From NCBI GenBank assembly GCA_045599025.1, contig JAZRVG010000066.1, positions 1-46,647 of the forward strand: a DNA stretch of 46,647 nt, in the 5' to 3' direction. The stretch comes from Christensenellaceae bacterium (lineage in GTDB: Bacteria > Bacillota > Clostridia > Christensenellales > Borkfalkiaceae). The notes beneath the pieces are model-generated. The model did not search any database. It was not told where the DNA came from and saw nothing but the letters and a program-made list of their open reading frames with translations. The position numbers and the translations under genes were made by a program. Of this stretch, positions 1 through 46,647 are shown in pieces (within the stretch, counting starts at the first letter, position 1; the number at the start of each line of letters is the position of its first letter).

Positions 1-2223
1 TGTTTTTATATTTTTAACGGTAATATATCCGCCTGCGTCCATACGCTTTATTCTAAAAATAATTCCGTTTAAGTGTATAGGAAGTAAGTTAAATCTTATA
101 TCCGAATATATTCCGTTTGTTTTTTCTAAAAACTCTTTTACGTTAGTTATAACACCGCCTTTTAAGGTGTATTCTTTATCGGTATTATTAACTTGCCATT
201 TTGGATTTATATTGCTATCAACGATTTTTTCTCCGTCAAAAACTCCCATAAATCCCTGCTCGTTTTCGTTGTTTGTTCTTGCAATAAACGATATGTCAAC
301 CTTTTTACCCTTTTCTAAATTAAGGGGCAATAACAAATATAATTCTCTTTCGTAAACTTCGTTATTTCTGTCTGCCGATTGACATTTAAAGTCCCAATAA
401 GTCCACTCAACGGGCGGTTGATTAAAATTCTTTACAACGGGTAAAAAAGTATTTTCAACTATTCTCGTTATTCCGAAATTCCTTAAATTGTTATACGTTT
501 CTTCGTTCTTTTTAACATAAGTTTCTATTTGCTTTCCGTTACCCGTTTTAACTACTTCTTCCATTAAAGAATAAGTATCGTAAACGTCTATTTGCAACGA
601 ACTTTTTTTAACTCGCATTTTTTCGCCCGAAGTTTTAGCAAGGTCTTCCGCTTTTTTAAATAGTTCTTTTGAATAATTTATAAACGAATAATCTATGCTA
701 CCGTCTTCGTTTCTTTTAACGGGTACGATTTCTTGCGGAGATGAGAACGAACCGAATTCAACGTTTTTAGTACAAGTTTCAAGGTTTTTGATATAGTCGT
801 AAATATAATTCCAACCGTCTCCGTAATAACCTTGCAAAAACTCCGTTAAATGTCTTTCGTATTCTTCTTCACTCATTTTGGAATTAAACATAAGTTTTGA
901 AAGCAAGTAAAGTTTTAATTCGTAAAATTCGCAACCGTTCGTTTCTCCGTTTATGTAAATGCCACGAACGTTATTATTTGAATAAAAATTAAACCTTTCT
1001 ACCAAAGTGTGAAATATCGGGAACGGTCCGTTTATTATAAAATAATTATACGGATAATCCCATATATATATCTTTTTTGCAACTTGTTTCCAGTTGTTTA
1101 AGTTTTCAACGAATTGTTTAGTTGCACTGTCTTCTTTCTTTTGTATTTTTTCGGTTATAGTTTTACCTAAATCGTTTATCGTAGCACAAACTCTTATAAC
1201 AACGTTGTCGTCCGGTTTAACCAAATTCGGTGCAACTTTAGTAGTATGATAAGCAATAGTATCTATAAGTAATTTAGGATAATTCTCTTTTAATCTTCTT
1301 GCTACTTTATTTACGAAAGTTAGTACGGCATCGGTATCGTTACCGCCTTTTTTGTAAATTTCTCTACATTTTTTACATTGACAAAACGGAATATTTCCAT
1401 CGTTTATTGATACCGAAAGCATCGTAGGATCTTCTTCGTCGTCAAGCCATTTTTTAGCGTTAACGATAAAGGTTTCAAACATATCGTCGTTAGTTAAGCA
1501 CAACCCCATAGGGTCTCTAATGCCGTCTTCGTTTATAGCGAAATATTCGGGGTGTTCGTTATAAATTTCTTTTGGCATTAACTTTTCAAAAGTATGAACA
1601 AGCCCTGCAAATCCACCGCTATAACCTACAGAATAACCGTCTTCTTTTCTTAATTTTCTAATGAAACTTCCGTTTATTTTACTCTTTACGGAAAAATCGG
1701 GATTCCATGCGTCCCAATCGCATATTTCACGATATTCAAACAAAGGTTTATATCTTTCGTTTATAGCGTTAACGGTTATTACTCCGTTATTAGGTTCTAT
1801 TATTTTTTCTAAATCTTTCGTAAAAAATCTTACGCCTAAATATTTTTCCAAAAATTCGTAAACGCCGTATAAAACACCACGCTTTCCGCCGTTAATAATT
1901 ACGTTGCCGTTTACTGTTTTAATTAAATATTCGTCGTCGGAAAATTCTATTTCTTTCGTATCGTCTTCACTAAAATCCGTTCCGCCGATTAAAAAATATT
2001 TATCGGTTTTGAGCGGAAAAGTATCGTATAAAATAGGCAAATGAACGTCCGTTATTTTGAAAAGATAATTTTGCAAAACTTCCCCCGCCTTTTCTACCTG
2101 TGCAGGCAATACGGGAGCGGACCTTTTATGAGAAGTACTGTTCATAAAAATGCCGTATTTTGATATGGCGTTATTTTCTATAAACAAATCAAAAATCTTT
2201 TCGCCTAATCTATCAAATTTCAT
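1..2223 (-). CDS. DUF4838-family protein, third paralogue (no signal peptide); C-terminus runs off the left window edge
   Basis: Absent from the ORF track because there is no stop codon inside the window. ATG at 2223-2221 is preceded by AAGGAG. I hand-translated the minus strand at 2223-2101 (MKFDRLGEKIFDLF...), 960-901 (IYINGETNGCEFYELKLYLL) and 60-1 (IFRIKRMDAGGYITVKNIKT). All three are in the same frame (741 codons) and no stop was seen. Shares motifs with the ORFs at 9742-11700 and 11726-13675 (RG.LYGVY.FLE, HPEYFA, CLTN, Cys cluster, F.NKVA, L..YLLSKL, GYYGDGW). Confidence 0.8.
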   Translation of the reverse strand, partial: MKFDRLGEKIFDLFIENNAISKYGIFMNSTSHKRSAPVLPAQVEKAGEVLQNYLFKITDVHLPILYDTFPLKTDKYFLIGGTDFSEDDTKEIEFSDDEYLIKTVNGNVIINGGKRGVLYGVYEFLEKYLGVRFFTKDLEKIIEPNNGVITVNAINERYKPLFEYREICDWDAWNPDFSVKSKINGSFIRKLRKEDGYSVGYSGGFAGLVHTFEKLMPKEIYNEHPEYFAINEDGIRDPMGLCLTNDDMFETFIVNAKKWLDDEEDPTMLSVSINDGNIPFCQCKKCREIYKKGGNDTDAVLTFVNKVARRLKENYPKLLIDTIAYHTTKVAPNLVKPDDNVVIRVCATINDLGKTITEKIQKKEDSATKQFVENLNNWKQVAKKIYIWDYPYNYFIINGPFPIFHTLVERFNFYSNNNVRGIYINGETNGCEFYELKLYLLSKLMFNSKMSEEEYERHLTEFLQGYYGDGWNYIYDYIKNLETCTKNVEFGSFSSPQEIVPVKRNEDGSIDYSFINYSKELFKKAEDLAKTSGEKMRVKKSSLQIDVYDTYSLMEEVVKTGNGKQIETYVKKNEETYNNLRNFGITRIVENTFLPVVKNFNQPPVEWTYWDFKCQSADRNNEVYERELYLLLPLNLEKGKKVDISFIARTNNENEQGFMGVFDGEKIVDSNINPKWQVNNTDKEYTLKGGVITNVKEFLEKTNGIYSDIRFNLLPIHLNGIIFRIKRMDAGGYITVKNIKT

Positions 2224-2293
2224 TTTTCAAACTCCTTTTGAAATTGATATGCAACGACTCTATTCCCCTTTTTAGAGGAATAGAGTTATTAGT

Positions 2294-5200
2294 TTAGTTA
2301 ATTTTTTGAATAGAAATGTCTTTTACGATAGCAGGAGAATCTGCACTTGTAAAGTTAACGAAACATAACATTACGCAGTTTCCGTAACCGCTTACGTCCG
2401 TAAGAGTAAAGTCGTTATTATACTTTAATTCGTCGTACGAATATACCGTTGCAGTACAAGTAACCGTAGTCCACTCATCCGTTACGTTTTTAGTAAGAAG
2501 ATCGTATTTGGTTGCAAGTCCGTCAACAAACTTTCCTTCTCCCCACCTTATAGAAGATTTATCTTTTACCATCAGTTCCGAATAATTGTTAGTATTGGTA
2601 TTGAATTTTATCTTAAACGATACTTCAACTTCCGTTCCTTCGGCTAATTCGGTTGATAAACCTAAATAGTGTTGATAAGAAGTAGCGTTGGTATTGTGTC
2701 TTGTTCCCTTTGGAACTCCTTTACCGATATATTCAAATTCTACTTCTTTATAATAGAAATCTGTCGTTTTTCCTGCGTTAAGTGCAAGATAAATACATTT
2801 GCCTTCGTGAGTTAAAGTTAACGGTTTTTGATTTGAAGTAAAGGTGTAAGTCGTGTTATCTACTACTATTGCGTTAAATTCAATATCTACCCATTTACCA
2901 CTGTTTTCTTTTGCAAGTTTTGATACTATTGTCCAAATAGACACATCACCCGAAGCACTTAAATTTGCGTAATCACTCGTAGCGTTTTCGTAAATTTTCA
3001 TAGATACTTTTACGGTATCGCCTACTTCGTAGTTGCTCATATCAAAGAACTCTACACCGTAATAACCGGTATTAGCATCTCCACTGTTTGCGGCTTGCAT
3101 TGATACTTTTTTGCCTACGTATTCAACGGTTACGTTTTTATAATAGAAGTCACTGTCCTTTCCTGCGTTGTATGCAAGATAAATACACTTTCCTTCGTGA
3201 GTTAAAGTTAACGGTTTTTGATTTGAAGTAAAGGTGTAAGTCGTGTTATCTACTACTATTGCATTAAATTCAATATCTACCCATTTACCACTGTTTTCTT
3301 TTGCTGTTTTTGAAGTTGAAGACCAAATAGCAACGGAACCCGATGCTGCCAAATTTGACCAATCACTATTGGTGGTTTGGTAAACTTTCATAGATACTTT
3401 TACGGTATCGCCTACTTCGTAGTCGCTCATATCAAAGAACTCTACGCCGTAATAACCTGTGTTTGTATCTTGATTATTTGCGGCTTGCATTGATACTTTT
3501 TTGCCTACGTATTCAATATCTACGTCTTTATACAAGAAAATTGAAGTAGCACTGCCGTTATACGCAATATAAATACACTTGCCTTCGTGAGTTAAAGTTA
3601 ACGGTTTTTGATTTGATTTAAAGGTATAAGTAGTGTTATCTACTACTATTGCATCAAAATCAATATTTACCCATTTACCGCTGTTTTCTTTTGCAAGTTT
3701 TGAAACGGTAGTCCAAATTGCAACGTCACCCGACGCTCCTAAATTTGCGTAATCGCTCGTAGTCGTTTGGTAAACGCTCATAGAAACTTTTACGGTATCG
3801 CCTACTTCGTAGTTGCTCATATCAAAGAACTCTACGCCAAAATAACCCGTAGTTATATCTAAAGTGTTGGCAGGTTTCATTTTTAAAGGAGTACCTTCAA
3901 TCTTTTCAAAGTTTACTTCTTTGTAGAAGAAGACGGAAGTTTCGCCTGCGTTATAAGCAATATAAATACAATTCCCTTCGTATTCAAATTCTTTTTCTAT
4001 TTGGTTAGAAACAAACTTATAAGTTCCGTCGTTTTTAACGGTAGCAACAAAGTTAATTTCCGTCCATTCGCCACTATATCTTTTTGCTATATGAGCGTCC
4101 TTTTCTAACAACCAAATTGCATTACCCGTTGTTTGAAGATTTGAAAAATCACTATCGGTAGATTGATATACTTGCATAGTAACTTTTACAGTATCGCCTA
4201 CTTCGTAGTTGCTCATATCAAAGAACTCTACGCCGTAGTATCCGGTATTTTTATCGGAACTGTTTACGGCAACCATATCTACTTTATTTCCGTCTAATAC
4301 CTCAATATTTTTCGGTTTGTAAAACGCTCTAAATCCGCCTACGGTTACGCTTGATAATTTACCCATAGAAACGTAAATATCTCCGTTTTCGTCGGGGGTT
4401 GCCATATAATAAATTTCTTTATATTCGTCCGCCGAAAAATAAGTATTGTCCCAACTGCCGTATCTAACGCCTTTTCCTTCGTATTCCGATCCTTTATCTA
4501 CTCTTTGCCAGTTTTTAGCCATGTCGTATCTTTCTTTATTCCAAGCAAATAAGGTTACTTTAAAGTTTTCAATACTTTCGGGTGCGTTTTGGTTATATTG
4601 CAACAATACGTCCGCAGTTATTTTAACGGTTTTGTTAGCGTATTCTTCGCCTATATGAATTTTGGTCATTTCGTCCATCCACCAACAACCCGAATAATCG
4701 TAGTAAGGTAAAACGAACGAATCTTCTGCTATTATGGAAGAAGCCGTTTTGAACTCTTCCATTGTAATACCGTTTGGAAGAGTTGTAATTTTAGTTGCGT
4801 AAATATCGTCAACGTAAACGGTATTCGTGCCTACGGTGGCAAGAATTATAACGTTTTCGTATTCGTTTGCCGTCTTAAAGGTGATTTTCGTCCACTCGTT
4901 CCACTTAACCGTTTTACCGTTATCGGAAGAAGAACTGCAAGTTATTCTCGGGAAATCGTAAATAATTTTCGGTAATTGTCCTGCTGGAACGTATTCACTT
5001 TCTTCGCCTTGCGGTTTTTCAACGTAAACGAAAAGTGAAATTTCGTCAATAAGTCTAAAATCGGGAATAACGTCGCCGTATTTAACAAGGTTTAATTGTG
5101 CTCCGCCTACTATTTTTATAGACGCTCCCGTTTCGCCGTGTTTAATTTCTTTATTTATAGAAACGTTCTCTTTTGCAGTTGCTAAATTGCACTTTCTGTT

Positions 5201-6109
5201 ATCAAAAGAGTAAATTTCGTTTTCGTTTATATTAAGAGTTCCTATTTCCTTTAAAATGTTACTAAAAGAGTGGAAATCGTCTTTTATACATTCTAATTGG
5301 AAATCGTATTCTCCCGTTTTCGTAACGATATTGTCTTCAACGATATTTAACGTGTAAGTATCTTCTTCGGGAACTATTGAAGAAATATCTACTTCTTGCA
5401 ATTCTTGACCGGTAGGTGCAACCCAAAGTTTGAAGGAGTCAAAATCGTTTTTAACCCAAGAAAGCACGTGAATACTGTCGTTACATAACGAAGAAGGCGT
5501 TACTACCTTTAAAGTTTCACTCGTTTCGGAAACGTCCGATTCAAGATAGATTTTACTGCCTTTTGCATAAGTTTCACACTTAACAACGATAGTATGTTCT
5601 CCGTTAACCAAAGAAGAATATTCGGTTTTGCTGTATTTAATCCAACGTGTACCACCGTCAACTTGAACGGAATATTTTTTTGCATTTGCAACGGGTTCCC
5701 AAGTTAAAACGGTGTTCCTCGTTTCTTCGTTTACGGTTATGACAGGTTTACTCGGAGTTGCTAATTTTTCTACGCTTACTTCCTTTTCGGCAAGTTCGCT
5801 TTTTTCCGTACCTTTAACCGCTCTAACGTACAATTTTTGAGTGTTTAGAGTTATATTTAATTTAGATAAATCAATATTGTTTGCTCTTCCTTCCGTTTCA
5901 ACGAAAGTAACGCCGTCGGAACTTACTTCGTACTTATCAACGCCTTTAATAGCGTCCCATTCAAGTTCCGTACCTGAAAGTTGCAAATTTTCCGGTTTTG
6001 TAAGAGCGTCTTCTTTTCCTTTTCCGGAATTGTTTTGACAAGCAATAAAAAGTAAAGAAGAAGTCAACACTATTACACATATTGTGAGTAGTTTTATTAT
6101 TTTTTTCAT
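2294..6109 (-). CDS. 1271-aa cell-surface lipoprotein: N-terminal Fn3-like modules, a central beta-sandwich-like region, four near-identical ~130-aa CBM-like repeats and a diverged fifth
   Basis: ORF track. Signal peptide plus lipobox (MKKIIKLLTICVIVLTSSLLFIAC). SD AAGGGG lies upstream of the ATG at 6109. Fn3-like strings (e.g. LTWEPVANAKKYSVQVDGG). Repeats of GY(Y/F)GVEFFDMS.YEVGDTVKV...HEGKCIY. The domain class is inferred from architecture only. Confidence 0.75.
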   Translation of the reverse strand: MKKIIKLLTICVIVLTSSLLFIACQNNSGKGKEDALTKPENLQLSGTELEWDAIKGVDKYEVSSDGVTFVETEGRANNIDLSKLNITLNTQKLYVRAVKGTEKSELAEKEVSVEKLATPSKPVITVNEETRNTVLTWEPVANAKKYSVQVDGGTRWIKYSKTEYSSLVNGEHTIVVKCETYAKGSKIYLESDVSETSETLKVVTPSSLCNDSIHVLSWVKNDFDSFKLWVAPTGQELQEVDISSIVPEEDTYTLNIVEDNIVTKTGEYDFQLECIKDDFHSFSNILKEIGTLNINENEIYSFDNRKCNLATAKENVSINKEIKHGETGASIKIVGGAQLNLVKYGDVIPDFRLIDEISLFVYVEKPQGEESEYVPAGQLPKIIYDFPRITCSSSSDNGKTVKWNEWTKITFKTANEYENVIILATVGTNTVYVDDIYATKITTLPNGITMEEFKTASSIIAEDSFVLPYYDYSGCWWMDEMTKIHIGEEYANKTVKITADVLLQYNQNAPESIENFKVTLFAWNKERYDMAKNWQRVDKGSEYEGKGVRYGSWDNTYFSADEYKEIYYMATPDENGDIYVSMGKLSSVTVGGFRAFYKPKNIEVLDGNKVDMVAVNSSDKNTGYYGVEFFDMSNYEVGDTVKVTMQVYQSTDSDFSNLQTTGNAIWLLEKDAHIAKRYSGEWTEINFVATVKNDGTYKFVSNQIEKEFEYEGNCIYIAYNAGETSVFFYKEVNFEKIEGTPLKMKPANTLDITTGYFGVEFFDMSNYEVGDTVKVSMSVYQTTTSDYANLGASGDVAIWTTVSKLAKENSGKWVNIDFDAIVVDNTTYTFKSNQKPLTLTHEGKCIYIAYNGSATSIFLYKDVDIEYVGKKVSMQAANNQDTNTGYYGVEFFDMSDYEVGDTVKVSMKVYQTTNSDWSNLAASGSVAIWSSTSKTAKENSGKWVDIEFNAIVVDNTTYTFTSNQKPLTLTHEGKCIYLAYNAGKDSDFYYKNVTVEYVGKKVSMQAANSGDANTGYYGVEFFDMSNYEVGDTVKVSMKIYENATSDYANLSASGDVSIWTIVSKLAKENSGKWVDIEFNAIVVDNTTYTFTSNQKPLTLTHEGKCIYLALNAGKTTDFYYKEVEFEYIGKGVPKGTRHNTNATSYQHYLGLSTELAEGTEVEVSFKIKFNTNTNNYSELMVKDKSSIRWGEGKFVDGLATKYDLLTKNVTDEWTTVTCTATVYSYDELKYNNDFTLTDVSGYGNCVMLCFVNFTSADSPAIVKDISIQKIN
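2690..4250. repeat. Four in-frame tandem repeats, period exactly 390 bp, inside the surface-lipoprotein gene
   Basis: Lines 2821-2880 and 3211-3270 differ at 1 of 60 positions, and 3601-3660 is a third close copy. The GYYGVEFF-encoding block (aaagaactctac.ccgtaataacc) recurs at about 3045, 3435, 3825 and 4215. Outer boundaries are approximate. Confidence 0.85.
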
Positions 6110-6126
6110 TTTTTTCCCCTTATTTT

Positions 6127-7728
6127 TTAATCGTCTAACGGAATACCTGCCGCTTGCATTTTAGTTTTATATTTAGCATTGTCGTTTGCGGTGTAATTCG
6201 CTTTATTGTTGTTGTACATAGCAACTGCTCTCGTTCTATCGTATGATTTTTGAGAACCGAAAGATTTTTCTATATTCATACCTTCCGCATAAATGTAAGG
6301 AGTGAACGCTTTGTCCTTAAAGTTGATACAGAACGGTTTGCTATTTTGTAAAATTCTAATGTTTTGAGCACTAAATTTGTTTACGGTTGATAAAGCGTCG
6401 CTAAAATCGTGATTTTTAACGGGTAAAACTACGCCTGCGTTTGAAGAAACGTGAGTATCAATAGAAGTGTCTCTATACATAAATTGTAAGAATAATTTAG
6501 CAAGTCCTTTATTTTTAGCGTATTTAGGAACTACGTAAGTAGCCGCTTCACCACCGATATAACATAAACTTCTTGCGTCTTTAACCGTATTGAAGTCTTC
6601 TTGGTTAACCGAATAACCCGTTCCCGTCAAAGCGGTTTCTCCGTTATCTATTGCGGTAATAAGACTTGAAAGTTCTTCGTCGTTAGAAATGGTAGTACAT
6701 TTTTCTACTATTGAACTTATAACCGGAGTTCTCATAGGCTTTAATTCAAAGTCAGGACCGTCGGGATATAAAACGCTCATTTCGTTCATAATCCAAGCCC
6801 CGTTAGCCATAAACGCCGCTGCATTATCAAAGAATTTTGATTGAGCACCCATGTAATCTTCACCTACGGAAGTTTTGTAAATATTACCGTTATCATACCA
6901 CAATATATCTTCGCAAACTTGCATTGCTTTTAAAGTACCTTCAAGATAGGTTGAAGAAACGTCCGTTTTATAACTGCCGTCCGCTTGTTTAACCTTACCT
7001 AATTGCATTTGATTAAATTCTTCAAGACCTTGATATTGAGCAAACCAAGTACAATAAATTTGGTTCCAATAATCTACGCCCGTATCTCCCGAGAAAATAG
7101 TAGGAACTACACCGCTTGATTTAAGGTCGTTACATAAAGCAATCAATTCGTTAGTAGTTTTAGGAACTTCGCTGTCTTCTATAATATCGGCGTTATAAAC
7201 GAAACCGTACCAAGAAATATACGAAGGTAAAGTATAATAGTGGTTATCCGATAATTTGTGATAATTAACAAATTCGTCAGCCATTTTTTCGGTAATAGAC
7301 GAAGTTTCGTCTTGCCACTTATAAGACCAAACGTCGTCTAACGATTCAAATTGATCCCTATATTCAAAAATTATAGACTCGGAAGAAATTAAATCGTATT
7401 TTTGATTTTCTTTAGCCATCAATTCACCGAATATTACTTTTCTTTCGGGCGAAGAAGAGAGTTTAACCGTTACGTTGGGGAAAGCGTCGTTAAAATCGCT
7501 TATTACGCCTTCAATCCATTCAAGACCGAAACCGCCGTCCCAAGCACGGATTTTTAAAGTTCCGGAAATATCGTCGTTACCTACAACCATTTTTCCGTTT
7601 GAATCTAAATGATAGTAATCGCCAAGCACTTCTTCTTGATATTGTTCGTTTCCTTTACAGGCAACCAACGAAGATGCCATGATAACTACAAGTGCAAAAC
7701 TAGTTACTAATTTAAGTATTTTTTTCAT
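6127..7728 (-). CDS. ABC transporter extracellular solute-binding lipoprotein (large LplA-like sugar-binding type)
   Basis: ORF track. Lipobox MASSLVAC. SD AGGAG upstream. Size (~530 aa) and position next to two CUT1-type permeases. Confidence 0.8.
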   Translation of the reverse strand: MKKILKLVTSFALVVIMASSLVACKGNEQYQEEVLGDYYHLDSNGKMVVGNDDISGTLKIRAWDGGFGLEWIEGVISDFNDAFPNVTVKLSSSPERKVIFGELMAKENQKYDLISSESIIFEYRDQFESLDDVWSYKWQDETSSITEKMADEFVNYHKLSDNHYYTLPSYISWYGFVYNADIIEDSEVPKTTNELIALCNDLKSSGVVPTIFSGDTGVDYWNQIYCTWFAQYQGLEEFNQMQLGKVKQADGSYKTDVSSTYLEGTLKAMQVCEDILWYDNGNIYKTSVGEDYMGAQSKFFDNAAAFMANGAWIMNEMSVLYPDGPDFELKPMRTPVISSIVEKCTTISNDEELSSLITAIDNGETALTGTGYSVNQEDFNTVKDARSLCYIGGEAATYVVPKYAKNKGLAKLFLQFMYRDTSIDTHVSSNAGVVLPVKNHDFSDALSTVNKFSAQNIRILQNSKPFCINFKDKAFTPYIYAEGMNIEKSFGSQKSYDRTRAVAMYNNNKANYTANDNAKYKTKMQAAGIPLDD

Positions 7729-7761
7729 AATTTTCTCCTTTATATTTTATTTGTGCAAGAA

Positions 7762-8667
7762 CTAACCTTTTAAACCGCCTATACTAAAATTACCGAGCAA
7801 CTTTTTATTGAAAATTGCGAAGATAACGAAAATAGGCGTTATTGAAATTATAAGTCCCGAGAAAAGTACGGGATAATTCCCCGTTCTTTCTACTACGAGT
7901 TGATATTTATATAAGCCCGTTGATAAAGTTAACATATGTGGTAAATACAATAACGGAGACATATAATCATTCCATTTTGCTATAAACGCAAGCAAGAACA
8001 TCGTAATCATCATCGGCATTGCTTGCGAACGCATTACTTTAAAATAAATCGTGTAGAAACCCGCACCGTCTATTTGAGCGGCTTCCGCATAACTCCACGA
8101 AACACCACCCCAAAACGATTGCATAAGTAAGAAGTTCATACCGTAAACGTTAGTTGCGGTAATTAAAATCAAATAACTGTCAACTATGCGGAGTTGATAC
8201 ATCAATCTGTACGTTGAAACGAAGGTCGCTCCTATTGGAACGGATACCATAAACAAGCCTAAACCGTAAAGGAAATTTCTTCCTTTAAACTTATACTTGT
8301 TTATAACGTACGAGAAGATAGTCATAAACTCAATACTTATAAATGCCGAACCGCCAGCAAACCAAACGGAGTTCCAAATCATATCTAAAAACGTTTGGTC
8401 TTCGTTTTTAATTTTTCCAAAAGCCTCAATATAGTTTTTTACGTTAAATGCGGACTTAAAAGAAAAACCTTTTTCCATATATTTTGATATAGTACCTGCA
8501 AAATATGCTTTCGGCGTTTTTATTGAAGAAAAAATTCCCCAAAGTAACGGATATATTAAAATAAACGCATATAACGTAAACAATACGAACACTATTGAAA
8601 ATACTATTTTACCCGATATTGAACCGTCTCTTAATTGTATATCTTCGGAATACTTTCTCTTTTTCAT
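7762..8667 (-). CDS. Carbohydrate ABC transporter permease (MalG/LplC-like)
   Basis: ORF track. Multiple transmembrane segments. EAA loop AEAAQIDGAGFYTIYFKV. SD AAGGAG. Confidence 0.85.
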   Translation of the reverse strand: MKKRKYSEDIQLRDGSISGKIVFSIVFVLFTLYAFILIYPLLWGIFSSIKTPKAYFAGTISKYMEKGFSFKSAFNVKNYIEAFGKIKNEDQTFLDMIWNSVWFAGGSAFISIEFMTIFSYVINKYKFKGRNFLYGLGLFMVSVPIGATFVSTYRLMYQLRIVDSYLILITATNVYGMNFLLMQSFWGGVSWSYAEAAQIDGAGFYTIYFKVMRSQAMPMMITMFLLAFIAKWNDYMSPLLYLPHMLTLSTGLYKYQLVVERTGNYPVLFSGLIISITPIFVIFAIFNKKLLGNFSIGGLKG

Positions 8668-8678
8668 AGTGCGTCTCC

Positions 8679-9716
8679 TTAATATTCAATAGGTTCTATC
8701 TTTTGAACCAACTTATTTACAACGAGTGCTATCGGTAAAGTCAAAGTTCCCGTTATTAAACCGATTGCTCCCGATATGCCTTGACTTGCCTTACTTCCCG
8801 AAGTAGTTAACACGTAGTTATAGAAACCTAAATCGTAAGTTCCATAGCCACCGCCGGTAAGCAAGAGTGCCGCTCCGTTAGTGGTAAACAAACCGGTTAA
8901 ACTTAAAACCATCATAGTTCCGAAGAACGGGAAAGTTAAAGGGAATACCATGTATCTTATTTCTTGCCAAATGTTAACGCCGTCTAATACTGCCGATTCC
9001 GTTACTTCTTGCGGTATTCTTGCAAATGCCGCAAGGTTGTAAATCATATTACCCGTCATACCCATATAGAAGTTATAGAATAACATAGTCTTAAACGCAG
9101 TTGAACTGTCTCTCAATAATAAAACGTCCGGTTTATGCGTTAAAAATTCTATAACGTTCGGCATAAAGCCGTTTGGACCTACTATATATTTGAATAACGC
9201 CGCAAATATTACGGAAGATATGATATGCGGGAAAAAGAAGATATATCTAAATCCCTTGTAACCCGGAATTTTCTTGTATAAAAAGTACGCCATTAAATAA
9301 CTTAACGGAAGTAAAACCAAAAATGAGAACAACCAGTATTTCATACTGTTGAAAAACGCTTCGGGGAAAATACTGCCGTGTTCACTAAAAGAATCTAAAA
9401 CGTACTTAAAGTTGAAAAGTCCGTAAGTTTTTGCTCCCGTGGAAACGTCGTATTGCTCAAAGGCGATAGGTATTGATTTTATAGTTCCGTAAACCCAGAA
9501 TATTGCAAGGTCTATTAAAGGAATTATCAATACCGACCAAATACAAAGAGTTTCTTTTACTTTTCTACTTCTCTTTTGCTTTGATAAATAATCGCTTGAA
9601 GTACTTTCGGTTACCTTCTTTTTGGGGCTTAATAATACTTTTATATCATAGAAAAAACCTTTTACAGAATTCCACGCTTTTTGAAAAACCGTTTCCTTCT
9701 CTATTTTAATTTTCAT
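8679..9716 (-). CDS. Carbohydrate ABC transporter permease (MalF/LplB-like) with a ~55-aa basic N-terminal extension
   Basis: ORF track. Transmembrane-rich. EAA-like loop ESAVLDGVNIWQEIRYMVFP. SD GGGAGG. Confidence 0.8.
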   Translation of the reverse strand: MKIKIEKETVFQKAWNSVKGFFYDIKVLLSPKKKVTESTSSDYLSKQKRSRKVKETLCIWSVLIIPLIDLAIFWVYGTIKSIPIAFEQYDVSTGAKTYGLFNFKYVLDSFSEHGSIFPEAFFNSMKYWLFSFLVLLPLSYLMAYFLYKKIPGYKGFRYIFFFPHIISSVIFAALFKYIVGPNGFMPNVIEFLTHKPDVLLLRDSSTAFKTMLFYNFYMGMTGNMIYNLAAFARIPQEVTESAVLDGVNIWQEIRYMVFPLTFPFFGTMMVLSLTGLFTTNGAALLLTGGGYGTYDLGFYNYVLTTSGSKASQGISGAIGLITGTLTLPIALVVNKLVQKIEPIEY

Positions 9717-9741
9717 TATATTTCCTCCCGTATGTTTTCGG

Positions 9742-11700
9742 TCAATCTGTTATATCGTTAATTTTATACGCTACTTTTTGCCAGTATCTCGGCGACTTTG
9801 TAAAATCCGTTATATTAGTTACGAATTTTTCGTTTGCTACTGCGTAGGTTATACCGTATCTTATATAATCGTTATACAACTTTTCGCATTTAGAAACGAG
9901 TTCCGCTCTTTCCGCTCTACTTCCGTAATAATACCTTCTGTCCATAGTGTTATAGAGTTCCCAATAGGTAAGTTGCAATCTTGATTTTTGTATTCTGTAC
10001 AATTCTTCGTCCGTTGCATATTCTTCCGCCTCGTCAAAATAGCCGTTCAATTTCTCTATAAAATCTAATTTATAATCTCCGTATTCGTCTCTTTCAATAG
10101 GAAGATTTTCATACGGGCTACCGTTTACGGACAATGCGTTTATTTTTACGTTTTTAGCATAATCGCAAGTTTCGTCTATATATTTTCTTATATATTTATA
10201 GCCTTCTCCGTAATAGTATTTTAAGAATTCGTTAAGGTGATAATCGTACTCTCCTTCACTCATTTCGGGGTTCCAAGAAAGTTTTGCAAGAAGGTAACTA
10301 CGAAGTTCCGCAAATTCACCCGTTTCCAATCCTACGCCTTCACTGTAAATTCCTTTCGCACCTATTTTTGCAAATAAATTCATATTTTGTCTTAAAGTTT
10401 TAAAGTTTGGAAAAGGTGAATTTATTCTTAAATAGTTTTGAACGTAATCCCAAATAAAAAATCTGTCGGTAACTTTGCTCCAACCGTTTATAAAGTCGTA
10501 ATAACCGTTCGTGAACGAATATTCGCCTTTCCAGTTATAATTTCTTTTATCGCAATCTTCTTCTATCGTATGACTTCTACAAGAACTCGTGCAACACTCT
10601 ATTAAAACGTTTTCGGCCGGAACTACTCCGCCTTTCGGTGGTTCTTTCGTGTAACCGTACGCAAGAGTGATAACTTTTAAGTTCGGGTAATCTACTTTTA
10701 ATTTTTCCGCAACCTTATTTATGAAATTTAATAAAGTTCCCGACCTTCCGTATTTGTTATCGCTTACTTTACAGTTTTCACATTGACAATAATTATCGTT
10801 ATCGTTTTGCGAAACGTTTACGTATTCCGGGCTTGAGTTTAAAATAATTGCTTTTACGGCATTAACTACGATATCTACCAAATCTCCGTTAGTTAAACAT
10901 AATTGATTATTTTCGTAATTACTGTCGTGTATTCTTTCGCCTAAATTTTCCCTATACGCAAAATATTCGGGGTGTTCGGAATAAAGGCTTAACGGTACGA
11001 ATTTTTTTAACGTATGAACTAAATAAGCTTCGCCACCCGCAAACCTTACGCTTCCGCCGTAAGAAGATAAATCTCTTAAAAAATATCCGTTTATTTTTTG
11101 TTTAGCCGACCAACTTCCGTCCCTTGCACATAAATACATTACGTCTCTGTAACCAAATTTAGGATTTTCGGTCATTTCAAATTTATCGGGTATAAACACT
11201 CTGTAATCGTCGGGAATAAACTCAACGCTTTCGCTTAAAAATCTATAACCGAGTTTTTCTAAAAAAGAATACACTCCGTATAATATTCCCCTATCTCCGT
11301 TTGCTCCTATATACAATTTTTTACCGTTGCTTTTAAGCACGAAACCTTCTTCGTTAAGATTTTCAAGGCTTACGTCTTTAAAATCTTGCCTCGTGGTGTT
11401 TCCGATAATTATTTCGTTATCGGTAGAAGGAGTACCGTCTAAAACCGTTTGCAAGGTTATTCCCGTAGATTTTTCAAAATAACTTACGAGTTCCTTGCTT
11501 GCAAGTTTTACCGTATCGGTTGCATTTTCGGAAATTACGACTTTATAGGTAGATAAATCTTCTCCGTTATTTTTAAGTTTTATTAAATAGTTTTCTTGAA
11601 CGCTTGGATTTTCGTTATCGTTTTCTCTTTTTCTGTTAGAACAAGCGGTAAACGTAAACAAAATCGTAAACGCAAGAATAAAACAAATAATTTTTTTCAT
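9742..11700 (-). CDS. DUF4838-family lipoprotein (putative glycan-active enzyme), paralogue 2
   Basis: ORF track ORF 9742-11760. I prefer the ATG at 11700 (MKKIICFILAFTILFTFTAC, signal peptide plus lipobox). Cys cluster YCQCENC. Motifs shared with the paralogues. Confidence 0.8.
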   Translation of the reverse strand: MKKIICFILAFTILFTFTACSNRKRENDNENPSVQENYLIKLKNNGEDLSTYKVVISENATDTVKLASKELVSYFEKSTGITLQTVLDGTPSTDNEIIIGNTTRQDFKDVSLENLNEEGFVLKSNGKKLYIGANGDRGILYGVYSFLEKLGYRFLSESVEFIPDDYRVFIPDKFEMTENPKFGYRDVMYLCARDGSWSAKQKINGYFLRDLSSYGGSVRFAGGEAYLVHTLKKFVPLSLYSEHPEYFAYRENLGERIHDSNYENNQLCLTNGDLVDIVVNAVKAIILNSSPEYVNVSQNDNDNYCQCENCKVSDNKYGRSGTLLNFINKVAEKLKVDYPNLKVITLAYGYTKEPPKGGVVPAENVLIECCTSSCRSHTIEEDCDKRNYNWKGEYSFTNGYYDFINGWSKVTDRFFIWDYVQNYLRINSPFPNFKTLRQNMNLFAKIGAKGIYSEGVGLETGEFAELRSYLLAKLSWNPEMSEGEYDYHLNEFLKYYYGEGYKYIRKYIDETCDYAKNVKINALSVNGSPYENLPIERDEYGDYKLDFIEKLNGYFDEAEEYATDEELYRIQKSRLQLTYWELYNTMDRRYYYGSRAERAELVSKCEKLYNDYIRYGITYAVANEKFVTNITDFTKSPRYWQKVAYKINDITD

Positions 11701-11725
11701 TTTTATCTCTCTAAAATTAGGGAAA

Positions 11726-13675
11726 TTAACCTTGATAATATTTCCAAGTATGCGGTGCAAATCTAAAATCCGTAATATTTTGTTTAATATAGTAGTTAGA
11801 ATCGTAACGGATTCTCAAATCGCCAAAGTTATATTTTTGAATAGTGTTATACAAAAGTTCGTTTTCTTCCACAAGACGCTCCCTTTCCGAAGTAGAGCCG
11901 TATTTATAACGGTTTTCAAACGTTCCGGAAAGTTCGTACCACCTAAACGAAATTCTTGATTTTTCTATTCTTTCAATTTCTTCTTCGTCTGCCATTTCTT
12001 CCGCTTTGTCCCATAATCTTTTACAATGGTTTATCAAGGATAAATCGTAGGTTTTGGTTTTAAAATCGTAATCTATCGACAAGTAATCGTACATATCTCT
12101 ATCCCCTACCGTTCTTTCGTGGTCTTTGTCCGCATTAGTTTGTGCGTAATTTTCAAGATAGTCAATGTATTCTCTTATATTTTTCCAACCGTCGCCGTAA
12201 TAACCTTTTAAGAAATCGTCCATGTGATAATAATATTCCGCTTTGGTCATATCGGGATTCCACGCAAGTTTTGAAAGCAAATATACACGGAGTTCTCCAA
12301 ATTCGGCACTCGTTCCGCCGTGACCTTCGTAATACAAACCTTGAACTCTGTCGTCCGACAAGATTTTTCTATTTTCGTACATGGTTGTAAAGTTAGGTAA
12401 TACAGCCATATATTGAACGTAGTTTCCTACGTAAGTCCAAACTTGAACGTGCTTTGATATTGACATCCATTGTCTTAATAAATCGTTATCTTTCTTTAAT
12501 TTGTCACACTCGTTTTCATTTGTGTGTGAATAACAAAACGCCAAACAAACTCTTATAATCACGTTATCTCTCGGAACTACTCCGCCTTTCGGCATATCCT
12601 TCGTCCATTGATATGATAAAGTATCAACCAAAACGTTAGGATATTTTTCTCCGATAGCGTCGGCTACTCTGTTTACGAAATTTAATAAAGTTCCGGAATA
12701 TCCGTAAGTTTGATAACTTTGTTCACATTTTGTGCAATGACAGTAACCGCCACCTTGAATATCGTTTTGCGATATGGAAATCATAGTTGCGGTAGGCTCT
12801 TGATCAAGCCAACTTATAGCGTTTTTTGTAACTTCGGCTAACGCCCCTTCGTTGGTTAAACAAGGTTGAGTTGCTTTTCTTGCACTTCCGTCTTCACTCA
12901 TAGCAAAATATTCGGGGTGAGACGCCAATAATCTTTCGGGTAATAAACCACCGTCGCCACTTGCATATGTGAAAGTGTGAACGAGTCCACGACCGCCGTG
13001 TGCAAATCCGGAAGAACCGCCGTATTTTGCTTCGTTAGTAAGCGACGAACGTAAAAAACTACTGTTAATTTTTAATTTAACCGCCAAATCACAGTCCCAA
13101 GCGTCTCCATACATTATTTCACGGTAACTCGCTTGCGGTACGGTAGTTATATTTACGTCTTTTGCGACAAAAAACGTTTCGGGTATTTTTTCAACGTTAG
13201 TAGCGTAAAAACGGTAACCTAACATTTCAAGATAACTGTAAACTCCGTATAAAATACCACGTTTCTCGTTAGACGCTATTAGTAAGTCATTGTTAAAATT
13301 TTTGATAATATAACCTTCGTCTCCAAGCGAAGCGTAATCAATATTTTCGCAAATTTGTCTGTTAGTTTGACCTAAAACTATTTCGTTTCCGCTTTTTGCA
13401 ACGCTATCGTTTACTATAACCAAATTGCAAGAAGTTGCTTTGTTTATATATTTTTGCAATTCCGTTGCCGCATATTGTTCACACGGTGTAGCGTCTTCCG
13501 AAATAACAATTTTGTAATCGCTTATACTTTCTCCGTTACTTTTTAATTCTATCGGGGTATATGCTTCTTCCTTTTCTTTGTTTTCTTTATTGTCTCCGCA
13601 AGAAATAATAGTGAAAGAAAACACGCAAACAAGAAGTACCGTTATTATTGATTTTAATTTAAATAACTTTTTCAT
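11726..13675 (-). CDS. DUF4838-family lipoprotein, paralogue 1 (first gene of the operon)
   Basis: The ORF track start at 13690 is a GTG. The ATG at 13675 has SD GAGGG at proper spacing and gives MKKLFKLKSIITVLLVCVFSFTIISC (lipobox). Motifs GILYGVYSYLE, HPEYFA, CLTN, YCHCTKCE. Confidence 0.8.
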   Translation of the reverse strand: MKKLFKLKSIITVLLVCVFSFTIISCGDNKENKEKEEAYTPIELKSNGESISDYKIVISEDATPCEQYAATELQKYINKATSCNLVIVNDSVAKSGNEIVLGQTNRQICENIDYASLGDEGYIIKNFNNDLLIASNEKRGILYGVYSYLEMLGYRFYATNVEKIPETFFVAKDVNITTVPQASYREIMYGDAWDCDLAVKLKINSSFLRSSLTNEAKYGGSSGFAHGGRGLVHTFTYASGDGGLLPERLLASHPEYFAMSEDGSARKATQPCLTNEGALAEVTKNAISWLDQEPTATMISISQNDIQGGGYCHCTKCEQSYQTYGYSGTLLNFVNRVADAIGEKYPNVLVDTLSYQWTKDMPKGGVVPRDNVIIRVCLAFCYSHTNENECDKLKKDNDLLRQWMSISKHVQVWTYVGNYVQYMAVLPNFTTMYENRKILSDDRVQGLYYEGHGGTSAEFGELRVYLLSKLAWNPDMTKAEYYYHMDDFLKGYYGDGWKNIREYIDYLENYAQTNADKDHERTVGDRDMYDYLSIDYDFKTKTYDLSLINHCKRLWDKAEEMADEEEIERIEKSRISFRWYELSGTFENRYKYGSTSERERLVEENELLYNTIQKYNFGDLRIRYDSNYYIKQNITDFRFAPHTWKYYQG

Positions 13676-13727
13676 TTTTTTCGCCCTCACACACTATCAA
13701 ATATTGTAATAATGTTCATTATTATTT

Positions 13728-13756
13728 ATTTTAACTTTTTACCACCGTAAAATCAA
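13728..13756 (-). promoter_or_regulatory. Candidate sigma-A promoter of the glycan operon (TTGATT-17-TAAAAT on the minus strand)
   Basis: Plus-strand aatcaa at 13751-13756 and atttta at 13728-13733, with a hand-counted 17-nt spacer. Lies ~50 nt upstream of the ATG at 13675. Confidence 0.45.
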
Positions 13757-13759
13757 GAT

Positions 13760-13788
13760 ACTACGTTTTGATAAATTTGCACTACGTT
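13760..13788. promoter_or_regulatory. Direct repeat ACTACGTT x2 spaced 21 bp, abutting the -35 of the operon promoter (candidate AraC-type operator)
   Basis: ACTACGTT at 13760-13767 and 13781-13788. The start-to-start spacing of 21 bp equals two helical turns. Confidence 0.4.
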
Positions 13789-13857
13789 AAGATTTTTGTC
13801 AAATTATGTTTATAATTTTACATTTTATTAAGATTTTGGCAAATACAAACAATTATC

Positions 13858-13886
13858 TTGACAAAAGTTTAAATCCTTATTACAAT
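13858..13886 (+). promoter_or_regulatory. Promoter of the AraC-family gene (TTGACA-17-TACAAT)
   Basis: TTGACA at 13858-13863, 17-nt spacer, TACAAT at 13881-13886. Confidence 0.55.
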
Positions 13887-13917
13887 TAGTTTGTAAATTA
13901 AAAAAAGGGTGATAGTT

Positions 13918-14733
13918 ATGAGTTTTAAATTATACATTACGGAATTTTTTTCTCCGTCTAACGACTATTTTTCAAATATCAGCACGGTTAACGATAATAT
14001 TTTTCACATGCATGAATTTTACGAAATTTTCTATATGATAGACGGTTCTGCTATTCAAACGTTAGATAATAAAAAAAATACGTTAACCCCGGGTTCTGTT
14101 TTCATAATAAGACCTTTTGAACAGCATAAATTTGATTCTATAAATAACGAGCCGATATTATACCGTAACATAGGTATAAAACCGGAAGAATTCAAAAGAG
14201 TGTGTGATTTTTTATCGCCTAATTTATTTGAAACAATAAACGAAAAATCGTTCAACCCGTCAAACGTTTTACCTTTTGATTTGATAGATTACTTTGAAAA
14301 AAATATTCCTGCGGAAGATATTCAAAACAGCAAAATATTCAACGCTAATTTAAGAATAGTTTTTATGACGATTTTAACTAAACTTTTCCTTAATAACAAA
14401 TCTTCTTTATCTAACCACTGGTCAACTTCTTTAATACAAATTATGCAACAACCCCACGCCTTTAAAGTTAGTGTGTCGGAATTGATATCAAATATTCCCT
14501 ATTCCAAACCTCACGTTTGTTCGGAATTCAAAAAGAGAACGGGAAAAACCATTACGGAAATGTTTACCGATTTCAAACTGCAACACGCATATTATTTATT
14601 AAAAACCACGAGTGATTCGGTAACGCATATTGCGGAAGTTACGGGATTTTCTTCTTTGTCCTTCTTCAACAGAAGTTTTAAGAAAAAATACAACATTTCT
14701 CCCAAAGATTGCCGTAAAAGTAAATTAGTTTAA
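13918..14733 (+). CDS. AraC-family transcriptional regulator (N-terminal cupin-like sensor, C-terminal dual HTH)
   Basis: ORF track 13909-14733. The ATG at 13918 follows GGGTGA. The C-terminus has the typical AraC HTH strings (VSELISNIPYSKPHVCSEFKKRTGKT..., THIAEVTGFSSLSFFNRSFKKKYNISP). Confidence 0.85.
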   Translation: MSFKLYITEFFSPSNDYFSNISTVNDNIFHMHEFYEIFYMIDGSAIQTLDNKKNTLTPGSVFIIRPFEQHKFDSINNEPILYRNIGIKPEEFKRVCDFLSPNLFETINEKSFNPSNVLPFDLIDYFEKNIPAEDIQNSKIFNANLRIVFMTILTKLFLNNKSSLSNHWSTSLIQIMQQPHAFKVSVSELISNIPYSKPHVCSEFKKRTGKTITEMFTDFKLQHAYYLLKTTSDSVTHIAEVTGFSSLSFFNRSFKKKYNISPKDCRKSKLV

Positions 14734-14848
14734 CAATATAATGGACATCACAATTTGACAAATTAACCTTATTCTAATCAAAACTAAATCACAAAAAACT
14801 TTCACAAATCTAAAACTGTAAATAACAGACAATATTTTAAAAAAATAT

Positions 14849-14886
14849 AAAACCTCCCGTATAAAATAATACGAGAGGTTTCTTTA
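14849..14886 (+). terminator. Intrinsic terminator after the AraC gene
   Basis: aacctcccgt-loop-acgagaggtt hairpin at 14851-14880, followed by a T-rich tail. Confidence 0.6.
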
Positions 14887-15065
14887 ATATTTTCCTTATA
14901 TATAACGAACCTGTTAAAGTGATAAAGTAATGTAGTAGTTATCTTTTTATTTTAAATAATTTTACTGAAAAATTTACTTGATTTTCAAGTGTTTATTTTT
15001 TGCTTGAAAATATAAATTACAACTTTTAATGGACAATTTGTTGTTTAATTTTGCTCGGGAGTACC

Positions 15066-15107
15066 AAAAAGGTGGTATAGATTACATCTATACCACCGAT
15101 TTTTTTG
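15066..15107. terminator. Bidirectional intrinsic terminator
   Basis: 12-bp stem ggtggtatagat/atctataccacc (15071-15097) with a 3-nt loop, an A-run on the left and a T-run on the right. Confidence 0.7.
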
Positions 15108-15220
15108 TTTATATTGCAAAAGTGTTAAGTACGTTTTACACTTTATATTCCGTGCCGAGAATAAAATGTTTGAAAAATTTAGGTTTTAATATAATTTTTT
15201 ATACTCCGAATTTTTATTTC

Positions 15221-16159
15221 TTATAAACCCTCTTCGTTAATTTCCATACTTTCGTTCAAGTCAACTTCCGATTGTATATCGTCAAAATTTATTTGGTTTT
15301 GCTTATCGGTCGTCGGTCCGTTTAAGTTAGTTTTTTGTTGTAAATCCATAAGTTTTTCTTCAGGCAACGGCTCGCCAGCGTTTTCTGTAGCAGGTGCATT
15401 ATTAGATACTTCGGCTTGTTTTTCTCCCGTGAAACCTAATTCACGTATAGCACTTTCTTGTGCCTTCATATCGGCGTAAAGTCCTGCATTAGAATACCAA
15501 CTTGCAGGAAGTACTCTTGCCCAGAATTTTTGCCAACCGTTCAATGAATTGAAAGATTCTTTCTTTTCGGAAAGAGTTTTTAATGACAATTCCTGTTCCT
15601 TAAACACACCGTCTTTTTCTATAATATCCTCAAGTTCTTGAAGATCTTTTTCTCTTTCGTCAAATTCTTTCATTTTTTGGGCGAAATGTTTGTAGGGAAG
15701 ATACTCTTCCAAACCAATAGACCAACCTTTCAAACCGTTCAAAGAATCGGGGAAAGAACGGGTATCTTTACCGTTCCAAAATTTCAAGTTGCTTAAACTC
15801 ATATTATAATAATCTCTTTTAGAAGTTAAATCGGTATATTCTCTAGCGTGATTATTATTTTTTGCCGAATCAATTTGCTTTTCAAGTTCGCCTTCAATTT
15901 TAGCCTGAATTTTTTCGTACTTATTACGAGCGTATTCGTCGGCCGCTTCATACGTTTCCGTATATTTATCTGTACTCGTGTATTCGTTTCTTTCCTTGTT
16001 TAAGGCTTCTTTTTGTTCTTCAAACCATTGTTTAGATCCTTTGCCTTGAATCATTTGATTTACCATTGCGTCGTATTTAGAATGATATTTTTCGTCCATT
16101 TGCTCTTTTAGAACAAGAATCTTTCTATAGTTGTCCAAATATTGTTGTTTTGTAGGCAT
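15221..16159 (-). CDS. Hypothetical 312-aa charged, probably coiled-coil protein with an acidic tail (orphan)
   Basis: ORF track. SD AAGGAG upstream of the ATG at 16159. No motif that I recognise. Confidence 0.6.
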   Translation of the reverse strand: MPTKQQYLDNYRKILVLKEQMDEKYHSKYDAMVNQMIQGKGSKQWFEEQKEALNKERNEYTSTDKYTETYEAADEYARNKYEKIQAKIEGELEKQIDSAKNNNHAREYTDLTSKRDYYNMSLSNLKFWNGKDTRSFPDSLNGLKGWSIGLEEYLPYKHFAQKMKEFDEREKDLQELEDIIEKDGVFKEQELSLKTLSEKKESFNSLNGWQKFWARVLPASWYSNAGLYADMKAQESAIRELGFTGEKQAEVSNNAPATENAGEPLPEEKLMDLQQKTNLNGPTTDKQNQINFDDIQSEVDLNESMEINEEGL

Positions 16160-16353
16160 AATTTTTATCTCCTTATCTATATGTATCTATTTTATTTCCG
16201 TAGTTTTACGCTTATGTAATTCAAAACGTAATACTTAATTTTAATGATAGCATATTCCTTTTTTGCGTATAGTATATCAAATATGCGTCACAAAACCGTC
16301 ACACATATAAATAAAATTTTGTTTTTCGGTCGCTTGCTATATTTCTCTATTTT

Positions 16354-17469
16354 TTATAATTTGGTTACCGTTATGCCGTCGGAAACGTTGGCTACATAGC
16401 ATTTTGCAACGTAACCCGTAAGTTTACGGTATTCGTCTAATACTTCGTTTTTAAACTCTTCAACTTTATCTTTATTTACTATTGATATGGTTGAACCGCC
16501 AAAGCCTGCACCCGTCATTCTTGAACCTAAACAGTATTTGCTTTTTACCGCTAAACTTTGTAAAGTATCTAACTCAAAACCCGTAACTTCGTATAATTTT
16601 GAAAGTGAATTATGCGATTCGTTAAGAAGTTTTCCAAGCATTTCGGGGTCTTTGTTCTTCATTGCAACGGTTGCTTTTTCCACTCTGTCACATTCGTAAA
16701 TTACGTGTTTTGCCCTACTTTTTACGGGTTCTTTTAATAAGTACGAGTATTTTTCAAATTCTTCTACGCTTATATCCGCTAAACATTGAACGTTTAACTT
16801 TTCCTTTAAAACTTCTAATGCAATTTCCGTTTCTTTTCTTCTTTCGTTATACTTACTTTCAACTAAATTATGCGGTTTATTCGTGTCAATAATAACTAAA
16901 ACGTTATCGCCTAAATCAAAAGGAATATAACTGCTTTCTACAAGTTTACAATTAAGCAAAACTGCGTTGTCCTTTTTACCGCAAGCCGATGCGTATTGGT
17001 CCATTATTCCACAATTAACACCTACGTATTCTCTTTCCGCTTTTTGAGCCAAAAGTGCTATTTCTTTATTGGTTAATTTTTCGTCCGCTACGGTTGCCAT
17101 TGCCGAAATAGTTGAAACTTCTATTGACGCCGAAGAAGAAAGTCCGCTACCGAAAGGAACTTTACAGTCTTGAAGCATATCTACACCTACAACCTTGTAG
17201 CCTGCTTGCATATATTCGTAAATTGAACCTGCTATGTATTTTGCGTAAGGCGTTTCTTTATAAGAATCAAGTTTATCAATATCTAAACTGACTTCTACGT
17301 CAAGCGTAGTCCATTTTATATTGATTTTATTAGTGCCGTTTGCTTTTATATAAACGGTGTTGCATAATGAAAGTGACGCCGGTAATACTTTACCGCCACA
17401 ATAGTCAATATGTTCGCCAATAATGTTTACTCTACCTGCCGCCGTAATTTTATAATCGTAATTTTGCAT
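16354..17469 (-). CDS. galK: Galactokinase
   Basis: ORF track. Galactokinase signature GRVNIIGEHIDY and GHMP-kinase ATP motif PFGSGLSSSAS. C-terminal GAGFGG. Confidence 0.9.
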   Translation of the reverse strand: MQNYDYKITAAGRVNIIGEHIDYCGGKVLPASLSLCNTVYIKANGTNKINIKWTTLDVEVSLDIDKLDSYKETPYAKYIAGSIYEYMQAGYKVVGVDMLQDCKVPFGSGLSSSASIEVSTISAMATVADEKLTNKEIALLAQKAEREYVGVNCGIMDQYASACGKKDNAVLLNCKLVESSYIPFDLGDNVLVIIDTNKPHNLVESKYNERRKETEIALEVLKEKLNVQCLADISVEEFEKYSYLLKEPVKSRAKHVIYECDRVEKATVAMKNKDPEMLGKLLNESHNSLSKLYEVTGFELDTLQSLAVKSKYCLGSRMTGAGFGGSTISIVNKDKVEEFKNEVLDEYRKLTGYVAKCYVANVSDGITVTKL

Positions 17470-17540
17470 AATAATTTTCCTTTAAAAAATATAGTAAATT
17501 ATAGCACTATTAAGTCAAAATTGCAATAGAATATTATAAC

Positions 17541-17569
17541 TTGACAAAATGTCTTTTGAATATTAAAAT
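17541..17569 (+). promoter_or_regulatory. Promoter (TTGACA-17-TAAAAT) of the HD-domain gene
   Basis: TTGACA at 17541-17546, 17-nt spacer, TAAAAT at 17564-17569. Confidence 0.55.
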
Positions 17570-17590
17570 TATTCTTGGAGAATTTGTAAA

Positions 17591-18766
17591 ATGTACGAAG
17601 AATTATCACAGTCCACAATAAATAAAATAAAAGAAATAAACGGCGAGCGTGCTTTTAAAGACGAAAACGCCGTAAGAAGAAATAGTAACACTCACGATTT
17701 ACCGTCGGCACTCCGTTCTAATTTTATTAAAGATACGGACAAGATAATGAACTCTCCGTACTTCCCCCGTTACGCTGATAAAACGCAAGTTATTTCGTTT
17801 GACAAAAACGACGATATAACTCACCGCTCTATGCACGTGCAGTTCGTTTCAAGAATAAGCAGAACTATCGGCAAGGCTTTAGGTCTTAATTTGGAACTTA
17901 TTGAAAGTATTGCTCTCGGCCACGATATAGGACATACTCCGTTTGGTCACGCAGGAGAATACGCACTTGATAATATTTATTTTTCCCGAGAAAAACGCCA
18001 CTTTTTCCATAATTTACACTCGGTTAGAGTGCTTGAAAAAATCTTTCCTTTAAATATTACTTTGCAAACTCTTGACGGAATTTTATGCCACGACGGAGAA
18101 CTTGAACTTTCGGAATACAAACCTAAAAGTTTAAGCGGTTTTGAAGAATTTGACGAACGCATAGAAAAGTGTTACACCGAAAACGGTTATATAAAAAATT
18201 TAGTTCCTTCAACACTTGAAGCGTGTGTGGTTAGGCTTTCGGACATTATTGCTTATTTAGGAAAGGATAGACAAGACGCCGTAAGGGTTGGAATTTTAAA
18301 AGATACCGATTTTGAGCCTTCCGTTATAGGAACTTACAACGCCGAAATGATAAACAACTTAACCGTTAACATTATAGAAAACAGTATTCAAAAAGATTAT
18401 TTAAAGTTAGACGAAGAACATTTTAGCGCCTTACAAAACGCAAAAAAAGAGAACTACGAGAAGATTTACCGTAGCCCGTATATTAAAAATAAATTAAACG
18501 ACGTTTTACAACCTATGATGGAAAGTTTATACGAAAAACTTTTAAACGATTTAGAAAACAAAAACTTGTCTTCGCCGATTTTTACTCATCATATAAATTA
18601 TATAAACAAGCAATATTATAAACGTAGCGACGTGTACGGAGAAACTTCTAAAAACCAAATAGTAGTTGACTATATAGCAAGTATGACGGATGACTATTTT
18701 ATAGATTTATACAATTATTTATTCCCTAAAAACACGTATAAAATTGAATACAAAAAGTATTTTTGA
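17591..18766 (+). CDS. HD-domain dNTP triphosphohydrolase-like protein (dGTPase family)
   Basis: ORF track. Motifs HRSMHV...ALGHDIGHTPFGHAGE and LSDIIAY are typical of Dgt-like HD phosphohydrolases. Confidence 0.75.
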   Translation: MYEELSQSTINKIKEINGERAFKDENAVRRNSNTHDLPSALRSNFIKDTDKIMNSPYFPRYADKTQVISFDKNDDITHRSMHVQFVSRISRTIGKALGLNLELIESIALGHDIGHTPFGHAGEYALDNIYFSREKRHFFHNLHSVRVLEKIFPLNITLQTLDGILCHDGELELSEYKPKSLSGFEEFDERIEKCYTENGYIKNLVPSTLEACVVRLSDIIAYLGKDRQDAVRVGILKDTDFEPSVIGTYNAEMINNLTVNIIENSIQKDYLKLDEEHFSALQNAKKENYEKIYRSPYIKNKLNDVLQPMMESLYEKLLNDLENKNLSSPIFTHHINYINKQYYKRSDVYGETSKNQIVVDYIASMTDDYFIDLYNYLFPKNTYKIEYKKYF

Positions 18767-18790
18767 TTAACTTTTTCCGTATAAAATTAA

Positions 18791-18821
18791 AATTCCTACC
18801 GCTTTTGATAGGAATTTTTTA
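18791..18821. terminator. Hairpin plus T-run between convergent genes
   Basis: attccta/taggaat stem (18792-18798 / 18809-18815) followed by tttttt. Confidence 0.5.
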
Positions 18822-18823
18822 TT

Positions 18824-19570
18824 TTAAAATCTATTCTTTAAAAATTCAAGTGCCGTTTCAACGAAATCGTATTTTCCGTTAGCGTTTTTATAAGTTGAAC
18901 CCGTACAATGCGTACCGCTTAAAATCTTTTTATCAACGATTGCGTCGTAGTTAAGATTTTTTAATGCGGAAATAAACAATTCGTTTTGCTCACGCCTATT
19001 CGCCATATCTTTTTCGTAATAAATAATTAAAATAGGCGGATAGTTTCCGTTTTCTTTCAAATGATATATAGGCGATCGCTCGTCTATTCTTTGATATAGC
19101 GAATTTATTTTATATTCGTATTTTAAAATATTGAAGTGAGTGGTTGTTTGAGCACTGTCTATAAGATACCCTTTTATCAAACTTCTATCAACTTTTGCGT
19201 TGTCAAAAAATTCGTTATCGGTAAGGAGCATTAAGGACATATACGCCCCTGCGGACTGCCCGCTTACAAACACTTTACCGCTACCGCCGTAATTTTTGAT
19301 ATTATCTAAAACGAACTTAACGGAATTTGCCGAATCTATCAAATATTCGGGGTATTTTGCAGTTTGGTACATTCTGTAATCAACCGAAACGAAACCGTAG
19401 CCTGCTTTTACGAAATCTCTTGCCATTTCAACGAATTCTTTTTGGCTTTTACTTCCGCTTTCAATTCCGCCACCGTGAAAGTACACTATCGTATCGTAAT
19501 TTTTGCAGTTTGGCAAATACATATCAAGTTTGTTTCCTAAATTATCGTAAATTAAATCTAAATATTCCAT
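18824..19570 (-). CDS. Alpha/beta-hydrolase (esterase/lipase-like)
   Basis: ORF track. Oxyanion HGGG and nucleophile elbow GQSAGA. The start sits 3 nt after the stop of the ogg-like gene, with GGAG inside the upstream gene. Confidence 0.75.
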   Translation of the reverse strand: MEYLDLIYDNLGNKLDMYLPNCKNYDTIVYFHGGGIESGSKSQKEFVEMARDFVKAGYGFVSVDYRMYQTAKYPEYLIDSANSVKFVLDNIKNYGGSGKVFVSGQSAGAYMSLMLLTDNEFFDNAKVDRSLIKGYLIDSAQTTTHFNILKYEYKINSLYQRIDERSPIYHLKENGNYPPILIIYYEKDMANRREQNELFISALKNLNYDAIVDKKILSGTHCTGSTYKNANGKYDFVETALEFLKNRF

Positions 19571-19573
19571 ATT

Positions 19574-20404
19574 TCACTCCGTAAGCGAACGCTTATAATA
19601 AAATAAATACTGTTGAACAAATCCCGAAAGTTCACCGAATTTTAAAACCAATTCTTGCGAAATTTTTTTTCTGTCTTTTTCCGTTCCGCCTAAATTTTCC
19701 AAATATAATTTTTCTATCCAAGTATCAACGGGAAAACTGTCGTACTTGTAAAACCCGAAAAGAGTAATACAATCGGCAACCTTTTTACCTATTCCGTAAA
19801 TTTTTAAAAGTTCTTTTTCAATTTGAGCGGTAGAAAGATTGCAAAGCGAATTAAAATCAAAACCTTCTTGTAAAAGTTTTGCAAACCTTAAAATATATAC
19901 GTCCCTATACCCGAGCGCTAAATTTTTATAAAACTCTACGCTTTTATTAGCAAGCGTTTCAACGGTTGGAAAAGCATAGTAAGTTTCGTTTAAAAACTCT
20001 AACTTTTCCCCGCAATTTTCGCAAATTTTGTTAATGGAATTTTGTATTCTTTTTATATTGTTATTTTGAGAAATTATAAACGAAAACGCCGTTTCAACGG
20101 GGTCTTGACGTAAAAGTCTTAAACCCTTTGACGCATTTACCGATTTATTTAAATACTCAATATTAAACGACTTTATTTCGTTTTTTATTTTTGAATAATC
20201 TCTACCTAAATCAAAATAATTATAAAAATAGTTTTTATCGTTTGTTAAGATATGCGTAAACCCGTTTTCTTCGTATAGGTACGCACACTTGTTAAGCGAT
20301 ATAACGGTATAACCCTTTCCGCTTGTAAAATATCTAAAAACCTGTCCGCATTCAAGCGTTTCTTTTACGCTTAAATCTTCCGTTCTTACTACGATTTCTT
20401 CCAT
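19574..20404 (-). CDS. ogg: HhH-GPD DNA glycosylase, 8-oxoguanine glycosylase/lyase-like
   Basis: ORF track. N-terminal TLECGQVFRY and HhH-GPD region IYGIGKKVADCITLFG...FPVDTW. Confidence 0.7.
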   Translation of the reverse strand: MEEIVVRTEDLSVKETLECGQVFRYFTSGKGYTVISLNKCAYLYEENGFTHILTNDKNYFYNYFDLGRDYSKIKNEIKSFNIEYLNKSVNASKGLRLLRQDPVETAFSFIISQNNNIKRIQNSINKICENCGEKLEFLNETYYAFPTVETLANKSVEFYKNLALGYRDVYILRFAKLLQEGFDFNSLCNLSTAQIEKELLKIYGIGKKVADCITLFGFYKYDSFPVDTWIEKLYLENLGGTEKDRKKISQELVLKFGELSGFVQQYLFYYKRSLTE

Positions 20405-20416
20405 AAAATATACAAA

Positions 20417-20438
20417 AAGCGGAATAGTAATTCCGCTT
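20417..20438 (-). terminator. Terminator-like hairpin between degV and ogg
   Basis: 9-bp stem aagcggaat/attccgctt with a 4-nt loop. On the minus strand it is followed by tttgtatatttt and then the ogg ATG. Confidence 0.5.
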
Positions 20439-20443
20439 AAAAA

Positions 20444-21289
20444 TTATTCTCCGTCGTTAAAATACAAAATGCCTAACGTGTTTGCTCCGCAGTGGCTCGT
20501 TACCGTAGCACCTGCAACCGTTTCGTAAACGTTTTCAAAGCCGTATTCTTTAACAACTTCTCTCGCACTCTCTATCATTTCGGGCGTTGCCGAACTGTAA
20601 GTAATGAAAATTACGCTCTTATCGGGAGTGTTAAATTCCGTTAAAGTATCTTTACAATATTTGGAAACTACGGTCGGCATAGGACCTCTATACTTTTTGT
20701 AACTTCCCATTTTACCGTTTTTAACGATAATTTGCGGTCTTATTTTCAAAATGTTAGCACCTAAAAGTGCCAAACTTGAACACCTACCGCCCTTGTAAAG
20801 ATAATCAAGTTTTTCTATTACGAAACTTGCTTGAACCTTATCAACTCTCGCTCTTACCTTTTCGGCAATAACTTTTATATCGCTTTCGGTTTTAGTAAGT
20901 TCACGAGCGTAAATTGCAAGTAACGCCATACCCGTTGAAAGAGTTTTTGAATCAATTACTTCAACTTTTCCGTCAAAATTCTTACTTGCCGAAACTGCAC
21001 TTTGGCAAGTTGTGCTCATTTGCGAAGATATGTCAAAATGAATAATTGCGTCGTAATCTTTTAAAGTTTCTTCAAAAAATTCGGTAAAACCCGCTTCGTT
21101 TACGGCACTCGTTTTTGGCAAAACTCCGTTTTTGCTAACGAATTCAAAAATATCTTGGTTTGATATTTCTCCGTCTTTATAATCTTTATCTCCAAGCAAA
21201 ATATTGAGCGGTATGGTTTTTATATCGTATTTTTCAAGTAATTCTTTTGTTAAATCGATAACGGTATCGGCCGTAACAGCAATTTTCAT
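20444..21289 (-). CDS. DegV-family fatty-acid-binding protein
   Basis: ORF track 20444-21379. The ATG at 21289 is preceded by AGGAGGA and gives MKIAVTADTVIDL, a typical DegV N-terminus. Confidence 0.8.
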   Translation of the reverse strand: MKIAVTADTVIDLTKELLEKYDIKTIPLNILLGDKDYKDGEISNQDIFEFVSKNGVLPKTSAVNEAGFTEFFEETLKDYDAIIHFDISSQMSTTCQSAVSASKNFDGKVEVIDSKTLSTGMALLAIYARELTKTESDIKVIAEKVRARVDKVQASFVIEKLDYLYKGGRCSSLALLGANILKIRPQIIVKNGKMGSYKKYRGPMPTVVSKYCKDTLTEFNTPDKSVIFITYSSATPEMIESAREVVKEYGFENVYETVAGATVTSHCGANTLGILYFNDGE

Positions 21290-21416
21290 ATAGTTCCTCC
21301 TGTACGAATGCTTATTTATTTTATACAATTTTATTGATTTTGTCAAGTTATCGTAATATTTTGTTGCGAATAAAAGCAAAATGTATTATAATATTTTAAT
21401 CAAAAGAAGGTGCAAA

Positions 21417-22268
21417 ATGTACAAAATAGTTAAAAAACAATGTCTTAACCCAACCGTTACCTTAATGGAAATTGACGCTCCGTTAGTTGCTAAAAAGGCA
21501 CTTCCCGGTCAATTTATCATTTTGCGTGTTGACGAAAACGGAGAACGTATTCCTTTAACGGTAGCAAATTACGATAGAATTAAAGGCACTATCACTATTA
21601 TTTTCCAAGTGGTTGGTGCAACCACTACCCTTTTAAACGCCAAAAACGAAGGGGACTATATTCAAGATTTCGTCGGTCCGTTAGGCAAACCTACCGAACT
21701 TGATAATCTTAAAAACGTTTGTATCGTAGGCGGTGGCGTAGGCTCGGCTATTGCACTTCCTATTGCCAAAAAGTTACACGAGCAAGGTGCAAAAGTTACT
21801 TCTATTATCGGTTTTAGAAATAAAGATTTAGTTATTTTGGAAGACGAATTTAGAAAGTACAGCGACGAAACCTTGATATATACCGACGACGGTTCTTACG
21901 GAAAACAAGGAAACGTTTGTGTTCCGTTAAACGAATATTTTAGTAAAGGAATTACCTTTGATAAAGTTATAACGATAGGACCGCTTATTATGATGAAATT
22001 CGTTACTATGGCGGTAAAACCTACAAAAATTCCTTGCGATTGTTCAATGAACCCTATAATGATTGACGGAACGGGTATGTGCGGTGGTTGTCGTTTAACT
22101 CTTGTAAAAGACGGAGTTAAAACCGTTAAATTCGCTTGCGTTGTCGGACCTGATTTTAACGCTTACGAAGTTGATTTTGACGAAGCAATGTCCCGTGGAC
22201 AAATATACAAAGATTTTGAAAGAAAGTCGCTTGAAGCAACTTGCAACTTATTAAACAAGGGGGAATAA
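21417..22268 (+). CDS. nfnA: PyrK-like FAD/[2Fe-2S] subunit, NfnA/SudB-like partner of the GltD-like oxidoreductase
   Basis: The ORF track start at 21381 was trimmed to the ATG at 21417 (SD AGAAGGTG). Flavin reductase fold strings (GQFIILR, VGGGVG) and C-terminal Cys cluster CGGCR. Paired with the downstream GltD-like gene. Confidence 0.65.
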   Translation: MYKIVKKQCLNPTVTLMEIDAPLVAKKALPGQFIILRVDENGERIPLTVANYDRIKGTITIIFQVVGATTTLLNAKNEGDYIQDFVGPLGKPTELDNLKNVCIVGGGVGSAIALPIAKKLHEQGAKVTSIIGFRNKDLVILEDEFRKYSDETLIYTDDGSYGKQGNVCVPLNEYFSKGITFDKVITIGPLIMMKFVTMAVKPTKIPCDCSMNPIMIDGTGMCGGCRLTLVKDGVKTVKFACVVGPDFNAYEVDFDEAMSRGQIYKDFERKSLEATCNLLNKGE

Positions 22269-22270
22269 TT

Positions 22271-23683
22271 ATGGCAAAATTCAATATGAGTTTACAAAAA
22301 AACGCAATGCCTATGCAAAACCCCGAAATAAGAGCAAGAAATTTTGAAGAAGTTGCTATCGGCTACGATTACGATACGGCTATATTAGAGGCAAACAGAT
22401 GTTTAAACTGTAAAACTCCTACTTGCGTTGAGGGTTGCCCCGTTAAGGTTAGAATTCCCGACTTTATTGCGGAAATTAAAAACGGAAATATTGACGGTGC
22501 GTATAAGGTTATAAGCAAAACTTCTTCCCTACCTGCAATTTGCGGTAGAGTTTGTCCGCAAGAAACTCAATGTGAATCAAAATGCGTTCGTGGAATAAAG
22601 GGCGAACCCGTAGGTATAGGTAGGCTTGAAAGATTCGTTGCCGACCACACTACCGTTTGTGATTTGGAAAAAGAACCTTCTAACGGAATTAAAGTTGCCG
22701 TTATAGGCTCCGGACCTTCAGGTTTAACTTGTGCGGGCGACCTTCAAAAACTCGGCTACGAAGTTACGGTTTTTGAAGCGTTACATACGGAGGGTGGAGT
22801 TTTAACTTACGGTATTCCCGAATTTAGACTTCCGAAAGAAATTGTAAAAAAAGAAGTTTCAAACCTTAAAAAATTAGGCGTAAACTTTATGGTAAACGTC
22901 GTTATAGGCAAAACTTTAACCGTTGATGAACTCTTTAAATCGGGTTATAGGGCCGTTTTCATAGGTTCGGGAGCAGGACTTCCTAACTTTATGAATATTC
23001 CGGGCGAAGCGTACAAAGGCGTTTATTCCGCTAACGAATTCTTAACGAGAAACAACCTTATGAAGGCTTATAAAGAAAGCCCTACCACTCCTATTATGAA
23101 AGGTAAAAAAGTTGCCGTTATAGGCGGTGGTAACGTTGCTATGGACTCTGCCCGTACCGCTTTAAGACTCGGTGCGGACGAAGTTATGATTATTTACAGG
23201 CGTTCAATGGAAGAATTACCCGCAAGGCGTGAAGAAGTTGAAAACGCTATTGAAGAAGGAGTTATATTTAACCTTTTGGAAAACCCCGTTGAAATTACCG
23301 CTTACAATAATTTAGAAGATAAGAAAGACCCTAAAAACGGTTTCGTTAAATCTATAAAAACTATCAAAATGGAACTTACGGAACCCGACGAAAAGGGAAG
23401 AAGAAAACCCGTTCCCGTATTAAACAGCGAAAGCGAAAGAGAAGTTGACGTTGTTATTATGGCAATAGGAACTTCCCCTAACCCACTTATTAAATCAACT
23501 ACCGACGGACTTGAAATTAACAAGCGTGGCGGAATTATAGTTGACGAAAACGGACTTACTTCCCTAAAAGGCGTATATGCCGGTGGCGACGCTGTTACGG
23601 GTGCTGCAACGGTTATTTCCGCAATGGGTGCAGGTAAAACGGCAGCCAAGGCAATAGACGAATATCTTAAAAATCCCCTATAA
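22271..23683 (+). CDS. nfnB: NADPH-dependent glutamate-synthase-beta-like oxidoreductase (NfnB/SudA-like)
   Basis: The ORF track start was trimmed to the ATG at 22271 (MAKFNMSL; SD GGGGGA). Two Fe-S Cys clusters (CLNCKTPTCVEGCP, CGRVCPQETQCESKC) and two dinucleotide folds (VIGSGPSGL, VIGGGNVAMD). Confidence 0.75.
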   Translation: MAKFNMSLQKNAMPMQNPEIRARNFEEVAIGYDYDTAILEANRCLNCKTPTCVEGCPVKVRIPDFIAEIKNGNIDGAYKVISKTSSLPAICGRVCPQETQCESKCVRGIKGEPVGIGRLERFVADHTTVCDLEKEPSNGIKVAVIGSGPSGLTCAGDLQKLGYEVTVFEALHTEGGVLTYGIPEFRLPKEIVKKEVSNLKKLGVNFMVNVVIGKTLTVDELFKSGYRAVFIGSGAGLPNFMNIPGEAYKGVYSANEFLTRNNLMKAYKESPTTPIMKGKKVAVIGGGNVAMDSARTALRLGADEVMIIYRRSMEELPARREEVENAIEEGVIFNLLENPVEITAYNNLEDKKDPKNGFVKSIKTIKMELTEPDEKGRRKPVPVLNSESEREVDVVIMAIGTSPNPLIKSTTDGLEINKRGGIIVDENGLTSLKGVYAGGDAVTGAATVISAMGAGKTAAKAIDEYLKNPL

Positions 23684-23705
23684 AAAGTAACTATTTTGCA
23701 TAATT

Positions 23706-23740
23706 AAACACACCGTTTAAGATAAAACGGTGTGTTTTTA
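23706..23740. terminator. Bidirectional intrinsic terminator
   Basis: acacaccgttt/aaacggtgtgt stem (23708-23735) flanked by A- and T-runs. Confidence 0.7.
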
Positions 23741-23753
23741 ATTTTCTTATAAA

Positions 23754-24470
23754 TTATAAAATTTGTTTTTTGTTTTGCGGTTCGGGTTGTATATCTTTTT
23801 CGTCCGTTTTAAACGTTTCAATTTTTTCTCCGCTCTTTACAGATTCGCCTACTTGACGTGTAAACTCTTCGTCAACAGTATAAGTTGCCTCCGTCATTTT
23901 TGTATCGCATTCGTTTAAGAAGTTAAGAATAATTTGGTCCTTTGCGTCTTGCATATTTACATCGGAAGCGTTTAACTTATTTTTTAAATTCGCACGGGTC
24001 ATTTTCGTACTGTTATCAACTTCTTGTGCTATATCTTTAAAATATTCGTTGTTTTTAGTCAAGCCGTCAATATTCAAATGCGAAAATATGCTTTGACCTT
24101 TTCCCGTAAAATACATAAAGTTGTTGTTCTTTTCCATTTCATTTTTAAGTTGTTTTGCAAGTTGGTTTATTTTCTTGCGTTCGCTACGGTATTCTTGTGC
24201 CTTTTTAGTTCTAAAAAGCATTGAGAAAAATCCCGGTTTTTCCCTTTCAAAGTGTGCTTGTGCTAAATTTTTAAGAGTGGTTACACCTTGCAATAATACG
24301 TCGCCTCTTAAAATCGTAGAGATAAGACTACTTTTTTCGTTTGCCATTTTTGCAACGTAACCGTCTTTTTCGTTTATTTCGTTCCATTTATCTTGGAATA
24401 CCTTCATTTCTTCATCGCAAAGACTAACCGCTTGATTTACCGTAAGACCTTTATATTTATTATTCGGCAT
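23754..24470 (-). CDS. Hypothetical 238-aa charged protein with an acidic/polar tail (orphan)
   Basis: ORF track. SD GGAG (aaaaaggagattatgtATG). No recognisable motif. Confidence 0.55.
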   Translation of the reverse strand: MPNNKYKGLTVNQAVSLCDEEMKVFQDKWNEINEKDGYVAKMANEKSSLISTILRGDVLLQGVTTLKNLAQAHFEREKPGFFSMLFRTKKAQEYRSERKKINQLAKQLKNEMEKNNNFMYFTGKGQSIFSHLNIDGLTKNNEYFKDIAQEVDNSTKMTRANLKNKLNASDVNMQDAKDQIILNFLNECDTKMTEATYTVDEEFTRQVGESVKSGEKIETFKTDEKDIQPEPQNKKQIL

Positions 24471-24561
24471 ACATAATCTCCTTTTTATACGTTTTTATAT
24501 TCTGTATAATAATTTTAACATATTAAAAAAAAATGTCAAGTTTTATCAACGTTAAAACTTA

Positions 24562-25101
24562 TTATTTTATACTTTTACCGAGTTCGTAAGCCTTATCTAA
24601 CGCTTTGTGATTTTTAATATCTCCAACTTCCGTTACTCCGCCTGCAAAAACGCTTGCTACAAGTTGAACGCCTTCAAAACAGTCTATCCAACCTTGAATG
24701 CAGGCTATCGCACGCTTTGGAGTATATTCTTCGTTTTCGGTTGCCGAACTTAAAAAATATACAGATTTAAAATTATAATCTTTGCAATACAAAGGGTTCG
24801 CTCTATCAAGAACGGTTTTAAGTTGTGCCGAAACACCGTAATAGTATATAGGCGTTGCAAAAACCAAAACGTCCGCCGTTTGCATTTTTTCTTCTATAAT
24901 ATCGGCATCGTCACGCATAAAGCATCTTCCCGTATTTTGACAAGTTAAACACCCTACGCAAAACTTTAATTCTTTGCCGATAAGCGAAACGGTTTCAACT
25001 TGATTACCGCTTTCTTTCGCACCTAATTCAAAATATTTTGCCAAAGTGTTTGAGTTTCCGTCTTTTCTTAAACTACTCGTGATTATAAGAACTTTTTTCA
25101 T
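24562..25101 (-). CDS. Flavodoxin-like NADPH-dependent FMN reductase, iron-sulfur flavoprotein (Isf)-like
   Basis: The ORF track start was trimmed to the ATG at 25101 (MKKVLIITSSLRKDGNS). Compact Cys motif CVGCLTCQNTGRC (C-x2-C-x2-C-x5-C). Confidence 0.7.
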   Translation of the reverse strand: MKKVLIITSSLRKDGNSNTLAKYFELGAKESGNQVETVSLIGKELKFCVGCLTCQNTGRCFMRDDADIIEEKMQTADVLVFATPIYYYGVSAQLKTVLDRANPLYCKDYNFKSVYFLSSATENEEYTPKRAIACIQGWIDCFEGVQLVASVFAGGVTEVGDIKNHKALDKAYELGKSIK

Positions 25102-25209
25102 AATTGTATTCCTTTTCTTAATTATAATATTTAAAAAAATAAATGTCAATATTTAAAAAAGTCTTTTAAAACCGCAAATTTTGTGTTAAACTCTAACAAA
25201 GGGGTAAAT

Positions 25210-26289
25210 ATGCTTTTCAAAAAAATACTTAAATTTCTTTTAATACTCTTACTCGTTACCGTTCTTATTTTCGGAATTTACGCAGGTTATATTTTTATTT
25301 CTTACAACAGAATAGAAGATAATCTTAATTTATCGGTGGTAGGTAATTATTCTTACCAAACGGTAACCACAAACCACACTTACACCGCTGTTACTCAAAA
25401 TATCGGCTTTGGTGCTTACACGAGCGATTTCACTTTCTTTATGGACGGTGGCAAAGAATCTCGTGCAAGAAGTGAAGATAGCGTTTACAACTGCTTAACT
25501 TTGGCAAGCGAAAAAATTAACGAGTTTTCTTTTGACTTTGCTTTAATTCAAGAAGTTGATTTTGATTCAACAAGAAGTTTTCATATAGACGAATATGAAT
25601 TTTTAAAAGAAAAATTCACAGTTTACCAAGATATTTTTGCCGTAAACTATCACTCGGCATACCTATTTTACCCCTTTATTAAACCGCACGGAAAATCAAA
25701 CAGCGGTATTTTAACTCTTTCAAAATACGAAGTTACTTCTTCTATTCGTAGAAGTTTACCTATATCAAAAAGCGTTTCAAAAATACTTGACCTTGATAGG
25801 GCTTATTCCGTTTCAAGAGTGAGCGTAGATAACGGCAAAGAACTCGTAATTTACAACGTACATTTATCCGCTTACGGCGGTAGCGACGAAGTTAGGAAAG
25901 GGCAAATGACGATGCTCTTTAACGATATGAATCAAGAATACGAAAAGGGCAACTACTGTATTTGCGGTGGAGATTTTAACCACGATTTTACGGGAAATTC
26001 TAACGAAACGCTTAACAAAGAAAGTGACTTTGAAGATTTAGGTTGGGCACAACCCTTTCCTACCGAATATTTGCCTTCCACAATAAGTAGAGCGTTAAAC
26101 TACGAAAACGGAGAAATTTTACCTACTTGTAGAAATTGCGATATCCCCTACAAAAAAGGAAATTTCGTAATTATAGTGGACGGGTTTTTAACTTCCCGAA
26201 ACGTTACGGTTTTAAACGTTAAAAACGTGCAAACGGATTTTGAATATTCCGACCATAACCCGGTAGTTTTAAACTTCAAATTAAACTAA
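25210..26289 (+). CDS. Membrane-anchored endonuclease/exonuclease/phosphatase (EEP)-family protein
   Basis: The ORF track GTG start was trimmed to the ATG at 25210 (SD AAAGGGG). N-terminal transmembrane segment. EEP-like strings IQEVD, YNVHLSAYG, GGDFNHD, SDHNPV. Confidence 0.7.
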   Translation: MLFKKILKFLLILLLVTVLIFGIYAGYIFISYNRIEDNLNLSVVGNYSYQTVTTNHTYTAVTQNIGFGAYTSDFTFFMDGGKESRARSEDSVYNCLTLASEKINEFSFDFALIQEVDFDSTRSFHIDEYEFLKEKFTVYQDIFAVNYHSAYLFYPFIKPHGKSNSGILTLSKYEVTSSIRRSLPISKSVSKILDLDRAYSVSRVSVDNGKELVIYNVHLSAYGGSDEVRKGQMTMLFNDMNQEYEKGNYCICGGDFNHDFTGNSNETLNKESDFEDLGWAQPFPTEYLPSTISRALNYENGEILPTCRNCDIPYKKGNFVIIVDGFLTSRNVTVLNVKNVQTDFEYSDHNPVVLNFKLN

Positions 26290-26300
26290 AAAAACAAGCG

Positions 26301-27809
26301 TTAATTCGCTTGTTTTTTTATACTTTTTAAGTTTAATATTTTTGATTTTTGTGAACTTTTTCCGTCTATTTTCGTTAAAGTTTCAACCGCTTTGTAACCC
26401 GAATTCATAGCAACGGGAAGTCCGCCTACGGGGCTTAACCATTGGCTTGCCAAAATAACGTTCTTTACGCTTTTTACGGTGTTTTTTGAAGAGTAAGGAA
26501 TATAATTTTTAGGAAGAGCAAAACTCATAAACGAACCCCTTCTTTCCCCGAAATATCTATTATAGGTAGAAGGCGTGAAAACGTCTATAATTTTTAATTT
26601 TCCAACCAAACTCGGAAAAGCGTCTTCTATTATATCAACTATAACTTTTGCAAGTTGTAATTTTTTTTGTTTGTATTTTTCCTTTTCTCTTTTAAGTTCT
26701 ATCCACTCTTCGCATTGAACTTCGTCTAAAAAAGTCATAGTAGTTAAAACTGTTTTGCCTTCTTCGGCAAAACTTTTTTGATAGGTAAATTCCCTTACCG
26801 CAAGAGTGTTTTTATTATATTCTTTTTTGAATTTACTTTTTATAGGCAAAATTATTTCGTTAGTAAAAGGAATTTTATTCGTATCTACCGCTATTGCCGT
26901 TTGAAAACAAGACCACCTTTTCAACCTTTTATTCATATACGATTTTCTTAAAGAATAATTCATTGGCACTTTTAAAAGTTTATAAAACGCCGTTTCCATA
27001 TCGGTTGCAAGCACCAAATAATCAAAATCTATTTTAGTACCGTTAATAAGTTCCACGCTTTTTGCAATTTTATTTTCAATATTTACGCCTATTACTTCGT
27101 TTGAAGTTAAAATCTCTCCGCCAAGTGATAAATACTTTTCTTTTATTCTTTCGGCACACTCTTTTGAACCGCCTTTAATTACTCCACCGTTATTTGCCGA
27201 AAAATCTGCGTAACACGTAATTAAACCGAGCGAACAAAAAAACGGCGGTAAAAAGTCGGTAAAAAATCTTCTAATTAAAGGGTGAGAAAATTTGTTTGCA
27301 ACGTCGCCTAAATTTTTGTTTGCATAAAAGGACGCATATTTGTAAAACTCCAACTTTTCCCTTTCGGTTGGCTTTTTATCAAAATTTTCTCCCGAAAAAC
27401 CTAAAAAGTTTCTCATACTTTTTACCGCCCCGATAAACCTTTCAATTTCTTTTTTGTCTCCGCTTGAAATTGAAATCATTTCGTTTTTAGTTCTATCTAA
27501 ATCTCTATAAGCGGAAAGATTTTTTATACCGTTAGTTACCGTATAAAAACTTTCGTGATTTATTATATCGTTATCGTTTTTTATTACGCCCAACTCCTTC
27601 CACTTTTTATAGTTCTCGCTTGATTTGTTAGTTCCCGTTAGCCAATGAATACAGTTATCTATATGGTATTCCCCTTTATTCCAACCCGTTAAATTACCAC
27701 CAACGCAAAAATGTTTCTCACATATAACCGTTCTATAGCCTTGTTTTTGAGCGTAAATGCCTGCCGTTAAGCCTGAAACTCCACCACCTATTATAACCAC
27801 TTTTTTCAT
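26301..27809 (-). CDS. NAD(P)/FAD-dependent oxidoreductase (phytoene-desaturase/amine-oxidase-like)
   Basis: ORF track. N-terminal Rossmann motif KKVVIIGGGVSGLTAG. Confidence 0.7.
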   Translation of the reverse strand: MKKVVIIGGGVSGLTAGIYAQKQGYRTVICEKHFCVGGNLTGWNKGEYHIDNCIHWLTGTNKSSENYKKWKELGVIKNDNDIINHESFYTVTNGIKNLSAYRDLDRTKNEMISISSGDKKEIERFIGAVKSMRNFLGFSGENFDKKPTEREKLEFYKYASFYANKNLGDVANKFSHPLIRRFFTDFLPPFFCSLGLITCYADFSANNGGVIKGGSKECAERIKEKYLSLGGEILTSNEVIGVNIENKIAKSVELINGTKIDFDYLVLATDMETAFYKLLKVPMNYSLRKSYMNKRLKRWSCFQTAIAVDTNKIPFTNEIILPIKSKFKKEYNKNTLAVREFTYQKSFAEEGKTVLTTMTFLDEVQCEEWIELKREKEKYKQKKLQLAKVIVDIIEDAFPSLVGKLKIIDVFTPSTYNRYFGERRGSFMSFALPKNYIPYSSKNTVKSVKNVILASQWLSPVGGLPVAMNSGYKAVETLTKIDGKSSQKSKILNLKSIKKQAN

Positions 27810-27880
27810 AGGTAAAATTATTATACTTTTTTATTATTTTTAAACTCTTTTTTTTAAAATTATGTTATAATATACTAAAT

Positions 27881-28327
27881 ATGAAAAAACTTAAACTCAA
27901 TTTTGAAATTTTACCTACGGGTGCGTTCTACTTTAATTTACGTTCAACTTTAAGCAAAAAGGCGTGGGACGTAATTAGGTTTGACGCTTATAAAAGGGCT
28001 AACGGAAAATGCTCTATATGCGGTAAACCGACTTCTCGGCTTGAAGCACACGAACAGTGGGAATTTATTGAAAAAACGAAAACCCAAAAATTAAAATGCG
28101 TTATCGCCGTTTGTTCCGCCTGTCACTCGGTTATTCACATTAACCGTACTATTTTGGTAGGAAAAGAAGACTTTGCCATCAAACATTTTGAAAAAGTTAA
28201 CGGCGTTGATTATTCCACTTATATAAACTCGTTAAAAGACGCTAACGACAAAGCAAACGCTCTATCGCATATCTACGACTGGTCGCTTGACCTTAAATGG
28301 CTTAAAAGATTTATAGACGAAAATTAA
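27881..28327 (+). CDS. Small HNH/zinc-ribbon nuclease-like protein
   Basis: ORF track. CSICG...LEAHEQWEF...CSACHSVIH (CxxC...H...CxxCHxxxH) is consistent with a beta-beta-alpha-Me HNH fold. The assignment is tentative. Confidence 0.5.
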   Translation: MKKLKLNFEILPTGAFYFNLRSTLSKKAWDVIRFDAYKRANGKCSICGKPTSRLEAHEQWEFIEKTKTQKLKCVIAVCSACHSVIHINRTILVGKEDFAIKHFEKVNGVDYSTYINSLKDANDKANALSHIYDWSLDLKWLKRFIDEN

Positions 28328-28337
28328 AATATTTACC

Positions 28338-28374
28338 GCAATTTCAACAAGAAATTGCTGTATTTTTATTTTAC
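28338..28374 (+). terminator. Intrinsic terminator after the HNH-like gene
   Basis: gcaatttc/gaaattgc stem (28338-28358) followed by a T-rich tail. Confidence 0.6.
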
Positions 28375-28416
28375 GTATAAATTTTTAAAATTTGTAAACA
28401 ATATTACATAATTCTA

Positions 28417-28445
28417 TTGACAAATTATTTAGTTAGTTGTACAAT
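28417..28445 (+). promoter_or_regulatory. Promoter of the RHH-clpB operon (TTGACA-17-TACAAT)
   Basis: TTGACA at 28417-28422, hand-counted 17-nt spacer, TACAAT at 28440-28445. ACAAATT (28420-28426) and AATTTGT (28443-28449) form an inverted repeat across it. Confidence 0.6.
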
Positions 28446-28469
28446 TTGTTTAAATTAAAGGAGAAAACA

Positions 28470-29111
28470 ATGGCAAAATCGGTTTACAGTTTAGTATTAA
28501 ACGACGAAATAGTAGATTTAGTTGATAAAATGGCAAAAATAAACGGAGTATCACGTTCACTTATGATAGAAAAGATACTTGCAAACGCTTGTTCTTACGA
28601 AACTTTTGAAAACAGAGCCGACAACATTTTTAACGAAATTGAAAGGCTTATAACGGAAAGCAATTCAATGCGGTACTTATCGCAACCGTCAAAAACTATG
28701 GCGTCAATTATGAGTGCTATTGATTACAGGTACAATCCACAAATAAAATATAGCGTAGAGTTATTTTCAAATTCGTCGCATTTAGGTCAACTTAAAGTAA
28801 CTTTAAGAACGCAAAATACGATTTTGGTGAACTTAATTAGCGACTTTTACACTTTTTACTCTTATCTTGAAAAAACTTATTACAACGAAAACGCAAGGTT
28901 TTTATTTGACGGAGTCAAATTTACAAGGCTATTTAACTTCCCCGAAATAAATCTTTCCGCAAAAGCGGTTGGGGAACTTTTAACGGACTACGTTAAAGAT
29001 TTTGACGAACTTTTAAGTTTGTATTTTAGCGAACTTAACACGGGCGATAAAGTCTTTAATACCGTTCAAAAAAGATATATTCAACTTAAAAATAATAAAA
29101 TAAAGGTATAG
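28470..29111 (+). CDS. Hypothetical protein with an N-terminal ribbon-helix-helix (CopG/Arc-like) DNA-binding motif, co-transcribed with clpB
   Basis: The ORF track start was trimmed to the ATG at 28470 (SD GGAG). The N-terminus MAKSVYSLVLNDEIVDLVDKMAKINGVSRSLMIEKILANA fits a beta-strand/helix/helix RHH pattern. Only 13 nt separate it from clpB. Confidence 0.55.
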   Translation: MAKSVYSLVLNDEIVDLVDKMAKINGVSRSLMIEKILANACSYETFENRADNIFNEIERLITESNSMRYLSQPSKTMASIMSAIDYRYNPQIKYSVELFSNSSHLGQLKVTLRTQNTILVNLISDFYTFYSYLEKTYYNENARFLFDGVKFTRLFNFPEINLSAKAVGELLTDYVKDFDELLSLYFSELNTGDKVFNTVQKRYIQLKNNKIKV

Positions 29112-29124
29112 TGAGGTATAAAAT

Positions 29125-31707
29125 ATGGATATGCAAAATTTTACTCAAAAGTCCTTAAATGCACTTAATACGGCAACGACCGTAGCAAAAGAGTACGGCA
29201 ACCAACAAATTGCGTCCGTCCATCTTTTAAACGCACTTTTAAGCGACGACGAAGGCTTGATTTTAAACCTTCTTAAAAAAATGAATATTTCCGTAAACTC
29301 TTTGAAACAAGATACTCTTTCGGAAATACAAAAACTTCCAAAAGTTTCGGGTGGTAGCGAATATTTATCAAGCGACTTATCTTCCGTTTTAACAACCGCC
29401 GAACAAAAAGCAAAAGAAATGAAGGACGAATTTATTTCGGTAGAACACCTTTTTTACGGTTTAATTGAAGTAGGTTCGGCATCGGTTAAAGAACTTTTTA
29501 AAAAGTATCAAATTGATAAAAACGGATTCTTAAAAGCACTTTTATCCGTTCGTGGCAATGCCAAAGTAACGAGCGACAACCCCGAAGATACTTACGACGT
29601 TTTGGAAAAATACGGCGTTGACCTTGTTGAAAAAGCAAGGGCTCAAAAAATTGACCCCGTTGTCGGTCGTGACGAAGAAATACGTAACGCAATTAGAATT
29701 TTATCAAGAAAAACCAAGAATAATCCCGTTTTAATAGGTGAAGCAGGCGTTGGTAAAACGGCGATAGTTGAAGGGCTTGCCATAAGAATAATGAAAGGCG
29801 ACGTTCCTACCGAACTTAAAAATCGCAAACTTTTCTCGCTTGATATCGGTTCTCTCGTTGCGGGAGCAAAATACCGTGGAGAATTTGAAGAAAGATTAAA
29901 AGCCGTTCTAAACGAAGTTAAAAAGAGCGACGGCGAAATAATCTTATTTATAGACGAACTCCACTTAATCGTCGGTGCGGGAAAAACCGACGGGGCTATG
30001 GATGCCGGCAACCTTTTAAAGCCTATGCTTGCCCGTGGCGAACTACACTGCATAGGTGCTACCACTTTGGACGAATACCGCAAATACATTGAAAAAGACC
30101 CTGCGTTAGAACGTCGTTTCCAACCCGTTTTGGTAAACGAACCTACCGTTGAAGATACTATTTCTATTCTACGTGGATTAAAGGAACGCTACGAAGTTTA
30201 TCACGGCGTAAAAATTCAAGACGCTGCGTTAGTTTCCGCCGCCGTTTTGTCTAACCGTTACATTACCGACAGATATTTGCCCGACAAGGCTATTGACCTT
30301 ATAGACGAAGCGTGTGCGTCTATTAAAACGGAAATGAATTCCATGCCTTCGGAAATGGACGAAGTTTCAAGAAAGATTATTCAACTTGAAATTGAAGAAA
30401 CTGCTCTTAAAAAGGAAACGGACGAACTTTCTAAAAAGCGTTTGCAAACTATTCAAGAAGAACTTTCCGCTCTCCGTGATAATTTTAACGCTTTAAAATC
30501 AAAGTGGGAAAACGAAAAGCAAGGAATAAACGTAGTTCAAAAACTCCGTAAAGAAATTGAAAGCGTTAATGCGGAAATTGAACTTTCGGAAAGAAATTAC
30601 AATTTGGAAAAGGCAAGCGAACTTAAATACGGTAAACTCCCCGAACTTAAAAAACAGTTGGAAGAAGCCGAAAAAAATTCGCAAGATATTAAAACCGTTC
30701 TTTTGCGTGACAAGGTAAACGAAGAAGAAATTGAAAAAATAGTATCACGTTGGACGGGTATTCCCGTAAGTAAACTCAAAGGTAGCGAAAAGGAAAAACT
30801 TATAAATCTTGAAAAAATTCTTCACGAAAGAGTAGTTGGACAAAACGAAGCGGTTAAAAAAGTTTCGGAGGCAATTTTGCGTTCTCGTGCAGGGATACAA
30901 GACCCTAATCGCCCCATAGGCTCGTTTTTGTTCCTTGGGCCTACCGGCGTAGGCAAAACGGAACTTGCAAAAACTTTGGCTTCAACCTTATTTGACGACG
31001 AAAAAAATATAGTAAGAATTGATATGTCGGAGTACATGGAAAAGTTTAGCGTTTCCCGTTTGATAGGTGCTCCTCCGGGATACGTAGGTTTTGAAGACGG
31101 CGGTCAACTTACCGAAGCCGTTCGCCGTAAACCCTACTCCGTAGTTTTGTTTGACGAAATTGAAAAGGCTCACCCCGACGTTTTCAACATCTTATTACAA
31201 GTATTGGACGACGGAAGAATAACCGATTCGCAAGGCAGAACAGTTGATTTTAAAAACACGGTAATTATTCTTACTTCAAATTTAGGCTCACCCTATATTT
31301 TGGAAGGTATTGACGAAAACGGAGAAATAACCGACACGGCAAAAGAACAAGTTTCCACCCTTTTAAAGCAAAGTTTCCGCCCCGAATTTTTAAACAGACT
31401 TGACGAAATAGTATTCTATAAACCGCTTACCAAAAAGGAAATAAGTGGCGTCGTAGATATATTACTCAAAAATCTTAAAAAACGTCTTGAAGAAAAGGAA
31501 CTTCATTTGGAAATTTCTTTACCTGCCAAAAACTATATTATAAACAACGGTTACGACCCCGTTTACGGAGCAAGACCGTTGAAACGTTTTATTTCTTCTA
31601 ATGTGGAAACGCTTATCGCAAGATATATTATAGCCAACGACTTAAAACCGCAAAGCGTTATAGTAGTTGACGAAATAAACGGCAAACTTGACGTATCAAT
31701 TAAATAA
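29125..31707 (+). CDS. clpB: ATP-dependent chaperone/disaggregase ClpB
   Basis: ORF track. Two AAA+ modules ([16 protein letters not shown]), a long middle coiled coil, and the motif GARPLKR. Confidence 0.95.
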
Positions 31708-31770
31708 TCGTTGACTTTTTACGGGAATTTTGTGTATAATTGTTTTATCAAACATAAAGGAAGGTTCTAT

Positions 31771-32040
31771 ATGAAAGCAATAGTAACTGTTCTTGGAAAG
31801 GACAAATCTGGCATAATTGCAAAAGTTTCAACCATGCTTGCCGAAAACAAAGTAAACATTGAAGACATAAGCCAAACTATTATTCAAGGTTATTTCAACA
31901 TGATAATGTTAGTTGACCTTGAAAACTCAAAAGTTTCCCTTTCGGAACTTTCCGTTTTGGCAGATAAAGCAGGCGAAGAAATCGGCGTAAAAATAATTAT
32001 TCAACACGAAGATATTTTCAACGCTATGTACAGAGTGTAA
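31771..32040 (+). CDS. ACT-domain protein (UPF0237 family)
   Basis: The ORF track start was trimmed to the ATG at 31771 (SD AAGGAAGG). MKAIVTVLGKDKSGIIAKVS is a typical UPF0237 start. Paired with the UPF0210 gene. Confidence 0.8.
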   Translation: MKAIVTVLGKDKSGIIAKVSTMLAENKVNIEDISQTIIQGYFNMIMLVDLENSKVSLSELSVLADKAGEEIGVKIIIQHEDIFNAMYRV

Positions 32041-32043
32041 ATT

Positions 32044-33399
32044 ATGATAGACAGAAAAGATATTTTAGAAACCATAAATATGGTTCAAAAGGAACACTTT
32101 GACGTTCGTACGATAACTATGGGGATTTCACTTTTGCCAACTATTTCGGCAACCGCTGAAAAAACCGCTCAAAACGCTTACGATTTAATTTGCCGTAAAG
32201 CCGAAAACATTGTTAAGATTGCCGACGATTTATCAAAAGAATACGGCGTTCCTATCGTAAACAAAAGAGTTTCCGTAACCCCCGTTTCGCTTATATCGGC
32301 ATGTTTCGTAGGAAAAGAAATAATCATAGCAAAAGCTCTTGATAAAGCCGCTAAAACGGTGGGCGTTGACTTCCTTGGCGGTTATTCCGCTTTGGTACAT
32401 AAAGGTATGACTTCTTACGAAAAATCGTTTATAGAAAGTATTCCCGAAGTTTTATCTTCAACGGATATTTTATGTTCTTCCGTAAACGTAGGCTCTACCC
32501 GTTCGGGAATAAATTTAGACGCAGTAAAATTAGTTGGCGAAGTTATTAAAAAAACCGCCCTTCTAACCGCCGATAAAGACGGTTTCGGTGCGGCAAAATT
32601 CGTTGCTTTTTGCAATGCGGTTGAAGATAACCCCTTTATGGCGGGTGCATTCCACGGCGTAGGCGAAGGCGAGTGCGTTATAAACGTCGGCGTTTCCGGT
32701 CCGGGTGTAGTATATAGGGCCGTAAAGCAAGCCCCCGATGCGTCTATTACCGAAATTGCGGAAATCATTAAGAAAACCGCATTTAAAATTACACGTGTAG
32801 GTCAACTTATTGCAAACGAAGCGTCCAAACGCTTAAACGCCGAACTCGGTATAGTTGACTTATCTCTTGCTCCTACCCCTGCCGTTGGCGACAGCGTTGG
32901 TAGAATTTTGGAAGAAATGGGGCTTTCCACCGTAGGCGGTCACGGAACTACCGCTTGCCTTGCTATTTTAAACGATGCGGTTAAAAAAGGCGGTACTATG
33001 GCAAGTTCAAGAGTAGGCGGACTCTCCGGTGCGTTTATTCCCGTTAGCGAAGACGAAGGTATGATAGAAGCCGCCAAATCGGGAGCACTCACTTTAAACA
33101 AGTTAGAGGCTATGACTTCCGTTTGTAGCGTTGGTATTGATATGGTTGCTATTCCGGGAGACACCCCTGCATCAACCGTTTCCGCAATAATTGCCGACGA
33201 GGCGTCAATAGGTATGGTAAACAACAAAACTACGGCGGTTAGAGTTATACCCGTTCCTAATAAAAAAGTCGGGGAATTCGTGGAATTCGGCGGTCTTTTA
33301 GGTAGAGCACCGATAATTCCCGTATCAAACGAAAGTGCCGAAAAATTCATTTCAAGGGGTGGAAAAATACCTGCTCCTATTCACGGCAATAAAAACTAA
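32044..33399 (+). CDS. UPF0210/DUF711-family protein
   Basis: ORF track. Size of ~450 aa, N-terminal string [10 protein letters not shown], and the conserved pairing with the ACT protein. Confidence 0.75.
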
Positions 33400-33404
33400 A
33401 AATT

Positions 33405-33433
33405 ACGGCAGGTTTTGGCTTGCCGTTTTTTTA
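33405..33433 (+). terminator. Intrinsic terminator
   Basis: acggcagg/ct(t)tgccgt hairpin followed by ttttttt. Confidence 0.7.
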
Positions 33434-33454
33434 TATATATGTTAAAATAAAGTT

Positions 33455-34027
33455 ATGGAAAAATTAGTGGTTGCATCGGGCAACAAAAACAAAATTAAAG
33501 AAATTACACAAATTTTGGGCGATAAATATCAAGTTGTTTCTATGAAAGATTTAGGTTTTAACGAAGATATTGAAGAAACGGGTTCAACCTTTTTTGAAAA
33601 CGCTCTTATAAAAGCAAAAGCCGTATCAAAAGCGTTAGGCGTAAACGCTCTTGCGGACGATAGCGGGCTTATGGTTGAAAGTTTAAACGGAGCACCCGGA
33701 GTTTACAGTGCAAGATATTCGGGCGAACACGGAAACGACAAACAAAACCGTGATTTATTACTTGAAAATTTAAAAAACGCCGAAAACAGAAAGGCTAAAT
33801 TTGCGTCTTCGGTGGTACTTTACAAAACGGACGGAACTTACCTTGACGGCTACGGCGAAACTACGGGAAAAATTCTTTACGAGGAAACGGGTAGCAACGG
33901 TTTCGGCTACGACTGCATTTTTTTAAGCGACGACTTGAATAAATCTTTCGGCTTGGCAACCGACGAAGAAAAAAACGGGGTTAGCCACCGTTTTCGTGCT
34001 CTTTGCGACCTTTTGGGGAAACTCTAA
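33455..34027 (+). CDS. rdgB: RdgB/HAM1 non-canonical purine NTP pyrophosphatase
   Basis: ORF track. Motifs ASGNKNKIKE, ADDSGL, PGVYSARY, FGYD. Confidence 0.9.
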   Translation: MEKLVVASGNKNKIKEITQILGDKYQVVSMKDLGFNEDIEETGSTFFENALIKAKAVSKALGVNALADDSGLMVESLNGAPGVYSARYSGEHGNDKQNRDLLLENLKNAENRKAKFASSVVLYKTDGTYLDGYGETTGKILYEETGSNGFGYDCIFLSDDLNKSFGLATDEEKNGVSHRFRALCDLLGKL

Positions 34028-34506
34028 TGAAAACCACTTATATAGTTATAAGCGATATTCACGGAAACGCTTGCGTTCTTGAAAAATTACGCCCTTACTT
34101 TTTATCTTGCGACGGAATTATATTTTTAGGTGACGGCGAAAAAGATTTGAACCTTTTATACAACGAATTTTCAAACAAACTGATTGCCGTTTCGGGCAAC
34201 TGCGATTACTATTCTAATTTAAGCGAAAGTTTGATTTTTTGCGAGCAAAACCTAACGATTTATATAACTCACGGGCATAAACATTACGTAAAAAGCGGTC
34301 TTACCGATTTATCTCTTTTTTGTTTACAAAAGGGCTACGATATTGCTCTTTACGGGCATACGCATATAAGCAAAGTGGAAATAGTTAACGGAGTTTTAAC
34401 GGTAAACCCGGGAACTCTTTCTATATACGGCGACAATCAAACTTTTGCCGTTCTAACTATAAATAACGGCGTTGCCGATGCCGAAATTAAAGAATTAGAA
34501 GAATAA
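34027..34506 (+). CDS. YfcE/MJ0936-type metallophosphoesterase
   Basis: The ORF track start was trimmed to the ATG at 34027, which overlaps the rdgB stop (TAATG). Motifs SDIHGN, GDG, GNCD, THGH, GHTH. Confidence 0.85.
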   Translation: MKTTYIVISDIHGNACVLEKLRPYFLSCDGIIFLGDGEKDLNLLYNEFSNKLIAVSGNCDYYSNLSESLIFCEQNLTIYITHGHKHYVKSGLTDLSLFCLQKGYDIALYGHTHISKVEIVNGVLTVNPGTLSIYGDNQTFAVLTINNGVADAEIKELEE

Positions 34507-34615
34507 ACTCTTATATATTAAGATTTTAAGTCCTACTTATAACCTATTTTTTAGCGGTTATTTTATCGACAAAAATATAAATATTAAAAAAATTGTAAAA
34601 CCGTGTAAAAAACAG

Positions 34616-34644
34616 TTGACAATAATTTAGAGTTTTGCTATAAT
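34616..34644 (+). promoter_or_regulatory. Consensus promoter of the tRNA operon (TTGACA-17-TATAAT)
   Basis: TTGACA at 34616-34621, 17-nt spacer, TATAAT at 34639-34644. Lies 22 nt upstream of the first tRNA. Confidence 0.75.
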
Positions 34645-34666
34645 CATTTGGCATTGTGAACGAAGT

Positions 34667-34740
34667 GCGGGTGTAGTTCAATGGTAGAACACCAGCCTTC
34701 CAAGCTGGTTGCGTGGGTCCGATTCCCATCACCCGCTCCA
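34667..34740 (+). tRNA. tRNA-Gly(UCC), CCA encoded
   Basis: Hand-folded cloverleaf: acceptor GCGGGTG/CACCCGC, anticodon arm CCAGC-CTTCCAA-GCTGG, T arm GTGGG-TCCGATT-CCCAT. The T loop reads TCCGATT, so position 55 is C rather than the usual U. Confidence 0.9.
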
Positions 34741-34793
34741 TTTACGCACAAACGTATTCGTTGAGGCGCTAACTTAATTTTTTAAAAATTTAT

Positions 34794-34870
34794 GCGCCAG
34801 TAGCTCAGCTGGATAGAGCACCGCCCTTCTAAGGCGGGTGTCAGGGGTTCGAATCCCTTCTGGCGTACCA
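34794..34870 (+). tRNA. tRNA-Arg(UCU), CCA encoded
   Basis: Acceptor GCGCCAG/CTGGCGT (G1-U72 wobble), anticodon arm CCGCC-CTTCTAA-GGCGG, T arm AGGGG-TTCGAAT-CCCTT. Confidence 0.9.
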
Positions 34871-34877
34871 CGTTTAT

Positions 34878-34954
34878 GGCGAGAGTAGCTCAATCGGTGG
34901 AGCGCCAGATTGTGGTCCTGGAGGCCGTGGGTTCGATTCCCATCTCTCGCCCCA
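34878..34954 (+). tRNA. tRNA-His(GUG) with encoded G-1, CCA encoded
   Basis: Eight nucleotides precede the TA at positions 8-9 (G-1 pairs with C73). Anticodon loop TTGTGGT. T arm GTGGG-TTCGATT-CCCAT. Confidence 0.9.
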
Positions 34955-34964
34955 GTTTTATCGT

Positions 34965-35039
34965 TGGGGTGTCGCCAAGCGGTAAGGCACCGGATTTTGA
35001 TTCCGGTATTCGTAGGTTCAAATCCTGCCACCCCAGCCA
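34965..35039 (+). tRNA. tRNA-Gln(UUG), CCA encoded
   Basis: U1-A72 start TGGGGTG...CACCCCAGCCA as in bacterial tRNA-Gln. Anticodon arm CCGGA-TTTTGAT-TCCGG. Confidence 0.9.
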
Positions 35040-35061
35040 AAAAAACGGTTTAATTTTATAT

Positions 35062-35137
35062 GGTCCACTAGCTCAGGCGGTAGAGCACTTGACTTTTAAT
35101 CAAGTTGTCCGGGGTTCGAGTCCCCGGTGGATCACCA
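35062..35137 (+). tRNA. tRNA-Lys(UUU), CCA encoded
   Basis: Acceptor GGTCCAC/GTGGATC, anticodon arm CTTGA-CTTTTAA-TCAAG, T arm CGGGG-TTCGAGT-CCCCG. Confidence 0.9.
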
Positions 35138-35142
35138 AAATT

Positions 35143-35218
35143 GCGCCTTTAGCTCAGTTGGTAGAGCAACTGACTCTTAATCAGTGGGTCCGGGGTTCGA
35201 GTCCCCGAAGGCGCACCA
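35143..35218 (+). tRNA. tRNA-Lys(CUU), CCA encoded
   Basis: Acceptor GCGCCTT/AAGGCGC, anticodon arm ACTGA-CTCTTAA-TCAGT, T arm CGGGG-TTCGAGT-CCCCG. Confidence 0.9.
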
Positions 35219-35230
35219 CTGATTAAAAGA

Positions 35231-35275
35231 AAAAGTCTTAACCCTTTCGGTTAAGATATTTTTTTTATTATAAAA
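35231..35275 (+). repeat. Copy 1 of a perfect 45-nt direct repeat (contains the tRNA-operon terminator)
   Basis: aaaagtcttaaccctttcggttaagatattttttttattataaaa is identical to 35481-35525, exactly 250 bp downstream. Confidence 0.95.
35236..35266. terminator. Intrinsic terminator of the tRNA operon (A-run/T-run flanked, so potentially bidirectional)
   Basis: 8-bp stem tcttaacc/ggttaaga with loop ctttc, followed by tatttttttt. Confidence 0.8.
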
Positions 35276-35470
35276 GTTAAGATTTTTTCGCCTTCGGGTA
35301 CTCTCACCTTCGGTTCGCCCACTTGCGTGGCGCTTACCCCTCGCATACTTCGTATGCCACCCCTCGGCGGGGGTCGCCCCCTTTTCGTCACGATTTTATC
35401 GTGCCACCTTTCCCATTAAGTGGGAAAGTTTACCCCTTATCAAGGGGCGGAAACCCCTTAGGCGCACCTA
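35276..35470 (+). other. GC-rich, hairpin-dense non-coding island of unknown class: candidate structured ncRNA, tRNA-derived relic or integration scar
   Basis: By hand count, 104 of 180 nt are G/C in 35291-35470, between visibly AT-rich flanks. Successive hairpins at 35343-35357, 35360-35381, 35389-35403, 35408-35428 and 35433-35459. The 3' end (35444-35468) mimics the tRNA-Lys(CTT) T stem plus acceptor 3' strand. There is no SD-preceded ORF. Confidence 0.5.
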
Positions 35471-35480
35471 CTCTAAAAAG

Positions 35481-35525
35481 AAAAGTCTTAACCCTTTCGG
35501 TTAAGATATTTTTTTTATTATAAAA
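35481..35525 (+). repeat. Copy 2 of the perfect 45-nt direct repeat (second copy of the terminator)
   Basis: Identical to 35231-35275. Confidence 0.95.
35486..35516. terminator. Second copy of the same intrinsic terminator
   Basis: Same hairpin and T-run as at 35236-35266. Confidence 0.75.
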
Positions 35526-35573
35526 AATTACACTATAACCGTGTATTAAAAACTTCGTACTAACAAGGAAAAA

Positions 35574-37634
35574 ATGAATTATCAAGAATTTATTCAAAAA
35601 TACCGCCTATCTCCTAACGGGCAACAAGAAATTGCCATTAAAAGCGTAAGCGGTCATATTTTATTATTAGCCGTTCCCGGTAGCGGAAAAACAACTACAC
35701 TAATTTCAAGACTCGGCTATATGATTTTTTGCGAAAATATTTCGCCCAAAAAAATTCTTTCCATAACTTTTAGTAACGAAGCGTCAAAAGATATGGCAAA
35801 AAGATTTTTATCCGTTTTTAATACCGATAAAGATTTGGTTTTTCGTACTATTAACAGTTTATCGTTAGGGCTTATTACTTTTTACTCAAAGTTACACGAA
35901 GGATACAAGGTAAATAACCTTATAGAACAATCCGTTAAGAAAAAAATTTTATCTTCTCTTTACTATAATATTCATAAAATTTACCCGTTAGAAACCGAAA
36001 TAAATTCGGTAGAATCGGCAATTTCTATGAAGAAAAACCAAATGATTTTAGACGAAGAATTAAATGATTTTTCTAAAAAATTTGACTTTAATTTTAAGGA
36101 AATTTACAAAGGTTATTCGGAATTTTTAAAACAAAATTCTTTAATGGATTTTGACGACCAAATGGTTATAGCCTATAATCTTTTAAAAAGTGACAACGAA
36201 TTTTTACAAATTTGCCAAAATCAATACGAATACATTAGCGTTGACGAAGCACAAGACACTTCAAAAATTCAATACGAAATTATAAAACTCATATCAAACA
36301 AATATCAAAATTTGTTTATGGTTGGCGATGAAGACCAAAGTATTTACGGATTTAGGGGTGCTACGCCTAAAATACTACTTGATTTTGAAAAAGATTTTGA
36401 AAACGCAAAAGTAATTTATTCCGAACAAAACTACCGTAGCGGAAAAGAAATTTGCGACGCATCGCTTAACTTTATATCAAAAAATAAAAACCGTAAAGAC
36501 AAAAAAATAATCTCTACGCAAAATTTTACTTCAAAAATAAATAATATAGAGTTAAAACACGACTTTTTGCAATATCAATATTTACTTGACGTTGCGAAGA
36601 AAAACCCGAAAAACACGGCTATTTTATACCGTGATAACGATAGCGTTATTCCACTTGTAGATTTGCTTTTACGAAACGGTATTCCCTTTAAAATCAATAA
36701 AAAACAATCTTCTTACACTAACCGTATAATGCAAGATTTTATTGATATTTTAGAATTCGTTTTCCACCCGTACAGTACGGAAGCGTTTATGAAAGTTTAC
36801 TATAAAATAGGCTGTAAAATTGATAGAAAATACGCCGAAAAAGTTTGTCAATGCAGTACAAAAAACAACAAGCCCGTTTTGCAAACGGCAAGTTTTTTAC
36901 TCGGCAATAACAACCCTAAATTATCAAACGAATTAAAGAACGTTTGCAAGGAATTTTTAGGTTTAAGTGCTTATTCGGGCAGTGCCGTTTATACGAGAAT
37001 ATTGAACTATTGCGGTTATAAAAATTACTTGATTTATTCAAACAAACTTGACGAATACAAATTAAGAACTATTGAATTTCTTTCTTATAATTGCAAAAAC
37101 GCATCGGAACTACTTTACTTACTTAAAAATATAGACGCAAAACTTCAAGTAAACGAAGAAATGGACGAAGACGGCTTGATTTTATCTACAATGCACGCAA
37201 GCAAAGGAAGAGAATTTGACGAAGTGTATTTAATGGATATTATTGACGGAAAATGCCCTACCGTTGATACGGGTAGCCCCGATTACGAAGAAGAAAGAAG
37301 AATTTTTTACGTGGCTATGACGAGAGCGAAAAAAGTTCTTAATATTTTCACTTTTGCAAACACGAGTTCCCGTGAAAAGAGTAGTTTTTCCAAGGAAATT
37401 TTTGAAAATCCGACTAAAAAACAGGAATTAGTACCCGAAAAGAAAAAAAGTAATATCAACGTAGAAAAAATTAGCGTAGGCACACAAATAATGCACCTAA
37501 ATTACGGATTAGGCGAAGTGTTAAAAAAAGAAGAAAAAAACGGTTTAACCGTTCTATCGGTGCGTTTTAAAACGGGAGATAAAATTTTATCTTTAAACGC
37601 TTTAATAGAAAAAGGGTTAATTGAATTAAAATAA
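35574..37634 (+). CDS. UvrD/Rep/PcrA-family SF1 DNA helicase with a C-terminal Tudor-like tail
   Basis: ORF track. Motifs AVPGSGKTT (I), ITFSNEA (Ia), VDEAQDTS (II), VGDEDQSIYGFRGA (III), QNYRS (IV), VAMTRAKK (VI). The C-terminal string GTQIMHLNYGLGEVL resembles the PcrA/UvrD Tudor fold. Confidence 0.85.
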   Translation: MNYQEFIQKYRLSPNGQQEIAIKSVSGHILLLAVPGSGKTTTLISRLGYMIFCENISPKKILSITFSNEASKDMAKRFLSVFNTDKDLVFRTINSLSLGLITFYSKLHEGYKVNNLIEQSVKKKILSSLYYNIHKIYPLETEINSVESAISMKKNQMILDEELNDFSKKFDFNFKEIYKGYSEFLKQNSLMDFDDQMVIAYNLLKSDNEFLQICQNQYEYISVDEAQDTSKIQYEIIKLISNKYQNLFMVGDEDQSIYGFRGATPKILLDFEKDFENAKVIYSEQNYRSGKEICDASLNFISKNKNRKDKKIISTQNFTSKINNIELKHDFLQYQYLLDVAKKNPKNTAILYRDNDSVIPLVDLLLRNGIPFKINKKQSSYTNRIMQDFIDILEFVFHPYSTEAFMKVYYKIGCKIDRKYAEKVCQCSTKNNKPVLQTASFLLGNNNPKLSNELKNVCKEFLGLSAYSGSAVYTRILNYCGYKNYLIYSNKLDEYKLRTIEFLSYNCKNASELLYLLKNIDAKLQVNEEMDEDGLILSTMHASKGREFDEVYLMDIIDGKCPTVDTGSPDYEEERRIFYVAMTRAKKVLNIFTFANTSSREKSSFSKEIFENPTKKQELVPEKKKSNINVEKISVGTQIMHLNYGLGEVLKKEEKNGLTVLSVRFKTGDKILSLNALIEKGLIELK

Positions 37635-37664
37635 AAATCACGCCTAAAATAGCGTGATTTTTTT
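37633..37664. terminator. Bidirectional terminator between convergent genes
   Basis: aaatcacgc/gcgtgattt stem (37635-37660) flanked by A- and T-runs. Confidence 0.7.
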
Positions 37665-38433
37665 AGTCAAAAAAGTCAGTTCCGTTTTGTGAGCCGTTTA
37701 AATTTCCGTTTTCTTGTTTAGAAATAATTTTTATAGCGTTATCTATTTCATCATAAAAATTAAAAAGTATGGGAGTATAAACTCTTTCGGTTTTTTCTTT
37801 AACATTTTGCAAATATACGCTATACTGTTTAGAAAAACCGTTATCGTGAAGGTTAAAATGCGTATCACTAAATACTCTAAATATCAAATATTTAAACTCG
37901 TTAGACATCATATCAAGTTGAATAAAACGGTAAATTTCGTATTCGTCGCCAACGTTATTTTCTCTAATATCGTCAAAAAAAGCCAAAAATCCGTTCCTTG
38001 TTTTTATGCTTTCAAGCAATAATTCAAACGTCAATTTGATTTTGGGAATATTTTCGGTACTTGTATATATTTTTACACTGTAATCAAATTCTCTTAAATC
38101 AATATTCCCGTTTCGTCTGTAATCTGTTTTGCAAAAATCAATATATTCTTTAATAAAAGTTTCGTCAGCACCGTTAAATTTTTTTAAAGATTCGTTTAAT
38201 AATTTTTTAAACTTTTTCATTGAAAAAAAATATTTTAGTTTGTATTGATTTTTGAGAGCATACAAGAAAAACGAAAATATTACGAATATTACAAAACTAA
38301 CTATTAAAATAATAATATCTTCCGTATTCACTTCGTCTAAACCAAAAGGCAACATAATTAAGCCTATCAATAAAATAGCAAGTGAAGAAGCAAAAGGTAC
38401 TACTACCAAAAAAATTAAAATTTGTCTTTTCAT
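37663..38433 (-). CDS. Hypothetical membrane protein (two N-terminal transmembrane helices plus a ~190-aa cytoplasmic domain)
   Basis: The ORF track start was trimmed to the ATG at 38433 (SD AGGAG). Hydrophobic segments ILIFLVVVPFASSLAILLIGLIML and IIILIVSFVIFVIFSFFLYAL. No known motif. Confidence 0.6.
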   Translation of the reverse strand: MKRQILIFLVVVPFASSLAILLIGLIMLPFGLDEVNTEDIIILIVSFVIFVIFSFFLYALKNQYKLKYFFSMKKFKKLLNESLKKFNGADETFIKEYIDFCKTDYRRNGNIDLREFDYSVKIYTSTENIPKIKLTFELLLESIKTRNGFLAFFDDIRENNVGDEYEIYRFIQLDMMSNEFKYLIFRVFSDTHFNLHDNGFSKQYSVYLQNVKEKTERVYTPILFNFYDEIDNAIKIISKQENGNLNGSQNGTDFFD

Positions 38434-38544
38434 AAAAACTCCTTTTCTCATTATACTACTATTTTAATAAATTATCAAGGTATCGTTTACAAATTTAAAA
38501 TTTAATGATATTATAGTAGAAGTTATACATACTCAAAGGAAATT

Positions 38545-39024
38545 ATGAATTACACTGTTCAAAATCTTGAAGAAAAACACAATAAACAACTTGAAACTGT
38601 TATTAGAAACTGCCTTATAGAGTTTGGTGCGAACAGAGAAGGCTTTGCTTGGAGCGACCCGTTTTTATCTCATTTATCAACCGAATATAATAAAGAAGGC
38701 ACTGCTTATTTCGTTGCGATTGACGAAAACGGAAAGGTAGTAGGCGGAGCGGGAATAGGCAAAATTAAAGGATTTGAAAATATTTGCGAACTTCAAAAAA
38801 TGTACGTTGAACCTAACGCCCGTGGTACGGGTATTGCTCACGAACTTATAAAAAAGTGTTTGGAATTTGCTAAAACTCATTACGAAAAATGTTATATAGA
38901 AACGCTTAAAAATATGGTTGCGGCAAACAAATTTTATCAAAAATACGGCTTTTCGTATCTTGATAAACCTTTAATTTCTTCCGACCATTATTCTTGCGAT
39001 ACTTGGCTTATAAAAGAATTATAA
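38545..39024 (+). CDS. GNAT-family N-acetyltransferase
   Basis: ORF track. Acetyl-CoA motif A ELQKMYVEPNARGTGIAHELIKK. Confidence 0.85.
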   Translation: MNYTVQNLEEKHNKQLETVIRNCLIEFGANREGFAWSDPFLSHLSTEYNKEGTAYFVAIDENGKVVGGAGIGKIKGFENICELQKMYVEPNARGTGIAHELIKKCLEFAKTHYEKCYIETLKNMVAANKFYQKYGFSYLDKPLISSDHYSCDTWLIKEL

Positions 39025-39040
39025 TTTAATTAAAAATATC

Positions 39041-39070
39041 AAAAATGCACGGGAATTCCCGTGCATTTTT
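39041..39070. terminator. Bidirectional terminator (perfect 30-nt palindrome)
   Basis: aaaaatgcacgggaa/ttcccgtgcattttt. Confidence 0.75.
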
Positions 39071-39857
39071 ACATTTTATTATACCTTTCAAGTAAATCTT
39101 TTACTCTTTCGTAACTTAATTTATAAAAGTCAACTATATTCATATTTCGGTACTTTTCAAGATACTTACTTTCCAAAGTAAAATTGCCGTTATAGTTTGC
39201 GGTTTTTAAACCTTTTAAAACTATATCAAAATCTAAATTTCCGTCGTAAGGGAGTAAGTGTTCATCCGTTTCTCCGTGATTATCGTGAAGGTGTACGGCA
39301 AAAATTTTATCTTTAAACCTTTCAAAATCTATTTGGTCTTTTTGAAGATAATGAAAATGTCCGCTATCTAAACAAAGCCCTAAATTTTCGTTTTTTAGTC
39401 TATCGTAAACAAAATACACAAATTCAATATATCTTGTGTTTTCAAGGGCTATCTTAACGCCTATATCGCTTGCCGTTTTTAATATTTTTTCAAATCTTTT
39501 AAAACCTAATTCGTTCGGCGGATAATACGTAGGGCGTGTGTGCAAATGCATAACCGTTTTGTTTATTCCACGCCTTTTTAATTCTTTTAAATCTAAAATA
39601 TACCTTTTTACGAGTTCGTCCCCCGTAATTCCTTCCTGCCAAAGTTCGTTTATTGATTTATATTCCATATGGGCAAATTCAATATTTAAACCTTGCGACT
39701 TAACGTAGTCAAAAGCATTTACGTATTCGCTTGGAAAAAATTCATTATACCATTGAATAAAAACGGTATCGTAGCCGGCTTGTTTTATAGCGTTAACGGT
39801 TTCCGTATAGTTTGCACCGTAATTTGATATTTGAACGCATTGAGATAATTTTTGCAT
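39069..39857 (-). CDS. Sugar-phosphate isomerase/epimerase (xylose-isomerase-like TIM barrel, AP endonuclease 2 family)
   Basis: ORF track. Metal-ligand-like strings IALEN, CLDSGH, HLHDN...DEH. Confidence 0.7.
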   Translation of the reverse strand: MQKLSQCVQISNYGANYTETVNAIKQAGYDTVFIQWYNEFFPSEYVNAFDYVKSQGLNIEFAHMEYKSINELWQEGITGDELVKRYILDLKELKRRGINKTVMHLHTRPTYYPPNELGFKRFEKILKTASDIGVKIALENTRYIEFVYFVYDRLKNENLGLCLDSGHFHYLQKDQIDFERFKDKIFAVHLHDNHGETDEHLLPYDGNLDFDIVLKGLKTANYNGNFTLESKYLEKYRNMNIVDFYKLSYERVKDLLERYNKM

Positions 39858-39997
39858 GTTTTTATTTTAGCACCTTTTTTTAAAAAAGAAAACTTTTTAA
39901 ACAAAAACGTTGTAAAAATTTTAATTTTATTTTTTATAAAATTTGAAAGCGAACCACATGGTTAAACGTTAAGAAAATATGTTTTAAAGTAGTATTA

Positions 39998-40435
39998 TTA
40001 ACGTTTTTCAAAACTTGATAAAATCTTTTTTAAAATTCCGTATAATTGTACCGCTTCGTCCTTTTGAAGATGAACGCAAGTGGCAATTCTTTCGGGAATT
40101 GTTAACGCTTTTTCTCTTAAAGATAAACCTTCTTCGGTTAACTCTATAAGCAAATTTCTATCGTCGTTTTTATCTTTTTTTCTTATTATATAACCTTTTG
40201 TTTCCAACTTTTTCAAAAGCGGAGTTAATGTTCCGCTATCAAGGAAAATTCTTTCGCCTAACTTTTTTAAAGTTATTTCTTTCTCTTCCCATAATACCAT
40301 CATTGAGATATACTGCGTGTAGGTTAAACCTATTTCGTCCAAGAAAGGTTTATATAATCTCGTTATTTCTTTTCCGCAAGCATAGAGCGGAAAACATAAT
40401 TGATTTTCTAATTTTAATATATCGTATTTATCCAT
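39998..40435 (-). CDS. ohrR: MarR-family regulator, OhrR-like (1-Cys peroxide sensor type)
   Basis: ORF track. The N-terminal LENQLCFPLYA carries the OhrR sensing-Cys context. Winged HTH in the middle of the protein. Confidence 0.7.
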   Translation of the reverse strand: MDKYDILKLENQLCFPLYACGKEITRLYKPFLDEIGLTYTQYISMMVLWEEKEITLKKLGERIFLDSGTLTPLLKKLETKGYIIRKKDKNDDRNLLIELTEEGLSLREKALTIPERIATCVHLQKDEAVQLYGILKKILSSFEKR

Positions 40436-40437
40436 AA

Positions 40438-40689
40438 TTATTTTTCAAGAGCAATTTTTAACGCTTTGGTAAGTTGGTCGGCACAACTCGTAGGTCTTCT
40501 TCCGCAAGTGTTACCTTGTAATTTTTCTATAATTTCGGCAATATTCATACCTTCTAACAATTTAGAAAGCGCTTTTAAGTTTCCGTTGCATCCACCTAAA
40601 AAAGATAAGTTGTAAAGTTTTCCGTTTTCTATATCAAAACTTATATTTTGCGGACAAACCATTTCGGGAACGTATTCAAAATGTTTCAT
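40438..40689 (-). CDS. Small TSCPD-domain protein (TIGR03905-like, four conserved Cys)
   Basis: ORF track. Strings VCPQ, GGCNGN, TCGRRPTSCADQL. Its ATG overlaps the gpx stop (ATGA). Confidence 0.7.
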   Translation of the reverse strand: MKHFEYVPEMVCPQNISFDIENGKLYNLSFLGGCNGNLKALSKLLEGMNIAEIIEKLQGNTCGRRPTSCADQLTKALKIALEK

Positions 40690-41207
40690 AGCAACTCCTC
40701 AACTCTGCGTTTAACTTCCTTCATAGATACGGTCGGTTCAAAACGTGCTATTACTTCGCCGTTTCTGTCAACTAAAAATTTGGTAAAGTTCCAATGAATA
40801 TCGTCGCTTTTGTTTGTTTTAGAAAACACGCCTAACATTTTCATTTTAAACGATTTGTCCGTAAAACCTTGCTCCGCTTTTAAAAAAGTAAATAAAGGCT
40901 CGGCATTTTCTCCGTTTACGTCTATCTTTTTAAATAACGGGAAAGTAATTCCGTATCTTGAAGAACAAAAAGACGCTATTTCTTCATCGCTACCCGGTGC
41001 TTGATGAGCAAATTGATTACACGGAAAATCAAGAATTTCAAAACCTTTTTCTTTATTTTCTTCGTATAAGTCTTGCAAATCGTCGTACTGCGGAGTGAAA
41101 CCGCAACCCGTTGCCGAATTGATTATTAAAAGTACTTTGTTTTGATACTCATATAAACTAACTTCTTCGCCAACGTTGTTTTTTACTTTAAAATCGTAAA
41201 CTTTCAT
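40686..41207 (-). CDS. Glutathione-peroxidase-family thiol peroxidase
   Basis: ORF track. Motifs NSATGCGFTPQY, FPCNQF and WNFTKFL are the GPx catalytic signatures (Cys type). Confidence 0.85.
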   Translation of the reverse strand: MKVYDFKVKNNVGEEVSLYEYQNKVLLIINSATGCGFTPQYDDLQDLYEENKEKGFEILDFPCNQFAHQAPGSDEEIASFCSSRYGITFPLFKKIDVNGENAEPLFTFLKAEQGFTDKSFKMKMLGVFSKTNKSDDIHWNFTKFLVDRNGEVIARFEPTVSMKEVKRRVEELL

Positions 41208-41230
41208 TTTTTATTCTCCTTTTTGGTTGT

Positions 41231-41281
41231 ATACGATTGATTGTATGCAATTATTATATACCGACTTAAAAGTTTTGTCAA
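41231..41281 (-). promoter_or_regulatory. gpx-operon promoter (TTGACA-17-TATAAT) with an imperfect palindrome over the predicted start site
   Basis: On the minus strand, TTGACA at 41281-41276 and TATAAT at 41258-41253. Palindrome ATACGAT-TG-ATTGTAT at 41231-41246, with ACAAT/ATTGT half-sites like the B. subtilis OhrR box. Confidence 0.55.
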
Positions 41282-41326
41282 CACTTTTTTTAAAAAAATA
41301 AAAAATGGCGGTAAATTCGCCACTTT

Positions 41327-41719
41327 TTAATATTCTATATCGTATATATCTTCAAAAAAAACTTGCGTTCCGCCGTTAAAAATTATCTTTTTATTAAGAT
41401 AATCAACTTTTTTTATACTGTCGCAAACGGTAGCGTTCTCTCCGCCTTGTTTTTTATCGTCGCTTAAAAAGTAAGTGATTTTTACCGTTTTTATGCCTTT
41501 TAATAAAATTTCTTGAAATTTTCCGTTTAAAATTTCCTTTTCACTTTCGTCAAGTTCTATTTTTTTATTAACTAATCTTCCTTCTTCTTCAATAACTCCG
41601 TCAAAACCCGTTAGAGCGGCAAACGGAGCAAATTGAGAGGCTCGCATTTCGGGTTTAATTTTATCTTTACGCTTACTGCCGTTATATTCAATATTCATTA
41701 TATCGCTATAATCGTCCAT
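41327..41719 (-). CDS. YolD-like accessory protein of the Y-family polymerase
   Basis: ORF track. Motif SQFAPFAALTGF. The start lies 1 nt after the polymerase stop. Confidence 0.7.
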   Translation of the reverse strand: MDDYSDIMNIEYNGSKRKDKIKPEMRASQFAPFAALTGFDGVIEEEGRLVNKKIELDESEKEILNGKFQEILLKGIKTVKITYFLSDDKKQGGENATVCDSIKKVDYLNKKIIFNGGTQVFFEDIYDIEY

Positions 41720-41720
41720 A

Positions 41721-43205
41721 CTACGCTTTATGTCCCCCTATTTGCTCGTTTCTTTCTTTCGTTGTTGCACCCGCTTTAAAATTCATACCTTTTAAAATTG
41801 CATTTTTCCCAAACTTGTCTTTTATTTTTAGCGTGGCTTTTTGAAGTTCTCTTTCCTTTTTTAGCATTTCGTCTTGCTTATCTATTTTATCTACGTTAAA
41901 AATATCTATTTGTTCGGCGTAATTTTCAAGATTTTCATTTTCGTAAACTACGTTATTCGCACATATACTTATTCTTCTAAACAGTAAATTTTTATCAACT
42001 ATTCTTTCAAAAAGTTTCATACTTGCGTCGGCTATAAGCATTGTTGAAGAAGTGTAGCGTGATAAATTTTCCGTTCCGTGAGCGTACTTTGGAACTTCCC
42101 TTCCGTATCTGTCTAAAATGATTTCGCCTTTATAATATTCTTTAATTTTAGCGTCTAACAAGTTCTCGTTATCGTAACCTACCGTTAACACTATTTGGTT
42201 GGTTATTAGCCGTTTTTCAACGAGATTTAACGACAACACTTCCGCCATTTCCCTTACTATAATTTGCATTTTTTCGTAATTATACGGGCATTTTAAAACT
42301 TGACCTTCACTAATACTGTTTGCAAGCGGTTTGTAATTTTTTATCTCTTTTATAGTACAAGGTTCGTAGCCCCACGCATGGTCAATAATAAGTTCCGCAT
42401 TTATACCGAAAATTTTATACAAGAGTTCTTCGTTATAAGTAGATAGCCTTGCAATATCGCCCATAGTGTATATATGATTTTTTTCAAGCCTTGTTGCTAT
42501 TCCTTTACCCAAACGCCAAAAGTCCGTTATCGGCTTATGAGACCAAAGTTCCTTTCTGTATTTTTGCTCGTCAAGTTCGGCAATTCTCACACCGTTTTCG
42601 TCGGCTGGAATTTTTTTTGCAACAATGTCCATTGCTATTTTACTTAAATATAAGTTAGTTCCTATTCCCGCCGTTGCGGTTATTCCCGTTTTAGACAAAA
42701 CTTCTTTTACAAGCGTCATTGTAAAATCGTGAGCGTTTGTTTTATAAGTTTTTAAATAGGAAGTTGCGTCAATAAACACTTCGTCTATTGAATAAACGTG
42801 AATATCTTCCTTGCTAACGTACTGTAAATATATTGAATAAATTTTAGAACTGTATTTTTCATACAACGCCATACGGGGCGTGGCTACTATATACGAAAGT
42901 TCTAACGACGGGTTGCTTTTAAGTTCGGTATCGTTATAAGATTTTGAAGTAAACGGCTTTGATTTATTTTTATATTTTCTTACTCTGTTTATTTCGTTTA
43001 TTTTTTGCACCACTTCAAAAAGCCTACTTCTACCTTTTAGCCCGTAAGACTTTAACGACGGAGAAACGGCAAGGCAAATGGTTTTTTCGGTACGTGAAGA
43101 ATCTGCAACTACCAAGTTGGTAGTTAACGGGTCCAAACTCCTTTCAACACACTCTACGGAAGCGTAAAAAGATTTTAAGTCTATCGCAATATAAGTTTTA
43201 TTCAT
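41721..43205 (-). CDS. Y-family (translesion) DNA polymerase, UvrX/ImpB-like
   Basis: ORF track. N-terminal IAIDLKSFYASVE, plus SIDEVFID. SD GGAGG. Confidence 0.85.
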   Translation of the reverse strand: MNKTYIAIDLKSFYASVECVERSLDPLTTNLVVADSSRTEKTICLAVSPSLKSYGLKGRSRLFEVVQKINEINRVRKYKNKSKPFTSKSYNDTELKSNPSLELSYIVATPRMALYEKYSSKIYSIYLQYVSKEDIHVYSIDEVFIDATSYLKTYKTNAHDFTMTLVKEVLSKTGITATAGIGTNLYLSKIAMDIVAKKIPADENGVRIAELDEQKYRKELWSHKPITDFWRLGKGIATRLEKNHIYTMGDIARLSTYNEELLYKIFGINAELIIDHAWGYEPCTIKEIKNYKPLANSISEGQVLKCPYNYEKMQIIVREMAEVLSLNLVEKRLITNQIVLTVGYDNENLLDAKIKEYYKGEIILDRYGREVPKYAHGTENLSRYTSSTMLIADASMKLFERIVDKNLLFRRISICANNVVYENENLENYAEQIDIFNVDKIDKQDEMLKKERELQKATLKIKDKFGKNAILKGMNFKAGATTKERNEQIGGHKA

Positions 43206-43315
43206 TTAACGCCTCCTATATAATAATATAACATTTTTTTAAATAAAATACAACGGCAATTTAATAAAATTTAAGCCGTACCCTTTTGGCACGGCTAATT
43301 ATTTATTTTATATAC

Positions 43316-45502
43316 CTAAATCGTTTCTTCAAAATATTCGTTTTCTATTTTCTTTCCGTTAAAGGTACAATTAAACCCACTGTTTTTTATTTTTAAAGTG
43401 ATTTTACCTTGCTTGCGTTCCCATAAAACTTCTAATTTGTTTCCGTTTTTATTATAAGTAGATTTTACGAAGTTTATATTTTTAGGGAACTTTGGCGAAA
43501 CGGTTACGGTATTATAATTTACTACGTTTATTCCCGCTAAATTCTTATAGAAAAACGCAGATATACTTCCCCAAAAATGATGGTTAAAAGATACTATATA
43601 GTCGTAATCGTCCTTTCTTTTAATTCCGTCATAGTCTTCTTTATACTCATAAAAGGCTTCGTGCAAAGTACTGCTACCTAAATTTATCCAGTAAAGAAAA
43701 CTCGGGAAATCTTCGTTAAGCATCATATCTAACGCCAAATCAACGTCGCCGTGGCTTGCTAAAACATCAAATAAATATCTTCCGCCAAGAGCCCCTACTC
43801 TCATTTTTCCGCCGTCTTCTTCTATCACTCTTTTCAAATGAGCGTAAGCCGTTTTTTCTTCGTTCTCGTCGTAAATACCGAACGATAGTGCAAACGCCTC
43901 CGCCGTTTGCGAATCAACCGTTATTTGCCCGTTTTTGACGTATTCTTTCCTAAAATTATTTATTAAATTATCTCTTTTTAAAGTGATATTATTTACTTCT
44001 TCTGTATCGCCTATCTCTTTAAAAATTTCTATTGACTTGTTGTAAAAATCAACGCATAAAAGAGAATCGGAAACTTCTATCGGCGAAGTTGCCACCGCAA
44101 CGTCAAGACTACCCGCTTCACACCAGTCGCCAAGACCGAAAGTAAGTAAGCCTTTTTCGTTAAATTTGGTATCTAAATATTTTATATAATTTTTAAGTGT
44201 TTGAGCGTTTTCGTATAAAACTTCTTGATTTCCGCTAAAACGGTAAAGTTCGTAGGGTAAAATTGCAATTATGGTATCCCAGCCCATACCGCTACCCCAG
44301 TCGTAGCCCCAACTTGCAGTAGGACATATGCACGGAATTGCTCCGCTACTTAATTGAGAGTTTCTTAAAATGTGCAAGTATTGTTTAAGTATAGGGTATA
44401 TTTCAAAATTGTAACTAAACTGTTCAACCGATAAATTTATATCTCCCGTCCAACCGTTCTTTTCCCTTTGCGGACAGTCGGTTGGAAAATGGTGAATATT
44501 TGAAACGTCACTGTTTATTGCCATTTGTTGCAATTTGTTTACGTAAATATTATCACACTCAAAAGTACCCGACTTTTCCAAATAGTTGTGGAACACTACG
44601 AAAGTGAGCAAGTCATTAGTTGCTTGCGTTTCGGTTATTCCCGTAATATAAACGTATCTAAACCCGTGATAAACGAAAGACGGAACGTAAGTTTGTTTTC
44701 CGTTTTTACAAACGTAAATTTCCTTTTGAAAATATTTAGCGTTAGTTCTTCCTACGAATATAATATTATCTAAATAAAGTTGATTTTCGTTAACTATTTC
44801 GGCGTGTTGATATTCAATTACTTGACCTTCGTTTGCGTTAATTGTAAGTTTGCAAACGCCCGAACTTATCTCGCCGAAATCGTAAATATAGCCTTCTCCG
44901 CTTTTTGTAATTTTAACGGGTTTTATTTCCCTTTCAATTAAAATAGGCGTTGAAGTGTTTTTAACGTATTCCCCTTTCGGCTCATCCGCTAAAATCGGCT
45001 TTTGCGGATTTTTATAAACGTCCTTTTCAAGCCTTGCGTCGTACCACTCGCCAAGCCTGTAATTGTCAAAAAGTATAGGCGAAGAATACACTTCAAAAGT
45101 TTCGTCGGTGGTAATTACTTCTTTTTCCCCGTCAAAAATTCCCAAATAGAATTTAGGAGCGGAACGGTAAACGGCATTTTCGTATTGCCAAACGTTGCCG
45201 TCAATGGAATTTACGAAACCGTTACCTAATAAAACGGTTATTTCGTTGTCTTTTTCTTTTAACAAATCTTTAATTTCGTATTCGTCGTAAAAAACCGTTT
45301 GGTCGGGATTTGAAAAGTACGGAGAAAGTAAACCTTTAGTAATTTCTTTTTTATTAACGAACAAACGGTATAAACCTACCACGCAAATTTCAAGCCTTGC
45401 GGTTTTATAAGAATAATCAAAAGTTTTTCTAAATAAAGGTGCGGAAACGGGATTTTCCACCGTTGCATAGTTTTCCGACGCCGAAAGATATCGTTTTTTC
45501 AT
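43316..45502 (-). CDS. GH78-like alpha-L-rhamnosidase
   Basis: The ORF track start was trimmed to the ATG at 45502 (SD AAGGA). Hallmark HHFPTDCPQREKNGWTGD, followed by a six-hairpin-type C-terminal region. Confidence 0.8.
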   Translation of the reverse strand: MKKRYLSASENYATVENPVSAPLFRKTFDYSYKTARLEICVVGLYRLFVNKKEITKGLLSPYFSNPDQTVFYDEYEIKDLLKEKDNEITVLLGNGFVNSIDGNVWQYENAVYRSAPKFYLGIFDGEKEVITTDETFEVYSSPILFDNYRLGEWYDARLEKDVYKNPQKPILADEPKGEYVKNTSTPILIEREIKPVKITKSGEGYIYDFGEISSGVCKLTINANEGQVIEYQHAEIVNENQLYLDNIIFVGRTNAKYFQKEIYVCKNGKQTYVPSFVYHGFRYVYITGITETQATNDLLTFVVFHNYLEKSGTFECDNIYVNKLQQMAINSDVSNIHHFPTDCPQREKNGWTGDINLSVEQFSYNFEIYPILKQYLHILRNSQLSSGAIPCICPTASWGYDWGSGMGWDTIIAILPYELYRFSGNQEVLYENAQTLKNYIKYLDTKFNEKGLLTFGLGDWCEAGSLDVAVATSPIEVSDSLLCVDFYNKSIEIFKEIGDTEEVNNITLKRDNLINNFRKEYVKNGQITVDSQTAEAFALSFGIYDENEEKTAYAHLKRVIEEDGGKMRVGALGGRYLFDVLASHGDVDLALDMMLNEDFPSFLYWINLGSSTLHEAFYEYKEDYDGIKRKDDYDYIVSFNHHFWGSISAFFYKNLAGINVVNYNTVTVSPKFPKNINFVKSTYNKNGNKLEVLWERKQGKITLKIKNSGFNCTFNGKKIENEYFEETI

Positions 45503-45714
45503 AAAATAGTCCTTTTTATCGTTTTCAATATTTTTTAAAATAAAAATCATTTAAAGAAAAATCGTCACTAAAACAATAACGTATCTTGTAAATAACAACA
45601 ATGACTTTACATATTAAAATTATAACATATTTTAATTTCAAATCAATAAATTATTTGTGTTTTTTTTAAGTAAGAATATTATTTTTAAAATTAGAATTAT
45701 AAACCGTAAAAAAG

Positions 45715-45743
45715 TTGTATTTTTTTTATAAATTTGATAAAAT
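45715..45743 (+). promoter_or_regulatory. Candidate promoter of tRNA-Gln(CUG) (TTGTAT-17-TAAAAT)
   Basis: Hand-counted hexamers at 45715-45720 and 45738-45743. Confidence 0.4.
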
Positions 45744-45762
45744 AATTATAAAAAATAGATAT

Positions 45763-45837
45763 TGGGGTGTCGCCAAGCGGTAAGGCGACGGACTCTGACT
45801 CCGTCATTCGGGGGTTCAAATCCCTCCACCCCAGCCA
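45763..45837 (+). tRNA. tRNA-Gln(CUG), CCA encoded
   Basis: Same acceptor and D arm as the Gln(UUG) gene. Anticodon arm ACGGA-CTCTGAC-TCCGT. T arm GGGGG-TTCAAAT-CCCTC. Confidence 0.9.
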
Positions 45838-45867
45838 TAAAATCGTAGATTTTATCTACGATTTTTA
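45838..45867 (+). terminator. Intrinsic terminator after tRNA-Gln
   Basis: atcgtagat/atctacgat stem with a ttt loop and a T-run. Confidence 0.7.
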
Positions 45868-45916
45868 ATTTTTCGCAAATTTCTAATTAGTAGCTTTTCT
45901 GCACTAAAATTACATT

Positions 45917-45950
45917 TTTGGGACTGAATTTGGGATTAAATTTGGGACTT
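45917..45950 (+). repeat. Three direct copies of TTTGGGA(C/T)T at 11-12-bp spacing (candidate integrase/Xis arm-type sites)
   Basis: tttgggact at 45917-45925, tttgggatt at 45929-45937, tttgggact at 45941-45949. Confidence 0.5.
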
Positions 45951-45967
45951 GCAAATCCGTTTTTACT

Positions 45968-46647
45968 TTAAATTTCTAAATTTATTTTTTGATAATTTAC
46001 TTTCTCTGCTTCTTTTAATTGATAACTTTCGGAATAATCCGTATATCCCCTATCAATTACAGAACTTAAAACATCTTTATCTTCACTATGCCCGTCCCAT
46101 AACATTACTATTTCCGGATTAACTCCGCTTTCTTTACAACGAGTTATGAACGTATATCTTAACTCGTGTAAATGGTGTTCGCTAAACAACCTTTTCATTG
46201 TAGTATTTAATGAAGACAAGTTAACGTTCTTTGCCTTTTTAAAGTCAATATAAGGCAATACGGCTTTAAACATAGGGGTAAAAGGTATTTTCCTTTTTTC
46301 AACTACTTTTCCCATTCTTTGCTTGCTTGTTTCTACTTCTAACCAAGTATTGTCTATTACTTTTAAAGTTTTAAGTTCACTTCTTCTAAGACCTGTATAA
46401 ATTAAAACCAACAAAGCGTGCGACGTATCTCTATTTATATTTTGCAAACAATATGTAACAAGTTTTTGCTCTTCTTCATAAGTAAAGGCTTTGCCCTTCT
46501 TTGTTTCGTAATGCGGAAGGGTAACCTTTTTCATTGGAGAAGGCAATTGATAATCTTCTTGTGCCATGTCAAATATACAACGCAATACTAAATGCAACTT
46601 TTCCGCAGTTCTGTTTTTACCTTGTTTTGTAAACCTAAATAAAAATT
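45968..46647 (-). CDS. Tyrosine recombinase/phage-type integrase; N-terminus lies beyond the right window edge
   Basis: The ORF track starts at a TTG at 46597, but I translated 46598-46645 in frame (..FLFRFTKQGKNRTAEK-LHLV..) with no stop, so the gene is edge-truncated. Catalytic strings TGLRRSE, HELRYTF, WDGHS, and a terminal Y. Confidence 0.85.
   Translation of the reverse strand, partial: FLFRFTKQGKNRTAEKLHLVLRCIFDMAQEDYQLPSPMKKVTLPHYETKKGKAFTYEEEQKLVTYCLQNINRDTSHALLVLIYTGLRRSELKTLKVIDNTWLEVETSKQRMGKVVEKRKIPFTPMFKAVLPYIDFKKAKNVNLSSLNTTMKRLFSEHHLHELRYTFITRCKESGVNPEIVMLWDGHSEDKDVLSSVIDRGYTDYSESYQLKEAEKVNYQKINLEI

Follow-up and report, generated by a model that had tools for sequence, protein, structure and literature searches.

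By position, the tyrT repeats of Escherichia coli (178 bp, 'rtT') are the closest analogue of the locus analyzed here, a GC-rich island behind tRNA-Lys(CTT) in a window of 46,647 nucleotides, the window being the whole stretch of DNA that was analyzed. In the tyrT–tyrV region of MG1655, three repeats spaced by 178 nt were verified, the last one overlapping the 3' end of tyrV. The island and its relatives, called units below, resemble these repeats in two respects: they are tandem repeats directly 3' of a tRNA gene (arrays of 1–3 in the case of the units), and the 3' end of the tRNA is copied in every repeat (over 19 nt in E. coli, and as the part called IR-R in the units). However, the E. coli repeats have no apparent sequence similarity to the island, and they lack the inverted tRNA end, the shared hairpin core and the terminator between the tRNA and the repeat. 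They are also restricted to a single locus, while the units are found behind several tRNA species, and they are known for a small ORF, annotated as tpr, and for an RNA product, annotated as the small RNA rttR.

Short intergenic palindromes after genes are also formed by the REP/BIME and REPIN sequences of proteobacteria, which are mobilized by RAYT transposases and form tandem arrays with strain-variable copy number, showing alternating orientation, long hairpins and correlated changes in both arms. The units differ from REP/BIME in having no conserved head of the GTAG type, in being confined to tRNA 3' flanks and in having copies of the neighboring tRNA as their arms. A RAYT-type gene was not seen in the parts of the genomes examined. 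Imperfect inverted repeats with a variable center, kept in structure rather than in sequence and occurring in arrays, are known from attC sites and from attP(+) of the CTX phage. Compared with integron attC, the units have neither R''/R' core boxes nor an integron integrase, and their spacers are terminators, not genes.

As in integrative elements targeting tRNA genes, the DNA is bracketed by a duplicated tRNA 3' end, but the units contain no integrase or cargo, are 100–250 nt long, and have a conserved anatomy and an inverted copy of the target. When compared with MITEs, the inverted ends are local tRNA copies, and the duplication covers 52–90 nt, far beyond a transposase footprint. In AT-rich mitochondrial genomes, GC-rich palindromic clusters and hairpin-forming elements are intergenic modules that have been gained and lost (PMC2800124, PMC4524435). 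These clusters belong to organelles, whereas the units are bacterial, built from tRNA ends and tied to terminators. A family of ~100-base hairpin units behind tRNA genes is apparently undescribed.

The island behind tRNA-Lys(CTT)

The gene of tRNA-Lys(CTT) closes a Gly-Arg-His-Gln-Lys-Lys operon, and both ends of the unit derive from its 3' part (35194–35218). The parts of the locus are the following:

35143–35218, + strand: tRNA-Lys(CTT), found by ARAGORN and by the Rfam tRNA model (75 bits)
35224–35275, + strand: repeat copy 1 with the terminator of the tRNA operon (stem-loop 35235–35257, then a T run)
35276–35288, + strand: GTTAAGATTTTTT, a third copy of the terminator 3' arm, from the repeat comparison
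35289–35308, + strand: IR-L, CGCCTTCGGGtACTCtcACC, matching the reverse complement of 35194–35213
35306–35317, + strand: H1, a small hairpin ACC-TTC-GGT ending in GGTTCG, from alignments and pair counts
35319–35333, + strand: H2, CCAC-TTGC-GTGG followed by GGCGC, with 4/4 pairs changed on both sides
35343–35357, + strand: H3, GCATAC-TTC-GTATGC, with a hypervariable stem sequence according to the comparison of stems among relatives
35358–35432, + strand: an expansion specific to the window, adding three hairpin modules (E1–E3), skipped in runs X1, X25 and X5
35360–35381, + strand: E1, CCCC/GGGGG-TCG-CCCCC followed by TTTT
35389–35403, + strand: E2, CACGAT-TTT-ATCGTG
35408–35428, + strand: E3, CTTTCCCA-TTAAG-TGGGAAAG
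35433–35447, + strand: H4, CCCC-TTATCAA-GGGG, from comparison with the units of relatives
35444–35457, + strand: T-arm-like hairpin GGGG-CGGAAA-CCCC, with GGGG-AATC-CCCC in the same arrangement in relatives
35454–35469, + strand: IR-R, CCCCttAGGCGCACCt, from sequence comparison with the tRNA
35474–35525, + strand: repeat copy 2 with the second terminator, from the repeat comparison

An earlier note, made from the sequence of the window, had described an island of about 58% G+C between two copies of a 45-nt block. The recount gave 104 of the 180 positions at 35291–35470 (57.8%, compared with 34.6% in the whole window), and 35231–35275 was identical to 35481–35525 at an offset of 250. All the hairpins and three-part segments that the note had listed were found where it had placed them, and so were its remaining direct observations, including the tRNA-like 3' end. 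The sole ORF of the island (35323–35523) likewise exists, has no ribosome-binding site and reads through the terminator. Perfect hairpin seeds of 5 bp or more number 11 in the island, while 1000 shuffled sequences had a mean of 0.7 and a maximum of 5, and the z-scores of its minimum free energy were −4.0 (+ strand) and −4.2 (− strand).

The 45-nt block is part of a longer repeat of 52 nt with 96% identity (35224–35275 and 35474–35525), and this runs on at 74% into the 3' end of tRNA-Lys(CTT) (35203–35233 and 35454–35484). The 250-bp repeat of the window is the unit's duplication of the tRNA 3' end and terminator. Overlooked in the earlier note was that 35289–35308 equals the reverse complement of 35194–35213 of tRNA-Lys(CTT) at 17 of the 20 positions. 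This segment, IR-L, is an inverted copy of the acceptor 3' strand, the T-stem 3' strand and the T-loop, while GGTTCG of H1 repeats, in direct orientation, the T-stem end and the first four T-loop bases. It is at H1 that the inverted tRNA-derived part meets the direct one. IR-R is a direct copy of the T-stem 3' strand and the acceptor 3' strand, and in run X1 the end of the window's unit reads ...GCACCA.

The first copy of the terminator reads on both strands because an A run is present also 5' of the stem-loop, and GTTAAGATTTTTT provides an alternative pairing partner for 35229–35242. H4 and the T-arm-like hairpin are mutually exclusive, as the same GGGG is common to both. H2 is homologous to GCC(C/G)-TTAGCA-(G/C)GGC GC of the relatives, and the hairpin sequence of H4 recurs in the units of L003, L004, L022, L074, L108 and L133. 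The expansion is missing from near-identical strains, runs X1, X25 and X5 skipping 74, 83 and 90 nt there, respectively, and the close relatives of the window have short variants of the unit.

The Rfam and ARAGORN searches proposed in the earlier note did not detect any known RNA family, tRNA or tmRNA in the island. ARAGORN found neither a tRNA nor a tmRNA in 35219–35525, Rfam at the gathering threshold produced seven tRNAs only and nothing in the island, and the Rfam tRNA model did not match the island on either strand at E ≤ 10. When the island and the L004 array were searched in the E-value mode, every match was far below the threshold; the curated families covered include 6S, SRP, RNase P, T-box, YrlA and raiA. 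The sole tmRNA match, with 9 bits, was on the genuine tRNA-Lys(TTT).

Units behind other tRNA genes

Relatives were reached via RdgB homologues, and most of their sequences are metagenome bins. The downstream helicase gave no route to relatives, its best homologues being only ~40% identical and its exact sequence not on record. An exact 25-mer of the 3' part of the island had no matches in genome or metagenome contigs. A degenerate pattern was searched against genome contigs; among the matches listed it found mostly unrelated high-GC genomes because it was too GC-rich, and the low-GC loci alone were used. When contigs of the Christensenellaceae type (215 kb) were searched with a covariance model trained on 21 units, 33 units were identified.

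The units were located directly 3' of a tRNA gene, except for the unit at 1527–1629 of L108, which is inside a decayed copy of a tRNA, and for units truncated at the end of a contig. Five tRNA species had units behind them: Lys-CTT, Lys-TTT, Gly-GCC, Leu-TAG and Leu-TAA. The units of the relatives are about 100 bases long with a core of ~60 nt, and the arrays consist of one to three tandem units of the segment IR-R, terminator, IR-L and core. The order of the parts is tRNA (IR-R), terminator, IR-L, H1 with GGTTCG, H2-H3-H4, AATC-like bases, IR-R and usually a terminator. The tRNA-derived ends, one inverted and one direct, were from the neighboring tRNA. In most complete units IR-R scored 13–16 of 18 against the adjacent tRNA and 6 or less against other tRNAs; the IR-R of the window scored 10 against its own tRNA and 6 against others, and three truncated units had no match. 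For IR-L, the reverse complement of the adjacent tRNA was best or tied in 14 of the 15 units. The inverted tRNA 3' part, GGTTCG and the direct 3' end together place the core between T-loop positions 57 and 58 of a fold-back copy of the tRNA 3' region. This position was confirmed by L108 1487–1615, where the T-loop of a complete tRNA-Lys(TTT) copy contains the core.

The number and content of the units varied also between close relatives. L006 and L007 are 98% identical, yet they have one and at least two units, respectively, and hairpin modules have been gained and lost between near-identical strains. Some arrays end after IR-L/H1 and not after the terminator. One run included a cyclic 194-nt unitig, which means either tandem copies or a circle. 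The assemblies of three relatives break within the unit, and the unit explains assembly breaks just behind tRNA operons in common gut bacteria. The downstream genes are housekeeping genes, different at each locus, and do not include any constant neighbor. The unit has been kept at the same tRNA operon across species with RdgB only 70–80% identical, and this persistence could mean function.

A covariation analysis showed stems conserved with changes on both sides among the relatives, according to pair counts. In the unit alignment 90% of the paired cells were paired, compared with 31–63% when the partner columns were slid. Double changes were present in all four pairs of H2. H3 is represented by at least eight stems, the first seven of which are perfectly paired with the exception of one A.C (L004_u3), the eighth being that of L133. 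Altogether 320 Watson-Crick pairs were counted, with 15 G.U pairs on the + strand and 21 on the − strand, mostly in doubtful hairpins, and G.U counting did not indicate a strand bias either way. In 21 of the 23 units the more stable fold is that of the − strand, which G-richness alone can explain. Conserved loops, such as TAGC in H2, combined with covarying stems also characterize folded RNAs that have a function, or single-stranded DNA recognized by a protein.

A probable DNA-level repeat and the competing readings

As the ends are copied from the unit's own tRNA and the terminator is duplicated, the island is most likely a DNA-level repeat and not a new RNA gene. The chance is about even that it belongs, as an enlarged copy, to a family of palindromic repeats without coding function which, in Clostridia of the Christensenellaceae type, occupy the 3' flanks of tRNA genes. 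The unit would then act as DNA, being gained and lost across the repeated segment of tRNA 3' end plus terminator by unequal recombination, replication slippage or Campbell-type recombination of a small circle. Its inverted and direct skeleton may have originated from snap-back template switching between the T arm and the terminator hairpins, even though the second junction should, under this model, have a single T-arm copy where the units show an inverted and a direct one. Template switching between the arms of inverted repeats is a documented mechanism (PMC8604942, PMC7202029, PMC4689423) by which the arms are homogenized and inverted triplications arise. The perfect stems of the units might be kept by such intra-strand switching or by selection on the folded single strand, the shared core might move between tRNA loci via the universal T-loop sequence, and any RNA of the unit would be read-through of the tRNA operon, halted by the second terminator.

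The unit gives annotators a recognizable feature, where a prophage scar or a new RNA gene might otherwise be assumed. With ends copied from the neighboring gene, one inverted and one direct, it illustrates such a repeat cleanly in nature and is relevant to the roles of template switching and recombination in shaping the intergenic DNA of bacteria. 'Compensatory' changes in stems need not reflect selection on RNA, which calls for caution in covariation-based RNA discovery.

The first suggestion of the earlier note was a small structured RNA whose 3' end forms a tRNA-like minihelix. This reading is kept as a rival although nothing positive was found for it, and it is considered rather unlikely. 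It states that read-through RNA of the tRNA operon is processed in the manner of a tRNA, releasing a stable multi-hairpin RNA. The helix of IR-L and IR-R, with a 3' strand identical to the acceptor and T-stem strand of the tRNA and with a free NCCA-like tail, would mimic the acceptor/T minihelix that RNase P and the 3' processing enzymes recognize. The conserved hairpins with compensatory changes and conserved loops are compatible with it, as are the significant folding energy, the closing helix, which in both the window and L060 does not include the discriminator or CCA, the second terminator after the unit, the GNRA type of some H3 tetraloops on the − strand (GUAA, GCAA), and the annotation of the E. 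coli analogue as the small RNA RttR, released from the tyrT transcript. However, no promoter-like site was detected in or beside the island on either strand, the island is flanked by two bidirectional terminators, and a good intrinsic terminator separates the tRNA from the unit. Furthermore, G.U pairs are not enriched on either strand, the closing helix has only 3–5 bp or is lost in several units (L074, L004_u3), CCA is gone from the internal array copies, and both copy number and module content vary within species. The lack of Rfam, tRNA and tmRNA matches argues in the same direction, as does the search of RNA runs, none of which was found to contain the window's island. In one run of unspecified kind, fragments of L021 units were present at an uninformative depth of 2–10.

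Mobility is the essence of a further reading, judged clearly improbable: a miniature cassette active as a folded single strand, with a tyrosine recombinase encoded elsewhere using the stem of IR-L and IR-R, a rebuilt duplex copy of the 3' end of the tRNA gene, as its site, in the manner of integron attC sites or the attP(+) hairpin of the CTX phage. A putative small circle of 135–250 nt (IR-R, terminator, IR-L, core) would then integrate at the tRNA 3' end. It predicts the observed order tRNA(IR-R)-terminator-IR-L-core-IR-R-terminator and agrees with the tandem arrays, the one cyclic unitig, and the conservation of structure over sequence with nearly all pairs Watson-Crick, as for DNA hairpins. 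On the other hand, IR-L follows the local tRNA, which would be unexpected of a cassette moving between different tRNAs without later correction, the signature boxes of attC are absent, and the arrays ending after IR-L/H1 point to crossover anywhere in the homologous segment. No recombinase was linked to the units either: a recombinase gene beside repeat-flanked DNA was found neither at the window locus nor at 12 other loci, and no transposase, recombinase or circular intermediate for the units was identified at the examined loci. A low probability is also given to an active miniature element or tRNA-mimic RNA exploiting the T-loop, the one sequence that all tRNA genes have in common. Here the three hairpins would form a cassette inserted at position 57/58 of the T-loop, within a fold-back copy of the 3' region of the host tRNA. 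The folded single strand of DNA or RNA would, at the same low probability, offer a look-alike duplex of the tRNA end to an enzyme of the host or of a mobile element (a recombinase, an HUH nuclease, RNase P or a CCA-adding enzyme), for propagation or as a decoy. If the unit is mobile or processed to RNA, it would represent a new use of the tRNA T-loop and 3' end.

Two other suggestions of the earlier note, the scar of an element integrated at the tRNA-Lys 3' end and a decayed tRNA gene, stood in part. The scar comes closest in spirit because the unit duplicates the tRNA 3' end and terminator, but a scar of an integrase-borne island it is not. An integrase-mediated entry of a phage or integrative element at the 3' end of tRNA-Lys, followed by deletion of nearly all of it, is largely refuted and very improbable. 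Direct repeats with the tRNA 3' end do flank the island, an integrase gene follows the L004 array, and an integrase fragment is located beside tRNA-Gln elsewhere in the window; yet the same ~100-nt anatomy recurs at ~20 loci and behind five tRNA species with an integrase at one locus only. The left boundary of the L004 element lies 80 nt beyond the last repeat, and the same element (98% identical) is found elsewhere with no tRNA or unit nearby. An integrase origin was rejected. Neither blastn against phage records nor two unit patterns searched against viral contigs gave a match. Equally remote is a plain decayed duplicate of tRNA-Lys(CTT) and its terminator. Both ends are indeed tRNA-derived, and L108 carries a tRNA-Lys(TTT) copy interrupted by the core, but the 60-nt core is not tRNA-like and is shared by units behind Lys, Gly and Leu tRNAs, five species in all, and the 5' tRNA-derived part is inverted. 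Among the ~20 loci, there was no sister genome in which the island aligned along its full length to an intact tRNA gene.

Two further candidates were also rejected. A tRNA-primer binding site was not accepted as the identity of IR-L, which lacks a complement to the CCA end. An insertion of the IS200/IS605 type 3' of TTCG was unsupported: core-type hairpins were found inside full units only, and none alone. H2 and H4 have similar TAGCA loops, which had suggested such an insertion.

The island behind tRNA-Lys(CTT)

The GC-rich, hairpin-dense island behind tRNA-Lys(CTT) is an expanded member of a family of tRNA-flank repeats (units). The recount gave 104 G+C in the 180 nt of 35291-35470, as reported in the earlier note, and the whole window has 34.6% G+C. 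The exact duplication of the 45-nt terminator block (35231-35275 and 35481-35525) and all the hairpins listed in that note were likewise recovered. The duplicated block reaches 52 nt at 96%, and a weaker match (74%) continues through the final 16 nt of tRNA-Lys(CTT). The island includes 11 perfect hairpin seeds of ≥5 bp (0.7 expected), and its folding energy has a z of about -4 on either strand. Its 5' end, overlooked earlier, is an inverted tRNA copy: 35289-35308 agrees at 17 of 20 positions with the T-loop, T-stem 3' strand and acceptor 3' strand of tRNA-Lys(CTT) read in reverse complement. Each terminator copy scores as a terminator on both strands, and scans of both strands found no promoter-like sites inside or adjoining the island.

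Features of the locus (forward-strand coordinates)
34616-34644, operon promoter, perfect TTGACA-17-TATAAT
34667-35218, tRNA operon Gly-Arg-His-Gln-Lys(TTT)-Lys(CTT), by ARAGORN and Rfam
35289-35308, IR-L, inverted copy of the tRNA 3' part
35319-35333, core hairpin H2
35343-35357, core hairpin H3
35358-35432, expansion of the window copy, 74-90 extra bases with three more hairpin modules
35433-35447, core hairpin H4
35454-35469, IR-R, direct copy of the tRNA 3' end

The window copy also has the junction hairpin H1 and a T-arm-like GGGG-CGGAAA-CCCC. The expansion is missing from low-depth contigs of close relatives in three public sequencing runs (X1, X25 and X5), both sides of it being near-identical to the window. 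In X1 H3 is kept and joined to H4 by TT, in X25 H3 differs from that of the window, and in X5 H3 is absent too. The 3' end of the X1 unit reads ...GCACCA, after which comes the flank found behind the tRNA itself. The X5 unitig closes on itself, running from the unit 3' end through the terminator to the unit 5' end, and so represents tandem copies or a circle.

At the gathering threshold Rfam returned seven tRNAs only. Rfam in E-value mode gave no score near threshold for the island and a related three-unit array, ARAGORN found neither tRNA nor tmRNA in the island, and phage records and viral contigs contained no match to island or unit. No description of such a family was found in open-access literature text, and it is apparently undescribed.

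Distribution and anatomy of the units

RdgB, encoded upstream of the island, has many relatives (70-80% identity) in uncultured 'Clostridia' and 'Christensenellaceae' genome bins. The UvrD/PcrA-type helicase downstream (35574-37634) has homologues about 40% identical and none above ~43% among 5.8 billion proteins, being either fast-evolving or acquired. Three contigs of the RdgB relatives break off after 60-110 nt of a GC-rich chain of hairpins directly behind the same tRNA operon. Three tandem units are present behind tRNA-Lys(TTT) in locus L004 and one behind tRNA-Lys(CTT) in L006, whereas in L005 the site is empty. More loci came from pattern scans, and a covariance model trained on 21 units matched 33 units in 215 kb (215,117 bases) of such related sequence; the same bases contained no core-type hairpins outside full units. 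All 33 lie directly 3' of a tRNA gene, except one inside a decayed tRNA copy (L108 1527-1629) and those with the upstream flank cut by a contig end. The tRNAs concerned are Lys-CTT (two acceptor variants), Lys-TTT, Gly-GCC, Leu-TAG and Leu-TAA, and units may follow several of them in one genome (Leu-TAA and Lys-CTT in L006; L108 has four units).

The repeating segment has the order IR-R, terminator, IR-L, H1, H2, H3, H4. The 250-bp repeat described earlier is thus the regular family duplication, in which tRNA 3' end and terminator are copied together. IR-R scores 13-16 of 18 against the adjacent tRNA (10 in the window) and at most 6 against other tRNA species; in L134, L024 and L124 it does not match the local tRNA. 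In 14 of 15 units IR-L matches its own adjacent tRNA, in reverse complement, better than or as well as any other (for example CGCCTTCGGGtACTC for Lys-CTT, GCGaGgAACGGaACTC for Gly and ACAGGAATC for Leu-TAG).

H1 is a head-to-head junction, the 3' end of which, GGTTCG, is a direct copy of tRNA G53-G57, and after it come the common core H2-H4, AATC-like bases and the T-stem 3' strand. With GGTTCG before it and the T-stem 3' strand after it, the core thus lies at T-loop position 57/58 of a direct tRNA 3' copy, ahead of which stands that copy's own complement. At L108 1487-1615 a whole tRNA-Lys(TTT) copy has its T-loop interrupted by the core at exactly 57/58, the course being tRNA 5' part, GGTTCG, H2-H4 core, CCCCGGTG and a diverged or decayed 3' end. 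Arrays end either after a terminator (window, L074, L060, L035) or after an extra IR-L/H1 half (L006, L022, L039, L090), the outcome expected of crossover anywhere in the repeated segment.

Conserved pairing, turnover and rival readings

With all 33 units aligned, 90% of cells pair; sliding the partner columns lowers this to 31-63%. Two-sided changes occur at eight pairs, including all four of H2, and at least eight stem sequences are seen in H3 between conserved linkers, all pairing perfectly save one A.C in the third L004 unit (+ strand). Paralogous units within one array differ mostly in loops. Watson-Crick pairs number 320; G.U pairs number 15 when the stems are read on the + strand and 21 on the - strand, and most of these lie in doubtful hairpins. 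The few single-arm changes, such as that A.C and a + strand G.U in H4 of the second L022 unit, are split between strands. Turnover is fast: L006 and L007 have one and at least two units despite 98% identity over 2.9 kb, and the arrays of L035 and L090 are 99% identical with different downstream flanks. Tandem amplification, a common core, conserved hairpins and tRNA-derived ends characterize the family.

The most likely reading, to which we give about an even chance, is a DNA-level repeat, with a mechanism that we infer. The near-pure Watson-Crick pairing and frequent 3-nt loops fit palindromes maintained at the DNA level, their perfection being preserved through intra-strand template switching, which homogenises inverted-repeat arms (PMC8604942, PMC7202029), and selection on an RNA explains the pattern no better, at least. 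The founding event may have been snap-back template switching between T arm and terminator, resembling the described inverted triplications (PMC4689423). Unequal recombination, slippage or a Campbell-type event would then amplify the unit, acting across the repeated segment made up of tRNA end and terminator, and spread between tRNA loci could use the universal T-loop sequence. That the unit yields a processed small RNA mimicking the acceptor/T minihelix is rather unlikely; no positive evidence supports the island as a new RNA gene. A recombination cassette acting as a folded single strand appears less probable still, and a plain pseudogene is very improbable.

Equally improbable is an integrase scar. 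Genes downstream of the units are housekeeping genes, different at each locus, and the sole integrase near a unit array belongs to an element in L004, the left boundary of which lies 80 nt past the last unit; the element also occurs elsewhere, 98% identical, with no tRNA or unit nearby. The scar reading is therefore rejected. The sequence features of the earlier note stand, and the island is not a prophage scar. Besides a 309-aa tyrosine integrase, the L004 element encodes a protein resembling HTH repressors, a REP_ORF2-G2P replication initiator and several small ORFs, a set typical of a rolling-circle or filamentous-phage-like replicon.

Small integrase element, at different integration sites
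L004 8347-10573
L128 2706-8159
L130 10001-14601

Known systems and neighbouring sequences

The island can be classed as a variant among intergenic palindromic repeats of known kinds. By position, its closest counterpart is the region distal to tyrT-tyrV in E. coli (annotated rttR/tpr), where three 178-bp tandem repeats were confirmed, the last overlapping the last 19 nt of tyrV. Unlike these, the present units carry an inverted tRNA copy and a common hairpin core, are separated from the tRNA by a terminator, and follow several different tRNAs. REP/BIME/REPIN arrays resemble the units in how they work, as do GC-rich hairpin clusters in AT-rich mitochondria, but their defining features are not established for the units. 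Mobility or a processed RNA, if demonstrated, would raise the interest of the family.

Other hairpin chains were observed. Behind tRNA-Lys(CTT) in L001 (5385-5465) a different chain has ~25-nt units of spacer CATTGAATCAC (or CATTGCATCAC), variable perfect hairpin and GTG, and the contig ends inside it. In L039 (reverse complement, oriented 2610-2770) an AT-rich chain with TATAATTCG-like spacers follows the unit and second terminator, and is itself followed by a solitary IR-L copy. The H1 loop of a unit in L133 (reverse complement, oriented 440-630) contains a ~190-nt AT-rich insertion with 13-nt terminal inverted repeats (AGGCAAGCAAAGG / CCTTTGCTTGCCT), which looks MITE-like. A Na+/alanine symporter gene at the empty site has a leader (L005 6800-6990) that resembles a riboswitch, possibly for glycine. 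Beside a related integrase, L131 3921-7759 encodes a pair labelled HamA and DEAD/ResIII helicase by Pfam, which looks like a putative Hachiman-type defence system.

Near the end of the window, tRNA-Gln(CTG) (45763-45837) and a terminator are followed by a 209-aa ORF on the - strand (45968-46597). It has a match to the Phage_integrase domain (E = 1.5e-7), and an integrated element probably has its edge here. A 1271-aa ORF on the - strand (2294-6109) has no Pfam match and includes a ~390-nt internal repeat, with a 14-nt match at 3018, 3408, 3798 and 4194.
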